DNA from: an uncultured Bacillota bacterium
Lineage (GTDB): Bacteria; Sysuimicrobiota; Sysuimicrobiia; Sysuimicrobiales; Segetimicrobiaceae
NCBI GenBank assembly: GCA_963804645.1
Contig: CAWDRG010000009.1
Span: forward strand, 1,152,001-1,216,000
DNA length: 64,000 nucleotides
Reading direction: 5' to 3'
Position numbers and translations under genes: made by a program. Every line of letters starts with the position of its first letter. Within the stretch, counting starts at the first letter, position 1. Below are positions 1 through 64,000 of this stretch, piece by piece. The notes under the pieces were generated by a model. The model did not search any database. It was not told the DNA's origin and was given only the letters and a program-made list of their open reading frames with translations.

Positions 1-594
1 CGTGGAGCCGTCGTTGAGGACGACGCCGGTGACGCGCGCGCCCCCGCGCGCAAACCCCGTCACCTCGCGCGTGACGTACCTGGCCCCGAGCGACTGTGCC
101 TTCCGGCGGAACGCCTGCAGCAGGCTGTAGCCGTCGAACCAGCCTTCCCCCGAGAGGCCGAGCGATCCCGCGGCGAGGTCGCCGGTGGTGAGCCACGGGA
201 ACCGGGTGGCAAGCTCGCCCGGGGTCAGCAGCGCCACGTCGACCCCGCGCTCCCGCTGCACGCGGTGGTTTTGTCTGAGGATGGGCGCCCCGGCTGCGGT
301 CGCGAGGAACAGGTAGCCGGGCTCGTTGAGGCCGACATCCGGCCGATCGCCGTCGACGGACAGCTCCGCGCCGGCGCGGCGCAGGAACTCGACGCCGAAC
401 CGGGACAGGTCGATGTTGACGGGGGTCGAGAACTGCTGCCGGATCGCGCTCGCGGAGAGGGCGGAAGACGCCCTCCGGTACGTCGGGTCGCGCTCGACGA
501 CCACGACCTCGCCCGAGAACCCGGGATGGTTCGAGAGAAAATACGCGATGGCGCTCCCGACCACCCCACCACCGACGATGACGACCTTGTGCGT
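1..594 (-). CDS. FAD-dependent oxidoreductase (sarcosine oxidase/DadA/FOXRED1-like), 3' end runs off window
   Basis: Manual translation: (T/M)HKVVIVGGGVVGSAIAYFL...VVVERDPTYRRASSALSASAIRQQFSTPVNIDLS (Rossmann GxGxxG). Missing from the ORF track; no canonical start upstream of the motif (see findings). Confidence 0.8.
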
Positions 595-787
595 CGCGCT
601 CCCTCCCTCGCCCGCGCGCGCGCCCTGCTGAGCCCGCGCCGTGACGTTCTACTACGCACCGCTCGGGCGATCTTCCTCGTCGGACCGCGCCGCCACAAGG
701 GAACGATCGGCGCGGGGATGAAGACGACTCCCGGCCGCGCGCCGGGCTGGCGCGGCCGGGCGCACACCCGCGAAGGGAGCGAGACGC

Positions 788-1318
788 ATGGCGATCGAGC
801 CACTTGAGAAGGCGCAGGCCTCGCCCGCGGCGAGGGCGATCTACGAGGCGATCGAGCGGACCGGGGCGCGGCCGTCCAACTTCATTAAGATGCTGGGGCA
901 CGCGCCCGGGATCCTGACGGCGTTCAACGCGCTCAGCGAGGCGATCTGGGCGGACGGGGCCCTCCCGGCGAAGCTCAAAGAGCTCGTGTACCTGCGCGCC
1001 TCACTCTTGAACGGGTGTTACCGGTGCACGCTGTCCCACACCGCGGGCGCGAGACGGCGCGGCTACACCGACGAGCAGATCGCGGCGCTGAAGGAGCCGC
1101 AGGGCCGGCGGCGGGCGGATCTGTTCAGCCCGGTCGAACTGGCGGTGCTGCGGTTCGCGGACCTGCTGACGACCCGGCCGGGCAACATCGATCCGGTCGA
1201 CCTCGAGGCGCTCGGGCACCACCTCGGGACGGCGCAGATCGTCGAGCTGGTGGCGACGATCGCGACGGCGAACTGGACCAACCGGATCAACGAGGGCCTG
1301 CTGACGCCGCCGGGCTAG
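788..1318 (+). CDS. Carboxymuconolactone decarboxylase / AhpD-like peroxidase family protein
   Basis: LKELVYLRASLLNGCYRCTLSH (E...CxxC..H motif); SD-like GGGAG upstream. Confidence 0.8.
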   Translation: MAIEPLEKAQASPAARAIYEAIERTGARPSNFIKMLGHAPGILTAFNALSEAIWADGALPAKLKELVYLRASLLNGCYRCTLSHTAGARRRGYTDEQIAALKEPQGRRRADLFSPVELAVLRFADLLTTRPGNIDPVDLEALGHHLGTAQIVELVATIATANWTNRINEGLLTPPG

Positions 1319-1334
1319 CCCGGGGACCGCCTCG

Positions 1335-2774
1335 TTGCCGAGCAGCCGCGGGAACCGCCACGAGACGACCGGCCGGGGCGACGGGATCGACGTGCGCCTG
1401 TCGGCTGCGATCGCGCTGGCCAAGACGACGGCGACGCTGAGCCGCGCGCTGCGGCGCGGCGGGGGGACGACGATGCCCGGCCGGGTGGCGCGGGCCATCG
1501 AGCCCCGCGTGGTCGGCCTCCTGTCGCGCCGGCTCCCGCTCGGCACCGTCGTGATCGCCGGCACGAACGGGAAAACGACGACCGCGCACCTGCTGGCCCA
1601 CATCATGCGCGCGCTCGGACACCGGCCGGTCCACAACCGCGCCGGCGCGAACCTCGCGGCGGGGATCGCGTCCGCGCTCGTGGAGCACGCCGATCTGCTC
1701 GGACGCCCCCGGGGCGACCTCGGGATCTTCGAGGTGGATGAGGCGACGGTGCCCCGCGTCGTCGCCGGCCTCGCGCCCCGCGTCGCCGTGTTCCTCAACC
1801 TGTTTCGCGACCAGCTCGACCGGTATGGTGAGATCGACTACATCGCCGGGCGGTGGCGTGAGGCGGGCGCCGGGCTCTCGCCGGACCTCGTGGCCGTCGC
1901 GAACGCGGACGATCCGCTTGTCGTCGACGCGGTGCGCGCGCTCCCGGGCCGGCTGGTGACGTTCGGTCTGGAGGACGAGCGCTACGCGCGGCCGGTCGTC
2001 GAGCACACCGCGGAGGCGCGGTACTGCTACCGGTGCGGCGGGGCGTACGACTACGCGGTCACGTACTTCGGCCACATGGGCCGCTACCGGTGCCCCACCT
2101 GCGGCGTCGCGCGGCCCGCGCCGGACCTCGTCGCGCGCGACCTGACGCTGTTCGGACCGGACGGGGCCGAGTTCACGATCGACGCGGGGGCGGGCGGCGC
2201 CGCGCGCGCGCGGACCGTGCTCCCGGGTCTCTACAACGTGTACAATGTCCTCGCGGCGGTCGCCGCCGCGCTCCAACTGGGGGCGCCGCTCGACCGGGCG
2301 GCCGCGGCGGTGGCCTCGTTCGCGCCTGCGTTCGGCCGGGCCGAGCGGGCGACGGTCGATGGGCGCGAGGTGCGCCTGCTGCTCGTCAAGAATCCGGCCG
2401 GGTTCAACGAGGTGCTGCGGAGCGTGCTGGCCGAGGGACCCCTGCCGGTCGTGCTGATCGCGATCAACGACCTGACGGCCGACGGCCGGGACGTATCGTG
2501 GCTGTGGGACGTGGACGCCGAAATGCTCGCCGGCCGGGTGGGCCGCGTCCTCGTGACGGGGATTCGCGCGGAGGACATGGCGCTGCGGCTGGAGTACGCC
2601 GGCGTGCCGGCGGAGGCGATTGAGGTGGAGCACGGCTACGACGCGGCGCTGCGCCGGGCGCTGGCGCTCGCCACGTCCGGACGGCTGTACGTGCTGCCGA
2701 CGTACACGGCGATGCTCGCGCTCCGGGGCGTGCTGCAGCGGTGGGGGGCGGTGAAGGGCTTTTGGGAGACGTGA
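1335..2774 (+). CDS. murT: Lipid II isoglutaminyl synthase subunit MurT (Mur ligase + DUF1727)
   Basis: GTNGKTTT, EVDE, NLFRDQLDRYGE, CxxC..CxxC, KNPAGFN and DGRDVSWLWD motifs; start uncertain. Confidence 0.9.
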   Translation: MPSSRGNRHETTGRGDGIDVRLSAAIALAKTTATLSRALRRGGGTTMPGRVARAIEPRVVGLLSRRLPLGTVVIAGTNGKTTTAHLLAHIMRALGHRPVHNRAGANLAAGIASALVEHADLLGRPRGDLGIFEVDEATVPRVVAGLAPRVAVFLNLFRDQLDRYGEIDYIAGRWREAGAGLSPDLVAVANADDPLVVDAVRALPGRLVTFGLEDERYARPVVEHTAEARYCYRCGGAYDYAVTYFGHMGRYRCPTCGVARPAPDLVARDLTLFGPDGAEFTIDAGAGGAARARTVLPGLYNVYNVLAAVAAALQLGAPLDRAAAAVASFAPAFGRAERATVDGREVRLLLVKNPAGFNEVLRSVLAEGPLPVVLIAINDLTADGRDVSWLWDVDAEMLAGRVGRVLVTGIRAEDMALRLEYAGVPAEAIEVEHGYDAALRRALALATSGRLYVLPTYTAMLALRGVLQRWGAVKGFWET

Positions 2775-3523
2775 CGCCGACCCTGCGCATCTGCCATCTC
2801 TACCCCGATCTCCTGAACCTGTACGGGGACCGTGGCAACATCATCGTGCTCACCACCCGCGCGCGGCGGCGCGGCATCGCGGTCAGCGTGGTCGAGGTCG
2901 GCCTCGGCGACGCGATCGCGCCCGACGGCGCCGATCTGTACTTCATCGGGGGCGGGGAGGACCGCCAGCAGCGCATCGCCTCCGAGGACCTGCTGCGCCT
3001 GAAGCGGGGTCCGCTCGCGGAGGCGGCCGCCGGGGGCGCCGTCGTGCTCGCGGTGTGCGGAGGCTATCAGCTCGTCGGACGGTTCTACCGGCCGGCGGAG
3101 GGCGAGGATCTGCCGGGGCTCGCCCTGCTGGATGTGTGGTCGGAGCACGCCGGTCCCAACACGCCGCGCCTGATCGGTAATCTCGTGATTCAGCCGGACG
3201 GCGATGCGCCCGTGATGGTCGGATTCGAAAACCACGGCGGCCGCACGTATCTCGGCCCCGGCGCCCGGCCCCTCGGCCGGGTCGTGTCGGGATTCGGCAA
3301 CAACGGGCGGGACGGGTGGGAGGGCGCGGTCTCCGGCCACGTGTACGGGACGTACTTGCACGGCCCGCTACTGCCGAAGAACCCCGCGTTCGCCGACCGC
3401 CTGATCCGCGAAGCGCTCGCCCGCCGGCAGCCCGAGATCGTGCTCGCGCCGCTTGCGGACGCGCTCGAGGCGCGGGCCCGCGAGGCGGTGCTGTCGCGCG
3501 TGCGTCGGCCCCAGTCGGCATGA
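2771..3523 (+). CDS. gatD: GatD, CobQ-like glutamine amidotransferase
   Basis: HLYPDLLNLYGDRGN, AVCGGYQ, GFENHGGRT, YLHGPLLPKNP; GTGA overlap with the murT stop. Confidence 0.9.
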   Translation: MTPTLRICHLYPDLLNLYGDRGNIIVLTTRARRRGIAVSVVEVGLGDAIAPDGADLYFIGGGEDRQQRIASEDLLRLKRGPLAEAAAGGAVVLAVCGGYQLVGRFYRPAEGEDLPGLALLDVWSEHAGPNTPRLIGNLVIQPDGDAPVMVGFENHGGRTYLGPGARPLGRVVSGFGNNGRDGWEGAVSGHVYGTYLHGPLLPKNPAFADRLIREALARRQPEIVLAPLADALEARAREAVLSRVRRPQSA

Positions 3524-5109
3524 GCCGGGGGACCACCCGCCCGCTGGTCGCGATCGCGGCGGTGGTGGGACTCGCCGAGCTGGGCTTCGCGACCGTGATC
3601 CCGCTGCTGCCGCTGTACCTCAAGGAACGGCTTGGAGCCAGTGCCACCCTGGTCGGCGTCGTCGTCGCCGCGTTCGCCGCGGTCGAGACCGTGTGCAAGA
3701 CGACGTGGGGCCACGTGGCCGACCGTATCGGACGCCGCCCGGTCGTGGTGGGGGGCCTCGTGCTGGCCAGCGCCGCGCCGATCGTGATGACCGTGCTGCG
3801 CGTGCCCTGGCTGTTCGTGCCGCTGCGCCTGGTGGACGGGACCGGCAGCGCCGCGCTCTGGCCCGCGACCGCGGCCGCGATCGTCGACCGGACCGCTGCG
3901 AACCGCCGTGCGACCGGGATGGGCACGCTCAACATGTTTTTCCTCTCGGGGCTGGCGCTGGGGCCGAGCCTCGGGTTGTTCGTCTCGGGGGCGTTCGGCA
4001 GCTACCGGGCCGGGTTCTATCTCGCGAGCGGGCTGCTGCTCGCCGCCGCCGGACTCGCGTCGCTCGTGCTCGGGGACGAGCGCGCCGCCCCGGCCGAGAC
4101 CTCCGGCGGCACCCCGGTACCCGGGCGCGGCGCGAGCGCATGGCGCAGCGTCGTCGGCACCGTGCGGGCATCGCCGCAGCTCAGCGCGATGCTCGCGGTC
4201 TCGTTCGTCCAGATGATCGGCGTGGGGCTGCTCGCGCCGATCCTGGTGATCTACGCGCACGAAGTGGTCGGGCTCAGCGATCAGATGATCGGCGCGGTGT
4301 TCTTGGTCGTGGTGCTCGCCGTGGCGGCCGGGTCGATTCCCGGCGGGCGGCTCGCCGATCGCGTCGGCCGGGCCAGGACCGTGGTGTGGGGGATGACCAT
4401 GGCGAGCGCCGGCATGTGGCTCCTGCCGGCAGCGGGGCGGGGCAACCTGATCGTCCTGGGCGTCGCGGCGGCGCTGCTCGGCGCGAGCTATGCGCTGTCG
4501 TCTCCGGCGTGGCTGGCGCTGATGAGCGAGGCCGCGCCCCCGGGCCGCACCGGGATGGTGATGGGCGCGTCCGAGACGGCGCAGGGCGCCGGTCTCATCC
4601 TCGGGCCCGCGTTCGGCGGCGCGCTGTACGATCGCTTCGGCCCGCCGGCGCCGTTTCTGGCGAGTGCGCTGCTGCTCACGGCCGGCACCGCGCTCGCGAT
4701 CCGGGCGCGGTCGCGCGCCGAGCGTCGGCGCGATCAGACGGCCGCGACCGGCCGGGACACGACGAGGGGGGTGGAGGCGATGAGTGACACCGCGAACGTC
4801 AAGCGGGGCAGCGTCCTCGGCGCGATGGGGTGGATGTTTCTGATCTCGATCCTGCTCTTCTGGCTGCCGGTGATCGGGCCGCTGATCGCGGGCATCGTCG
4901 GCGGCAGGAAGGCTGGGAGCGTCGGGAATGCGATCCTGGCGGTCATCCTTCCGGTGATCTTCCTCGGCGCCATGCTCCTGTTTTTCGGGGCCGCGCTCAC
5001 CGGGATCCCGCTGCTGGGCGCGCTCGTCGGCGTCGGCGCCGCCGCCCTGATCCTGCTGCACGACGGGCCGCTGCTGCTGGGCGCGATTATCGGGGGCTTG
5101 GTGGCGTAG
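3520..5109 (+). CDS. MFS transporter running in-frame into a small membrane-protein domain
   Basis: About 12 hydrophobic segments with GHVADRIGRR and GRLADRVGR motifs; ATGA overlap with gatD; no stop before 5109. Confidence 0.75.
   Translation: MSRGTTRPLVAIAAVVGLAELGFATVIPLLPLYLKERLGASATLVGVVVAAFAAVETVCKTTWGHVADRIGRRPVVVGGLVLASAAPIVMTVLRVPWLFVPLRLVDGTGSAALWPATAAAIVDRTAANRRATGMGTLNMFFLSGLALGPSLGLFVSGAFGSYRAGFYLASGLLLAAAGLASLVLGDERAAPAETSGGTPVPGRGASAWRSVVGTVRASPQLSAMLAVSFVQMIGVGLLAPILVIYAHEVVGLSDQMIGAVFLVVVLAVAAGSIPGGRLADRVGRARTVVWGMTMASAGMWLLPAAGRGNLIVLGVAAALLGASYALSSPAWLALMSEAAPPGRTGMVMGASETAQGAGLILGPAFGGALYDRFGPPAPFLASALLLTAGTALAIRARSRAERRRDQTAATGRDTTRGVEAMSDTANVKRGSVLGAMGWMFLISILLFWLPVIGPLIAGIVGGRKAGSVGNAILAVILPVIFLGAMLLFFGAALTGIPLLGALVGVGAAALILLHDGPLLLGAIIGGLVA
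4780..5109 (+). CDS. Small 3-4 TM membrane protein with its own RBS, in frame with the MFS gene
   Basis: GGAGG just upstream of the ATG at 4780; WLPVIGPLIAGIVGGRKAG hydrophobic Gly-rich sequence. Confidence 0.55.
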   Translation: MSDTANVKRGSVLGAMGWMFLISILLFWLPVIGPLIAGIVGGRKAGSVGNAILAVILPVIFLGAMLLFFGAALTGIPLLGALVGVGAAALILLHDGPLLLGAIIGGLVA

Positions 5110-5428
5110 TTCCGAGCTTTCCGACGAACGCCCACAGTCCGGTCCGGCGCAGCAGGCGCACCACCACAAGGACGAGGCAGAAGCTGAGGACCGACACGGC
5201 GCCGCAGATCTCCGCCGCGGGCCGGACGTTGGGGACGCCGGCGAGCGACAGGATGCCGAGGACGACGAACAATCCGAGCGTCGACCAGGCGAGGAGCAGC
5301 GCGGCGCCGCAGGCGCTGATGCCGACGATGGCTTCCAGCGCGAGGCGCCGCGCGCCCGCGGTGACGAAGAGCGTCCGCGCGCGGCTGAGCAGCGTGATCA
5401 CCCAGAGGATGCGGAACAACGTGACCAT
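5087..5428 (-). CDS. Hypothetical membrane protein
   Basis: 113 aa with 2-3 hydrophobic segments; fills the gap. Confidence 0.5.
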   Translation of the reverse strand: MVTLFRILWVITLLSRARTLFVTAGARRLALEAIVGISACGAALLLAWSTLGLFVVLGILSLAGVPNVRPAAEICGAVSVLSFCLVLVVVRLLRRTGLWAFVGKLGTTPPSPR

Positions 5429-5619
5429 CGCACGACCCGTGGCGCGTTGATCGGCGAGCGTCGACCCGGTGCGCCCGCACTCCTGATGATACCGCTCGGG
5501 CGGGCGGCGTTCCTCCGGGAGCGCGCGGCGTCCGTTCGAGCCGGGCGTCCGGTCCCTGCGCCCGCGCGCCTCGTGTCCCGCGGTGACCGCCGCCGCTCAG
5601 GCCCGGCGGAACGACCGCG

Positions 5620-5937
5620 CTACGCCCCGTTGTGCACCGCGTCGCCGTCGACGATGCCGCGCAGGTAGGCGACGTACCCGTCGAACGCTTTTCGGCCGGC
5701 GCGGGTCATCGTGACGCGCGTGCGCGGCTTCTTGCCGACGAAATCCTTCTCGACCGCGACGTACCCGGCGCGCTCGAGCGCCGTGATGTGGGCGCCGAGA
5801 TTGCCCTCGGTCGCGTCCACGATTGACCGCAATCTGACGAACTCGATCTGTTCGCCGACCGGCAGCGCCCGAAGGGTCGCCATGATCCTGAGCCGGACCG
5901 GTTGATGAATGATTTCGTCGAGGCGCGCGACGGTCAT
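5620..5937 (-). CDS. Winged-helix (ArsR/MarR-like, HTH_34) transcriptional regulator
   Basis: LDEIIHQPVRLRIM...TEGNLGAHITALERAGYV...KKPRT; ATGA overlap with the upstream gene. Confidence 0.85.
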   Translation of the reverse strand: MTVARLDEIIHQPVRLRIMATLRALPVGEQIEFVRLRSIVDATEGNLGAHITALERAGYVAVEKDFVGKKPRTRVTMTRAGRKAFDGYVAYLRGIVDGDAVHNGA

Positions 5938-6647
5938 ACGCGCCGCATCCACACGCCCACGAGCAGGAGGGAGCCGCAGAGGACTGCGGCGATCCACAGC
6001 GCGACGTGGTCATGGACCGTGAACGAGACGGCGAGCGTCAGCATCGCGGTGCCCACCCCGGCGGCGGCGTACCGGCCCCGTCCCGCGTAGACGCCCCACA
6101 GCACGAACACCGTAGCCAGGAGGAGCGGCGCGGAGGCCCAGGCTACCCGCTCGGGTACCCGGGCCATGAGGGCGAACAGGCCGGCGTACGAGAGCGCGAC
6201 GGCCGCGAAGATCGCCCAGATTTGCCACCCGCCGGCCACCGCGCGTCCCGACGCACGGGTGATGGCGATGCTGGCTCCAATGCCAACCGTGGTCGCGAGC
6301 CAGAACGCGGCGTTGGCGTGGCGTGGATCGAGTCCGGCCGCCCGATAGCCGATCGCGTAGCACACCAGAAACAGCAGGGCCGTCGTGGCGAAGTCGCGCC
6401 ACGTGAACGCGGTCCGGCCGACCCTCGGGGCAAGACAGGCGGCGAACCCAATAGAGTCCACCGCGCCCCACACGACGAACCACTGCATGGGAAACAGCTG
6501 TTCCAGCGCATAGCCCGCGATCGCCAGGATTCCCCACATGATCCAGTACGGCGTGGTCGCCTGATACCCATAGAGTGCCGAGCTGCGCGCCTGTGCGCGC
6601 GAGAGATCCTGAAGCGTCGTGGCCGCCTCTTCCCGTGAGACCGACAT
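5934..6647 (-). CDS. Integral membrane protein co-transcribed with the wHTH regulator
   Basis: About 8 hydrophobic segments; GGAGG SD. Confidence 0.75.
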   Translation of the reverse strand: MSVSREEAATTLQDLSRAQARSSALYGYQATTPYWIMWGILAIAGYALEQLFPMQWFVVWGAVDSIGFAACLAPRVGRTAFTWRDFATTALLFLVCYAIGYRAAGLDPRHANAAFWLATTVGIGASIAITRASGRAVAGGWQIWAIFAAVALSYAGLFALMARVPERVAWASAPLLLATVFVLWGVYAGRGRYAAAGVGTAMLTLAVSFTVHDHVALWIAAVLCGSLLLVGVWMRRV

Positions 6648-6682
6648 CGGCGTCCCTCCGTGGCCCGTGGTCCGGTTTCTTT

Positions 6683-6725
6683 CTTGACACAGATAACTCT
6701 ATACGACAGAGTAATCTGTGTCAAG
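6683..6725 (-). promoter_or_regulatory. Sigma70-type promoter embedded in an 18-bp-arm inverted repeat (probable operator)
   Basis: CTTGACACAGATAACTCT-N7-AGAGTAATCTGTGTCAAG (17/18 arm match); minus strand reads TTGACA-N17-TAGAGT. Confidence 0.7.
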
Positions 6726-6808
6726 GGGTATTTGCAGAGGAGATGCTACCGGGCTGTCGGCGGCCGTGACGGATGCGCCAGCCTAGGCGGGGCGTGCGGC
6801 GGTGCGGC

Positions 6809-7708
6809 TCAGCCCGACACGGGGAACGGCAGCAGCCACGCGAGGGCGAGCAGCAGGCCGAACAGCTGGTGCAGTCGGGCGGTGTTTCGCAGCGCCCCGA
6901 ACGTCAGGACCCTCGGGTCCGTTTCGACGCGTACGAGCCTCCAGGCATCGGCGGCGAGCGGCAAGGTCGCGAAGACGAGGAGCGCAAGCAGCGGGAGGTG
7001 GCCGAGCAGCACGCCCGCGATGACCGCGACGTAGGCGCCGGCGAGGCACAGCGCGTATTCGGCGCGGGTGCCGGCAGGGCCGAGGGTCGTCGCGAGCGTG
7101 CGCTTGCCCCTGGCGCGATCTCCCGAGAGATCGCGGAGGTTGTTGACGACGAGAATCGCCGTGACGAGCGCCCCGACCGGAAGCGACGACCACAGCGCCC
7201 CGGTCGACACGCCGTGCGTCTGCACGTAGTAGGCGCCGAGGACGATCACCGGCCCCATGAAGAGAAACACCACCAGGTCGCCGAGCCCCATGTACCCGAA
7301 CGGCACCGGGCCGCCCGTGTACGTGTAGCCCGCCAGCACGCTCAGCACGCCGATGACGAGGATCGGCCACCCGGCCGCGACGACGAGCACCAGGCCGAGC
7401 ACGCTCCCCAACCCGAGCAGCGCGAGGCCGCCGGCGCGCACGGCGTCCGGCGAGAGCAGGCCCCGCTGGATCGCGCCGCCCGGGCCGATTGACTCGGGGG
7501 TGTCCACGCCGCGGACGTGGTCGTAGTAGTCGTTGATCATGTTGGTGCCGGCATGAATCGCGACGGACGCCACGAGCGTGACGGCGAACAGCAGCGGTGA
7601 GAACTGGCCCGTGCGGGCCGCGACGGCCGACCCGACGATGACCGGCGTCGCCGAGGCGGTGAACGAGTACGGGCGGGTCGCGCGCCACCACGTGGCGAGC
7701 GTCTTCAC
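6809..7708 (-). CDS. menA: 1,4-dihydroxy-2-naphthoate prenyltransferase (UbiA family)
   Basis: ATRPYSF, NMINDYYDHVRGVD, YTGGPVPFGYMGLGD, NNLRDLSGDRARGKRTLA. Confidence 0.9.
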   Translation of the reverse strand: MKTLATWWRATRPYSFTASATPVIVGSAVAARTGQFSPLLFAVTLVASVAIHAGTNMINDYYDHVRGVDTPESIGPGGAIQRGLLSPDAVRAGGLALLGLGSVLGLVLVVAAGWPILVIGVLSVLAGYTYTGGPVPFGYMGLGDLVVFLFMGPVIVLGAYYVQTHGVSTGALWSSLPVGALVTAILVVNNLRDLSGDRARGKRTLATTLGPAGTRAEYALCLAGAYVAVIAGVLLGHLPLLALLVFATLPLAADAWRLVRVETDPRVLTFGALRNTARLHQLFGLLLALAWLLPFPVSG

Positions 7709-7942
7709 GACCGGGCCCGCGCGCGGCGTGCGGACCGGCGCCCATGCGGCGCGGCAGCCGAGTGCGCCGAGGCGGGAGACGAGCGGGGTGGGATGCCGGG
7801 CGTCGATCCGGTGGGCGCGCGATCGTGGGAGCTCCGCATCTCGTCGCCGCTGGTTTGGCGCCGGTGCGGCGGGTTCCTGCCGATGGCCGGGCCTCGCCCG
7901 CCGGGGGGCGTGGCCCGGCGTAAGATGATACTCTAGCACCTG

Positions 7943-8212
7943 ATGGATCAACTCCAGCAGTTAGGGGATCCGGCGACGCTGCTGCGGCAGATATTCACCC
8001 CCACGGTGCTCGTGTGGGCGTTGATCGGGACGGTCGTCAGCGGCGTCGGCTTCGCCGCCTATCGACGCGGGAAGAAATCGAAGCGGCGGGTGCTGGTGTG
8101 GGGCGGCGTCGCCCTCATGGTCTACCCGTACGTCGTGTACGATCCCATCGCGATGATCGCGCTGGGCGCCGCGATCTGCCTCGGGATGGTGGCGCTCCGA
8201 GACGCGCTGTAA
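7943..8212 (+). CDS. Small membrane protein (GGVxLMVYPY family)
   Basis: 3 hydrophobic segments; paralog of the convergent neighbour. Confidence 0.7.
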   Translation: MDQLQQLGDPATLLRQIFTPTVLVWALIGTVVSGVGFAAYRRGKKSKRRVLVWGGVALMVYPYVVYDPIAMIALGAAICLGMVALRDAL

Positions 8213-8248
8213 GGGGATCCCGGGCGGCCGGGCCGCAAATCGGGGGAG

Positions 8249-8452
8249 TCAGTCTAGGGCGTCGCGCAGGAAGATGATCGCGAAGATCAGCACGGCGCCG
8301 ATTACCGCCAGCGCGGCTGCGCTCGGGACGAAATAGGGGTAGACCATGAGGACGACGCCTCCGAATACGGGAACGAGGCGGTCGGTTTTCTTCCCGTAGG
8401 CGAACGCCGCCATACCAATGAGGCTCAGGAAGAAATTTAGCGCGAGCGCCAT
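8249..8452 (-). CDS. Small membrane protein (GGVxLMVYPY family)
   Basis: MALALNFFLSLIGMAAFAYGKK...GGVVLMVYPYFV; start uncertain. Confidence 0.7.
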   Translation of the reverse strand: MALALNFFLSLIGMAAFAYGKKTDRLVPVFGGVVLMVYPYFVPSAAALAVIGAVLIFAIIFLRDALD

Positions 8453-8550
8453 GACACGCCACGCCGGCGGGTGCGCGGGCGGGATTTCTTCCGCCCGCGG
8501 CCAATCTCTCCCGCGAGGCGATAGATGCTGCATGAAGAGAGGCGGATCAT

Positions 8551-9342
8551 ATGATCGTTGTGCCCAGAGCCACCATCGCTCGGACGTGTCGGGTCGGCGC
8601 GGCGTGGCTGGCGGTGTGCGCGGTGTTGCTCCTGATCCCGGTCAGCGCGGCGCAGGCGGATTCGGACGCCCTGTGGAACATCCTCCACAACCTGTGCGTG
8701 CCCGACGAGCAGCAGCACGGGAATCCGGCTCCGTGCGCGGTGGTCAACCTCAGCGGCGGAGAACAGCACGGCTACGTCCTGTTGAAGGACATCGCCGGCG
8801 CCACGCAGTTCCTGCTGATGCCGACGGCAAAGATTACGGGCATTGAGAGTCCCGCCATTCTCGCCCCGGACGCGACGAACTACTTCGCGATCGCCTGGCA
8901 GTCGCGCACCTACGTCGAGGCGATCGTCCAACAGACCATGCCGCGGAACGACATCAGCCTGGCCGTCAACTCGGTGTACGGCCGTTCGCAGAACCAGCTC
9001 CACATCCACATTGACTGCGTGCGTTCGGACGTCCGCAACGCGCTGCGCGCGGCCGAGCCGACGATCCGCGGAGCCTGGGCGCCCCTCGGCGTGGCGCTTG
9101 AGGGCCACCAGTATTTGGCGATGAAAGTGGAGGGCGCGCAGTTGCAGGTCAATCCCTTCAAGCTGCTTGCGGACGGCGTGCCGGGGGCGCGGGACGCGAT
9201 GGGGTACCAAACGCTCGTCGTCGTCGGTGCCACGTTCTCCAACGGCCACGACGGCTTCATTCTCCTTGACGACCGTGCCAACGCGGCGACCGGGGACACT
9301 GGGAGCGGCGAGGAGCTTCAGGATCACACCTGCACGTTATGA
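8551..9342 (+). CDS. cdh: CDP-diacylglycerol diphosphatase
   Basis: N-terminal signal; LW..C.P, QFLLMPT..ITGIESP, AVNS.YGRSQNQLHIHIDC, GEELQDH.C. Confidence 0.9.
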   Translation: MIVVPRATIARTCRVGAAWLAVCAVLLLIPVSAAQADSDALWNILHNLCVPDEQQHGNPAPCAVVNLSGGEQHGYVLLKDIAGATQFLLMPTAKITGIESPAILAPDATNYFAIAWQSRTYVEAIVQQTMPRNDISLAVNSVYGRSQNQLHIHIDCVRSDVRNALRAAEPTIRGAWAPLGVALEGHQYLAMKVEGAQLQVNPFKLLADGVPGARDAMGYQTLVVVGATFSNGHDGFILLDDRANAATGDTGSGEELQDHTCTL

Positions 9343-9461
9343 TGCGGCGGCCGCAGTCGCCGCCGGGTTGTCTGGAACGGATCGTGGCGTGAGGGCGTGC
9401 ATGCGCATCTTGACGCGGGGCGGTATGCGCACCGTGCACAGACGCTGGTCGTGATCGGGTG

Positions 9462-9923
9462 ATGTCGGTGATCCAACCTCCCGAGGCGACGCCGGTGCCG
9501 TGGGGCGCTGTGGCGGCCTATACGGTGCTTCGTGTGGCGTTTGGGTTCGCGATGTTCATGCACGGCGTCGCGCGCCTCGTCGGCGGGATCGACATCTATG
9601 CCCACCGCTACCTTGCGGGCTTCGCACATGTCCCGCTGCCGCACGACCTCGTGGCGCTGGTCATCTATGCGATCCCGTATATCGAGGTGGTCATCGGGGC
9701 TCCCGTGGTGCTTGGGTTGTTGACACGTTGGGCCCTGCTCGCAAACGCTGCGCTGCTCCTCGTGTTCATTTTCGGGACCGGGATGCAGCAGAGTTGGAAC
9801 GGAGTCGAAACGCAGCTCGTCTATACGTTCCTCGTGTCGCTCCTGCTGTTGGGGCTGGGCCTCAACGTCGTGTCGCTCGACGATCTCGCTGCCCGGAGAA
9901 GAGGCGACTCGGACTCGCGCTGA
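9462..9923 (+). CDS. DoxX family membrane protein
   Basis: LRVAFGFAMFMHG...E..IG...LGLLTR...SLD. Confidence 0.75.
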   Translation: MSVIQPPEATPVPWGAVAAYTVLRVAFGFAMFMHGVARLVGGIDIYAHRYLAGFAHVPLPHDLVALVIYAIPYIEVVIGAPVVLGLLTRWALLANAALLLVFIFGTGMQQSWNGVETQLVYTFLVSLLLLGLGLNVVSLDDLAARRRGDSDSR

Positions 9924-9937
9924 CGCCGCGTGTTTCG

Positions 9938-9966
9938 GTGACATGGTGGTCCCCGAGGGCTATAAT
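9938..9966 (+). promoter_or_regulatory. Sigma70-type promoter for the protease gene
   Basis: GTGACA-N17-TATAAT. Confidence 0.6.
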
Positions 9967-10069
9967 AAACTTCCCAAGTGGCCCCCGCGCGCAGCACGGT
10001 GGGTAGGGCAATTGGGAAGGCAAGGACGTGGATGGTTGCGGCACGTGCTCGTTCCGGGGGGCGATTCGT

Positions 10070-11449
10070 ATGCATGCGGCAACCTGCCTCGCGTGGTCAC
10101 GGTGGTTGCGTGCCGTCCTGACGGCGTTGTGGCTGGCCGCGGCGCTCCCCGGCAGTACGCTCGGAGCATCCGCCGCCCCGGCGGCGCCCGCGCAGCCGCC
10201 TGCGCTCTCGCTTCAACAGTTGTTCAGACAGAGCGCTCCTGCGGTCGTCACCATCACACAGGTCGACAACGGCGGCCGCGTGCTCGCCCTCGCCAGCGGA
10301 TTCGTCGTGTCCCCCTCCGGCGTGATCGTGACGAACCACCACGTCATCGCCCCAGAGCCGGGAGCGGTGCAGTTGGTGGTCAAGCTGCCGCGCGGGGACT
10401 CGTTTACCGACGTCCGGATCATCTACCAGGATGCCCGGCATGATCTGGCCGTCCTGTCCGTCAAGGCGTCGGGACTCACGGCGCTGAAACTGGGGGATTC
10501 GGATCGCGTCGAGGTCGGTGATCAGGTGGTAGCCATCGGAAATCCCGAGGGCCTCAACCTGACGTTTACCGTGGGCGTGGTGGAGGGCATCCGGACGGAT
10601 CCGAGCAACGGATCCCACTTCATTCAGCATCAGGCCCCGATTTCTCCCGGCTCAAGCGGCGGCCCGCTCCTGAACGCGCAGGGAGAAGTGATCGGGATCA
10701 ACACGTTCGAGATTCAGAACGCGCAGAATCTGAACGGGGCCATCCCCATCAACGACGCGAAGCCGTATCTTGGTGGCGCGGCCACCATGACCTGGCAGCA
10801 GTTCGCGCGGGCGGCTCCGGCCGCTCCGGCGGCGCCCGGCCCCGCCTCCGGACAAGCGGCGCCCCCCCAGGGGAGCGCGCCATCCGAACCCGGCTCATCG
10901 TTTTTCATGAAAGTCTCCGACTACCGGGGTGGTGAAGACGGCTATCGGGTCGGGTTCACCGCGGGTGTCTACGACACCGTCTCCCTGTTCGCGACCGTGG
11001 CACAGGGGCCAGGCGGGATCGACAACCAAATGCTCCTGGCGCTGTTCCAGTGTGTCGACGGCCAAGGTGATGCGCTCGGCCAGCTCGCGGGGTGGGTGAC
11101 GGCCCAGAGTCCCCCGGGCGATTACTCTGAAATCTCGGCGATCGTGGACGCCTGTCAGCAGACGGGCCCCTCGCGTGAAGTGGTGTTCATGACGGGACAA
11201 CTGTACCGTGACAGCGCCAATCCTCTCAAGGAGGGGTTCGTCGCGGGCGTCTACGACACCATCTCGATGTTCGCGGGGGCGGCCCAAGGATCCGGCCTGG
11301 ACAACCAGCGCGTCATCTCATTCTTCCGCTGCCTGGACAGCCACGGGGACACGGTCGCCTCCCTCAGGTCGTGGGTCGACCTCGCCGTCTCCGGCGGATC
11401 GCCCGATGACGTCGCATTCCTGGTTGTCTTGGCGGCCTGTCCGGGATAG
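10070..11449 (+). CDS. Secreted trypsin-like (S1C) serine protease with tandem C-terminal Cys-containing repeats, no PDZ
   Basis: Signal peptide; TNHHV, DLAVL, ISPGSSGGPL catalytic triad; two ~90-aa repeats each containing GFxAGVYDT. Confidence 0.85.
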   Translation: MHAATCLAWSRWLRAVLTALWLAAALPGSTLGASAAPAAPAQPPALSLQQLFRQSAPAVVTITQVDNGGRVLALASGFVVSPSGVIVTNHHVIAPEPGAVQLVVKLPRGDSFTDVRIIYQDARHDLAVLSVKASGLTALKLGDSDRVEVGDQVVAIGNPEGLNLTFTVGVVEGIRTDPSNGSHFIQHQAPISPGSSGGPLLNAQGEVIGINTFEIQNAQNLNGAIPINDAKPYLGGAATMTWQQFARAAPAAPAAPGPASGQAAPPQGSAPSEPGSSFFMKVSDYRGGEDGYRVGFTAGVYDTVSLFATVAQGPGGIDNQMLLALFQCVDGQGDALGQLAGWVTAQSPPGDYSEISAIVDACQQTGPSREVVFMTGQLYRDSANPLKEGFVAGVYDTISMFAGAAQGSGLDNQRVISFFRCLDSHGDTVASLRSWVDLAVSGGSPDDVAFLVVLAACPG

Positions 11450-11766
11450 TGCCAGGCGAACGGGAGACGGAGGCACAGGCGCGGGCTCGGGAATCTCGCA
11501 TTCAGGCCCCGTTCCCTACGCGGGTGCGTGCGTGGCATGTTGTAGTCTGACAACGGCCACGTCATTCAGCAGACCCCTCGGAAACGAACGCCTGCAACTC
11601 CTCTGAGACTTCTACTCGGTTCGCTTCTCTGTTCGAACGAGCGTATACTAGGGAGGCTTCCCCTTCCTTACGTCCGCGACCACGTCCCTCGCACTCGGTC
11701 GGCTCCTCGGAGGAGAAGGTGCGCGATCTCAGCACGCGACCCGACCAACTCTTGAGGAGGACGACC

Positions 11767-12810
11767 ATGACGATCGGCACCGGCACCGTGATCGAGCACT
11801 CTGTGCACGCTCCCGGCGAACGCATGAAGGCGATCGTATACGGGAGATACGGGTCTCCCGACGTTCTCGAGTTAACGGAGATCCCGAAACCCGCGCCCAG
11901 GGACCATGAAGTCCTGATCAAGGTGCACGCCACAACCGTGACCTCTGGAGACTGGCGGGGCCGCACCCTCAATGTGCCAAGGGGGTTCGGGCTGATCTCG
12001 CGACTGGTGTTCGGCATCTCCAGACCGCGACAGCCCATCCTCGGGTCAGAGCTGTGCGGGGAGATCGTAGCGGTCGGCAAGACCGTCAGCAAATTCAAGG
12101 TAGGCGACACAGTCTTCGCATTCAGCGGCATGCGGATGGGCTGCTATGTCGAGTACAAGTGCATGCCTGAAGACGGCGCGGTCGCGCTGAAGCCCGCGAA
12201 CCTGAGTGACGAAGAAGCCGCCGCCATTTCGTTTGGCGGCACGACTGCGCTGATCTTCTTCAGAAGAGCAAAGATCCAGATCGGGGACAAAGTGCTGATC
12301 AATGGTGCGTCTGGCGCGGTGGGAACCGCCGCAGTACAGCTCGCCAGGCACTTCGGGGCAGAGGTGACCGGCGTGTGCAGCACTGGCAATCTCGAGCTCG
12401 TGAAATCAATCGGGGCCGACAAGGTGATCGACTACACCAAGACGGATTTCACCCAGAACGGTGAAACCTACGACATCATTGTCGACACCGCAGGTACGGC
12501 GCCCTTCTCCCGGAGCAAAGCCTCACTGCGGGCCGGGGGACGCCTGCTTCCGGTTCTCGGTACATTGGGCGACATGCTCCAAATGCCGTGGGTCGCGATG
12601 ACGGGCAACAAGCGGATCGTCGCTGGTCCAGTCAGCGGGCACGCAGCGGATCTCCGTTTTCTCGCAGGGCTGGCCGAGTTAGGACAGTTTAGACCGGTGG
12701 TCGATCGGCGCTATCCCTTCGAACAGATCGCCGACGCTCACCGCTATGTTGACACGGGCCGCAAGAGGGGGAATGTCGTCATAACTTTCGAGAATCGTCA
12801 CCAACACTGA
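11767..12810 (+). CDS. NAD(P)-dependent alcohol dehydrogenase / quinone reductase (MDR family)
   Basis: MKAIVY..YGSPDVL, INGASGAVG, AHRYVDTGRKRGNVVI; GAGGAGG SD. Confidence 0.88.
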   Translation: MTIGTGTVIEHSVHAPGERMKAIVYGRYGSPDVLELTEIPKPAPRDHEVLIKVHATTVTSGDWRGRTLNVPRGFGLISRLVFGISRPRQPILGSELCGEIVAVGKTVSKFKVGDTVFAFSGMRMGCYVEYKCMPEDGAVALKPANLSDEEAAAISFGGTTALIFFRRAKIQIGDKVLINGASGAVGTAAVQLARHFGAEVTGVCSTGNLELVKSIGADKVIDYTKTDFTQNGETYDIIVDTAGTAPFSRSKASLRAGGRLLPVLGTLGDMLQMPWVAMTGNKRIVAGPVSGHAADLRFLAGLAELGQFRPVVDRRYPFEQIADAHRYVDTGRKRGNVVITFENRHQH

Positions 12811-12948
12811 CGGCGGGATTGGCATCCTACAACATCAACGACAGCCTCGACAAATGCGGACACGGACAGACGGGCTGACTCGACGAACGAAGAGCGTGCG
12901 GCCGCGACGATACGAATTCAAGGTGCATCCACACGATGGGGGAAAGCC

Positions 12949-13107
12949 ATGAGCAGTTGGGGGAAGATGAGACTCGCCAGCGTCGTTTTTCCCGCCGTCA
13001 GCCTGTTTGTATGGACCCCACCGTTTCACGCGTCTCCAAAGATCGAACCCACGTGTCCTCCGGGATGCACCTGCGTTGGCCCGCGTCACTTGCCTGTTTG
13101 CGGGTGA
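12949..13107 (+). CDS. Putative small secreted Cys-rich peptide (52 aa)
   Basis: MSSWGKMRLASVVFPAVSLFVWTPPFHASPKIEPTCPPGCTCVGPRHLPVCG*; GGGGGA SD-like; below the ORF-track cutoff. Confidence 0.4.
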   Translation: MSSWGKMRLASVVFPAVSLFVWTPPFHASPKIEPTCPPGCTCVGPRHLPVCG

Positions 13108-13277
13108 ATAATCGCTAATAGGACAACCGCAATACCCGGCCAATTCACAGTCCTATCGACCGTGTTGCTCCGCTCGCCCTGCGAGGAGATGGAACCGTCA
13201 CAGTGGTCGTGTGGATGGGTGGGTATTGGGTCGCAGAACGAGGTGGAGCTTTGTGCTGCGCTTGAGGAGCGGCAGCC

Positions 13278-13307
13278 TTGACCCTAATCCTGAATCGTTT
13301 CTATACT
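13278..13307 (+). promoter_or_regulatory. Sigma70-type promoter for pfpI
   Basis: TTGACC-N18-TATACT. Confidence 0.55.
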
Positions 13308-13355
13308 GGGAGTTGAAGGTACGCGAGTCAAGACGACCCATGGGAGGGTGGCGCG

Positions 13356-13898
13356 ATGGATCTCACCGGAAAGAAAGTGGCGGTACTGGCTGAGGATTAT
13401 TACGAAAACCTGGAGCTTTGGTATCCGGTTCTCCGGCTTCGCGAGGCCGGCGCGCATGTGACGATCGTAGGGCCAAAGATGGGCGAGAGCTACAAGAGCA
13501 AGGAAGGCTACCCCGCGAAGGCCGAGTTGTCGATGGAGGATGCCAAGGCGTCGGAGTTCGACGCGGTGATCGTGCCCGGTGGATACGCGCCGGATCGGAT
13601 GCGCCGGCATGAGCCGATGCTGCGGCTCGTCCGGGAGGCGTTCGGACAGGGGAAAGTGGTCGCGTCGATCTGCCACGCGGCGTGGGTGCCGATTTCGGCC
13701 GGGATCCTGAAGGGCCGCACGATGACGTGCGTCAGCGCGGTGAAGGATGATGTCATCAACGCCGGCGCGCACTACGTGGACAAGGAAGTCGTCGTGGACG
13801 GCAACCTGATTTCGTCCCGGACCCCCGCGGATCTGCCGGCGTTCTGCCGCGAGATCATCAAGGCGCTCAGCACGGCGAAAGTCGCGGCGCGCGCCTAG
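13356..13898 (+). CDS. pfpI: PfpI/DJ-1 family glyoxalase/protease
   Basis: ENLELWYP, PGGYAPD, ICHA, VDGNLISSRTPADLPAF. Confidence 0.9.
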   Translation: MDLTGKKVAVLAEDYYENLELWYPVLRLREAGAHVTIVGPKMGESYKSKEGYPAKAELSMEDAKASEFDAVIVPGGYAPDRMRRHEPMLRLVREAFGQGKVVASICHAAWVPISAGILKGRTMTCVSAVKDDVINAGAHYVDKEVVVDGNLISSRTPADLPAFCREIIKALSTAKVAARA

Positions 13899-13994
13899 CG
13901 CGGCGTCCGCCGCTCAGTGGTGCACCGGCCCCGTGCGTCTCGGTGAGGGCGCAGGCGGCCGTGATGTGCGCGTGGCGGAGACGAGTCTTCCATC

Positions 13995-14636
13995 ATGATC
14001 CTTGAAGGATTTCCGGTCGGCCCGGTACAGGCGAACTGCTATCTGTTCGGCGACGAAGCCGCCGGCGAGATGTTCGTGATCGATCCGGGCGACGAGGCGG
14101 AGCACGTGCTCGCGGCGATTCGCCGCCATCGGAGCCGGGTCGTCGCGATCGTGAACACCCACGGGCACTTCGACCACGTCCAGGCGGTTGACGCGGTGCG
14201 CAAGGCGACCGGCGCGCCGTTCTGGATTCACGAGGGGGAGCGCGAGGTGCTCGAGCAGGGCCCCGCGCGGGCCCGCCAGTTTTTCGGCGTCGAGCTCCCG
14301 CCTTCTCCGATCCCGACGCGCTGGCTGGCCGACGGCGACCGGCTGCAGGTCGGGAGTCTCAGCCTCGTGGTGCGCCACACGCCCGGACACAGCCCGGGCG
14401 GCGTGTGTCTGATCGGCGATGGTCTCGCGTTTGTCGGGGACACGCTGTTCGCCGGCAGCATCGGGCGGACGGATCTCCCGGGCGCCAGCATGGACGTGCT
14501 GCTCGATTCGATCACCCGCGTCCTGCTGCCGCTGCCCGACGACACGGTCTGCTATCCCGGGCATGGGCCGGAGACGACGATCGGCGAGGAGAAGCGCTCG
14601 AACCCATTCATCGCGCCGCTCGTCCGCGACGGGTGA
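13995..14636 (+). CDS. MBL-fold metallo-hydrolase (glyoxalase II-like)
   Basis: THGHFDH, HTPGHSPG, GDTLFAGSIGRTD, PGHGP.TTIG.EK..NPF. Confidence 0.9.
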   Translation: MILEGFPVGPVQANCYLFGDEAAGEMFVIDPGDEAEHVLAAIRRHRSRVVAIVNTHGHFDHVQAVDAVRKATGAPFWIHEGEREVLEQGPARARQFFGVELPPSPIPTRWLADGDRLQVGSLSLVVRHTPGHSPGGVCLIGDGLAFVGDTLFAGSIGRTDLPGASMDVLLDSITRVLLPLPDDTVCYPGHGPETTIGEEKRSNPFIAPLVRDG

Positions 14637-15388
14637 CGGGAGCGCCGCCGGACACCTCCGCGGCTGACGTCCGGGCGCAGTCGCGCGTGCCGCGCCTGTT
14701 GTTTGTCCACGGCGCTGGCGGCAGCGCACACAGCTGGGATCTTCAGCGGCTCGCGTTCCCGGACGCGATCGTCCCCGACCTGCCCGGTCACGACGGGTCC
14801 GGGCCGGGGCGCCGGACGATCGCCGCGTACGGCGAGTGGCTGCGGCGCACCGCGCTCGAGCGTGCGTGGGCACCGGTCGTGCTTGCCGGCCACTCGATGG
14901 GCGGCGCCATCGCGCTGTGGTACGCGCTCGAACATCCCCGAGACCTTGACGGGCTCGTGCTCGTGGCGGCCGGTGCGCGGATGCGCGTGCACCCGGACCT
15001 GCTGGCCCTGCTGCGTGCGGACTATCCGGCGGCCGCCGACCGAATCGTCGACATCTCGCTCGCCGCGTCCCCGCGAGGGCGTCTCGCCGCGCGCCTCCGA
15101 GACGCGATGCTCGCGGTGCCGCAGGACGTCACGCTCGGCGACTTTGAGGCGTGCGACGCGTTTGACGTGCTCGGGAAGCTCGATGCGGTTCGCCTGCCGA
15201 CGCTCGTGATCGTCGGCGGCGAAGACCGCATGACGCCGCCCAAGTTCGCGGAGTATCTGCACTCCCACATCGACGGGTCGAGCCTGGCGGTGATCGCCGG
15301 CGCCGGACACATGGTCCATCTCGAGCGGCCCCGTGAGGTCAACCAGGCGATCCGGGAGTTCCGCGCCGGCCTCCGGCGCGGGGGATGA
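14633..15388 (+). CDS. Alpha/beta hydrolase
   Basis: FVHGAGG, DLPGH, GHSMGG, GAGHMVHLE; GTGA overlap. Confidence 0.85.
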   Translation: MTGAPPDTSAADVRAQSRVPRLLFVHGAGGSAHSWDLQRLAFPDAIVPDLPGHDGSGPGRRTIAAYGEWLRRTALERAWAPVVLAGHSMGGAIALWYALEHPRDLDGLVLVAAGARMRVHPDLLALLRADYPAAADRIVDISLAASPRGRLAARLRDAMLAVPQDVTLGDFEACDAFDVLGKLDAVRLPTLVIVGGEDRMTPPKFAEYLHSHIDGSSLAVIAGAGHMVHLERPREVNQAIREFRAGLRRGG

Positions 15389-15418
15389 CGGCGCCGTGCG
15401 CGCTCCGCCGGCGGCCGG

Positions 15419-16669
15419 TCAGGGAGCGGGCGGTACCGGCAGGCGGGCGCGCAGCTCCGCGACCAGTACGGTGACCCCGGCGAGCGCGAGGGCCGTCGCG
15501 ACGGTCCAAAACAGCGTGGCGTAGCTTCCCAGCCACGCCCCGAGGAGCGCCGCCCCCACCGGGGCGAGCGCTCTGGCGCCGTTTGAGCTCGTTCCGATCG
15601 CCCCGTTCACGCTGGCGTAGTAGCGGCGCCCAAACACGTCGGCGACGGCGGCCGGCCGCGCGAGCGTCGCCATGCCGTTTCCGGCGCCGAGCAGCAGGAT
15701 CGCGGGGAGCAGGGTCGGGAGGCGTCCCACGAACGGCAGTAGGGCCATGCCCGCGGCCTGCACGAGGAAGACGGACCCGGTGACGGCCCGCCGTCCGACC
15801 CAGGCGGAGATCGGCACGAAGACGAGGCGGCCGGGGATCTGCATCGCGCCGATCCAGCCGACGGCCGCCGCCGCGTACGTCGCCGCGTATCCGTGCTGTG
15901 CGAGGAACGGGATCATGTGCACGGTGACGGTGACGCTCGCGAACGCGGAGGCCGCGAACGCGACGCTCAATGCCCAGAAGAGGGACGTGCGCAGCGCCTC
16001 GCGCAGCGTGACCCCCTCGACCGGCGCGGGCGCGCGCGGCTCGACCGTCTGAGGCGGGGGCGGGGCGGCGGCGCGCAGGGCCAGCGCGTGGATCGGGATC
16101 GTGATCACCGCGAGGATCACGGCGAGGATCTCGACCGCGGTGCGCCAGCCGAACCGGACGAGCAGCGCGGCCTCGAACGGCATGAAGATGGTGCTCGCGA
16201 GGCCGGCGACGAGGGTCACGGTCAGGAGCGCGCGGTCGCGGTGCCTGGTGAACCACTGCACGACCGCGGCGAACGCCGGGTCGTACAGCGTCATCGCCAT
16301 CGCGAGCCCCATGCCGCCCCAGACGAGGTACAGGACGGGCACGCTTCCGGTCCGGGACCACGCGAACGTCAGCGCGACGGCCAGGCACGACCCGAGGGTC
16401 ATCAGCCCGCGCGGCCCGCTGTGGTCCAGCCACCGCCCGACCGGGATCGCGGCGGCGGCGCTCACCGCGAGGGCGAGCGAAAACGCGCCGGTGACGGCGA
16501 CGGGCGAGGCCCGGAGGTCGCGCTCCATCGCCTGGAGGAACACCGGAAATCCGTAGTAGATGATGCCCCACGAGACCAGCTCGGTGACGGCGAGGGCCGT
16601 GACGATCACCCACCCGTAGTGCACGCGCGGCGCGCGCTCGATGCCGGCGGTGCCCGGAGAGGAAACCAC
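15419..16669 (-). CDS. MFS transporter
   Basis: HYGWVIV...YYGFPVF, GRWLDHSGPR; about 12 TM segments. Confidence 0.85.
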   Translation of the reverse strand: MVSSPGTAGIERAPRVHYGWVIVTALAVTELVSWGIIYYGFPVFLQAMERDLRASPVAVTGAFSLALAVSAAAAIPVGRWLDHSGPRGLMTLGSCLAVALTFAWSRTGSVPVLYLVWGGMGLAMAMTLYDPAFAAVVQWFTRHRDRALLTVTLVAGLASTIFMPFEAALLVRFGWRTAVEILAVILAVITIPIHALALRAAAPPPPQTVEPRAPAPVEGVTLREALRTSLFWALSVAFAASAFASVTVTVHMIPFLAQHGYAATYAAAAVGWIGAMQIPGRLVFVPISAWVGRRAVTGSVFLVQAAGMALLPFVGRLPTLLPAILLLGAGNGMATLARPAAVADVFGRRYYASVNGAIGTSSNGARALAPVGAALLGAWLGSYATLFWTVATALALAGVTVLVAELRARLPVPPAP

Positions 16670-16756
16670 GGTCCTACCGGTTCCGACACAGCGGGCGCGG
16701 TCCCTGCCGCGCGGCAGGCGGGAGGACCGCCGCGGACGCGCGCGGAATATCGAGCC

Positions 16757-17566
16757 ATGCCGCCGATCACCGACACGGACGCGCTGCGCGGCGCGTCGCC
16801 CCGCGATCTCCGGCTCCGGATCCGGCGCGGCGAGTGGACCGGGGTGACCGCGGGCCTCGCGCCGGGGTTCGCGCAGACGAACCTCGTTGTGGTGCCCCGG
16901 GAGATCGCCTACGACTTTCTCGTGTTCTGCCAGCGCAACCCGAAGCCGTGTCCGTTGGTCGACGTCGCGGATCCGGGTAGTCCCGAGCCGGCGTTCTCCG
17001 CGCCCGGGGCCGATCTCCGGACCGACGTGCCGCGGTACCGGGTCTACCGCGGCGGCCGCCTCGAGGAGGAAGTGACGGAGATCACCCGGCTGTGGCGCGA
17101 CGATCTGGTCGCGTTTCTCCTCGGGTGCTCGTTCACGTTCGAGCACGCGATGGAGCGGGCCGGTCTTCCCGTGCGACACATCGAGGACCGTCACAACGTG
17201 CCGATGTACGTGACCTCGGTCGCGTGCCGGCCGGCGGGAGCGCTGCGCGGCCCCATGGTCGTGACGATGCGGCCGCTCCCCCCGGCCGCGGTGCCCCGGA
17301 CCGTGCTCGTGACCGGCCGGTATCCGAAGGCGCACGGCGCGCCCGTCCACGTGGGAGACCCGGCCGTGATTGGGATCCGCGATTTGGCCAGGCCCGACTT
17401 CGGCGATCCTCCGCGCATCGAGCCCGGCGAGATGCCCGTGTTTTGGGGGTGCGGCGTCACGCCGCAGGCCGTCGCGATGGCGGCCAAGGTGGATCTCATG
17501 ATCACCCACGCGCCCGGGCATATGTTTGTGACCGACCTGCTGGACGAGGACCTGACGAGCACCTGA
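16757..17566 (+). CDS. DUF1445 / YcsI putative hydro-lyase (D-glutamate cyclase family)
   Basis: FCQRNPKPCP, DLRTDVPRY, LGCSFTFE, FWGCGVTPQ, ITHAPGHMFVTD. Confidence 0.88.
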   Translation: MPPITDTDALRGASPRDLRLRIRRGEWTGVTAGLAPGFAQTNLVVVPREIAYDFLVFCQRNPKPCPLVDVADPGSPEPAFSAPGADLRTDVPRYRVYRGGRLEEEVTEITRLWRDDLVAFLLGCSFTFEHAMERAGLPVRHIEDRHNVPMYVTSVACRPAGALRGPMVVTMRPLPPAAVPRTVLVTGRYPKAHGAPVHVGDPAVIGIRDLARPDFGDPPRIEPGEMPVFWGCGVTPQAVAMAAKVDLMITHAPGHMFVTDLLDEDLTST

Positions 17567-17679
17567 CCGTCGTTCCGCCGCCGCGGCCGTTCACCGTCGT
17601 GATGCGCCGTTCTGCGCCCCGCGCCGCCGTGCGTGCGCTCGGCAGATCCACGCGGCGCATCCGACTTTGAGGAGGCGAC

Positions 17680-18912
17680 GTGGACGCACACGATGACCGG
17701 ACCGCCGCGCCCAGGCAGTCGTGGATCGCGGTGCTCGCGATCTTCTCGATCACGTCGGTGGTCGAGACGATGGGCGTGAGCCAGATCTCGGCGTTTCTGC
17801 CGCTGGACCTCAGGACGATGGGGCTGGCCCCGGGGGCGATTCCGCGGCTGGTGGGCCTCCTGAATGCGCTGATATTCATCCTCGGCCTGCCGCTCGTACC
17901 GCTGTGGGGCGCGTTCGCGGACAAGTACAGCCGCAAGCTCGTCATCGCCCGCAGTGCCGTGGTGGAGGCGCTTGTGTTCGGATTGGTCGCGCTGAGCCGC
18001 CGGCCGTGGGAGCTCGCGGGCAGCCTCCTGCTCGTCGGGTTCCAGTTGGGAAACACGGGAGTGATGCTTGCGACGATCCGCGACGCGACGCCCCGCAACC
18101 GCCTCGGGACCGCCGTCGCGATCTTCGGCTCGATGTCGCCGATCGGGTTCGCGGCCGGTCCGGCCGTGGGCAGCCTGCTGCTGGACCGCCTGCACGCGCC
18201 GATCGCCGCCGTGTATGGGCTCTCGTCGGCCCTGTCGGTCGGCACCGCGATTCTGCTGATGGTCGGGCTGCGAGAGGTGCGGCCGTCGATCGTGCCGACC
18301 GCGACCGTGCTCCAACTAGCGCGCGCGGCGATGCGCGGTGTGCTGATCGACCCGGTCACCCGGCGGCTGTTCGTCCTGTTCGGTTGCACGCTGTTCGCCC
18401 GGTGGATGGTGTGGCCGTTTCTGCCGATCGCCGTCGAGCGGGTCCACGCGGGCGGGGCCGGCCTCGCGAGCGCGATCGCGCTGGTCGTCGGCACGGCCGC
18501 GCTCGTGGGCGGCGTGGTCTCCCCGCTCGCGGGGACGATCGGCGACCGGATCGGGTTCCGTCCGGTCATGATCGGCGCCATGGTGGGCGCGGGCGCGGCG
18601 TTCGCGGCGCTGCCGGCTGCGTCCACCGTGACCAGGCTCGCGGTCGCCAGCGGCGCGGCGGCGGCGTGCGGGGCGGCCGTCAGCGCGATGGTGTTTGCCA
18701 TGCTGGCCACCGAGGTCCCCGCCGAGCGGCGGTCGGCGACGCTGAACCTGGTCTATCTGCCGCTGTATCTGGCCGGGATCGCCGGGCCGGCCGCGGGTGC
18801 GCTCGTCGTGGGGGGAGGGCTCGGCGCGGTCTTCTACACGGCCGCCGCGGTGGTGGCCGCGGGGGCGCTCTTCGCCTGGACGTCGATGGCTCGGCGCACG
18901 CGGCCGGCCTAG
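17680..18912 (+). CDS. MFS transporter
   Basis: WGAFADKYSRK and GTIGDRIG motifs; GAGGAGG SD. Confidence 0.85.
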   Translation: MDAHDDRTAAPRQSWIAVLAIFSITSVVETMGVSQISAFLPLDLRTMGLAPGAIPRLVGLLNALIFILGLPLVPLWGAFADKYSRKLVIARSAVVEALVFGLVALSRRPWELAGSLLLVGFQLGNTGVMLATIRDATPRNRLGTAVAIFGSMSPIGFAAGPAVGSLLLDRLHAPIAAVYGLSSALSVGTAILLMVGLREVRPSIVPTATVLQLARAAMRGVLIDPVTRRLFVLFGCTLFARWMVWPFLPIAVERVHAGGAGLASAIALVVGTAALVGGVVSPLAGTIGDRIGFRPVMIGAMVGAGAAFAALPAASTVTRLAVASGAAAACGAAVSAMVFAMLATEVPAERRSATLNLVYLPLYLAGIAGPAAGALVVGGGLGAVFYTAAAVVAAGALFAWTSMARRTRPA

Positions 18913-18932
18913 CCCCTCCGGCCGCGCCCCGG

Positions 18933-19828
18933 CTACGGGCTCTTGACTTCGACTCCTGCGATCCGCTCGAACACTTTAACCAGCGCGACGGTATCCTCGC
19001 CTTCGAGGCCGAGCCCCCGGGCGAGCGTGAACGACAAATAGGCGCCGGCGGTGACCGGCGTCGGCAGATTGTGCTCCTGCGCCAGCTCCTGCGCGAGGCG
19101 CAGATCCTTGTGGGCTAGGACGATCTGAAAGGCGGCCTCGAACTGACGCTTCAGAATCCGGCTGCCTCGTCCGGGGATCTGGTTGGTGGCCCCGGTGCCG
19201 GCGGCGAGTCCCTCGATCATCCGCTGCGGCTCCAGGCCGGCGCGCACGCCCAGCGGCAGGAGCTCCGCGAGGAGCGCCATCGATGACAGCGACAGCGCAT
19301 TGTTCAGGAGCTTGATGACGTGGCCGGTGCCGGACCCGCCCATGTGCACGATCGTCTGCCCCATCGCCTCGAGCACCGGGCGCACGCGGGCCAGGTCGTC
19401 GGGTGCCCCGCCGACGTAGATCGTGAGCGTGCCCTCGCGCGCGCCGCGAGTCCCCCCGTGATCGGGGCGTCCAGCATCGCGATGTCGCGTTCGCGGAGGC
19501 GTTCGGCGAGCATGCGTGTCGAGGCTGGCCGGCTGGTGCCCATGTCGATGAACACGCTGCCGGGTCGCCCGGCCTCGAGCATGCCGCCGGGCCCGAGGAC
19601 GGCGGTTTCGACCTCGGTCGAGCTCGGAAGACACGCGATGACCACGGAGCAGTCCGCGACCAAGGACGCGAGCGATGGGGCGATCCGCGCGCCCAGCGCC
19701 TCGAGCGCCTGGGCCGGCTCGGGCCGTCGGTGCGCGATCGTCGTCACGTCGAAGCCCTTGCGAACGAGGTTCGCGGCCATGGGCTGACCCATGCGGCCGA
19801 TGCCGATAAATCCGATGCGCTCAGGCAT
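18933..19828 (-). pseudogene. 3-hydroxyisobutyrate dehydrogenase-family NAD(P) oxidoreductase with a 1-nt frameshift
   Basis: N-half (IGFIGIGRMG...LDAPITGG) and C-half (TRGAREGTLTIYVGG...KLLNN...HKDL) lie in different frames and join at the C6 run 19452-19457. Confidence 0.75.
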
Positions 19829-19993
19829 GATGGGTCCGCCGGCGCGTTGGCCGATGCTGCGGCGCGGCGGAGGGCCTCCCTTCGCAAGATCGATCGAACC
19901 CGCGTCGAACGGGGAAGAGTTCGGATCGGACGGGAGGGCTTCCTTCGCACGGGCACGTAGAAGACATTTAGACTGGTGCCCCGGGGGGGACGG

Positions 19994-20767
19994 ATGGCAC
20001 GCACGGCGGATTTCAACTGTGATCTCGGCGAGAGCTTCGGCGTCTACACGATCGGCGAGGACGCCGAGATGATGCCGGTGGTCACGTCCGCGAACATCGC
20101 CTGCGGCGTGCACGGCGGGGACCCCCTCGTCATGGAGCGCACCGTCCGGTTGGCGCTGTCGCACGGGGTGGGCATCGGCGCGCACCCGGGCTTCCCCGAT
20201 CTCGCCGGGTTCGGGCGCCGCGACATGCGCCTTTCGCCGGACGAACTCCGGACGACCCTGATCTACCAGATCGGCGCGCTGTGGGCGTTCGCCCGCGCCC
20301 AGGGGGCGTCGCTGCAGCACGTCAAGGGCCACGGGGCGCTGTACAACATGGCCGCCAACGACGAGGCACAGTCCCGGGCGATCGTGGACGCGGTCGCGAG
20401 CGTGGATCGTTCCCTGATTTTGGTCGCTCTCTGCGGATCGGTCATGGAGCGTGTCGGGCGCGAGGCCGGCCTGCGGGTCGCGGGGGAGGCGTTCGGCGAC
20501 CGCGGCTACCGGCGCGACGGGACGCTGGTGAGCCGGAGCCATCCCGGGGCCCTCGTGACCGACCCGGCGGCGGTGGCGCGCCGGGTGGTGCGCATGGTGA
20601 CGGAGGGCATGGTCGAGGCGGCGGACGGCGGCGAGGTGCGCCTCGCGCCGGACACGATCTGCTTTCACGGCGACACACCCGGCGCCCCGCGCCTCGTCCG
20701 CGCGGCGAGAGAGGCCCTGACCCGCGCCGGCGTCGAGATCGCGCCGCTCGGACAATGGCTGTCGTAG
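19994..20767 (+). CDS. pxpA: 5-oxoprolinase subunit A (LamB/YcsF)
   Basis: DFNCDLGESFG, SANIACG.HGGDP, HVKGHGALYN, ICFHGDTP. Confidence 0.92.
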   Translation: MARTADFNCDLGESFGVYTIGEDAEMMPVVTSANIACGVHGGDPLVMERTVRLALSHGVGIGAHPGFPDLAGFGRRDMRLSPDELRTTLIYQIGALWAFARAQGASLQHVKGHGALYNMAANDEAQSRAIVDAVASVDRSLILVALCGSVMERVGREAGLRVAGEAFGDRGYRRDGTLVSRSHPGALVTDPAAVARRVVRMVTEGMVEAADGGEVRLAPDTICFHGDTPGAPRLVRAAREALTRAGVEIAPLGQWLS

Positions 20768-21660
20768 AGTCTCCGCGCGCCGTGTGGATCGATTGGGGCC
20801 GCACGATCGCGTACATCGACCACAGCGGGAGCGAGCTGGAACGTGCGCGCCTGCGGGGCATTCTCGGCCGGCCGCGTCCCGACGCGAAAGTGATTCGCGG
20901 CCTCGAGGCCCGACAGCGCGACGACGGCGGTTTTCCGTACGGCTTCGTGCAGGGACGGCCGTCCACGGTCGACACGACGGCGACTGCGCTCGCGTGGCTC
21001 GACGACCTGGGGCTGTTGGACAGCCTCCACGCGGAGCGCGCGCTCGTGTTCCTCGTGGCGGCCCAGCGCCCCGAAGGGGCGTGGGACGAGCCCGCCGCGC
21101 TGTTCCGGTACAGCCCGCCGCCGCAGCTCGTCCCCGGAGATCTCCGGGTGCGCGTGGCCTCGACCGCGCTGGTCGGCTACTGGCTCGCGCGCGCCGGGGA
21201 GCGCGGCGACACGGTGATGCGCGCGGCGGCGTACCTCCGGACGCATCAGGCGCCGAGCGGCCGGTTCGCCGGGTTCCTGCGCGCCACGTGGCTGGCGGCG
21301 GCGCTGTTCCACATGGTGGAGGGACCGGGGGCGGCGCCGGTCGTGCGGGCGTTCGACGCGCTGGCCGCCGTCTCGCCGGATCACTGGCGGCCGGGCGCGC
21401 TCGCGCAGGCGCTCGGCGTCCTCGGAGACGCCGGCGTGGGCGCGGACGTGCTGTTCGTCGCCGACAGCCTGACGCGTTTGTGCGCCGCGTGCCAGCCCGA
21501 CGGGTCGTGGATCTCCGAGGACGGCGACGCCTATCACGTCGAGGTGACGCTGCACGCGCTCCGTGCGCTGCTTCGCTACGCTGGAACGGCCGGGGGAGCC
21601 GAGCGCGCCGGCGCCGGCGTGGCGGAGGCAAACTCTTCTCTCGAGGGGACGATCCGATGA
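20755..21660 (+). CDS. Prenyltransferase/squalene-oxidase (QW) repeat protein
   Basis: Four QxxDG/EG.W/F-like repeats: QRDDGGF, QRPEGAW, QAPSGRF, QPDGSW. Confidence 0.7.
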   Translation: MAVVESPRAVWIDWGRTIAYIDHSGSELERARLRGILGRPRPDAKVIRGLEARQRDDGGFPYGFVQGRPSTVDTTATALAWLDDLGLLDSLHAERALVFLVAAQRPEGAWDEPAALFRYSPPPQLVPGDLRVRVASTALVGYWLARAGERGDTVMRAAAYLRTHQAPSGRFAGFLRATWLAAALFHMVEGPGAAPVVRAFDALAAVSPDHWRPGALAQALGVLGDAGVGADVLFVADSLTRLCAACQPDGSWISEDGDAYHVEVTLHALRALLRYAGTAGGAERAGAGVAEANSSLEGTIR

Positions 21661-21995
21661 GTGAGCAGGTCGTGAAGGAGCTTCAAACCGTCGTCAGCGC
21701 GGCGATCGAAGAGCGGCGCGGGCTCGTCGTGTACTCTCGGCTGGAGCCGGTGGAGGTCGACCGGCTGGCCCGTAAGATTGAGCGGGACACGCTCGAGAAA
21801 GTGCAGGGTCTCCTGCCGGAGGAGACTCTGGATCAGCGGGTGCTCGGTCTGCGGAACCGGCTCAAGCGGATGCAGGACGAGTTGGAGCAGCTGGGCGAGT
21901 TGGGGGACATCCGGGAGCACAGCCGGAGCTTGCAGACGGACGAAATCTTATGGCAGACCTTCGAGGACGTGGCCTGGATGCTCGGCGTACAGTAG
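21657..21995 (+). CDS. Hypothetical coiled-coil protein
   Basis: MSEQVVKELQ...; ATGA overlap; protein-like composition. Confidence 0.7.
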   Translation: MSEQVVKELQTVVSAAIEERRGLVVYSRLEPVEVDRLARKIERDTLEKVQGLLPEETLDQRVLGLRNRLKRMQDELEQLGELGDIREHSRSLQTDEILWQTFEDVAWMLGVQ

Positions 21996-22007
21996 GGTCG
22001 GGGTGCC

Positions 22008-22379
22008 TCAGCGGCGCCTGCCGCCGCGCTTCGCCTCCGTGTTGCGCTTCAGGTCGAGGAGCCGCTCCTCGCTTTCCTTCATGAACCGGGTGAGCTTTTC
22101 CTCGAACGTGGCTTTAGATCGCGCGCGAGCCTGCCGCTCCGCGGGGTCGAGCGCCTGCTTGACGGAGAGATCAAGCTTGCCCTTGTCGTTGTAGCCGAGC
22201 ACCTTGACCTTAATGCGCTCCTGCTCTTTCAGGTAGTCGCGCACGTCCTTGACGTAGGTGTCGGCGATCTCAGAAATATGGACGAGCCCGCTTTTACCGT
22301 CTGGCAGTTCGACGAACGCACCGTAGTGGGTGATCTTTACGACGACGCCCTCAAGAACCGTGCCTGCTTCCAAGCTCAT
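22008..22379 (-). CDS. S1 RNA-binding domain protein (YabR/YugI-like)
   Basis: YGAFVEL..GKSGLVHISEI, FEEKLTRFMKESEERL.DLKR.TE.KRGG. Confidence 0.92.
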   Translation of the reverse strand: MSLEAGTVLEGVVVKITHYGAFVELPDGKSGLVHISEIADTYVKDVRDYLKEQERIKVKVLGYNDKGKLDLSVKQALDPAERQARARSKATFEEKLTRFMKESEERLLDLKRNTEAKRGGRRR

Positions 22380-22420
22380 ACTTTCAGCCTGATCCTCCCC
22401 AGTCTAGAGACGCAGAGCGT

Positions 22421-22450
22421 ATTATACCGAGGCCCGGGTAGGGGTGTCAA
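22421..22450 (-). promoter_or_regulatory. Consensus sigma70 promoter of the S1 gene
   Basis: TTGACA-N18-TATAAT on the minus strand. Confidence 0.75.
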
Positions 22451-22633
22451 GGATGTGTAACGCGCGCCAACGGTGAGGAATAGGACCCGGCAGGCCGGGC
22501 ATCCGGGAGCGGGTTGGGAACGCCGGAAACAGCGTGATGGAGAGTGGGCTCGAAGCGATCGGCTTCGAGAGGGTGAAGAGCGCAGCGAGCACAGCGAGTG
22601 CGAGAGCCGGAGCAGCCACCAGCGCCCCGGTGT

Positions 22634-24091
22634 TTAGGAGGTATCGAAGCGGATTTGGATGGCGGGTCTCGACTCCTCGGGAAGCAGGTGATGGCGCAGG
22701 TCCTCGAGGAGCCGGCGGGCGATGTTTTTGAGACTGCCAAACAGTGCCAGCGGCGTTTTGCCGTGCCGCTGGGCCAGATGCTGAAGCAGACTCCCCCGCT
22801 CCAGTAGTTGCAGCATCATGTGTGCGATCTGCAGGAGATAGTAGTAGGCCTTGATCAACTCCGGATCGGTGCTGTAGGGATGCTCCAAGTTCAGCTCGCT
22901 GTTTTTTTGGACATTGAATCCCGCCTCAATCGTCCAGCGACGTCGCCCCCCTTTCATCGCGATTTCCACGACCGTCTCCCGAGTCACCGGCAGGTTCGTC
23001 ATCCACACGAACGTCGTCGTGGTGTCCTTGACCGTCTCCTCGCACAACAAGGCGTTGAACCGGTACGGGCGCCGGTGCGCATCCTCCGCCGTCATCCCCG
23101 TCGCCCATCGGTACGCCTGCCGCGTGCCATTCGGCAGGGTCAGCCGCAGGACGTGCTCCGGGCACAACGCCAACACGGCCTGAAACTCGGTCCAAGCAGT
23201 CTGCGCGTTCCCCGCCTTGAACGTGAACACATAGCTCCAGCCCTGGGCTTCGACCAACCGCACGGCCGGCGCACACGCATACAGCGCGTCACTGGTCACA
23301 CACAAGGCCGTCTGGGGATACGCCTCCCGCAGGCTCGGTACCAGGCGGCGAAACGCGGCCAGCTCGCAGTCTTGCTTCCATGAGTCCAGGTCGCGCCCCG
23401 CCCGCGCCGGCCGATCGGCGTTCTCGATAAACGCCGTCCCCATGGACAGCCCGAGGCCGCCGGGCCCGAGGAGTTTCGCCTCTTCGACCATGTGCAGATA
23501 CACGTCGTGGGTCGCATGACGCCGCACCAAGCACTGGGGACAATGCTCCGTGCGAAAGTGGAGATGGCCGGTCCCGTCGATCGCGACCACCACGCGCCCC
23601 AGCAACCGCGCCGCATCCAGGACTTTCATCCGGAGGAGCCGCCGGATCATCTGCGTCCGCAGCGCCGCCAGCGGCGCGCTCCCCACATGCCCCAAGAAGT
23701 GATCCAACGTGTCGTGCACCGGCAAGGTCGCTTGCTGCGTGCCGGCGAGCCGATTGACATTGCCCAGCACCTGCGTCGTCGCATCGCGTAAGTCAAAGTC
23801 CAACTGGCGCCGGCTGCCCAGCTTGCAGCAGAACAGCAACACCCCCCACCAGGCCAGAAACTTCTTGTCGTACTCGATGAACGGCACATATCGGGTGTCC
23901 GGCAGCGCATCCAGCCACTGATTGAGCGCCGGCCAGAAGTGCTGGACCGTCCGCCGAAAGGCGGAGCTCAGCGTCCCGTGGATCGACCCGCCCGCTGCTT
24001 CCGGGCGCGGACGTGGCCCCGGATCCGCGCCAGCGCTAGCTCCGTGCTCTCCTGGATCACCTGGCGCAGCCGCTGGTATTCGTCGACCCAT
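22634..24091 (-). CDS. DDE transposase (IS4-superfamily/ISAs1-like); true start probably near 23971
   Basis: AIDGT, SDALYA, RRWTIEAGFNVQKN (D-D-E with R..IE...K signature). Confidence 0.85.
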   Translation of the reverse strand: MGRRIPAAAPGDPGEHGASAGADPGPRPRPEAAGGSIHGTLSSAFRRTVQHFWPALNQWLDALPDTRYVPFIEYDKKFLAWWGVLLFCCKLGSRRQLDFDLRDATTQVLGNVNRLAGTQQATLPVHDTLDHFLGHVGSAPLAALRTQMIRRLLRMKVLDAARLLGRVVVAIDGTGHLHFRTEHCPQCLVRRHATHDVYLHMVEEAKLLGPGGLGLSMGTAFIENADRPARAGRDLDSWKQDCELAAFRRLVPSLREAYPQTALCVTSDALYACAPAVRLVEAQGWSYVFTFKAGNAQTAWTEFQAVLALCPEHVLRLTLPNGTRQAYRWATGMTAEDAHRRPYRFNALLCEETVKDTTTTFVWMTNLPVTRETVVEIAMKGGRRRWTIEAGFNVQKNSELNLEHPYSTDPELIKAYYYLLQIAHMMLQLLERGSLLQHLAQRHGKTPLALFGSLKNIARRLLEDLRHHLLPEESRPAIQIRFDTS

Positions 24092-24330
24092 GCGCGAACC
24101 TCAGCCACCAGCTCGACCGGGACATAGGTGGTCTGGGTCTTGCCGTCGACCGAGCGCGTCAGGTAGTGCCCCACGTGGAGCGCCCCCTGCGCGCAGTGGC
24201 ACCCCGGCCGGCCGCAGCGCCGCGCGATTTGCACCAAGCTCGCCGCCAGCACCGGCCCGCGGGCCTGTAATTGCTTGACCCGCGCGTCGAGCTGGCGACG
24301 CTGCAGCGTCGGGTGGTCCCGCATGCGCAT
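23968..24330 (-). CDS. DUF6788-like Cys/His accessory protein of the IS
   Basis: RRCGRPGCHCAQGALH.GHYLTRSVDGKTQTTYVP. Confidence 0.75.
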   Translation of the reverse strand: MRMRDHPTLQRRQLDARVKQLQARGPVLAASLVQIARRCGRPGCHCAQGALHVGHYLTRSVDGKTQTTYVPVELVAEVRAWVDEYQRLRQVIQESTELALARIRGHVRARKQRAGRSTGR

Positions 24331-24698
24331 GGTTCATTCCCTTCGACACCACGCCCCGCGCCCCCACCCCGCGCGCCGCCGAGGATGCCTGCTAAGCGAT
24401 CCACTATTCAGTATTGACCCCTGAAATTCCTGCTGCGAAGAAAATAATTGGCGAGAAACCGCCTGGGGACACGCATCGTCGCGGACGCGTGCTGCTAACC
24501 GCTTACCGCGGGGGGGCGAGGTGCGACGAATTCTTATTCTTCAGGGCTGAACGCGCGCCCGGGGCTCCCGCCGTCGGAGCGGGCGGCCGCCTGCCGCGTC
24601 AACCGGACGACGGGTCCTGGTAATCGGGCTGGCGCGTGTGCGGCACGCCGCCGACGCTCGCGAACCCTCGGCGACGCCGGCACCGGCCAGACCCCGAG

Positions 24699-25112
24699 CT
24701 ACGGGGCCATGGTGATCATCCATGAGACCCCGAAGCGGTCGTCCACCATGCCGAACCGCGGCGAGAAGAACGTCTTGGTCAGTGGCATTTGCACCTGCCC
24801 GCCGTCGGCCAGCGCCGCGAACAATCGCTCGGCTTCGGCCTCGGTCGCGCACGTGAGCGTCAGCGCGAACCCCTCGAAGTTGGGATGCCCGAGGCACCGA
24901 CCATCTGACGCCAGGACGATCGTGTCGCCGATGCGGAGGTTCATGTGCATCACCTTGTTCTCCGCGCCGGGCGGCACCATGCCCTGGTCCTGGGGACCGG
25001 GGAAGTCCTTGAAACGCATGAGCATCGTGACTTCGGCCCCCAGGGTGCTGCCGTAGAACTCGGCGGCTTCCTCGCACCGCCCGTCGAAGAACAGATACGT
25101 TTGCAGCTGCAT
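24699..25112 (-). CDS. VOC family (PhnB-like) protein
   Basis: YLFFDGRCEEA..FY, VMH, FGMVDDRFGVSW. Confidence 0.88.
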   Translation of the reverse strand: MQLQTYLFFDGRCEEAAEFYGSTLGAEVTMLMRFKDFPGPQDQGMVPPGAENKVMHMNLRIGDTIVLASDGRCLGHPNFEGFALTLTCATEAEAERLFAALADGGQVQMPLTKTFFSPRFGMVDDRFGVSWMITMAP

Positions 25113-25205
25113 CGCGGTACCTCCGTCTGGGTTGACTTGCGACTCTACGATCCACGCGCTTCCCGAGGCCGTCGGGCGGCCGCGAACACGCGTCGTCGTT
25201 CGGCC

Positions 25206-25619
25206 CTACGGTTCGAGGGAGAGCGAGCGACCGAGCGGCGCGCTGTGCCGCGATCTGGCATGGGCGGGCGTGAGCCGCCAGCGGCCGTAGGCGACAAACG
25301 CCGACAGGAGTCCCACCGCCAGCGGAAACATCGCCGGCGCGGTCCCGGCGTTCCAGAGCGTGAACGCCGTCGCGCCGATCATGACGATCAGCAGCCCGGC
25401 GGCGGCCAGCGGTGTCAGGGCGGGGCGGATGCGCAGCACCCCCGGCAGGATCAGGCCGATCGCGCCGAGCAGTTCGGCCGCGCCGATGGACCGCACCAAC
25501 GGGCCCGGCAGCGGCATCTGTTCCGTCAGCATCTTGAGCGGCATAACCAGCTTGACGCCGCCTGCGAGGACAAAGACGAGCGCCAGCAGTCCCTGCACGA
25601 TCCACAATGCGCGGTTCAT
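25206..25619 (-). CDS. DoxX-like membrane protein
   Basis: MNRALWIVQGLLA..F..AG..KL, ELLGAIGLILP. Confidence 0.8.
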   Translation of the reverse strand: MNRALWIVQGLLALVFVLAGGVKLVMPLKMLTEQMPLPGPLVRSIGAAELLGAIGLILPGVLRIRPALTPLAAAGLLIVMIGATAFTLWNAGTAPAMFPLAVGLLSAFVAYGRWRLTPAHARSRHSAPLGRSLSLEP

Positions 25620-25765
25620 CGGCCGTCTCCTTGGCGCCTCACCGTCGTGCGCGGACACAAGGTGAGGAGAATAGGTTCCTCGATCGTGCGATGGTGCCGC
25701 AGCTCGGCGAGCGTGTCCGTCTCTGCGACGCGCGTGACGGGGTCGGCCATCTGGGTCGTCCCGTG

Positions 25766-26728
25766 TCAGGCGCGCGCGAGGTAGTCCGCGAGCTGGTCCA
25801 GCGTGCCCCCGAAGCCCCGCTGCATCGAGTCGTGCCCCGCTTCGAACGCACGGTGCTGCGATGCGGTCGCCTCGATTGGGCGTCCCCGCAGCGTGACCGT
25901 CGTCTTCCCGGCGTGCTCGGCGAACGTTACCGTGGTCAGGACTTGCAGCGGCCAGTCTTGATTGAACGGCGCTCGGATCGTGTTCCCCAGCGCATCCGAA
26001 AATGAGTTCACCAGCACGATCCGTTCGGGCGCGTGGATCTCTCGGTACACGAATTTCCCCCACATCTCCTGGCCGTTCGGGGCGCGCATACAGTAGTGCA
26101 GCATGCCGCCCGGGCGCAGATCCAACGTGGCCGAGACCCACGTGAAGCCCTTCGGCCCCCACCAGGCCGCCAAGCGGTCGGTTTCGGTCCATGCCTTGAA
26201 CACAAGGTCGCGCGGCGCGTCGAAGACGCGCGTGAGGGTGAACTCCCGCTCGCCGGAGTGGTCGGCGGTCATCGCGGCGAGGCGCTCCTGCAGGCGGCCG
26301 AGTGTCTGATTCAGGCCTTCGATGGCGCCGTACTGCTTCACCGCCGCCTCGCGCTCCGCGGCCGTGCCGAAGAGCATCCGGACGCTGACCGTGGTCCGGC
26401 CGCCCTCTTCGGCGAACGTCGCCGTCACCTGAAAGGCCGGCGATACGTGCGCGTAGACCAGGCGTTCCGGTGTCACGATCTCGCGATAGACGACCTCGTT
26501 GGGATAGTCGACGCCGTCCGGGCCGTGCATAATGAACCGCCACGCGCCGCCGGGCCTCACGTCCATCTCATGGATCGTGACGGTAAAGCCGTTCGGTCCC
26601 CACCAGTGCGCGATGTGGGCCGCATCCGTCCACATCTGGAACACGAGGGCGCGCGGCGCGTCGAAGACGCGCGTGGCGACGATCTCGCGATCGGCGGTGC
26701 TGTCGATCGGATCGCGTATGGTGGCCAC
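25766..26728 (-). CDS. Tandem SRPBCC (Aha1-like) domain protein
   Basis: Two repeats of TRVFDAPR.LVF..WT...WWGP.GF; GGAGG SD. Confidence 0.85.
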   Translation of the reverse strand: MATIRDPIDSTADREIVATRVFDAPRALVFQMWTDAAHIAHWWGPNGFTVTIHEMDVRPGGAWRFIMHGPDGVDYPNEVVYREIVTPERLVYAHVSPAFQVTATFAEEGGRTTVSVRMLFGTAAEREAAVKQYGAIEGLNQTLGRLQERLAAMTADHSGEREFTLTRVFDAPRDLVFKAWTETDRLAAWWGPKGFTWVSATLDLRPGGMLHYCMRAPNGQEMWGKFVYREIHAPERIVLVNSFSDALGNTIRAPFNQDWPLQVLTTVTFAEHAGKTTVTLRGRPIEATASQHRAFEAGHDSMQRGFGGTLDQLADYLARA

Positions 26729-26798
26729 TGTTTTTACCTCCGTGGGAGCTCGTGCAGGAGCGCGCCAGGGCGATCCGCGCACGGCACCGGGGCCTGAC

Positions 26799-27290
26799 TC
26801 ACGCCGCGGCGAGATACGTGTCGAGCCGCTCCAACTGCTGCGTCCATCCCGCTTCCGCCCCGCGCAGGTGCGGCGCGCCCTCGGGGGTGGCCGAGAGCAC
26901 ATGGGCCGTGACCGTGAGCGTCGTCGTGGCGCCGTGATCGGCGAACGTCACCGTGTGCCGCACGGCAAACAGAGGGCGCCCGGTCCCGTCGAGCGCGCTG
27001 CCGACGAAGACGATCCGCTCGGGCTCCACGATCTCCTCGTACGTGCCGCTCATCGGGTACACGGTACCGTCGGGCCCACGCATGTGGATGCGCATGGCAC
27101 CGCCGGGCCGCACATCCAGCTCGCAGACGGGGTTCGTAAAGCCGCGCGGCCCCCACCACTGCGCCACGCGCGCGGGATCGGTCCACGCCTGGAACACCAG
27201 GCTGCGCGGCGCGTTGAACGTCCGCGAGAGAACGAGATCAGGCGTTCCCTCGTTTGCCGCGCGGTGTGCGGCGGCGTCCTTTGCCGGCAT
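26799..27290 (-). CDS. SRPBCC domain protein
   Basis: SRTFNAPRSLVFQAWTDP...WWGPRGF...DVRPGG. Confidence 0.85.
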   Translation of the reverse strand: MPAKDAAAHRAANEGTPDLVLSRTFNAPRSLVFQAWTDPARVAQWWGPRGFTNPVCELDVRPGGAMRIHMRGPDGTVYPMSGTYEEIVEPERIVFVGSALDGTGRPLFAVRHTVTFADHGATTTLTVTAHVLSATPEGAPHLRGAEAGWTQQLERLDTYLAAA

Positions 27291-27636
27291 GCTGCTGCTC
27301 CTTTCTCTGCACTTCGCGGAGATAGTCGTCCAGACGATCGAAGCTTTCCGTCCAGAACCGACGGTATGGTTGTACCCAGTCCGCCACGTCCTTCAACGGG
27401 CCCGCGTCGAGCCGGCACGGCCGCCACTGTGCCTCGCGGCCGCGCGCGATCAGCCCGGCCCGCTCGAGCACCTTCAGGTGCTTGGAGACGGCGGGCATCG
27501 TGATGTCGAACGGCCGCGCCAGCTCGGTCACGGAGGCCTCCCCCGCGATCAGGCGCGCGAGGATCGCGCGCCGGGTCGGATCGGCGAGCGCCGCGAACGT
27601 GGTGCTCAGAGGGTCGGTCGACATCGTGTTGTTCAC
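27238..27636 (-). CDS. ArsR/SmtB family regulator (SRPBCC-associated)
   Basis: FAALADPTRRAIL...AVSKHLKVLERAGLI.RGREAQWRPC. Confidence 0.9.
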   Translation of the reverse strand: MNNTMSTDPLSTTFAALADPTRRAILARLIAGEASVTELARPFDITMPAVSKHLKVLERAGLIARGREAQWRPCRLDAGPLKDVADWVQPYRRFWTESFDRLDDYLREVQRKEQQHAGKGRRRTPRGKRGNA

Positions 27637-27689
27637 CAGTTGGATATATAACCTATTGGTAAAGTACGCGAAACGGGACGGTTTGTCAA
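27634..27689 (-). promoter_or_regulatory. Promoter and probable ArsR operator
   Basis: TTGACA-N17-TACTTT followed by imperfect palindromes TTACCAATAGGTTA and TATCCAACTGGTGA. Confidence 0.65.
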
Positions 27690-27735
27690 GGGGCGTGTGC
27701 GTTCTAGATCATTGACGCCGCCGTGCGCACCGCCG

Positions 27736-28716
27736 TTAGGGGCGCGCCTCGTGACAGGCGACCCAGTGATCTGGCGCGAGCTCCCGCAGCTCCGGGGCCT
27801 CGGAGAAGCATCGGTCGACTTTCCACGGACACCGGGGGTGGAACCGGCAGCCGCCGGGCAGGCGGACCGCGCTCGTCGGCTCGCCGCGGATGTCCACCGC
27901 GGTCTGGGTCGCGCCGGACACCTCGGGGATCGCCGAGAGCAGGGCCAAGGTATAGGGGTGGCGCGGACGGGCAAACAGGTCCGCGGCGGGCGCGTGTTCC
28001 ACGATCTTGCCGAGGTACATCACCGCGACCGCGTCGCTCAGGTACCGGACGACCCGCAGGTCGTGCGAGATGAAGACCATGGTCAGCCCGAGCGAGCGCC
28101 GCAGATCGAGCAGCAGGTCGAGGATCTGCGCCTGGATCGAGACGTCGAGCGCCGAGACCGGCTCGTCGGCGATAAGCAGTTCGGGTCCGACGGCGAGGGC
28201 GCGGGCGATCCCGATCCGCTGCCGCTGTCCTCCGGAGAACTCACCCGGATACTTCCGCGCATCGGTCGGCCGCAGCCCCACCTGGGTGAGGAGCCGGGCG
28301 ACCCGCGCTGGCCGCTCCGGCGGAGCGGCGATGGCGTGGACCGTCAGCACCTCGAGCAGCGCGCTGCCGACCGTCTGCCGCGGATCGAGCGACGAGTACG
28401 GATCTTGGAAGACGACCTGCATGCGCTTCCGGTACGGCAGCAGGTCGCGCTCGTCGAGGCCCGCGAGGTCGACGCCCTCGAACCACATCTCGCCCGCGTC
28501 GGGGCGATACAACCGCAGCACGCACCGCCCGAGGGTGCTCTTGCCGCAGCCGGACTCGCCCACCAGTCCGAGCGTGTGCCCGCGGTCGAGGTCGAACGAG
28601 ACCCCATCCACCGCGTGAACGCGCTCCGGGGTCCGGCGCCGCAGCAGATCGAGCGGACCGCGCGGCAGCGGAAAGTGCTTCACGAGGTTACGAACGCTGA
28701 GCAGCGGCTGCGGCAC
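27736..28716 (-). CDS. Oligo/dipeptide ABC transporter ATP-binding protein (OppF/DppF)
   Basis: [27 protein letters not shown]-terminal CRFHPRC. Confidence 0.92.
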
Positions 28717-29680
28717 TCCAGTCGCTCCCTACGCGATCGGCTTTGATGCATCGGCTCACGCGCCCCGGCCCGACCGGGATGAGCGGAACCGCGGCCGCCA
28801 CGCACTCCGCGGAGGCCAGCGGACAGCGGGGCGCGAACGCGCACCCCTCGGCAAGTCCGACCGGGTCCGGCGGCGTGCCCGGGATCGGCGTGAGCGGCGC
28901 GGCGCGGTCGACGCTCGGCACCGACCCGATCAATCCCATCGTATACGGGTGCCGAGGGTGCGCGAACAGCTCGTCGGTCGGCGCGAGCTCCACGATCTGC
29001 CCCGCGTACATCACCGCGACCCGGTGCACCGTCTGGCGGACGACCCCGAGGTCGTGCGTCACGAGTACGAGGGCCATGGACAGCTGGCGCTGGAGGCGGC
29101 CCAGCTCCGCGAGGATCTGGGCCTGGATGGTCACGTCGAGCGCCGTCGTGGGTTCGTCCGCGAGCAGCACCGTGGGGCGACGCGCGAGCACGATCGCGAG
29201 CATGACGCGCTGGCGCTGACCGCCCGAGAGCTGGTGCGGGTACGCGGCGAGGCGCCGTTCCGCGTCGGGGATCCCCACCTGCCGTAGGAGCTCCACGACT
29301 CGCCCGCGCCGTCCGGCGCCGGCGGGCAGGACTTCCGAGACCTGGCGCTCGATCGTGAGCACCGGATTGAGCGCGCTCGTTGGGTCCTGGAAAATCATCG
29401 CGACGCCCTGGCCCCGAATCCGCTCGAGCTCCGGCTCCGCGAGCGCGACGAGGTCGCGGCCCCCGAACCGGACGGCGCCCGCGGTGATCCGGGCCGGCGG
29501 ATGCAGCAGGCGCATGACGGCGCGGCAGGTCATGCTCTTTCCCGAACCTGACTCGCCGACGAGAGCGATCGCCTCGCCCGGAGCCACCCCAAACGTCACG
29601 TCGCGCACCGCGCGGACGGTGCCGCGGGGGGTGGGGATCTCGACGCTGAGGCCCTCGACTGACAGCGCGAGATCGGTCAC
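28688..29680 (-). CDS. Oligo/dipeptide ABC transporter ATP-binding protein (OppD/DppD)
   Basis: [30 protein letters not shown]. Confidence 0.92.
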
Positions 29681-30528
29681 TGGCCGCGGATCCGCAGGAG
29701 GTCGGTGAGGCCGTCGCCGATCAGAATGAAGGCGATGCCGGCGTACATGCACGCGAAGCCCGGCATCGCGGCCGCCCACCAGGCGTTGTAGATGTACATC
29801 CGTCCTTCGGAGATCATGAGGCCCCACTCCGGTGCCGGCGGGCGGACGCCGAGCCCCAGGAACCCCAGCGCCGCCGTGGTGAGGATCACGAGCACGACGT
29901 CAGAGGCGAGGAACACGACGGCGGGGGGAATCGCGTTCGGAAGCAGGTGGCGCAGGATGATCCGCCAGCGGCCGAAGCCGAGCGCGCGCAGCGCGTCCAC
30001 GTATTCCAGTTGCTTGTCGCGGAGGACCTCGCCCCGGACGAGGCGCGCGAAGATGATCCAATCGGTGACGCCGATCGCGACGATGATGTTCCCCTCCGAC
30101 GGCCCGAGAAACGCCACGATCGCGATCACCAGCACCGTGAACGGCACCGCGGAGATGACGTCGACGGCGCGCATCACCACGGCGTCTGCCCAGCCGCCGA
30201 CGTACCCGGCGACCCCGCCGGCCATGCCGCCGAACACAAACGGGAAGATCACCGCCAGGATCCCGATCCGGAGGTCGATCGCGGCACCGTACAACACCCG
30301 GGTGAACACGTCCCGGCCGTAATTATCAGTGCCGAACCAGTGCGAGGCGGACGGCGGCAGCAGCATCGCGTTTAGGTTTTGAGCGGAGGGGTCGTACGCG
30401 ACGAGCGCCGGGGCGAGCGCGGACGCCGCAAGCAGCACGAGCACCATCCCGCCGCCGACGGCAATCCCGAGCGGCACGCGCACCCGGATCCTTCGGGCCG
30501 GCGCCAGATCTCTCGCGAGTGTCGTCAC
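29677..30528 (-). CDS. Peptide ABC transporter permease (OppC/DppC)
   Basis: HWFGTDNYGRD, EYVDALRALG, LGFLGLG..PP.PEWG. Confidence 0.92.
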   Translation of the reverse strand: MTTLARDLAPARRIRVRVPLGIAVGGGMVLVLLAASALAPALVAYDPSAQNLNAMLLPPSASHWFGTDNYGRDVFTRVLYGAAIDLRIGILAVIFPFVFGGMAGGVAGYVGGWADAVVMRAVDVISAVPFTVLVIAIVAFLGPSEGNIIVAIGVTDWIIFARLVRGEVLRDKQLEYVDALRALGFGRWRIILRHLLPNAIPPAVVFLASDVVLVILTTAALGFLGLGVRPPAPEWGLMISEGRMYIYNAWWAAAMPGFACMYAGIAFILIGDGLTDLLRIRGQ

Positions 30529-30585
30529 GCGGCCACTCCTACGGAATGCTGCAGGATCGCGTCGCCCACGGGGGCCGCGTCGGCC

Positions 30586-31521
30586 TCAGCCCATCCGCAG
30601 CCGCGGATCGAACAGCGGGTAGACTAGGTCTGTCGCGAGGTTGATCAGCATCGTCCCGAAGGCGAAGATCAGGGTCAGCGTCTGCACCACGACGTAGTCG
30701 CGCGAGTAGATCGAATCGACCATCCACGAGCCGAGCCCCGGGATCGCGAACACGGTCTCGATCACAACCGCCCCGCCGATCGCAAACGACAAGCGGGTGC
30801 CGATGAGCGTCACCATCGGGAGCAGCGCCGCACGCAACACGTGGTGGAAGAGGACGGCCCGCCGGCGCAGCCCCTTTGCGCGGGCGAAGTCCACGTACGC
30901 GGTCGACATCACGTCCACCAGCGACGAGCGGAGATTCCGGCACAGCACCGACGCGAACACGAGTGACAGCGTCAGCGCGGGGAGAAACAGGTGGCTCAGG
31001 TGGCCGAGGGCGCCGTCTCCGTAGCCGGTCGCGGGCAACCAGCCGAACTTCAAGGAGAACACGATCAGGAACAGGATCCCGACCCAAAACTGCGGCGCCG
31101 CAAGCGGCAGCGCCATCGCGGCGCGAATCACCTGGTCCGGCCACCGGTTGCGGTAGAATGCCGCGACCACGGCGAGCGGCACCGCGATCAGCACCGAGAG
31201 CACGAGGCTATAGGTGACCAGGAAGAACGTCACCGCCGCCCGCGGCGGCAGCATCTCGGTCACCGGCGTCTGATACCGCAGTGAGATCCCGAGGTTGCCC
31301 GTGAGCAGGTTCCGCATGTAGACGGCGTACTGCTGCCAGATCGGGCGGTCGAGCCCCCACTGGCTCCGGAGGGCCGCGATCGAGGCGTCGGACGCACGGT
31401 CGCCCAGGATCGCCGACGCCGGGTCGCCCGGCACCAGCTTGATCAGTAGGAAGATCAAGACCGTGACCAGCAGCGCGATTGGCACGATCTGGCCGAGACG
31501 GCCGAGCGCGTAGCGCAGCAT
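30586..31521 (-). CDS. Peptide ABC transporter permease (OppB/DppB)
   Basis: PGDPA, YVDFARAKGL, ETVFAIPGLG, DPR. Confidence 0.92.
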   Translation of the reverse strand: MLRYALGRLGQIVPIALLVTVLIFLLIKLVPGDPASAILGDRASDASIAALRSQWGLDRPIWQQYAVYMRNLLTGNLGISLRYQTPVTEMLPPRAAVTFFLVTYSLVLSVLIAVPLAVVAAFYRNRWPDQVIRAAMALPLAAPQFWVGILFLIVFSLKFGWLPATGYGDGALGHLSHLFLPALTLSLVFASVLCRNLRSSLVDVMSTAYVDFARAKGLRRRAVLFHHVLRAALLPMVTLIGTRLSFAIGGAVVIETVFAIPGLGSWMVDSIYSRDYVVVQTLTLIFAFGTMLINLATDLVYPLFDPRLRMG

Positions 31522-31539
31522 CCGGTGGGTCTCCTCCGG

Positions 31540-33075
31540 CTACTGCGAGACGGTCACATTCTGGAACAGCCAGGGCCCGGTCGCCATCTGCACGAAGCCG
31601 TGCATGTTCTTGTTGATCGCGATCGTGTACGGCGCGTAGTAGAGCCAGATCAGCGGCGACTCCTGAATCGCGAGCTCCTGCATCTGGTAGTAGATCTGGC
31701 GCCGCGTGGTCGCATTCTGCGCCGTCATGCCGTCCTGGACGAGCTTGCTCATTGCCGGGGACTGGTACCCGGTGTGGTACGACTTCGACGTCGTGTAGTC
31801 AAACTCGTACGACGCGAGCTCGGACGGGTCGGGCACGTCATTCGTCCAGCCGCGGAGCGTGACCTGATAGTCCAGCGAGATCATCCGTGAGCGCGCGGCG
31901 GCGGGGTCGAGCGGCACCAGGTTGAGGGTGACGCCGATCGGCGCCCACATGTTCTTCAGCAGCGTCGCCGAGGTGTTTGCGTCGTTCTGGCCCGACGGCA
32001 CGATCACGGTTAGGGTCACCGGCGTGGCGACCCCGGACTCGGCGATCAGCTGCTTCGCCTTTGCGATGTCGTACGTGTATGCCTTCAGGTTTTTGTCGAA
32101 GTATAGGGTCGTGATCGGTAGGAACGATGTCGCTGGCGTGCAGTTGGCGTAGCACGTCGCCTTCACGATGCCGGCGCGGTCGGTCGCGTACGCGAGTGCC
32201 TGGCGGAACTTCACGTTGTTGAGCGGCGCGGCGGTCACGTTCAGGAGCACCATGAAGACGGCCGTCGAGGGGTTCAGCTGCACGTCGAGGCGCGGATCCC
32301 GCTGCAGCACGGACACTTGGGCGAACGGCGGGTAGTCGATCCCGTCAAGTTCGCCCGCCTGGAGCGCGATCATGCGGTCGTTGTCGTCTGGGATATAGCG
32401 GAGGTGCAGCTCGTGCGTCCGCGGTTGCCCCTTCACGTAGTAGTAGGGGTTGGCCTGCATGTCGATCTCGTCGCCCTTCTTCCACGCCGTCATCATGAAC
32501 GGGCCGGACCCGACCGGTTTGTTCGCGAAGTCGTCGGCCGTCGCGCCGCGAAACACCTTCATGGGGAGGATGCTGTTCGAGAACAGAGAGATGTCCGAGA
32601 GAAAGGGTGCCCACGGCTGCTTCAGCGTAATCGCGACCGTGTGGTCGTTCACCGCGACGATCGCCTGCACGGGATCGAGGGCCCACTGCCACGGCCCGTT
32701 GACGTCGTGCGCCCGCTGGAGCGACCACACCACGTCGTCCGCGGTGACCGGGTCGCCGTTCGAGAACTTCGCGTCCTGCCGCAGCAGAAACGTCCACGTC
32801 TTGCCGTCGGAGGAGACGGACCATTTCTCGGCGAGGTCGGGGATGAACCCGTCGCCTGCGACGTTCACCCGTATCAGCTGTTGGTAGATCTGCATGAACG
32901 CCCAGATATTGGGGTTCTGGTCCTGCGTGACCGGATCGAGGTTGGTGGCGGCCAGGTTGACGCCGAACTGGATCACGGACTTGTACCCCGCCGCCGTCGC
33001 GGGACTGAACTGCCCGGCCGCGAGTGCGGCCGCGACCACCAGGACCATCCCCATTCGCCCGATGCGTATCATCAT
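31540..33075 (-). CDS. Peptide/nickel-type ABC transporter substrate-binding protein (family 5)
   Basis: Signal peptide; PDLAEKW.VS.DGKTWTF.LR..AKFSNG.PVTA.DV; PVGSGPF. Confidence 0.92.
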   Translation of the reverse strand: MMIRIGRMGMVLVVAAALAAGQFSPATAAGYKSVIQFGVNLAATNLDPVTQDQNPNIWAFMQIYQQLIRVNVAGDGFIPDLAEKWSVSSDGKTWTFLLRQDAKFSNGDPVTADDVVWSLQRAHDVNGPWQWALDPVQAIVAVNDHTVAITLKQPWAPFLSDISLFSNSILPMKVFRGATADDFANKPVGSGPFMMTAWKKGDEIDMQANPYYYVKGQPRTHELHLRYIPDDNDRMIALQAGELDGIDYPPFAQVSVLQRDPRLDVQLNPSTAVFMVLLNVTAAPLNNVKFRQALAYATDRAGIVKATCYANCTPATSFLPITTLYFDKNLKAYTYDIAKAKQLIAESGVATPVTLTVIVPSGQNDANTSATLLKNMWAPIGVTLNLVPLDPAAARSRMISLDYQVTLRGWTNDVPDPSELASYEFDYTTSKSYHTGYQSPAMSKLVQDGMTAQNATTRRQIYYQMQELAIQESPLIWLYYAPYTIAINKNMHGFVQMATGPWLFQNVTVSQ

Positions 33076-33278
33076 CCGCCTCCTCGAACAAACCGCTTCG
33101 GCGCGACTGACCGCCGTGCCCCGCGCGTGCTAAGGGTAGTATTTCACGAGAGTCGCGGAGACCGTTCGTGGGGCCCCAAGTGGCTTCCTCCTGCGGACCG
33201 CGGCCGGCGAGGCGTGCCGGCGCTGGGAGCGGTGGACGGGGTGCCCGGCCGATGGATCGGTCGGCGGCGCGAGCGGGG

Positions 33279-33782
33279 CTAGCGGTGGAGCTTCGTGAGG
33301 AGCGATGCCAGGCGGGACATCAGCCGGTCGAACCAGCCCGCGCGTGGAGCCGGGCCGACGCTCTGGTCCACGGTGCCGGCGTTCGGATCCGCGGCATCGG
33401 AGTTCGGGGCCGCGGATCCGGGCGTCCCGGAGTGCCCGCTCGGGACCACCATGAACTCGATCTCGCCGGGACGGACGAGGCCGAGCTCCGTCCGCGCGAG
33501 ATGCTCGATGTAGGCGTTGTCCGTCTGCAGGCGGCCGATCTCTTCGCGCAGCTCCTCGTTCCGGATCACGAGGGTCTGGCGCCGCTGGTCCAGCTGGGCG
33601 GCCTCCCGGGCGAGGGCGTACGTGCGCGCGTACTGGCCCACGAACGCCACGGTGCCCCAGACGGCGACCACCGCGGCGCACACCATCAGTACCTGACGCC
33701 GGCGGGACGGCGGCGGGCGCCGGACCTTCGGCTGGCGGGCCCGGAGGCGGGCCGCCGCGAGGCGGTGGCCGCGCGTTACCAT
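33279..33782 (-). CDS. ftsB: Septum formation initiator DivIC/FtsB
   Basis: One TM segment plus coiled coil and YIEHLARTELGLVRPGE. Confidence 0.82.
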   Translation of the reverse strand: MVTRGHRLAAARLRARQPKVRRPPPSRRRQVLMVCAAVVAVWGTVAFVGQYARTYALAREAAQLDQRRQTLVIRNEELREEIGRLQTDNAYIEHLARTELGLVRPGEIEFMVVPSGHSGTPGSAAPNSDAADPNAGTVDQSVGPAPRAGWFDRLMSRLASLLTKLHR

Positions 33783-34528
33783 CTCGCCGCCACGCGCGCG
33801 TGGAGCGCCCGGGCCGGCAGCGGCGGGCTCCGGCGCGGGGCGAACGTGCCCACGAGCGCCGCGCGGGTGCGCTGCCAGATGTCGAACGACCGAAGCACGC
33901 CCCGCCAAAACGGCGTCAGCGTGCCGTCCTGCTCGAGATGGAACCACGCGAGCGCGACCTGGCGAAGATACCGCGCGGTCTCGGGATACGGGGGCACGCC
34001 GTGGTGGTGCTCGACGGCGTCGGCGCCCGCGTTGTACGCGGCGAGCGCGAGCAGCAGGTTGCCGCCGAACCGCTCCACCAGGCGGTGCAGGTAGGACGCT
34101 CCCACCGCGAGATTCGCTGCGGGATCGTCCATGCACGGGGGGACGGTGAGCCTCGCGGTCTGCGGCGGGCACGCCTGGGCCGAATCAACCTCGCGCCAGG
34201 TGGTAGGCAGGACCTGCATCAGGCCGTACGCGCCGCTGCGCGACCGCGCGCGCGCGTTGAAGCCGCTCTCGGCGGCGACGACCGCCGCGACGATCGCGGG
34301 GTTGAGGGCATGCGCCGCCGCGGTGCGATTGATGAGATCGGCGTAGGGGATGCCGTGCACCGCGCGCGCGGGGCCGTCTCCGCGGCGAAAGCGCGCGATG
34401 GCCGACCGGATATGCTCCGTCGTCAGCAGGTAGGTGAACACGAGTGCGAGTAGGAGGGCCGCCGCGACGCATCCTGCACACAGCGCGATCCACCGCGGCG
34501 CCCCTCCCGCGCGGCGATCCTTGGCCAT
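33776..34528 (-). CDS. Lytic transglycosylase (SLT domain)
   Basis: AESGFN..A.S..GAYGLMQV, ALAAYNAG, PPYPET..Y. Confidence 0.88.
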   Translation of the reverse strand: MAKDRRAGGAPRWIALCAGCVAAALLLALVFTYLLTTEHIRSAIARFRRGDGPARAVHGIPYADLINRTAAAHALNPAIVAAVVAAESGFNARARSRSGAYGLMQVLPTTWREVDSAQACPPQTARLTVPPCMDDPAANLAVGASYLHRLVERFGGNLLLALAAYNAGADAVEHHHGVPPYPETARYLRQVALAWFHLEQDGTLTPFWRGVLRSFDIWQRTRAALVGTFAPRRSPPLPARALHARVAARW

Positions 34529-34580
34529 AACTGTTCCGAGAGTTCTGGGCTTGGCGCAGGATTCCTGCCTGCGGAGCCGC

Positions 34581-36179
<1,599 letters not shown>

Positions 36180-36193
<14 letters not shown>

Positions 36194-36980
36194 GCCACAG
36201 CGCGAGCAGCTCGTCCGGGGAGCAGTCGCGGATCGACCGGCCGCTCTCGCGCACCGCCTGTTCCAGGCGCGAGAACCGATCCCGGAACTTGTCACACGCC
36301 GCGCGCAGCACCTGCTCGCCGTCGAGCCCGAGATAGCGCGGCAGGTTGGCGACCGTGAATAGGAGATCGCCGAGCTCCTCGGCGACGCGCTCGGGGGCCT
36401 CGCCGGCGGACGCACGCTCGAGCTCCCCGAGCTCCTCGCGCACCTTGCCGGCGGCCTCGGGCAGGCCCGGCCACGTAAACCCGGCCCGGGCGGCGCGGGC
36501 CTGCATCTGCTGCGCGAGCGCCAGGGCCGGCAGCGCGCGCGGAAGCCCGCCGAGGGCGCCCTCGGCGGGCGCTCCGCCGCCGGGCGGGGCCGCCGCGCCG
36601 TCCCGCTCCTCCGCTTTGATCGCTTCCCAGCGCGTCAGGACGGCGTCCGGCGTCTCGGCCCGCGCGTCGCCGAAGACATGGGGATGGCGCCGCACGAGCT
36701 TCTCCGCGAGGCCGCTGACCACGTCGTCGATGGTAAAGGCGCCATCCTCGCGGGCCATCTGCGCATGAAACACGACCTGCAGCAGCAGGTCGCCCAATTC
36801 CTCGCGCAGCCGGTCCGGCGCGCCCGCGTCGATCGCCTCGAGCGTCTCATAGGTCTCTTCAAGCAGATACGACCGCAGCGTCGCGTGCGTCTGCTCGCGG
36901 TCCCACGGGCACCCTCCCGGACCGCGCAGGCGGGCCATGATCGCGACGAGGTCCTCGAACCCCTTCCGCTCGGCGTCCAT
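36180..36980 (-). CDS. mazG: Nucleoside triphosphate pyrophosphohydrolase MazG
   Basis: GCPWDREQT, EELGDLL (twice), RRHPHVFG. Confidence 0.93.
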
Positions 36981-36981
36981 C

Positions 36982-39900
36982 TCAGCCCTTGCTCGGGCCG
37001 CGGCCGGCCGGCAGGCGCCGGTCGCCCCGGGCCCCCGCGAGCGACGGTCCGTCGAGGCGCGGCACGCCCGCCGCCACCCCCGCGGCTTGCGGCGGCAGGC
37101 CCGGGTGCAGCGCCCGCGACAACTCTTCCAGCACGTCCGCGACGGCGCGCACCGTTTCCTCAAACCCGGCGCCGGCGCGCACCCGGATGCCGTCCGAGGT
37201 CCACTGGGCGCCGCTCTTCGGGCGTCCGAGCCTGGCGCGCGCGCGCGCCGCGAGACTCTGCGGATCGGCGGGCCGGAGGAGCACGCCGTCGCCGTCCCGC
37301 GAGATCGCCGCGATCCCGACGCCGCGGGCGAGCACCCGGAGGCGGATCACCTCGCCCAGGCGCCGCGCCGGCTCCGGCAGCGGCCCGTAGCGGTCGCGCT
37401 GCTCCGCCAGCGCGGCGTCGAGGTCCTCGATCGTGCGCGCCTCCGCCAGCCGCCGGTAGGCCGCCATCCGCTGGCTCGGCGCGCTCACGTAGTCGTCCGG
37501 CAGGAACGCCTCGGCGTCCAGATCGACCGTGGTTTCCGGCAGCTCCTCGACGCGCTCGCCGCGGAGTTCCCGGACGGCTTCGTCGAGCAGGCGCATGTAC
37601 AGGTCGAACCCGACCGCGGCGAGATGACCGTGCTGCTCCGCGCCGAGCAGGTTGCCGGCGCCGCGGATCTCGAGGTCGCGCATCGCGAGGCGCAGGCCCG
37701 ACCCGAGCTCGACGAACTCGCGCATCGCGACGAGGCGCTGCTCGGCCTCGTGCGTCAGGCGCGCCCCACGCGGGTAGAGCAGGTACGCGTACGCCTGCCG
37801 GTCCGCGCGTCCGACCCGCCCGCGCAGCTGGTACAGCTGCGCCAGGCCGAGGAGGTGCGCGTTCTCGATGACGATCGTGTTCACGCGCGGGATGTCGAGC
37901 CCGATCTCGACGATCGTGGTGCAGACGAGCACCTTGTGCCGGCCCCCGAGGAAGTCCAGCATGACCTGCTCGAGCCGCGCTTCGGGCATCTGCCCGTGGG
38001 CGACCGCGACCCGCGCCTCGGGCACCGCGTCGCGAATGCGCCGGGCCGCCCGGTCGATCGTGTCGACGCGGTTGTGCACCACGTACACCTGTCCGTCGCG
38101 CGCGAGCTCGCGCCGGATCGAATCCTGGATCAGCGGCCGGTCGTCCTCACGGATGAACGTCTGGATCGGCTGGCGGGCGTCGGGGGGCGTCTCCATCACC
38201 GACAGGTCCCGGAGCCCGGCGAGCGACATGTGCAGCGTGCGCGGGATCGGCGTCGCGGTGAGCGTGAGGACGTCCACCTGGGTCCGCAGCTGCTTGAGAC
38301 GCTCCTTGTGGGCGACCCCGAAGCGCTGCTCCTCGTCGATGATCACCAGGCCGAGCGCGGGGAAGGTGACCGATTTGTTGAGCAGTTGGTGCGTGCCGAT
38401 CAGCACGTCCACCGCGCCGTCCCGCGCGGCCGCGATGATCGCCTTCTGCTCCTTCGGCGTCTTGAACCGGCTCAGCATCTCGACGCGCACCGGGAACGCC
38501 GCGAACCGCTCCCGGAAGACCGTCTCATGCTGCTGCGCCAACAGCGTCGTCGGCACGAGGACGGCGACCTGCTTGCCGTCCATCACCGCCTTGAACGCCG
38601 CGCGCAGCGCGACCTCGGTCTTGCCGTACCCGACGTCGCCGCACACGAGGCGGTCCATCGGCCGCGGCGCCTCCATGTCGCGCTTCACGTCCTCGATCGC
38701 CCGCAGCTGGTCCGGCGTTTCCTCGTACGGGAAGGCGTCTTCCATTTCGCGCTGCCACGGAGAGTCCGGCGCGAACGCGTGCCCGCCGGCGCGCTCGCGC
38801 TCCGCGTACAACTGCAGGAGCTCGCGCGCCATCTCCCGCGTGCGCTCCCGCACGCGGCGCTTCTCACGTTCCCACTCGCTGCCGCCGAGCCGGTGGATCT
38901 GGGGCGTCTGGCTGTCGGCGCCGACGTACCGCTGGACGAGATTGATCTGGTCCGTGGGCACGTAGAGCGTGTCGCCCTGGGCGTACTCCAGGTGCAGATA
39001 GTCGCGCCCGCCGTCGCCCATCGCGAGCCGCTCGAGGCCTCGGTACAGCCCGATCCCATGGTGGATGTGCACGACGAGGTCGCCGGGCACGAGCTCCGTC
39101 CAGCTCTCCAGCCGCGCGCCCTCGCGCATCCACCGCACTTTCTTCGCGCGGCGGTGCCAGCCGAGGATCTCGCTGTCGGTGATGACGACGAGATCCCCGA
39201 GTGCAAATCCCTCGGTGAGCGGGTGGGGGATGACGAGCGCGCGTCCAGGCTCGGGCACGTCGCCGATGCCGTCCAGCAGCGTATACGGGATCTCGTGCTC
39301 GGCGAGGAGCTCCGCCATCCGGTGCCCCTGGCGGCTCGCAATCACGACGCGGTCCTTGTCGGCGAGCCGCTGGCGGATGTGCCGGGCGAGTGCGTCCATC
39401 TGGCCGGCGAACGGCTCCACCGCCCGGAACCCGAACTCCACCACCTCGCCCTTGGCGGGCCGGTGGAGGGTCGACAACGACAGCCCCGCGCGCCCGTCGA
39501 GGACCTTCGCCACGCGGTCCCACCGCACGACGGGAAGCGGCACGTCGCGGGCGATCTGCTCGGTCTCGACCGCACGCTCGTACGCGGCGGCGGCGTGGTC
39601 GTAAAGGGCGCGTGCCTGGCGCTCGACTTCCTCCGGTTCGTCGAGCACGCAGACCGCGTCCGCGAGCGCCTCCGGCAGGACCGGCCCGTCGAGTCCCGAG
39701 ACGCGCGCGGCCAGCACGGTGACCCCGTCGAGCGCGGACACGGTCCGCTGCGTGTCGGGCTCGAAGACGCGGACCGACTCCACCTCGTCGCCGACCCACT
39801 CGATCCGGACCGGACGATCGTCCGTGGACGGGAAGACGTCGATCAGGCCTCCCCGCACCGCCATCTGCCCGGGCACCCCCACCAGGTCGACGCGCTCATA

Positions 39901-40398
39901 GCCGCCCGCCGACAGACGCGACGCGACGTCCTCAAGCCGTACCTGGTCGCCCACGCGGAGCGCCACGCGCGTCCCAGAGGTCCTGGTCGGATCGGGGAGC
40001 GGCGACAGCACGCCCGCGGCGGCGGCCACGACGACGACCGGATCGCCGCGCCGGACAGCCTCGAGCAGCCGCTGCCGCGCGCCTTCGGCCTCGACCGACG
40101 GGCGATCCTCAGGGGAGATCGTGTCCCACGGGGCCAGCACGTGGACGGTGTGGCTCCGGTCGGGGAGAAACGCCGACAGGTCGTCGGCGAGCTTCTCCGC
40201 CTGGTCGCGGGTCGGGGTGAGCACGATCCACGAGGGCACGCGGCCGCCGGCGTGCGCCACGCAGGCCGCGATGAGGCAGGCTTTCGCCGAGCCGGCCGGC
40301 CCCGTGACCCACGGGTGGCGACGGCGGGCGATTTCCTCGGAAACGAACAGAAACTCCCGTCTGCGCTGCAGAAGCGGGAGTACGCCGGACAGCGACAT
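36982..40398 (-). CDS. mfd: Transcription-repair coupling factor
   Basis: CGDVGYGKTEVA, DEEQRFGV, TATPIPRTL, QLRGRVGR, DLEIRGAGNLLG. Confidence 0.97.
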   Translation of the reverse strand: MSLSGVLPLLQRRREFLFVSEEIARRRHPWVTGPAGSAKACLIAACVAHAGGRVPSWIVLTPTRDQAEKLADDLSAFLPDRSHTVHVLAPWDTISPEDRPSVEAEGARQRLLEAVRRGDPVVVVAAAAGVLSPLPDPTRTSGTRVALRVGDQVRLEDVASRLSAGGYERVDLVGVPGQMAVRGGLIDVFPSTDDRPVRIEWVGDEVESVRVFEPDTQRTVSALDGVTVLAARVSGLDGPVLPEALADAVCVLDEPEEVERQARALYDHAAAAYERAVETEQIARDVPLPVVRWDRVAKVLDGRAGLSLSTLHRPAKGEVVEFGFRAVEPFAGQMDALARHIRQRLADKDRVVIASRQGHRMAELLAEHEIPYTLLDGIGDVPEPGRALVIPHPLTEGFALGDLVVITDSEILGWHRRAKKVRWMREGARLESWTELVPGDLVVHIHHGIGLYRGLERLAMGDGGRDYLHLEYAQGDTLYVPTDQINLVQRYVGADSQTPQIHRLGGSEWEREKRRVRERTREMARELLQLYAERERAGGHAFAPDSPWQREMEDAFPYEETPDQLRAIEDVKRDMEAPRPMDRLVCGDVGYGKTEVALRAAFKAVMDGKQVAVLVPTTLLAQQHETVFRERFAAFPVRVEMLSRFKTPKEQKAIIAAARDGAVDVLIGTHQLLNKSVTFPALGLVIIDEEQRFGVAHKERLKQLRTQVDVLTLTATPIPRTLHMSLAGLRDLSVMETPPDARQPIQTFIREDDRPLIQDSIRRELARDGQVYVVHNRVDTIDRAARRIRDAVPEARVAVAHGQMPEARLEQVMLDFLGGRHKVLVCTTIVEIGLDIPRVNTIVIENAHLLGLAQLYQLRGRVGRADRQAYAYLLYPRGARLTHEAEQRLVAMREFVELGSGLRLAMRDLEIRGAGNLLGAEQHGHLAAVGFDLYMRLLDEAVRELRGERVEELPETTVDLDAEAFLPDDYVSAPSQRMAAYRRLAEARTIEDLDAALAEQRDRYGPLPEPARRLGEVIRLRVLARGVGIAAISRDGDGVLLRPADPQSLAARARARLGRPKSGAQWTSDGIRVRAGAGFEETVRAVADVLEELSRALHPGLPPQAAGVAAGVPRLDGPSLAGARGDRRLPAGRGPSKG

Positions 40399-40418
40399 GA
40401 GAATTCCTCCGCTCGACT

Positions 40419-40447
40419 ATTGTACGGGAGGAGCCCGCGTGAGGCAA
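40419..40447 (-). promoter_or_regulatory. Sigma70-type promoter of the mfd operon
   Basis: TTGCCT-N17-TACAAT. Confidence 0.6.
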
Positions 40448-40976
40448 TGGGGCGTGTCACGCGGTCGACGCGCGCGACGCGTCGGGATGCGCGGACGCGG
40501 AAGCCCCCGGCGAGGCCGGTGATCGAGGCCGGTCCGTCGTCACACAACCGGGGCACGAGCCGAAAGCGGGTGTCGTCGCCGAGGAGTCAGACGGCGCCCG
40601 CCAGACGCACGTCGCGGGGCGCGCAGCAGAATGCGTTTCTCGATGCGGGGCGCAGCTCGCGCGGACGCGGCGGCGTCTCCGCCGGGCTGCGGTCGATTAT
40701 TTCTTGGTCTTCGGCGGCGCCCCGGCTTTGACCGGGTTCTTCCGCCTCGGATGCCCCTTCCAATCCTTCGGCTTCTTTATGCAGACGCCGTCTTCGATGC
40801 ATGAGCTCACTTGATAGGTGCCCGAGAGCTTGTATTTGCATGTCTGCCGGCGTGATCGTGGCGTCGAGCGTGGATTGTGCGTGCCGTCCCTACTGGGCGC
40901 GAGCTCGTCGCGGTCGGCCGGTCGGCGCCCCGCGGGGACCGATCTTCCGGGGTACCGTCACGCGGCGGTCGGCCGG

Positions 40977-42758
40977 TTACTCGGTCGACGACGCCGGCGG
41001 GGCGGTGAGGGGCGCGCGGCTTCCCCGATACCAATTGGTGATCGGCAGCCGGCGGTCTCTGCCGAACGCCTTTGGGGTGATCTTGATGCCCGGCGGCGCC
41101 TGGCGCCGCTTGTACTCGCTGCGGTCGACCATCGCGATCACGCGCGCCACCACGGTCGGGTCAAACCCTTCCGCGACGATCTCGTCGGCCGAGCGGTCGT
41201 CTTCGACGTACCGCTCGAGAATCGGGTCGAGCGTCTCGTACGGCGGCAGCGTGTCCTGGTCGGTCTGATGCGCGCGCAGTTCGGCGGTCGGGGCGCGCTC
41301 GATGACGCCCGCCGGGATCAGATCCCGCCCGGCCCGGGCGTTGCGCCAGCGGGCGAGATCGTACACGAGCGTCTTCGGGACGTCCTTGATCACCGCGAAC
41401 CCGCCGGCCATGTCGCCGTACAGCGTCGCGTAGCCGACGCTCATCTCGCTCTTATTGCCGGTCGTCAGCACGAGCCAGCCGAACTTGTTCGAGAGCGCCA
41501 TGAGGAGATTCCCGCGGCTCCGCGCCTGCAGGTTCTCCTCGGTGATGTCGGGCGGCCGGCCGGCGAATGCCGCGCGGAGCGCGGCCTCGTATTCCTTCAC
41601 GACCCCGCCGATCGGCAGCTCGAGCACGCGGATCCCAAGCGCCTCGGCGAGGGCCGCCGCGAACCGGCGGCTGTCCTCGGAGGTAAACTCGGACGGCATC
41701 GTGACGCCGTGGACCGCGTCGGCGCCCAGCGCGTCGACCGCGACGCACGCCACGAGCGACGAGTCGACGCCGCCGCTCAGGCCCACGACGACGCCCCGGA
41801 AGCCGTTCTTCCGGACGTAGTCCCGCGTGCCGAGCACCAGGGCGCGGTACACTTCTTCCACCTCGCCCGGGGGCGCGGGCGGCGGGACGGTCGGCAGCGC
41901 GGGGCGTTCCATCCGTCCGGCCGAGTTCGAGAGCGTGTAGACGGGCGCTCGGATCCCCTCGTCGCGCAGCGCGTCCGTGGTCCGGATCGAGTTGTACCGG
42001 CGGATGCCTCGGATCGCTTCGACGTCGAGATCGGCGACGATGAGCGCCTCTTCGAACGCCGGCCCGCGGGCGACGATGTCGCCGGTCGGGCCGACGATCA
42101 GGCTCAGCCCGTCGAAGACGAGCTCGTCCTGGCCGCCGATCAGATTGTTGTAGACGACCGCCACGGCGTAATCGCGCGCCCGCGTCTTCAGCATCTCCTC
42201 GCGGAGGCGCCACTTGCCGCGCGCGTACGGCGATCCGTTGATGTTGACGGCCACGAGCGCGCCGGCGAGCGACTGCGCCAGCAGCGGGCCGCCGGGCGCC
42301 CAGATGTCCTCGCAGATCGTGACCCCGACCGGCACGCCGTGGATCACGAACACGGGGCTGTCGGTGCCCGGCTGGAAGTACCGCTTCTCGTCGAAGACCC
42401 CGTAGTTCGGCAGGCGCATCTTGCGATACACGCCGGCGATGCGTCCCTCGTGCAGCACGGCCGCCGCGTTGTACAGGTGATCGCCGGAGTCGGCGAACCC
42501 GACGACGGCGGCCGTCGAGGTCGCGTGCGGCGCGATCTCGGCGAGGCACCGGAGGTTGTCGCGGATGAAGTCGGTCTTGATCAGCAGATCTTCGGGAGGA
42601 TAGCCGGCGATCGCGAGTTCCGGGAAGGCGACGACATCCACGCCGAGCGATTGGGCTTCCTCGAGGCGCTCGATGATCTTGCGGGTGTTGCCCTCGAAGT
42701 CCCCGACCGTGGCGTTCATCTGGGCCATCGCGACCCGGAATCGAGGCGTCATCCTCAT
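40977..42758 (-). CDS. nadE: Glutamine-dependent NAD+ synthetase
   Basis: Nitrilase domain (FPEL, ICEDIW) plus SGGVDS, TGNKSE..VGY.TLYGD, EYKRRQAPPG. Confidence 0.96.
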   Translation of the reverse strand: MRMTPRFRVAMAQMNATVGDFEGNTRKIIERLEEAQSLGVDVVAFPELAIAGYPPEDLLIKTDFIRDNLRCLAEIAPHATSTAAVVGFADSGDHLYNAAAVLHEGRIAGVYRKMRLPNYGVFDEKRYFQPGTDSPVFVIHGVPVGVTICEDIWAPGGPLLAQSLAGALVAVNINGSPYARGKWRLREEMLKTRARDYAVAVVYNNLIGGQDELVFDGLSLIVGPTGDIVARGPAFEEALIVADLDVEAIRGIRRYNSIRTTDALRDEGIRAPVYTLSNSAGRMERPALPTVPPPAPPGEVEEVYRALVLGTRDYVRKNGFRGVVVGLSGGVDSSLVACVAVDALGADAVHGVTMPSEFTSEDSRRFAAALAEALGIRVLELPIGGVVKEYEAALRAAFAGRPPDITEENLQARSRGNLLMALSNKFGWLVLTTGNKSEMSVGYATLYGDMAGGFAVIKDVPKTLVYDLARWRNARAGRDLIPAGVIERAPTAELRAHQTDQDTLPPYETLDPILERYVEDDRSADEIVAEGFDPTVVARVIAMVDRSEYKRRQAPPGIKITPKAFGRDRRLPITNWYRGSRAPLTAPPASSTE

Positions 42759-42904
42759 TCCTCCTGCGGCGGGTGCGCCACCCGTCGGCCTCCATTATAA
42801 CACCGGTCGATTTCACCGGCCGCGGCGAGGGGTTGTCCGCGTCGGATCCGAACCCCTTGCGTCGGCGCGGCGGTCGGTCGCCGCTGCGCCGACGGGGGGG
42901 CCTC

Positions 42905-44131
42905 ATGGGAAGTCAGTTGTCCGTGAGCGCGGCGGGCGCCGCGGGGTTTCTGGCGGACGTGCAGCACCTGACCGGCGCGCTCGGGGCGGCGCCGGCCCGT
43001 GCGGCCACCCCGGCGGCGGCGCTGCGGGAGATCCGGCACCTGGAGTGCGTGCAGATCGACCCCGTCGCCGTCGTCGAGCGCAACCAGCACCTGGTGCTCG
43101 CCGCGCGGGTGCCGGGCTACGCGCCCGCCCGGCTGGTCGAGCTGCTGCACCGGGGGCGGCTCTTCGAGTACTGGGCCAACGCCATCTGCGCGATTCCGAT
43201 CGAGGATTTTCCGATGTTTGAGGGGACGCGGCGGTGGTTTCAGCGGTACCTCGCGTCCGAGATCGCCGCGCTGCGACCGGTCGTGCGCCGGATCGTGGCG
43301 CAGCTCGAGAAAGAGGGTCCCCGGCCGGCGCGGGCCTTTGTGTCCCCGGAGCGGATCCGCGGCCATTGGGGGGCCGAGGCCAAAGCCACGTCCCACGCGC
43401 TGACGCTTCTGTTTCGCGCGGGCCGGCTCGTGGTCGCCAGGCGGGAGGGCGCGGAGCGGTACTTCGCGCTGCCGGAGCAGGTGATCCCCGCGGACCTGCG
43501 CGCCCGCGCGCGCGCGGTCACGACGGCGGAAGCGAACGACGCCCTGTTCGGGAAGTACGTCCGGGCGTGCCGAGTCTTCGATGCGCGCGATCCGCGGCTC
43601 GGATGGGGCAGGGTTCCCGCCGCCGCCCGGCGGAACGCGCTCGCACGCCGGCTTCGCGCCGGGGAGATCGTGCCGCTCAGGATCGAGGGGGTCGCGCGGC
43701 CGTACTTCGTGCGCGCGCAGGACGTCGACGCGCTCAGGCGCCGCGACGCGGCCGCGCGGGTCGGCGGCGAGCCGGACGAGGGGGTGCGCTTCCTCGCGCC
43801 GCTCGACAACCTGCTCTGGCGGCGTGAACGGCTCAGCGACCTCTTCGGCTTCGAGTATCGGTGGGAAGGATATACGCCGGTCTCGCAGCGCCGGTACGGC
43901 CACTACGCGATGCCGATCTTGAGCGGCGCCCGGCTGATCGGGAGGCTCGATCCGCGGCTCGACCGAGAGCGGGGGCGTCTCGTCGTGCGGCTGCTGCACC
44001 TCGAGCGGGGCGTTGCGCCGACCCGACGCCTGCGCGACCGCTTGGCCGCGGCGCTCGAGCGGTTCGCCGCGTTTCACGGGGCCCGCGACTACGCCGTCGA
44101 GCAGACCGACCCCCCGCGCCTGTGGAGGTAG
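42905..44131 (+). CDS. YcaQ/AlkZ-family winged-helix DNA glycosylase (HTH_42)
   Basis: VQIDP, FEYW, FLAPLDNLLW.R, FEYRWE.Y.P..RRYG.Y. Confidence 0.85.
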   Translation: MGSQLSVSAAGAAGFLADVQHLTGALGAAPARAATPAAALREIRHLECVQIDPVAVVERNQHLVLAARVPGYAPARLVELLHRGRLFEYWANAICAIPIEDFPMFEGTRRWFQRYLASEIAALRPVVRRIVAQLEKEGPRPARAFVSPERIRGHWGAEAKATSHALTLLFRAGRLVVARREGAERYFALPEQVIPADLRARARAVTTAEANDALFGKYVRACRVFDARDPRLGWGRVPAAARRNALARRLRAGEIVPLRIEGVARPYFVRAQDVDALRRRDAAARVGGEPDEGVRFLAPLDNLLWRRERLSDLFGFEYRWEGYTPVSQRRYGHYAMPILSGARLIGRLDPRLDRERGRLVVRLLHLERGVAPTRRLRDRLAAALERFAAFHGARDYAVEQTDPPRLWR

Positions 44132-44154
44132 GGCGGGCCGTCCCGCGCGCAGGA

Positions 44155-44187
44155 CGAGGGCCCGCCGGCACAGCCGGCGGGCCCTCG
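44155..44187. terminator. Perfect 15-bp hairpin between the convergent ycaQ-like gene and glnA
   Basis: CGAGGGCCCGCCGGC-ACA-GCCGGCGGGCCCTCG. Confidence 0.7.
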
Positions 44188-44221
44188 CTCGTCTCTTCGC
44201 GGATCCGCGCCGCGCGTCCGC

Positions 44222-45664
44222 TTATACGTCGTAGTACAGGAAGAACTCGTAGGGCACGGGCCGGATGTTGACCTCGTGGACTTCCTTCGTGCGCTTGTAA
44301 TCGATCCACGTGTCGAGCAGGTCGCGCGTGAACACGTCCCCCTCGAGCAGGAACTCGTGGTCGTCCTCGAGCGCCGCGAGCGAGACGTCGAGCGACCCCG
44401 GCACGCTCTTGATCTTGGCGGCCTCATCCGGCGGCAGCTCGTAGATGTTCCGGTCGAGGGGACCGAACCCCGCCTTCGTAGGATCAATCTTGCGCTTGAT
44501 CCCGTCGAGGCCGGCCATCAGCATGGCCGCGAACCCGAGGTACGGGTTGCACGTGGCGTCCGGGCACCGGAACTCCAGCCGCTTGCTGCTGGCCGCCGCG
44601 GGGCCCGAGAAGTACATCGGGATGCGGATCGCGGCGCTCCGGTTGCGCTTGCTGAACGCGATGTTCACCGGGGCCTCGTAGTGGGGGACGAGCCGGCGGT
44701 ACGAGTTCGTCGTGCACGCGCACAGGCCCAGCAGCGCGTTGACGTGGGTCAGCAGCCCGCCGACGTAGTACAGCGCCTCCTGGCTCAGTTCCGCATAGCC
44801 GCCCTCGCTGTAGAAGAGGTTCGCGCCGCCCTTCCACAGACTCTGGTGGACGTGCATGCCGGTTCCATTATCGCCGAACAGCGGCTTCGGCATGAACGTC
44901 GCGGTCAGGCCGTGGCGGCGGGCGACGTTCTTCACGATGTACTTGTAGCTCATCAGCGAGTCGGCCATTCTCGCGAGCGTGTTGTACTTGATGTCGATCT
45001 CGCACTGCCCGGCCGAGGCGACTTCGTGGTGCTGCATCTCCACCTCGATGCCCCAGGCTTCCATCTGCAGCGACATCTCGCTGCGGAGGTCGAGCAGCGT
45101 GTCGGCCGGCGCGACGGGGAAGTACCCCTCCTTCGAGCGGATCCGGTTGCCCATCCCGGGCTGGCCGGTGTTCCAGATCGCCTCGGGCGAGTCGATGCTG
45201 TACCCCATCCGCTGGGGGAGCACGTCGTACTGGACATTGCTGAACACGAAGAACTCGGCCTCGGGACCCCAGTAGCTCGTGTCCGCGATGCCCGTCGTCT
45301 TGAGGTACTCCTCGGCCTTCTGGGCAACGTGGCGCGGATCCCGCGTGTACGGCTTGCCCGTCGTCGGATCGTTGACGTTGCAGATGACCGAGAGCGTCGG
45401 CACCTCGGTGAACGGATCGGGCCGCGCGCTCGCCGGGTCCGGCATCAGGATCATGTCGCTCTCTTCGATCGCCTGGAACCCGCGGATGCTGCTGCCGTCG
45501 AAGCCGATCCCGCGCTTGAACGTCTTTTCGTCGATCTGGCTCGCGGGGATCGTCGCGTGCTGCCAGGTGCCCGGCATGTCCACGAACTTGAAGTCCACCA
45601 TCTTGATGCCGTGGTCCTTAATGTAGGCGACGACTTCCGACGCGCCCATGTCCTTGCCCGCCAT
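44222..45664 (-). CDS. glnA: Glutamine synthetase type I
   Basis: FDGSSIRG, HHEVA, ATFMPKP.FGDNG.GMHVHQSL, NRSAAIRIP, RNIYEL; GGAGG SD. Confidence 0.97.
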   Translation of the reverse strand: MAGKDMGASEVVAYIKDHGIKMVDFKFVDMPGTWQHATIPASQIDEKTFKRGIGFDGSSIRGFQAIEESDMILMPDPASARPDPFTEVPTLSVICNVNDPTTGKPYTRDPRHVAQKAEEYLKTTGIADTSYWGPEAEFFVFSNVQYDVLPQRMGYSIDSPEAIWNTGQPGMGNRIRSKEGYFPVAPADTLLDLRSEMSLQMEAWGIEVEMQHHEVASAGQCEIDIKYNTLARMADSLMSYKYIVKNVARRHGLTATFMPKPLFGDNGTGMHVHQSLWKGGANLFYSEGGYAELSQEALYYVGGLLTHVNALLGLCACTTNSYRRLVPHYEAPVNIAFSKRNRSAAIRIPMYFSGPAAASSKRLEFRCPDATCNPYLGFAAMLMAGLDGIKRKIDPTKAGFGPLDRNIYELPPDEAAKIKSVPGSLDVSLAALEDDHEFLLEGDVFTRDLLDTWIDYKRTKEVHEVNIRPVPYEFFLYYDV

Positions 45665-45706
45665 GGCCTGCACCTCCGTGTCCCCACGGGACAGAGTCGG
45701 TTCTCG

Positions 45707-45745
45707 AAAACAAAAACGCCTCCCGAGCGAATGCTCGAAAGGCGT
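45707..45745 (-). terminator. Intrinsic terminator inside the glnA 5' leader (attenuator)
   Basis: ACGCCTTTCGAGC-ATTC-GCTCGGGAGGCGT (11 WC + 2 GU pairs) followed by TTTTGTTTT. Confidence 0.8.
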
Positions 45746-45771
45746 CAGGGCCTCCGGTACGTCACGGTACC
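45740..45771 (-). promoter_or_regulatory. ANTAR-like dual hexaloop RNA element in the glnA leader
   Basis: GGTAC-CGTGAC-GTACC, GG, AGGC-CCTGAC-GCCT; second hairpin overlaps the terminator 5' arm. Confidence 0.7.
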
Positions 45772-45778
45772 TGGCCCG

Positions 45779-45807
45779 GTTATACCATGTGCCCGACGGC
45801 CCGTCAA
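45779..45807 (-). promoter_or_regulatory. glnA promoter (extended -10)
   Basis: TTGACG-N17-TATAAC with TGn just before the -10. Confidence 0.75.
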
Positions 45808-45914
45808 CCGGGGCGACGCGCGCGGGCGGGCGGCGCGCGATCCGCGCCGGTGCTTCAACAGATCGAGGGCGCCCCTGGAAGCTGGACGCCCTCGACGCCT
45901 ATGTCGGACGTGAG

Positions 45915-46139
45915 TTACAGCTCGATCGACTCGAGCATGGCATCCAGTTCCCGGCGCAGTTCCGGCGTGTTGTGGTGACCGTGGCTCGCCACCGCGTGGG
46001 TCGCCGCGGCCTCGAGGAGATCCGCGCGCTGCCCCGCCGGGGCCATGATCACCAGCCTGCAGTTCTTTTCACTGGGGAACCGCCCGCAATTTGCCATGAG
46101 CCACTGCCCCTTCGCCAAGCCTGCCTGTTTGAGTTCCAT
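45915..46139 (-). CDS. DUF1059-like small metal-binding protein
   Basis: C.RFPSE.NC...LLEAA..HAV..HGH..TPELR. Confidence 0.7.
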   Translation of the reverse strand: MELKQAGLAKGQWLMANCGRFPSEKNCRLVIMAPAGQRADLLEAAATHAVASHGHHNTPELRRELDAMLESIEL

Positions 46140-46244
46140 CTCGATCAACTCCCTTGTGTGAATGTCGTCCGCCGCGTGCGGCGGTGTGGTGCCGGACCGG
46201 TGCTGGACAAGGATCCAAAGACGGGGCCCGCTCGACGCAACCCG

Positions 46245-46604
46245 TCAGGTGAGTCGGGCGTACGCGGTCATTCCGGTGACGTCGATGACCACCACGGGAT
46301 CGGCTCCGACGACCCAGGCGTCGTGCCCCGGGGGCAGCACCGACACGTCGCCCGGCACGAACTCCTGTTCCGTTCCGTCGTCCATCCGCACCCGCAGGCG
46401 TCCCGCGACGTGGTACTGGGTGTGCGGCGCTTCGCAGCTCTTCGTCTTCACGATCGGTCGAACCGAATCGGACCACTTCCACCCGGGCTCGAACGTGCCC
46501 CGTCCAAACGTAATGCCGCCGAGCGTGACAAGTTCCAACTTGCCCTTTGGAAACGACCGCGTTTCGTCGGGCGCGTTCAGGGTCTTGTGCTGCATCGGTG
46601 CCAT
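46245..46604 (-). CDS. Cupin domain protein
   Basis: EPGWKWS..V.P...T.SC..PH...PPGHDAWVVG. Confidence 0.85.
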   Translation of the reverse strand: MAPMQHKTLNAPDETRSFPKGKLELVTLGGITFGRGTFEPGWKWSDSVRPIVKTKSCEAPHTQYHVAGRLRVRMDDGTEQEFVPGDVSVLPPGHDAWVVGADPVVVIDVTGMTAYARLT

Positions 46605-46752
46605 CGTCCACCCCCTTCTGCCATCGGCTGAGCGATTGCTCTCGGCGCTAGCGTACCGCGCCCCCGTTGCCGTGGCGTTCCGGAGGCCTTCCAGGGCTGT
46701 TCATGCGGAGTTCAAATTGGGGGTTCTGCCGGATCCGGCGCCTGGCGGGCCG

Positions 46753-49700
46753 TCAGACCAGATCGGACGCGAGCCGGAGGTTCTCTTCGAGGGTGTCGGT
46801 GCGGCCGCGGAGCCTGGCCGAGGCCCACGCCGCGCCGCCGAGCGCCTCCCGGAGCCGGGTGACGACGCGCTCGTGGTCCGGCTCGTCGACTGGCCAGCGG
46901 GGGGTCCCGATGGCCTCGCGCATCCCGTCCGCGGCGCCGAGCAGGCGCGCCGCCGGCTCGACACTGCCGCCGGCCTCTGCGACGCGCGCCAGGCCCTCCA
47001 AACACTCGATGATTCCACGCTGGTCTCCCAGGGCCCGGCGGCGCTGGAGGCTGTCGCGGATCAGCCGGGCCGCGTCCGGGAGGTCGCCCGCAGCGCACGC
47101 CACCATGCCGAGTTGAAACAACGGCGTGGCGAGGTCCCCGTCGGGATTGCTGTGCTCGAGCAGCCGGAGGCTCTCCTCGAGCAGCTGCTTCGCCCGCGCG
47201 TGCTCGCCGCGGTACCGGGCGAGCGTACCCAGCCCGGCGAGCGATTCCGCGATCCCGCTCGTGTCCTCGAGGGCCCGCTGGACGGGGAGGCTCTCGTCGA
47301 ACAGCGCCGCGGCCCTCGCCATCTCGCCCCGGGCGAGGGCGACGAGCCCGAGGCCGCACTTCCGGTACGCGGCGTCCCATTTCTTCCCGAGCTCGTCCGC
47401 CAGCGCGATCCCCGCCTCCAGCAGGCCGGCGGCCCGCTCGTGCTGGCCCCGCATCAGCGCGATCCGCCCCAGTCTGCCGAGCGACGCCGCCACCGCCGGT
47501 TTGCGGCCGAGCTGACGTTGCAGTCCCAGCGCTTCTTCCATCAGGACGTCCGCGCGTCCGTATTCCGCGTGGTTCGTCGCGAGGATCCCGAGTTGATAGA
47601 GACACTGGGCGATCCCCGCCGTGTCCCCGACGCGGCGGAAGAGCGCCAAGCTCTCCTCGAGCAGGCGGGCGGCTCCCCCGGGATCCCCCTCGTGCAGGGC
47701 CACCGTCGCGATCTCGGCCAGGGCGACCGCGCTCGTCCACGGGTCGGTCACCGACCGGCCCAGCGCCCGGCTTTCCTCGCAGATCGCGACGCCGCGCGCA
47801 TGCTGGCCGCGGTGCCACGTCGCGTGGCCGAGCCAGGCGAGCGACAGCATCAGCGCCTCCCGATCTTGCTGCCCGCGCGCGATCGGGACCGCCTGCTCCA
47901 AGACCGCGCCGGCGTGATCGAAGTCGTCCTGCGCGAAGGCCAGCCGTCCGGCTCCGATCAGCACCCGCATGCGCACGACGGGGTCGGCCCGTTCCGAGCG
48001 CAGCGCGCGCTCGAGCCAGTCGCGTCCCTCGCTGAGGTAGCCGCGCCCGTGCCAATATCCCGAGAGCGCCGCCGTCATCAGCACGCCCGCGTCGTCCGCC
48101 TGTTGGCCGAGCGACCACTCGAGCGCGGCGCGCAGGTTGTCGTGCTCATTCTCGAGCCGGTCCAGCCACACGGCCTGGTCCGGTCCCCTCAACGCCGGCG
48201 CCGCTTCGTCGGCCAGGCGCCCGAAGAACGCGCCGTGGCGTCGGCGCACCGCCACGGCCTCGCCCGACTCGACGAGCTTGGTCTGGATGTACTGCCGCAC
48301 CGTCTCCAGCAGGCGGTAGCGGCCCGGTTCCATCAGCACCATCGACTTGTCCACGAGCTGGGCCAGCAGGTTGAGCACGTCCACCTCGTCGAGCGCGTCG
48401 CCGGCGCCGACGGCCTGCGCCGCGTCCAGCGTGAATCCGCCGGCGAACACCGAGAGATGCCGCAGCAGCGCGCGCTCCGGTTCCGGCAGGAGGTCGTAGC
48501 TCCAGTCCATGGCGGCGCGGAGGGTTTGGTGGCGGGACATGGCCGTCCGCGTGCCCCCGGTCAGCAGCCGGAACCGGTCGTTGAGGCGGGCGGCGATGAC
48601 TTCCACCGGCAGCGCCTTCAGCCGTGCCGCCGCGAGTTCGAGCGCCAGCGGGATCCCGTCGAGGTGCGTGCAGATCGCGGCGACCATCGACGCGTTCTCG
48701 GCCGTCAGCGTGAAGCCCGGCTGGCTCAGCGCCGCCCGCTCAAGGAACAGGCGTACCCCGTCGTACTGCAGCAGGTGCTCCGCGCGCCCGGACTGACGCG
48801 CGTCGGGAACCGACAGCGATGAGACCCGATACACGGCTTCGCCCGCGACGCCGAGCACCTCTCGGCTCGTCGCCAGAATGCGGAGATCGGGACAGCGGCG
48901 GAGCAGGGCCTCGGCAAACTGCACGCATCCGCTCGCGACATGCTCGCAGTTGTCCAGCAGCAAGAGCGCGCGCTTGGTGAGCAGATAGTCGCTCAGGGCG
49001 GTGACGAGCGACCGCGTCGTCTCCTCTCGAAGATCGAGGACGGAGGCGACGGCCTGGGGGATCAGCGTCGCGTCGGGCAGGACGGAGAGGTCGACCAGCC
49101 AGACTCCGTCCGGGAACTCCGGCTGCGCGCCGGCCGCCACTTCGAGCGCGAGGCGGGTCTTGCCGACGCCGCCGGCGCCGACGAGCGTCAACTGCCGGCT
49201 GGCCGCGAGGCGCTCCCGGACCTCCGCGAGCTCGCGCGTCCGACCGACGAAGCTTGTGAGGGCGAGCGGGAGGTTGGTGCGTCCGCGCGCGGGCTGGTCC
49301 GCGGGCGGTCGCGCCGGCGCGGGCGGCGGAGGAGCGGCGGGGGGCACCGTGCCGGCGACGACGTCCTCGTAGAGGCGCTGGCTCGCGGCGTCGGGCGCGG
49401 CGTCGAACTCGCGGCTGAGCGCCTCGCGCAGGATCTGATACTGGCGGAGCGCATGCAGGCGCTGGCCCGTGGCCGCGTACAGACGCATCAGGCCGCGGTG
49501 CGCCTCCTCCCGGCCCGCGTCGGCCACGAGGAGTAGCTGGAAGGTCTCGATCGCCTGCCCGTACGCCCGCTCCGCCTCATACAGCGCCGCCAGATCGTAC
49601 AGCAGCGCGAGATACTCCTGCTGCAGCGCGTCCCGCCGGCCGACGGACCACTCCTCGTACCGGTCCTCGGGAAGCACTTCACCGCCGTACAGGCCGAGGG

Positions 49701-50118
49701 CCGATTGATACGCGTCGATCCGCTTTGTCGTCCTTGCGCGGATGACGGCCTGCTCGAACGCGTCGGCGTCGATCCACACCGCATCGCGCGCCAGCATGAT
49801 GACGTCGTCTTGGAGCGACAGTGTGCGTGGGGCCGGCGCGGGCCCGTCGGCTTCGAGCACACGTCTGGCGATGTGCATCGCCTTGCGGAGGTTATTCGCC
49901 GCCGCGGGGGGCTCGAGGTCGGGCCACAGCCACTCGGTGACCTGCTCCCGGTGGAGGCGGTGGCCCGGGGTGAGCGCCAGCAACTTGACGAGGGTTCTCG
50001 ACTTGCGAAGGGGCCACGCGGCGGAAGGAATCTCCCGGGGTCCGGACGCCACCCGGAACCCGCCGAGAATCCAGATGCTCAGTTGGCTGCCCGGCTCCTC
50101 GAGGTGATCACCCGGCAT
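46753..50118 (-). CDS. AfsR/SARP-type regulator: BTAD + NB-ARC-like ATPase + TPR repeats
   Basis: EEAHRGLMRLY, NLPLALTSFVGR, GAGGVGKTRLA, LLDNCEH, LDGIPLALELAAA, TPR tail. Confidence 0.88.
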   Translation of the reverse strand: MPGDHLEEPGSQLSIWILGGFRVASGPREIPSAAWPLRKSRTLVKLLALTPGHRLHREQVTEWLWPDLEPPAAANNLRKAMHIARRVLEADGPAPAPRTLSLQDDVIMLARDAVWIDADAFEQAVIRARTTKRIDAYQSALGLYGGEVLPEDRYEEWSVGRRDALQQEYLALLYDLAALYEAERAYGQAIETFQLLLVADAGREEAHRGLMRLYAATGQRLHALRQYQILREALSREFDAAPDAASQRLYEDVVAGTVPPAAPPPPAPARPPADQPARGRTNLPLALTSFVGRTRELAEVRERLAASRQLTLVGAGGVGKTRLALEVAAGAQPEFPDGVWLVDLSVLPDATLIPQAVASVLDLREETTRSLVTALSDYLLTKRALLLLDNCEHVASGCVQFAEALLRRCPDLRILATSREVLGVAGEAVYRVSSLSVPDARQSGRAEHLLQYDGVRLFLERAALSQPGFTLTAENASMVAAICTHLDGIPLALELAAARLKALPVEVIAARLNDRFRLLTGGTRTAMSRHQTLRAAMDWSYDLLPEPERALLRHLSVFAGGFTLDAAQAVGAGDALDEVDVLNLLAQLVDKSMVLMEPGRYRLLETVRQYIQTKLVESGEAVAVRRRHGAFFGRLADEAAPALRGPDQAVWLDRLENEHDNLRAALEWSLGQQADDAGVLMTAALSGYWHGRGYLSEGRDWLERALRSERADPVVRMRVLIGAGRLAFAQDDFDHAGAVLEQAVPIARGQQDREALMLSLAWLGHATWHRGQHARGVAICEESRALGRSVTDPWTSAVALAEIATVALHEGDPGGAARLLEESLALFRRVGDTAGIAQCLYQLGILATNHAEYGRADVLMEEALGLQRQLGRKPAVAASLGRLGRIALMRGQHERAAGLLEAGIALADELGKKWDAAYRKCGLGLVALARGEMARAAALFDESLPVQRALEDTSGIAESLAGLGTLARYRGEHARAKQLLEESLRLLEHSNPDGDLATPLFQLGMVACAAGDLPDAARLIRDSLQRRRALGDQRGIIECLEGLARVAEAGGSVEPAARLLGAADGMREAIGTPRWPVDEPDHERVVTRLREALGGAAWASARLRGRTDTLEENLRLASDLV

Positions 50119-50291
50119 GCCCGCACGCTCCTTTGCCCGTCGGCTTTCGAGGCATGCGTCGCGGATGCCTCCACGGCCGCGGGCGGGCGCCGGGGGTTCC
50201 CGGGGCGCTTCGGCAGGCGCCGGAGCGCGCGGTCCGAAAGTCATTCAGCGGCGCGGCCGGCGGTCGCGACGATATCGCGGAGGGATGGCCG

Positions 50292-50846
50292 ATGCTCGCG
50301 TACGTGTTTTGGCACTATCCGGATGCGGGGCTGGACGCTGGACGGTACGAGGCGCACCTTGCTGCGTTCCATCGCGCGCTCGCCGCGGCGTCGCCCGATG
50401 GATTTCTCGGATCCGCGGCGTACCGGATCGACGGGGCTCCCTGGCTCCCGGGCAGCGATGGATACGAGGACTGGTACGAACTGGCCGACTGGACGGCGCT
50501 CGGCGTGCTGAACGCGGCCGCGGTGTCCGCGTCCACGCGCGGCGATCACGATGCCGTGGCGGGCCTGGCGGACGGCGGAGCGGGTGGCGTCTATCAATCG
50601 CTGCGTTCGGCCGCTCGCGGCGCGTCAGACGCCGGGCTGTGGCTCACCAAGCCGAGAGGCACGCCGTATTCCGAGTTCATGGGGGCGTTGGAGGCCCTGC
50701 CAGCGGTCTTCGCACTGTGGCAGCGGCAGATGGTGTTGGGGCCGACCGCGGAGTACTTCGTCGCCGGCCCTGAGGCGATGCTCGAGCACGCGATCTTCCC
50801 CGGCGGCTGGAAGCCCCGGTTGATCCGCCGGCATCGTGTGTTCTGA
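50292..50846 (+). CDS. Conserved hypothetical protein
   Basis: MLAYVFWH...YEDWY...LWQRQMVLGP..E; protein-like composition; SD-like GGAGGG upstream. Confidence 0.7.
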   Translation: MLAYVFWHYPDAGLDAGRYEAHLAAFHRALAAASPDGFLGSAAYRIDGAPWLPGSDGYEDWYELADWTALGVLNAAAVSASTRGDHDAVAGLADGGAGGVYQSLRSAARGASDAGLWLTKPRGTPYSEFMGALEALPAVFALWQRQMVLGPTAEYFVAGPEAMLEHAIFPGGWKPRLIRRHRVF

Positions 50847-50946
50847 ACTGGGAGCCGGCACGGAGCGGGCGCGGCGTGCTCACCGGATGGCTCGTCACAG
50901 GCGCACGCGCCACCCGCGGCACGACAGGCCGTGCTGATAGGCTGGG

Positions 50947-52689
50947 CTAGCGCTCGCGGCCGGCGCGCCGGCGCGCGGGGCGCTTGGCGCGCGGCTTCGA
51001 CGCGGCGGTCGACCGCTTGGCCGCCGCTTTCTTGGTCCGAGCCGGTTTCTTGGCTTTGGCCGCGGCGCGCTTCGGCCGCGGAGGGGGCGGCGCGGCCTGC
51101 GGGCCGCCGACCGGCACCAACTCGAACTGCGCGGTCGGCGCCGGCACCCCGGCGCCCTTCACCGTGCCCGGCAGAATCCTAAATACCGGACAGAGGAAGA
51201 CCTCGATCCGGCCGCCGCCCGGCGCAAACAGCGCCGGCAGGTGGAGCGATCGAAGCCCGACGAGCGTCAGGGGGCCGGTCGGCGGCGTGCTGAGCCACCG
51301 GCGCGCGGTCTCGTAGGCCGGCGTCCCGGGGACGGCGACCGCGGTGATGCGGGTCTTCCCGGCCGCGTCGCCGAACGCGAACAGGAACGGACGTCCGTCG
51401 ACGAACTGGCTCCGGCCCCCGTAGAACTGGCCGGTCATGTACACGTAGGCGGTTTCGACCACCGGCGCGTGCCGGAACGTCATCGTGCCGCCCGTGAACG
51501 CGACGCGCGTGGACGGCTGGAAGTCCGGAAACGGCATCGGGTGGACGGCGTCGATCTGCGCCCACTCCGCCTCGCCGGGCGCGTCGATCGAGACCGGCGG
51601 GAACGTCAGGCCGCGCTCGGTCACGATGGTGCGCACGGGGTGGATCTCGAGCAGATGCGGGATCACGGGGTGTCCGACGGACGCGTGGTCGGGCAGCATC
51701 CGCAGCAGGCCCGTGACCGTGACGCGCTGCTGCGTCCCAATCATCTCGTCGAGCAGCCGCGCGTACTGGCTGTGCCCGGTGCCGCCGGCCTCGAGCGCCC
51801 CCGGCCGCACCGCGTTCTGGATGACGCAGGCGATCGTGTCGCGCGTCGCGCCGTCGGCCGGGGCGGGCGACAGCCCGAACGCCACGCCCAACCCGTACTC
51901 GCCTTCGCCGGTGCGCGCCGTCACGTACCCTTCCGCGGTCACGTCGATGCCCGGCGAGAACCGGAGGTACGCGAGCGGCTCGGCGCCCGAGACGACGAAG
52001 TCCTGCTGGTCGCCCGAGCTCGGGAGGATGCTCACCGCGCTCAGCACCCGCAGGAGGTCCGCGGGCGTCCGCACCTCGATCCGGCCCGCCGGGCGCGCCG
52101 GCGTGTGCTGGCGCATCTCGTCCGACACCAGGATCGCGCGGGCGATCTCCCGCATGGGGGTGCGCGTGTTGCGGCTCTGCCGCTGGATGCGGAGGAACGC
52201 TTCCTGCTCGTCGATCCCCTCGCGCTGCATCAGGATGCCTTTCGCGCGGTCGACCAGCTTGCGCGTCTCCAGGGTCTCCTTGAGGTTGCCGACCTCCTGC
52301 TGGAGCGCGCGCAGCTCCGCGAAGCGCGCCATCGCCACCTCGATCACGGGGACCAGCTCGGCCTCGCGCACCGGCTTGACGAGGTAGGCCAGGACCCCGG
52401 CCTCTTGGGCCCGCTGGACGAGGTCGCGCTCGCTCCACGCCGTCAGGAGGATGATCGGCCGCGGCTGCCGCGTCATGATCGTTGAGGCGGCCGAGATCCC
52501 GTCGAGCCCCGGCATCTTGATGTCGAGGAAGATCAGCTCCGGGTTGAGCTTGGCGGCGAGCGCCACCGCTTCCTCACCGTCGCTCGCTTCCCCGACCACC
52601 GTGTAGTCGTGCTCCTCCAGCATCGTGCGGAGGCCCATGCGGATGACCGGCTCGTCGTCGGCGATGAGGATGCGCATCGCGTCGGTCAT
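50947..52689 (-). CDS. REC-ANTAR response regulator (PdtaR/EutV-like) with a long C-terminal extension and basic tail
   Basis: IADDE, LDIKMPGLDG, YLVKP; ANTAR RKLVDRAKGILM...EAF..IQRQS....M.EIA; then about 340 aa of unknown function and a K/A/R-rich tail. Confidence 0.88.
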   Translation of the reverse strand: MTDAMRILIADDEPVIRMGLRTMLEEHDYTVVGEASDGEEAVALAAKLNPELIFLDIKMPGLDGISAASTIMTRQPRPIILLTAWSERDLVQRAQEAGVLAYLVKPVREAELVPVIEVAMARFAELRALQQEVGNLKETLETRKLVDRAKGILMQREGIDEQEAFLRIQRQSRNTRTPMREIARAILVSDEMRQHTPARPAGRIEVRTPADLLRVLSAVSILPSSGDQQDFVVSGAEPLAYLRFSPGIDVTAEGYVTARTGEGEYGLGVAFGLSPAPADGATRDTIACVIQNAVRPGALEAGGTGHSQYARLLDEMIGTQQRVTVTGLLRMLPDHASVGHPVIPHLLEIHPVRTIVTERGLTFPPVSIDAPGEAEWAQIDAVHPMPFPDFQPSTRVAFTGGTMTFRHAPVVETAYVYMTGQFYGGRSQFVDGRPFLFAFGDAAGKTRITAVAVPGTPAYETARRWLSTPPTGPLTLVGLRSLHLPALFAPGGGRIEVFLCPVFRILPGTVKGAGVPAPTAQFELVPVGGPQAAPPPPRPKRAAAKAKKPARTKKAAAKRSTAASKPRAKRPARRRAGRER

Positions 52690-52690
52690 C

Positions 52691-54380
52691 CTACGATCCC
52701 TCCGGGCGCGGCATCGTGATCACGGCGTGCGTGCCCCCCGGGCCGCCGAACGTAATTTGGCCCTTGAGGTCGCTGCCGACGAGCGTGTGCACGATCTGCA
52801 GGCCGAGGCCGGCGGACCGGTCCGGCACGAATCCCTGCGGCAGGCCCACGCCGTCGTCCTGGACCTCGACGCGCAGCGTATCGCGCCCCGCGGCAAGCGT
52901 GATCATCACGGTCCCGCCGCTGCGGCCCTCGAACGCGTGCTCCAGCGCGTTCTGCAGCAGCTCGTTCACGACGAGCGCAAGCGAGGTGGCCTGCTGGCTC
53001 GGCAGGCTCAGGTCGTCGCCGCTCACCTTGATCTCGAGCGTGAGGCCCGGCCGGGCCATCGTCTGCCGCACCGTCTGCGCGACGCGCTCGAGCATCTCGT
53101 GGACGGCGACCTGCCGCAGGCCGTCGGCGGCGAGAATCTCGTGGACGCCCGCGATGCTCAGGATCCGGTTGATCGTCTCGGTGAGGACCTCGCGGCCCGA
53201 GACTTCGCGGCCGTCGCGCAGCTGCAGGCGCAGCAGCATCGCGATCATCTGGAGGTTGTTCTTCACCCGGTGGTGCATCTCGCGCACCATCGCCGACTTA
53301 ACCACCAGGCTCGCATTCTCGATCGCGAGCGCGGTTTGGTTCGCGAGCGTCTGCAGCATGCTGATCTCGGACGGCGTGAACGTGTGCCGCCGCGCGGTGT
53401 AGCAGTTGACGACGCCCAGCGTGTGGTCCCGCACGCGCAGCGGCACGGACAGGAGCGACCGCACGGGCGACGGTTCGGGCAGCTCGTTCGTGCGGAAGCG
53501 CGGATCGTCCGCGAGATCGTGGCTGACGGCCGGCTGCCCGGTCGCCGCCGCCTCCCCGGGAACGCCCTCACCGACGCGCAGCGTCCGCCGGGGCCGCGGC
53601 CCGGGGGCCTCGGGGTGGGAGGCGGCGAGCACGAGCTCCTCGCCCTCGAGCAGCATCAGCGTGCACAGCGGCGCCTGCAGCACGCGCGCGGCCATCTCCA
53701 CGAGGAGGCGGAGGATCTGCTCGAGATAGAGCGGAGACGTCAGCGTCTCGCTCGCCTCGGCGAGCGTGCGCAGCTCGAGGATCTGGCGCCGCATGCTGTC
53801 GTGGAGGCGCGCCTTCTCGAGCGTGCCGCTCGCGAGATCCGCGATGATGCTCAGCAGCTCGATCTCGTCGTCGCCCCAGGCGTGCGCGCCGGTCGTCTGG
53901 ACGTTGATCGCGCCGAGCGTCCGGCCCTCCACGGTGAGCGGGACCGCGAGCAGCGATTGGAACAGTGACTCGTGGGTCTCCGGCAGGAGCTTGAACCGCG
54001 GGTCCTGCACCGCGTTGGTGGACGCGACCGGCTCCCCGTGCTGCGCCGCCCATCCGGTCAGGCCCTCGCCGAACTTGAGGCGTGCCGCGCCGACCGCGTC
54101 GGCGGCGAGCCCCGTCGTCGCTTTGAGGACCAGGTACTCGCGCGAGGCGTCCAGCAGATAGATCGAGCAGCTGTCGACGGGCATCACTTCCGCGGTCGTC
54201 CGGGTGATCAGGGTGAGCGTGGTGTCGAGGTCGAACGTGGCGCCGATCGCGCGGCTGATCTCCCGCAGCGCCGAGATCTCCGCGGTCTTGCGGGCGAGCT
54301 CCCGCGCCGTATCGTCGGTGTGGCTCTGCTCGGGCGTGATCGCCCCTCGGCGCGGCACTACGGCCTCCCGCGGCCTCGGA

Positions 54381-54394
<14 letters not shown>
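52691..54394 (-). CDS. Cytoplasmic sensor histidine kinase, 2 GAF + HisKA_2 + HATPase (PdtaS/EutW-like)
   Basis: EMHHRVKNNLQ, NELLQNALEHAF, DDGVGLP, GLGLQIV; two GAF repeats; no TM segment. Confidence 0.9.
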
Positions 54395-56750
<2,356 letters not shown>

Positions 56751-56938
56751 GGAGCCTCCTGGACGACGAGTATGGCGCGGCGTTCTTCATAATACCAAAG
56801 CCCGGACGGGCGATTCAAGAAAAATCACCCCTTCGGGGCGAAATTCGACGATTTTCGCCGGGATCTTGCGGCGGGGGACCGGATGTGGTAGGGCCGGCGG
56901 TTCGCGCGCCGCCCCAAGGAGCGGCGCGGCGCCGCGCG

Positions 56939-57454
56939 CTAGTGGCCGGCGGCGCCGAGCGGCAGGAAGCTGATCTGGGCGGTCGTGTCGATGCCGTGCT
57001 GCGCAAAAAAGCCTTCGTTCACTTCCAGGGCGTAGCGGTACGGCGCCTTCGAGTTGTAGAACGGGAACGGGCCGTTCAGCGGGTCGGCGGCCACCGGCAT
57101 GTCGAGCAGCGTCACGATGTGCCAGCGCGCGTCCATGAACGCGATCGACAGGGGGATCAAGGTGTTCTTCATCCAGAACGCGTCCTGCTGGGTGTCCGAG
57201 AACGAGAACAGCATCCCGGAGTTCGGCGCCAGCGACGTGCGGCACATCAAGCCGTACTCCTGTGCGAGCGCCGAGTCCGCGATCTCGACCTGGACCCGGG
57301 TGACGTCCCCGTGCTCGTCGAAGCTCAGGACGCCGTGCTTGTACGTAAAGGTTTGGATCGGGCACGCGGGGTTCGCCGGTGCTGTGGCCGAGGCGCTGAG
57401 GGCGAGCGCGAGCACGCACACGGCACCGATGACCGCGGTCACTGTTCGCATCAC
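56939..57454 (-). CDS. DUF192 family secreted protein
   Basis: VEIAD...GLM.R..L...GMLF, FWMKNTLIPLSIAF, ALEVN.G. Confidence 0.88.
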   Translation of the reverse strand: MMRTVTAVIGAVCVLALALSASATAPANPACPIQTFTYKHGVLSFDEHGDVTRVQVEIADSALAQEYGLMCRTSLAPNSGMLFSFSDTQQDAFWMKNTLIPLSIAFMDARWHIVTLLDMPVAADPLNGPFPFYNSKAPYRYALEVNEGFFAQHGIDTTAQISFLPLGAAGH

Positions 57455-57504
57455 GTCCTCCTATCCTGAAAACGGGTGGCCGGCCGCGGAGGTTCCCCGC
57501 GGGC

Positions 57505-59067
57505 CTAGTGTACCACGCCGTCGATCCGGCCGAGAATCTCCGGGACCGCCGGATTGTCGTCCGCGTCCTCGATGTCCAGGTGCGTGAGCCCCGCCAGGAT
57601 CTTGACCTCCACGTCCGCGGCCGGCGTCGAGATGTGCGACAGGTAGAACGAGGTCGCGCGCACGGTGCGGATCAGGCCGTTGCCCGCGCCGAGGAGCAGA
57701 ACCGGCACCGTCGTGTAGCGGACCTGGGTCAGGCTCGCGAACCGCCGGGAAAAGTCATCGCTCGTGTCGAGGCCCGACGAGAGGCCGAGGTCGAGCACGA
57801 GGCGCCACGGGACGTACCATTGGGTGAAGTCCGCGCCCGGCTCGAGGATCGCCCCCTCTAGCCCGCGCAGATTGACGTGCCCCGGCGGCACATCCTGGCC
57901 GTACGGCATCCACTCGATGAGCGGGTGGCCGGGCGCCGGCCGACCGCTCTGCATGTTGAGCAGCCCGTTGGGATTGACGTGCCAGGGATCGGGCATGCGG
58001 TCGAAGATCCCCACGGGCGTCCCGATCGAGGCGCGGATGAACAGGTCCGGCTGCGCGACGTCGGAGAGCGAGCCCGCGAACTGGGCCTCGTTGGTGATGG
58101 GCTGTCCGGGGCCGCGGGGGTAAAATGGCAGTACGCTGGCGCGGTCCGGCTCGAAGTAGGCGTACGTCGTCACCACGTCCAGCAGGATGCTGTCCTTCGG
58201 ATGCGCCACGCTGTCGATATCCGCGAACGGGCCGACGTGCCCGCGGCTGCCGACCAGCTGGCGCACCCCGGGGATGTCGGGGAGCAGGGGGATGTGGATG
58301 CCCTCGAGGTACTGCGAACTCGACAGGCGCGGAATCACCGACAGGGGCGCGCCGTCGAGCAGGACGAGGCCGGCGATGTCGCGGTCCCCGGCATACGGAG
58401 ACGCTAGGGGCCGTCCTTTATCGTCGATCGCAACCGGATCCGGGCCGGGCACGCGCCCGAAGTCGTACCCCGCGTACAGTGCCGAGAGGATGCCCCCGAG
58501 GGAATGGCCGCCGAGGAACACCCGCGCGGCCGGGTAGCGGCGGCGGGCTTCCTCGACGATCGCGTGGATGTCGCGCAGGTGGACGTCCAGCCCCCAGTAC
58601 GCGGCGAACGGCACCGCGGAATCCGGCAGCGGCCGGTAGGTCACCCCGTCGATCGCGAGGTTGCCGTAATAGTAGCCGAGCGCGAAGTCCGGATCCTGAT
58701 AGGCGAGCGCGGCCGTGACCCCGCGCCGGTCCTGCAGCAGCGTGGCCCGGGGCGCGACCACCCACACTTCGACCGCGGGGTCGCCCGCGACGAGCGCCCG
58801 CGCGAGAATGTCGAGCGTGTTCGGGCCCGAGTTGAGCCCGGGGACGAGCACGAGCACGCTGCGCGGGGCTGCGGTGCCGACGGCAAAATACCGCAGCGCG
58901 ACGCCGCGGTTGTACTCGGGGGGGGTGTGCGGTTCTTGGGCGCCCGGCACGTCGACGGGCACGCGAAGCACGGTCGGCGTGGACGGTTGGGCGGTGCCGA
59001 TGGTCGGGGCGGCGACTCCAGCCAGCAGGAGCGTGCATGCGAGTGCAAGGCATCGACGACGGGTCAT
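57505..59067 (-). CDS. Secreted alpha/beta hydrolase (lipase/esterase-like)
   Basis: Signal peptide; GHSLGG, LVLLDG, C-terminal THLD. Confidence 0.75.
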   Translation of the reverse strand: MTRRRCLALACTLLLAGVAAPTIGTAQPSTPTVLRVPVDVPGAQEPHTPPEYNRGVALRYFAVGTAAPRSVLVLVPGLNSGPNTLDILARALVAGDPAVEVWVVAPRATLLQDRRGVTAALAYQDPDFALGYYYGNLAIDGVTYRPLPDSAVPFAAYWGLDVHLRDIHAIVEEARRRYPAARVFLGGHSLGGILSALYAGYDFGRVPGPDPVAIDDKGRPLASPYAGDRDIAGLVLLDGAPLSVIPRLSSSQYLEGIHIPLLPDIPGVRQLVGSRGHVGPFADIDSVAHPKDSILLDVVTTYAYFEPDRASVLPFYPRGPGQPITNEAQFAGSLSDVAQPDLFIRASIGTPVGIFDRMPDPWHVNPNGLLNMQSGRPAPGHPLIEWMPYGQDVPPGHVNLRGLEGAILEPGADFTQWYVPWRLVLDLGLSSGLDTSDDFSRRFASLTQVRYTTVPVLLLGAGNGLIRTVRATSFYLSHISTPAADVEVKILAGLTHLDIEDADDNPAVPEILGRIDGVVH

Positions 59068-59098
59068 CTCGTTCCTATACGTTTGCGGAGGGAAGGAA

Positions 59099-60364
59099 AT
59101 GCCCTGCAACGGCACGAACCCACAGAGCCCCGTGGCTGACTATGACGTGATCGTGGTGGGAGCAGGTCCCGGCGGCGCAGAGTCCGCCCGGACCGCCGCG
59201 CGCGCCGGCCTGCGGACCCTCGTCCTCGAGGAGCACCCGACGGTCGGCGTGCCGAGCCACTGCACGGGCAAGCTGTCGTTCCACGCGTTCGACGAACTGG
59301 AGATTCCGCGCAGCCTCGCGAAGACCGCCGTGTCCGCCGCGGTGCTGTACTCGCCGAGCGGCGTCGCGATCCGGGTGCGCCGCCGGCACGTCGACTCCTA
59401 CGCCGTCGACCGGATCACGTTCGACCGGTGGGTGGCGGAGCGCGCCGCGCGCGACGGCGCGGAGCTCCTGACCGGGGTCAAGGTCACGGAGGCGGCGCGC
59501 CAGAACGGGCACATGCTCGTGCGCGGTCGGCGCGGGGACCGTCCGTTCGAGGCCCGCGCGCACCTCTTGATCGACGCGGAGGGCTCGGCGCCGCGTCTGC
59601 TGGAGCCGCTCGGCGTGCCGATCCCGCGGCGCCACGCGTTCGGACTGCAGTACGAGATCCGCGGCATCGGGGGCATCGAGCCGGACACGCCCGAGATGTT
59701 CTTCGGCGACGACGTCGCTCCGGGATTCTTCGCCTGGCTGATGCCGGTCGGCGACGGCGTCGCGAAGGTCGGCCTGGCGGTGGACCCGCGACGAGCCACG
59801 CGGGCGCCGGTCTGGTACCTCAGCCGGCTTCTCGACGAGCATCCGGCGCTGCGCGGCCGCATGGCGGGCGCCGTCATCGAGCGCAAGGTGGCCGGCCGGA
59901 TTCCGCTCCTCGTCGGCGACGCGCCCACGAGCGCGGACCGCGTCCTCGTGGTGGGAGACGCCGCGGGTATGGTCAAGGCGACGTCCGGGGGCGGCATCTA
60001 CTATGCGATGACGGCGGGCCGCGTCGCGGGAGCGGCGGCGGCGCGGTACGTCGGCGGCGATCCCGGCGCGCTCGGATTTTACGAGCGCGGCTGGCGGGAG
60101 CGCATCGGCCGCGAGGTCCGGTTCACCGCGTTCAGCCGCCGCGCGATCAACCGGCTGTCGGACGCCGAGCTCGACACGGTGATGCGGGCGATCGCGGAGA
60201 GTCCCAGGCTGCTCGCGAGCATCGGCGACGCCGGCGATACCCAGTTTCAGTCCAAGCTGTTCGGTCCGCTGCTCTGGGGGTTGGCGGGGGTCACCCTGCG
60301 CCGCCCCGTGGTCGCCCCGCTCGTCGCGAAGGCGCTGGTCGTCGGGATGTTCTCCCAGATGTAG
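59099..60364 (+). CDS. Geranylgeranyl reductase family FAD oxidoreductase
   Basis: DVIVVGAGPGG, FAWLMP, VGDAAG.VK..SGGGI..A. Confidence 0.85.
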   Translation: MPCNGTNPQSPVADYDVIVVGAGPGGAESARTAARAGLRTLVLEEHPTVGVPSHCTGKLSFHAFDELEIPRSLAKTAVSAAVLYSPSGVAIRVRRRHVDSYAVDRITFDRWVAERAARDGAELLTGVKVTEAARQNGHMLVRGRRGDRPFEARAHLLIDAEGSAPRLLEPLGVPIPRRHAFGLQYEIRGIGGIEPDTPEMFFGDDVAPGFFAWLMPVGDGVAKVGLAVDPRRATRAPVWYLSRLLDEHPALRGRMAGAVIERKVAGRIPLLVGDAPTSADRVLVVGDAAGMVKATSGGGIYYAMTAGRVAGAAAARYVGGDPGALGFYERGWRERIGREVRFTAFSRRAINRLSDAELDTVMRAIAESPRLLASIGDAGDTQFQSKLFGPLLWGLAGVTLRRPVVAPLVAKALVVGMFSQM

Positions 60365-60415
60365 CCGCGCGAGCGCATGGCAGGATGCGTCTCGCGGCGA
60401 CACGAATCACGCCCC

Positions 60416-61660
60416 ATGCGCGTCATCGCCGATCTTCACCTGCACTCGAAGTTCAGCCGGGCGACCAGCCGGGACATGGACGTCGAGAACCTCGCGAAGT
60501 GGGCCGGTCTGAAGGGGATCACGCTCGTCGGGACCGGCGACTTCACCCACCCGGTGTGGCTGCGGGACCTCAAGGCCAAGTTGACCCCGAACGGCCGGGG
60601 GCTCTTTACGCACGGCGCGCAGCACTTCATGCTGACGGTCGAAGTCAGCAACATCTACCCGCAGGGCGGGCGCCTGCGCAAGATCCACAACATCATCCTC
60701 GCGCCGGGCTTCGAGGTCGTGGACCGGATCAACGCGGTGCTGGCCCGGTTCGGCAGCCTGATGGCCGACGGCCGGCCGACGCTGTCGCTGCCCAGCGACA
60801 AGCTCGTCGAGTACGTGATGGAGATCTCGCCCGAGTGCATGGTGATTCCCGCCCACGTGTGGACGCCGTGGTTCTCGCTCTACGGGAGCAACTCCGGGTT
60901 CGACGCGCTCGCGGAGTGCTTCGGGGACCAGGCGAAGCATATCGTCGCCGCGGAGACCGGCCTCAGCAGTGACCCCCCGATGAACTGGCGCCTGCCGGAG
61001 CTCGACCGGGTCGCGCTCGTGAGCAACTCGGACGCCCACTCGCCGGCCAAGCTCGGCCGCGAGGCCAACGTGCTCGACTGCGAGCTCGACTACCGGGAGA
61101 TCCTCCGAATTTTTCGCGAGCGCGACCTCACGAAGTTTCTGTACACGATCGAGTTCTTTCCGGAGGAGGGCAAGTACCACTTCGACGGGCACCGGTCGTG
61201 CCAGCAGCGGCTGTCGCCCGACGAGACGAAGGCGGCCCGGGGCAAGTGCCCGGCCTGCGGGCGCGCGCTCACGGTGGGCGTCATGTCCCGTGTGGAGGCG
61301 CTCGCGCGCCGCGCGCCCGGCGTGGACGCGGGCACGCGGGTGCCGTTTCGGAGCCTGATCCCGCTGGAAGAGATCATCGCCGAGGCGCTGGGCGCGCAGC
61401 CGGGCACCGGGGCGGTGCGCGACGAATACCTGCGGCTCGTGCGGGAGCTGGGGAGCGAGTTCGCGGTGCTGCTCGACGTGCCGCTGGACGAGGTCGCCAG
61501 GCACACCCGCCCGCGCGTCGTCGACGGGCTGCGCCGCGTGCGGGACGGGCGCGTCGTGATCCGTCCCGGCTACGACGGCGTGTTTGGCGAGATTCACATC
61601 TTCGAGGGAGCCGACGAAGCGCCTCGCGCCGGGCAGCCGGCGCAGACCAGCCTCTTCTGA
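60416..61660 (+). CDS. Endonuclease Q family (PHP domain + Zn ribbon)
   Basis: ADLHLHSKFSRATS, GTGDFTHP, PAH.WTPW, ETGLSSD, SNSDAHS, GKYH.DGHR.C, CP.CG, PGYDGVFG. Confidence 0.88.
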   Translation: MRVIADLHLHSKFSRATSRDMDVENLAKWAGLKGITLVGTGDFTHPVWLRDLKAKLTPNGRGLFTHGAQHFMLTVEVSNIYPQGGRLRKIHNIILAPGFEVVDRINAVLARFGSLMADGRPTLSLPSDKLVEYVMEISPECMVIPAHVWTPWFSLYGSNSGFDALAECFGDQAKHIVAAETGLSSDPPMNWRLPELDRVALVSNSDAHSPAKLGREANVLDCELDYREILRIFRERDLTKFLYTIEFFPEEGKYHFDGHRSCQQRLSPDETKAARGKCPACGRALTVGVMSRVEALARRAPGVDAGTRVPFRSLIPLEEIIAEALGAQPGTGAVRDEYLRLVRELGSEFAVLLDVPLDEVARHTRPRVVDGLRRVRDGRVVIRPGYDGVFGEIHIFEGADEAPRAGQPAQTSLF

Positions 61661-61718
61661 ACGCGGGGCCGCCGGCGCGCGCCCCGCGGGGGCGTCCGGC
61701 GGCCGGCGGCGCGCGGCG

Positions 61719-62882
61719 GTGGTGCTCCATCCGGGCGCCGACGCGCGCGTTCGCGCGGGTCACCTGTGGATCTACCGGGCGGAGATCGCCCGCATCGAGG
61801 GGGAGCCCGAGGACGGCGCGCCGGTGGCGGTCCTCACCGCGGCCGGGCACGACCTCGGCACCGGACTCCTCAACACCCACTCGGTCATCACGGTGCGCCT
61901 CATGGGGCCCCCCGGCGCGGAACTCGACGAGGCGTTCTTTCGGCTCCGGCTGGAGCGCGCCGTCGCGCTGCGCGCGCGTCTCGCACGGGGCTCGACGGCC
62001 TGCCGCCTTGTCTTCGGCGACGGGGATCTCCTGCCCGGCCTCGTCGTCGACCGCTACGCCGATCTGCTCGTCGTGCAAACCCTCACGCTCGGCATGGACC
62101 GCCGGAAAGAGATGCTCGTGCGCCTGCTGAGCGACCTCGTCGCGCCCCGGGGAATCTTCGCCCGCAACGACGGGGCCGTGCGCCGGCTCGAGGGGCTGCC
62201 CCGCGAGGCCGGCTGGCTCGCCGGCGGCGGTCCGACGGAGGTCGAGATCGAGGAGGACGGAGTCCGTTTCCTCGTGGACGTCGCCCGCGGGCAGAAGACG
62301 GGATTCTTCCTGGACCAGCGTGAGAACCGCGCGCGCGCCGCGGAGCTCGCGCCCGGCGGCACCGTGCTCGACGGGTTCGCCTACACCGGGGCGTGGGGCA
62401 TCCGCGCCGCGAGCGCCGGCGCGGGCGCGGTCACGGCGATCGAATCGTCGGCGGACGCGGTCGCGATGGCGGCCCGCAACGCCGCGCTCAACGCCGTCGG
62501 CGGCCGCGTGTCCTTGCTGACCGGCAACGCGTTTGACGAGCTCCGCCGTCTCGTCCTCGCCCGCGCCCGGTTCGACCTCGTCGTGCTCGATCCGCCGGCG
62601 TTCGCCAAGACGCGGGGCGCCGTCGCCGCCGGGCTCGCCGGCTACAAGGAGGTGAATCTCCGCGCGCTCAAGCTCGTGGCCCCCGCGGGGTGGCTCGTCA
62701 CGTGCTCGTGCTCCTACCACGTGGACGAGGCCGCGCTGCGCGACACGGTGTGGAGCGCGGCCCGCGACGCCCGACGGTCGATCCGGCTCATCGAGACTCG
62801 GTTCCAAGCGCGCGACCATCCGGTCCACCCGGCGATGCCGGAAACCCGGTATCTCAAGTGTCTCGTGTTCGCGGTGGATTGA
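61719..62882 (+). CDS. RlmI-like class I SAM-dependent rRNA methyltransferase
   Basis: GHLWIY, D.LPGL.VDRY, GQKTGFFLDQRENR, LDPPAF, CSCS, ETRYLK; start uncertain. Confidence 0.85.
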   Translation: MVLHPGADARVRAGHLWIYRAEIARIEGEPEDGAPVAVLTAAGHDLGTGLLNTHSVITVRLMGPPGAELDEAFFRLRLERAVALRARLARGSTACRLVFGDGDLLPGLVVDRYADLLVVQTLTLGMDRRKEMLVRLLSDLVAPRGIFARNDGAVRRLEGLPREAGWLAGGGPTEVEIEEDGVRFLVDVARGQKTGFFLDQRENRARAAELAPGGTVLDGFAYTGAWGIRAASAGAGAVTAIESSADAVAMAARNAALNAVGGRVSLLTGNAFDELRRLVLARARFDLVVLDPPAFAKTRGAVAAGLAGYKEVNLRALKLVAPAGWLVTCSCSYHVDEAALRDTVWSAARDARRSIRLIETRFQARDHPVHPAMPETRYLKCLVFAVD

Positions 62883-62924
62883 CCGGCGCCGCCGCGGCCG
62901 GGCGGAAGGCGCTCGGGTTGGTGG

Positions 62925-63033
62925 TTGCAGTCTGAGAACGGCCGCTATATAATGAAGGAGAAAATGAAATCCGGATGTGTTGGTTGACTCAGCGGGAGGA
63001 GAGCCGGGCGGACTCTCCTCCTTGTCTCTTTTT
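62925..63033 (+). promoter_or_regulatory. Promoter, mini-ORF and terminator-like hairpin leader
   Basis: TTGCAG-N17-TATAAT; AAGGAG then ATG (MKSGCVG*, 62964-62987); GGAGGAGAG...CTCTCCTCC followed by TTGTCTCTTTTT. Confidence 0.55.
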
Positions 63034-63077
63034 GGCCCGGGAGACGTGCGGGTCGTAGGCGCGCGCTCCGGAAAGGC

Positions 63078-64000
63078 ATGGTGAGAGAAGTGGTGGTGTC
63101 TGGCCACCAGGTGCATATTACCGACAACCTGGACCTGCTGCTGGCGGTGCTGCCTCCCGAGACGCGCCGGCAGATCGAGGAGCAGTCCGATCTCGACGGG
63201 CTGCTCGAAGTGGTGCTCGACCTCGGCCGGGAGCCGGAGGCGAGGTTCTCGGGGCGGGTCGTGCGGCTGTCAGACCGGTTCGTGACCCGGGAAGACATGC
63301 TGCACGTGACGAGCCGCGTCGGCACGTTTGGGAAGGACAACCGGGCGGGGATCGAGCGCACGCTGCACCGGATCTCGGCGATTCGCAACCGTGCCGGGGA
63401 CGTCATCGGCCTCACGCTGCGCGTCGGCCGGGCGGTGTTCGGAACCGTGGACATCGTGCGCGACGTCATCGAAGCCGGGCAGAGCGTGCTGCTCCTCGGC
63501 CGTCCCGGCGTCGGCAAGACGACGCTCCTGCGCGAGAGCGCGCGCGTCCTGAGCGACGAGGTCGCAAAGCGCGTCGTGATCGTCGACACAAGCAACGAGA
63601 TCGCGGGCGACGGCGACATTCCCCACCCCGGGATCGGGCGCGCCCGCCGGATGCAGGTGACGTACCCCGAGCTGCAGCACGCGGTCATGATCGAAGCGGT
63701 CGAGAACCACATGCCCGAGGTCATCGTGATCGACGAGATCGGCACCGAGGCCGAGGCGCTTGCGGCGCGCACGATCGCGGAGCGCGGCGTCCAGCTGATC
63801 GCGACCGCGCACGGCAACACGCTCGACAATCTGCTGCAGAACCCGACGCTGTGCGATCTGATCGGCGGCATCCAGGCCGTCACGCTGGGCGACGAGGAAG
63901 CCCGGCGGCGGGGGACCCAGAAGACGGTGCTCGAGCGCAAGGCGCCGCCGACGTTCGACGTCGTCATCGAGATTCAGGAGAAGGACCGGCTCGCCGTGCA
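63078..64000 (+). CDS. Ycf45/SpoIIIAA-like AAA+ ATPase, partial
   Basis: Manual translation: [74 protein letters not shown]. Confidence 0.88.

Follow-up and report, generated by a model that had tools for sequence, protein, structure and literature searches.

The gene glnA is preceded in this uncultured bacterium by two small hairpins and a terminator, and this locus raises the question of what reads such a leader and how far beyond glnA the same signal extends. The original prediction took it for a twin-hexaloop antiterminator of the ANTAR type that controls glutamine synthetase, with unusual loops starting with C. In the following, the window is the whole stretch of 64,000 nt that was analysed.

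Architecture and folding of the glnA leader

The leader, glnA and the genes of a nearby two-component pair are arranged as follows:

45802..45807, minus strand: -35 hexamer TTGACG, 17 nt before the -10 (sequence inspection)
45779..45787, minus strand: extended -10, TGG followed by TATAAC, the latter at 45784-45779 (sequence inspection)
45756..45771, minus strand: P1, hairpin or palindrome GGTAC[CGTGAC]GTACC, 5 bp (part of the minimum-energy fold)
between 45756 and 45753, minus strand: P1-P2 linker GG, 2 nt
45740..45753, minus strand: P2, antiterminator hairpin AGGC[CCTGAC]GCCT, 4 bp (sequence and folding)
45707..45746, minus strand: intrinsic terminator, 14-pair stem at 45746-45715 and U-tract to 45707 (fold and terminator scan)
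45673..45692, minus strand: small hairpin GTCCC-GTG-GGGAC (45692-45680), then Shine-Dalgarno sequence GGAGG (sequence inspection)
44222..45664, minus strand: glnA, type I glutamine synthetase, 480 aa, ATG at 45664 (Pfam Gln-synt_C 4.9e-124, Gln-synt_N 1.2e-32)
50947..52689, minus strand: response regulator with REC, ANTAR and a C-terminal extension of ~390 aa (Pfam Response_reg 6.4e-28, ANTAR 1.6e-21)
52691..54394, minus strand: GAF-GAF-HisKA_2-HATPase histidine kinase, encoded immediately upstream of the regulator gene (Pfam)

Promoter, P1, the 2-nt linker, P2 and the U-tract terminator were thus all found where they had been predicted. The terminator stem comprises 14 pairs (8 G-C) with a 4-nt loop and is followed by TTTTTGTTTT, which ends at 45707. 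This GC-rich stem-loop with its U-tract is the single terminator-like site called by the terminator scan in 45400-46200. The proposal that P2 and the terminator are mutually exclusive was confirmed as well: the 5' arm of the terminator is built from the final three bases of the P2 loop together with the P2 3' arm, and the P2 3' side is therefore common to P2 (45753-45740) and the intrinsic terminator (45746-45715). The promoter scan of the leader region called no promoter, because its rule requires T at the last -10 position while TATAAC ends in C. From its sequence, we infer a sigma-70-type promoter with a transcription start at ~45772. The small hairpin before the Shine-Dalgarno sequence is also present in most related leaders (by eye).

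Folding the leader, as had been suggested, yielded P1 plus the terminator as minimum-energy fold (-42.9 kcal/mol, z = -4.1), and only 1 of 200 shuffles was as stable. P1 plus P2 amounts to -10.8 kcal/mol, the terminator alone to -23.8 kcal/mol. As long as the 3' arm of the terminator is absent from the RNA, the best fold is P1 plus an extended P2. Since P1 plus P2 is far weaker than the terminator, P2 would win only when helped, and such a need for help would be the usual logic of protein-dependent antitermination.

A search of 44000-47500 (3.5 kb) against Rfam 15 at a permissive threshold found no family at gathering score, glutamine riboswitches included; the best score, for ctRNA_pGA1, was 22.9 bits with 45 needed and covered only the terminator. 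Leader-peptide attenuation was rejected by inspection: the sole start-like codon is a GUG within the P1 loop, which varies among relatives. A 16-nt identity between the leader and a site on contig C11 is attributed to chance, as hairpins and terminator are absent there.

Assembled contigs from eight RNA runs match part of the stretch. Such contigs reveal neither transcript start, end nor strand, and the lack of coverage of P1 and the promoter is uninformative. One metatranscriptome contig of 293 nt covers 45455-45747 with zero differences and spans the termination point into glnA. It gives a weak hint of read-through, its strand and ends being invisible and DNA carry-over possible.

Conservation of the leader among related glnA genes

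Upstream regions were collected from the same family, where glnA was found in 20 of 22 genomes; including the window's own, 21 leaders were available. All of them contain TTGAC, a spacer of 17 or 18 nt and a -10-like hexamer, which is preceded by TGG in 20 and by TGA in one. The core GGC[C..GA.]GCC is present in 21/21 as well, while a terminator with U-tract was seen by eye in 20/21, G009 having the stem without the U-tract. P1 occurs in 16/21, once with a bulged A in its 5' arm (G022), and is absent from five of six sampled leaders of one genus. It begins 6-9 nt after the -10, at about +1, and shares its C-G closing pair with P2. In the form GGUAC[YNNGAN]GUACC it is confined to the glnA leaders of two families, one leader of the second family included.

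The loops vary within narrow limits. Among the 21 P2 loops, 11 are distinct, with the consensus CNNGAY: C1, G4 and A5 occur in 21/21, positions 2 and 3 are free, and position 6 is C in 19 and U in 2. The 16 P1 loops comprise 12 distinct ones; position 1 is U in 12, C in 3 and A in 1, position 2 is G in 10, A in 4 and C in 2, position 3 is A in 12, T in 3 and G in 1, position 4 is G in 16/16, position 5 is A in 14 and C in 2, and position 6 is free. Consequently, CNUGAC as the conserved loop, as originally proposed, had to be abandoned: P2 follows C-N-N-G-A-C/U, and P1 is mostly U-initial with a free position 3. The retention of G4 (16/16 P1 loops, 21/21 P2 loops) was correctly foreseen, and so was the finding that the loops are not A-initial, whereby a motif model demanding A1 would miss this leader. 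The conservation of the P2 loop is confounded, since its A5 and C6, often together with G4, form pairs of the terminator stem as well.

Aligning the relatives' leaders thus upheld the expected conservation of the P2 core (21/21) and largely of P1 (16/21), while the expected covariation in the P1 and P2 cores did not appear. In a set of 28 leaders, double changes affect 4 of the 9 pairs predicted for the terminator stem, whose foot GACGCC is constant, as is the GGCC before it. In an alignment of 17 leaders (A4), three of the four P2 pairs are invariant; the fourth is GC in 11, AU in 3 and GU in 3 and never unpaired. Of the five P1 pairs, four are invariant and the fifth departs through the bulge only. 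Because the core pairs are invariant, the P1 and P2 helices are unproven by compensatory change; such pairs speak neither for nor against a helix.

Other families of the order retain the P2 hairpin and terminator before glnA, and the preceding sequence differs. In one of them, GAGGTAC[CGTGCC]GTACCTC lies at the promoter and is separated from P2 by ~16-18 nt, and another has a GAATC-containing element before P2, without a hexaloop-G4 hairpin. In three genomes glnA lacks the P2-terminator leader, and the element lies between glnA and a downstream REC-ANTAR gene. A scan of 80 glnA loci of other phyla with the covariance model R1, described below, found the motif upstream of glnA in L033 only, whose leader is the same as that of the relative G020; two weak matches both lie downstream of glnA.

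A nitrogen regulon across the lineage

The covariance model R1 comprises the P2 5' arm, the loop and the terminator. We examined 94 genomes of the phylum, all within one order, and obtained matches in 63 of them (E <= 0.01), most with more than one. The window's own genome has three sites. The glnA leader scores 59.9 bits, and a site before a gene for a PLP decarboxylase (Pyridoxal_deC) scores 40.9 bits (E 2.7e-5). A weaker site of 28.4 bits has the loop UGUGAC without a U-tract; the gene following it would, as read, encode a putative LysE-type exporter, in a chosen frame without Pfam match. No ammonium transporter turned up in this genome, whose completeness is 96.8%.

For a survey of downstream genes, 40 non-glnA sites and the two further sites of the window's own genome gave 42 loci, of which 41 were scanned and one, cut by a contig end, was omitted. 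In these 41 non-training sites, the first downstream ORF matched Response_reg plus ANTAR (9), Ammonium_transp (8), Aminotran_1_2 (2), Pyridoxal_deC (2), or, once each, Response_reg only, glutamine synthetase, LysE and GNAT. In the remaining 16/41 it had no Pfam match; 8 of these 16 are conserved ORFs of 47-52 aa, and 3 encode membrane proteins. The P2-terminator element is repeated in tandem in some leaders, as two or three copies. At 46 further sites aligned by R1, the loop has C in 45 and U in 1 at position 1, G in 21, A in 22, C in 2 and U in 1 at position 2, any letter at position 3, G in all 46 at position 4, A in 44 and G in 2 at position 5, and C in 44 and U in 2 at position 6, counts that are biased because R1 itself favours these letters, G4 included.

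The twin hairpin, which had been predicted as the conserved unit, did not survive this comparison. Hexaloop-G4 hairpins with a stem of 3 bp or more lie upstream of 23 of the 46 further sites, and shuffled sequences gave 23.1 on average. When 4 bp or more are required, the count is 15/46 versus a shuffled mean of 10.2, and 14 of 200 shuffles reach 15; several of the counted hairpins are tandem P2 copies or lie within the coding end of glnA. In several regulator and transporter leaders the -10, as read, stands just ~6-14 nt before P2, which leaves no room for P1. As the upstream hairpin is not above shuffles and P1 has no room in several leaders, the regulon-wide conserved unit is one hairpin. 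As far as these leaders tell, the conserved core is the second hairpin GGC[CNNGAC]GCC alone, its 3' half forming the terminator foot, and the addition of a first hairpin is a local development in glnA leaders. The P2-plus-terminator unit is predicted to gate a nitrogen regulon across the lineage.

The search for a regulon of twin C.TGAC hexaloop hairpins, which had been recommended, likewise returned the glnA site only when run over the whole of the window's own genome (1 of 57,614 twin-hexaloop arrangements). Twin hexaloops overlapping terminators numbered 254 arrangements at 929 terminator-like sites of the same genome. The G4/G4 class (33) was no commoner than G/C (31), C/G (29) or C/C (26), and thus no twin-hairpin regulon is visible by the terminator-overlap route. 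The 12-base core alone was uninformative as a signal, with 43 matches in the window at one mismatch versus 35.9 expected, and a second exact match (36649-36660) lies inside a region read as coding. Look-alike stretches in relatives yielded nothing relevant. One loose pattern match was seen before a gene read as methylglyoxal synthase.

The REC-ANTAR regulator and its linkage to glnA

The ORF at 50947-52689 is a REC-ANTAR protein according to Pfam, as predicted. From the adjacency of the genes, we infer that the histidine kinase at 52691-54394 pairs with it. The genome has two PF03861 matches, one of them 5.3 kb upstream of the glnA leader. The best solved relatives of the REC-ANTAR part are 1s8n ('putative antiterminator', 1.6e-54 over residues 5-187), which we take to be Rv1626/PdtaR, and EutV (6wsh, 1e-38). 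The aromatic residue Tyr164 of EutV, which stacks on G4, aligns with Phe in the window's regulator, and EutV Met172 aligns with Arg. The latter was also seen by eye in six motif-preceded REC-ANTAR proteins of family f4 from two genera, and the second ANTAR protein of the window's own genome has Gln there. The C-terminal extension of ~390 residues has a basic tail and no family match; a protein-atlas search with it gave a best score of 0.87 to unnamed clusters and no lead.

Among the 61 genomes searched, 56 contain PF03861. R1 matched in 50 of these 56 ANTAR-positive genomes, leaving six without a match, and in none of the five without ANTAR. These five represent two genera only, so that no more than two losses would be independent. 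Of the 51 genomes that possess both genes, 30 have an ANTAR domain on the glnA contig no further than 10 kb from glnA (29/50 without the unpublished G034); many of the other cases are short contigs. However, as ANTAR genes are themselves members of the regulon, synteny alone cannot separate regulator from target.

Comparison with known ANTAR systems

The closest relative of P2 comes from Geobacter sulfurreducens. There, the REC-ANTAR protein GnfR with its kinase GnfK bound RNA carrying CAGGCAANGGCGCC, which is described as conserved and as overlapping leader terminators of nif genes (nifH, nifEN, nifX) as well as glnK and amtB (Ueki and Lovley, 2010; PMC2995071). The fragment used to demonstrate this binding is said to contain a single conserved site. 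Read as a hairpin, CAGGCAANGGCGCC is GGC[AANGGC]GCC, and it shares the 3-bp stem, the hexaloop, G4 and C6 with P2. Both systems combine a REC-ANTAR protein and a kinase with terminators in nitrogen-gene leaders, and in our lineage too GGC-hexaloop-GCC overlaps the terminators of several nitrogen genes. The loop differs, being C-N-N-G-A-C here with C instead of A at position 1 and A instead of G at position 5; three sites in relatives have the loop CACGGC. In addition, the promoters here look sigma-70-type, not RpoN-type, and the regulon predicted here includes glnA and regulator genes.

The described ANTAR target consists of two hairpins of at least 3 bp whose loops carry A1 and G4, and the matches listed for it precede nitrogen genes, among them "synthase enzymes for glutamate, glutamine" (PMC3369931). 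The window's leader has two hairpins of this length, G4 in both and an ANTAR gene in the genome; A1 is lacking. As in EutV/eut, NasR/nasF, AmiR/amiE and NasT/NalA (PMC3369931, PMC8934654, PMC10783516), two short hexaloop hairpins with G4 occur, the second shares bases with the terminator, a REC-ANTAR regulator is encoded nearby and the theme is nitrogen. In contrast to them, neither loop has A1, most sites have no first hairpin, and the P1 stem is invariant. In the EutV-RNA complex, G4 stacks on Tyr164, A1 is reported to have no specific contact, and Met172 is obligatory for RNA binding (PMC8934654); the window's regulator differs from EutV by Arg in place of Met172 and by its additional C-terminal region of ~390 aa. 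Joint A1/G4 mutations matter for EutV, NasR and NasT (PMC3369931, PMC10783516), and in either loop they weaken the action of NasT (PMC10783516).

The PdtaS/PdtaR pair (Rv3220c/Rv1626) of Mycobacterium tuberculosis deserves mention, as 1s8n is the closest solved relative of the REC-ANTAR part. By alignment, Rv1626 keeps Met at the position of EutV Met172, whereas the window's regulator has Arg. The kinase partner of PdtaR is reportedly a GAF-containing cytoplasmic kinase. A review names Rv3220c as the kinase, and in its available text the ANTAR targets are dual-hairpin ones only, while PdtaR is reported there to have targets that work at the level of translation, in lipid and redox genes, and no glnA terminator switch is described (PMC12591593). 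For actinobacterial ANTAR-target RNAs of high GC content, A1 and G4 are given as little over 50% conserved (Mehta and Ramesh, 2021; PMC8164766), and departures from A1 have thus already been reported. However, those targets are described as mostly overlapping the ribosome-binding site, few preceding terminators, and compared with their scatter the loss of A1 is systematic here, with C in 21/21 glnA P2 loops and at 45/46 other sites. In a full-text literature search, no ANTAR class defined by C-initial loops or by a single hairpin came up, although supplements may list such loops.

Proposed mechanism and alternative readings

Starting from the observed anatomy, conservation, regulon and ANTAR-gene synteny and co-occurrence, we consider it probable that the glnA leader is a protein-dependent transcription attenuator in which P2 is held by the REC-ANTAR regulator, within a lineage-wide nitrogen regulon. 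Transcription would begin at the sigma-70-type promoter at ~45772, and by default the RNA would fold into the 14-pair terminator and stop at the U-tract (45716-45707). The weak P2, GGC[CNNGAC]GCC, would occupy the 5' foot of the terminator; a protein that keeps P2 closed would prevent the terminator from forming, and glnA would be transcribed. The most likely such protein is the regulator at 50947-52689, presumably phosphorylated by the adjacent GAF kinase and recognising the flipped-out hexaloop G4 as EutV does. ANTAR binding and read-through would be expected under nitrogen limitation. P1 would probably offer the second subunit of the dimer another similar loop, which is the least certain step. 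Of the predicted ANTAR control of glnA, the terminator/antiterminator leader stands, with ANTAR as the best candidate opener, while the twin hairpin as its conserved unit does not.

P1 itself may be either a second ANTAR contact or a DNA operator. In the latter case, the 5-6-5 palindrome GGTAC-N6-GTACC at ~+2 to +17 would be bound by a dimeric factor that blocks glnA transcription, and P2 plus the terminator alone would make up the RNA switch. We regard this as unlikely, yet several features fit it. The P1 stem is identical in 17/17 leaders of two families, whose GlnA proteins are 66% identical over the N-terminal 120 residues, while terminator stem and promoter spacer vary freely. P1 has a fixed sequence and a fixed place at the promoter: it keeps its 6-9 nt from the -10, and in the second family it stays there though the linker to P2 grows from 2-3 to ~16-18 nt. 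It is absent from the other regulon members, which work without it. The NtcA box is GTA-N8-TAC, CRP-type operators are 5-6-5 palindromes and glnA is a classic target of nitrogen regulators; the P1 DNA contains GTA-N8-TAC, the shape of the cyanobacterial NtcA box, at the glnA transcription start. Unlike such operators, however, the P1 spacer is strand-asymmetric. G4 (16/16) and A5 (14/16) are conserved while their mirror images, C and T at positions 3 and 2, are absent, which fits a strand-specific constraint at the RNA level, and the loop YNNGAN resembles the P2 loop CNNGAC. The bulged A in the 5' arm of the G022 P1 would be tolerable for an RNA stem, not for a spaced half-site. Moreover, the window's own genome has 5 GGTAC-N6-GTACC sites versus ~5 expected from base composition, so that no regulon of such sites is visible; recurrence of the palindrome at other promoters was not seen, and no candidate factor was found. 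P1-like hairpins before three membrane-protein leaders (GAGAC in the loop, by eye) fold with 3- or 6-nt loops without G4, and the G047 hairpin GGAG[CAAGAU]UUCC lies outside the minimum-energy fold; none of them was counted as P1. On balance, we put P1 as a putative RNA element ahead of the operator, though not by much.

Even if P2 plus the terminator is the switch, it could be read by a small ligand or by an RNA-binding protein other than ANTAR, with the REC-ANTAR genes merely belonging to the regulon. Their own leaders do carry the element (9/41 sites, plus one with a REC domain only), and hence synteny and co-occurrence could reflect co-regulation. Such a reader would also accommodate three observations that are awkward for the attenuator held by an ANTAR protein: G4 is invariant but the loops have C or U instead of A1, counter to the role of A1 in EutV, NasR and NasT; most regulon sites carry one hairpin, unlike the published dual-hairpin requirement; and the replacement of Met172 by Arg weighs against EutV-like binding. 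Nevertheless, we judge a non-ANTAR reader to be quite improbable. The five genomes that lack ANTAR yielded no match to the motif, and the element in the regulators' own leaders would be in line with positive autoregulation, which is usual for such regulator systems. The Geobacter site, of the same stem and loop length, is reportedly bound by an ANTAR regulator. As for a ligand, a hairpin of 12-14 nt is below the size of known ligand-sensing folds, and Rfam gave no match at gathering score, the 22.9 bits of the best one falling on the terminator only. It is hardly credible, finally, that the leader is unregulated and combines a stabilising 5' hairpin with a leaky terminator that sets a low basal glnA level. 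P1 at the extreme 5' end of the predicted transcript and the strength of the terminator (-23.8 kcal/mol) would suit this, but the invariant GGCC..GAC.GCC core amid a covarying terminator calls for a sequence-specific reader, and the element preferentially precedes nitrogen and regulator genes.

For the ANTAR regulators of this lineage, one might speculate further, with considerable doubt, that a single C-initial hexaloop GGC[CNNGAC]GCC located at the transcript's 5' end or close to it suffices for antitermination, that the face carrying Arg for Met172 reads this hairpin, and that the second hairpin before glnA is an optional booster. If this single-hexaloop code were true, the dual-hairpin, A1/G4 rule would not extend to the entire ANTAR family.

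Significance

ANTAR control of nitrogen genes, glutamine synthesis included, is already documented in the literature considered here (PMC3369931, PMC2995071). New are the loop variant, the frequent absence of the first hairpin, and the altered residue and extension of the regulator. Searches requiring A1 or two hairpins would overlook these sites. The lineage offers a natural experiment for ANTAR biology: G4 is kept, C or U systematically takes the place of A1, and often there is no second hairpin. While the replacement of A1 fits the structural finding, as given in PMC8934654, that A1 makes no contact with the protein, the generality of the dual-hairpin rule is brought into question. An uncultured lineage thereby gains a testable nitrogen regulon, comprising glnA, amtB, aminotransferases, a decarboxylase, exporters and regulators, and a 12-base signature with which this regulon can be annotated.

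The glnA neighborhood and its candidate regulator

Four features, all on the minus strand, accompany glnA (44222–45664) in the window:

50947–52108, minus strand: C-terminal extension of the REC-ANTAR regulator, the candidate factor for the glnA leader, within its open reading frame (50947–52689) and beyond the ANTAR domain
46753–50244, minus strand: AfsR-like gene (BTAD, NB-ARC and TPR domains), between the ANTAR regulator gene and glnA
45915–46148, minus strand: open reading frame of 77 aa, directly upstream of the glnA promoter
45680–45692, minus strand: small hairpin GTCCC-GTG-GGGAC, immediately 5′ of the glnA Shine-Dalgarno sequence

The regulator comprises about 390 additional residues C-terminal to its ANTAR domain and ends in a basic tail rich in Lys, Ala, Pro and Arg. 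For this extension, a Pfam search delivered zero matches and the protein atlas gave no lead. Open frames holding glnA-linked ANTAR matches are long in the window's family (510–1195 aa), whereas those of another family comprise 187–195 aa. The distance from the ANTAR gene to glnA is 6.5–6.8 kb in the window's own genome and in its relative G004, while it is 1.5–3.8 kb in most of the family. The longer distance, with the AfsR-like gene in between, suggests an insertion. At 7.7 kb, the relative G008 also lies beyond the typical family range. The 77-aa frame matched DUF1059 slightly under the Pfam cut-off (20.4 vs. 21.1 bits). The small hairpin, which was seen again by eye in most related glnA leaders, may act in mRNA stability or translation.

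Variation among P2-terminator leaders

The conserved leader unit, the putative antiterminator hairpin P2 overlapping an intrinsic terminator, occurs as two or three consecutive copies in relatives (L197, L198, L213, L219). Such tandems are located before and after REC-ANTAR genes and also before an ammonium transporter gene. In the glnA leader of G009 (L119) the terminator stem is whole and the U-tract is missing, and a site matched by the covariance model R1 in the window's own genome (G000:C9:987539–987588) likewise lacks it. A further site lies on another contig of this genome:

G000:C11, about 82,400–82,530 (locus L133, 3900–4040), minus strand: promoter-like TGGTATAAT and short transcript

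Downstream of the promoter-like sequence, GGC[CGCGCC]GCC overlaps a terminator, upstream of a gene read as methylglyoxal synthase. This site is not among the matches of R1.

Proteins encoded behind the leaders

Relatives of family f1 possess a second type of REC protein (L195, L199, L205, L225). Its ANTAR match is weak (E 1e-8 to 1e-11), except in L225, where REC alone was matched, and, as judged by eye, it lacks the aromatic residue against which the fourth loop base, G4, is stacked. Without exception, a promoter and a P2-terminator leader lie immediately 5′ of its genes. This type is absent from the search results for the window's genome. Downstream of eight R1 leaders of relatives (L191, L194, L204, L207, L214, L217, L222, L223), conserved open reading frames of 47–52 aa share a motif close to the N terminus, e.g., DPMALWVGTWTP, and have no match in Pfam. 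They represent an uncharacterized small protein under the same putative nitrogen switch as the other R1 genes.
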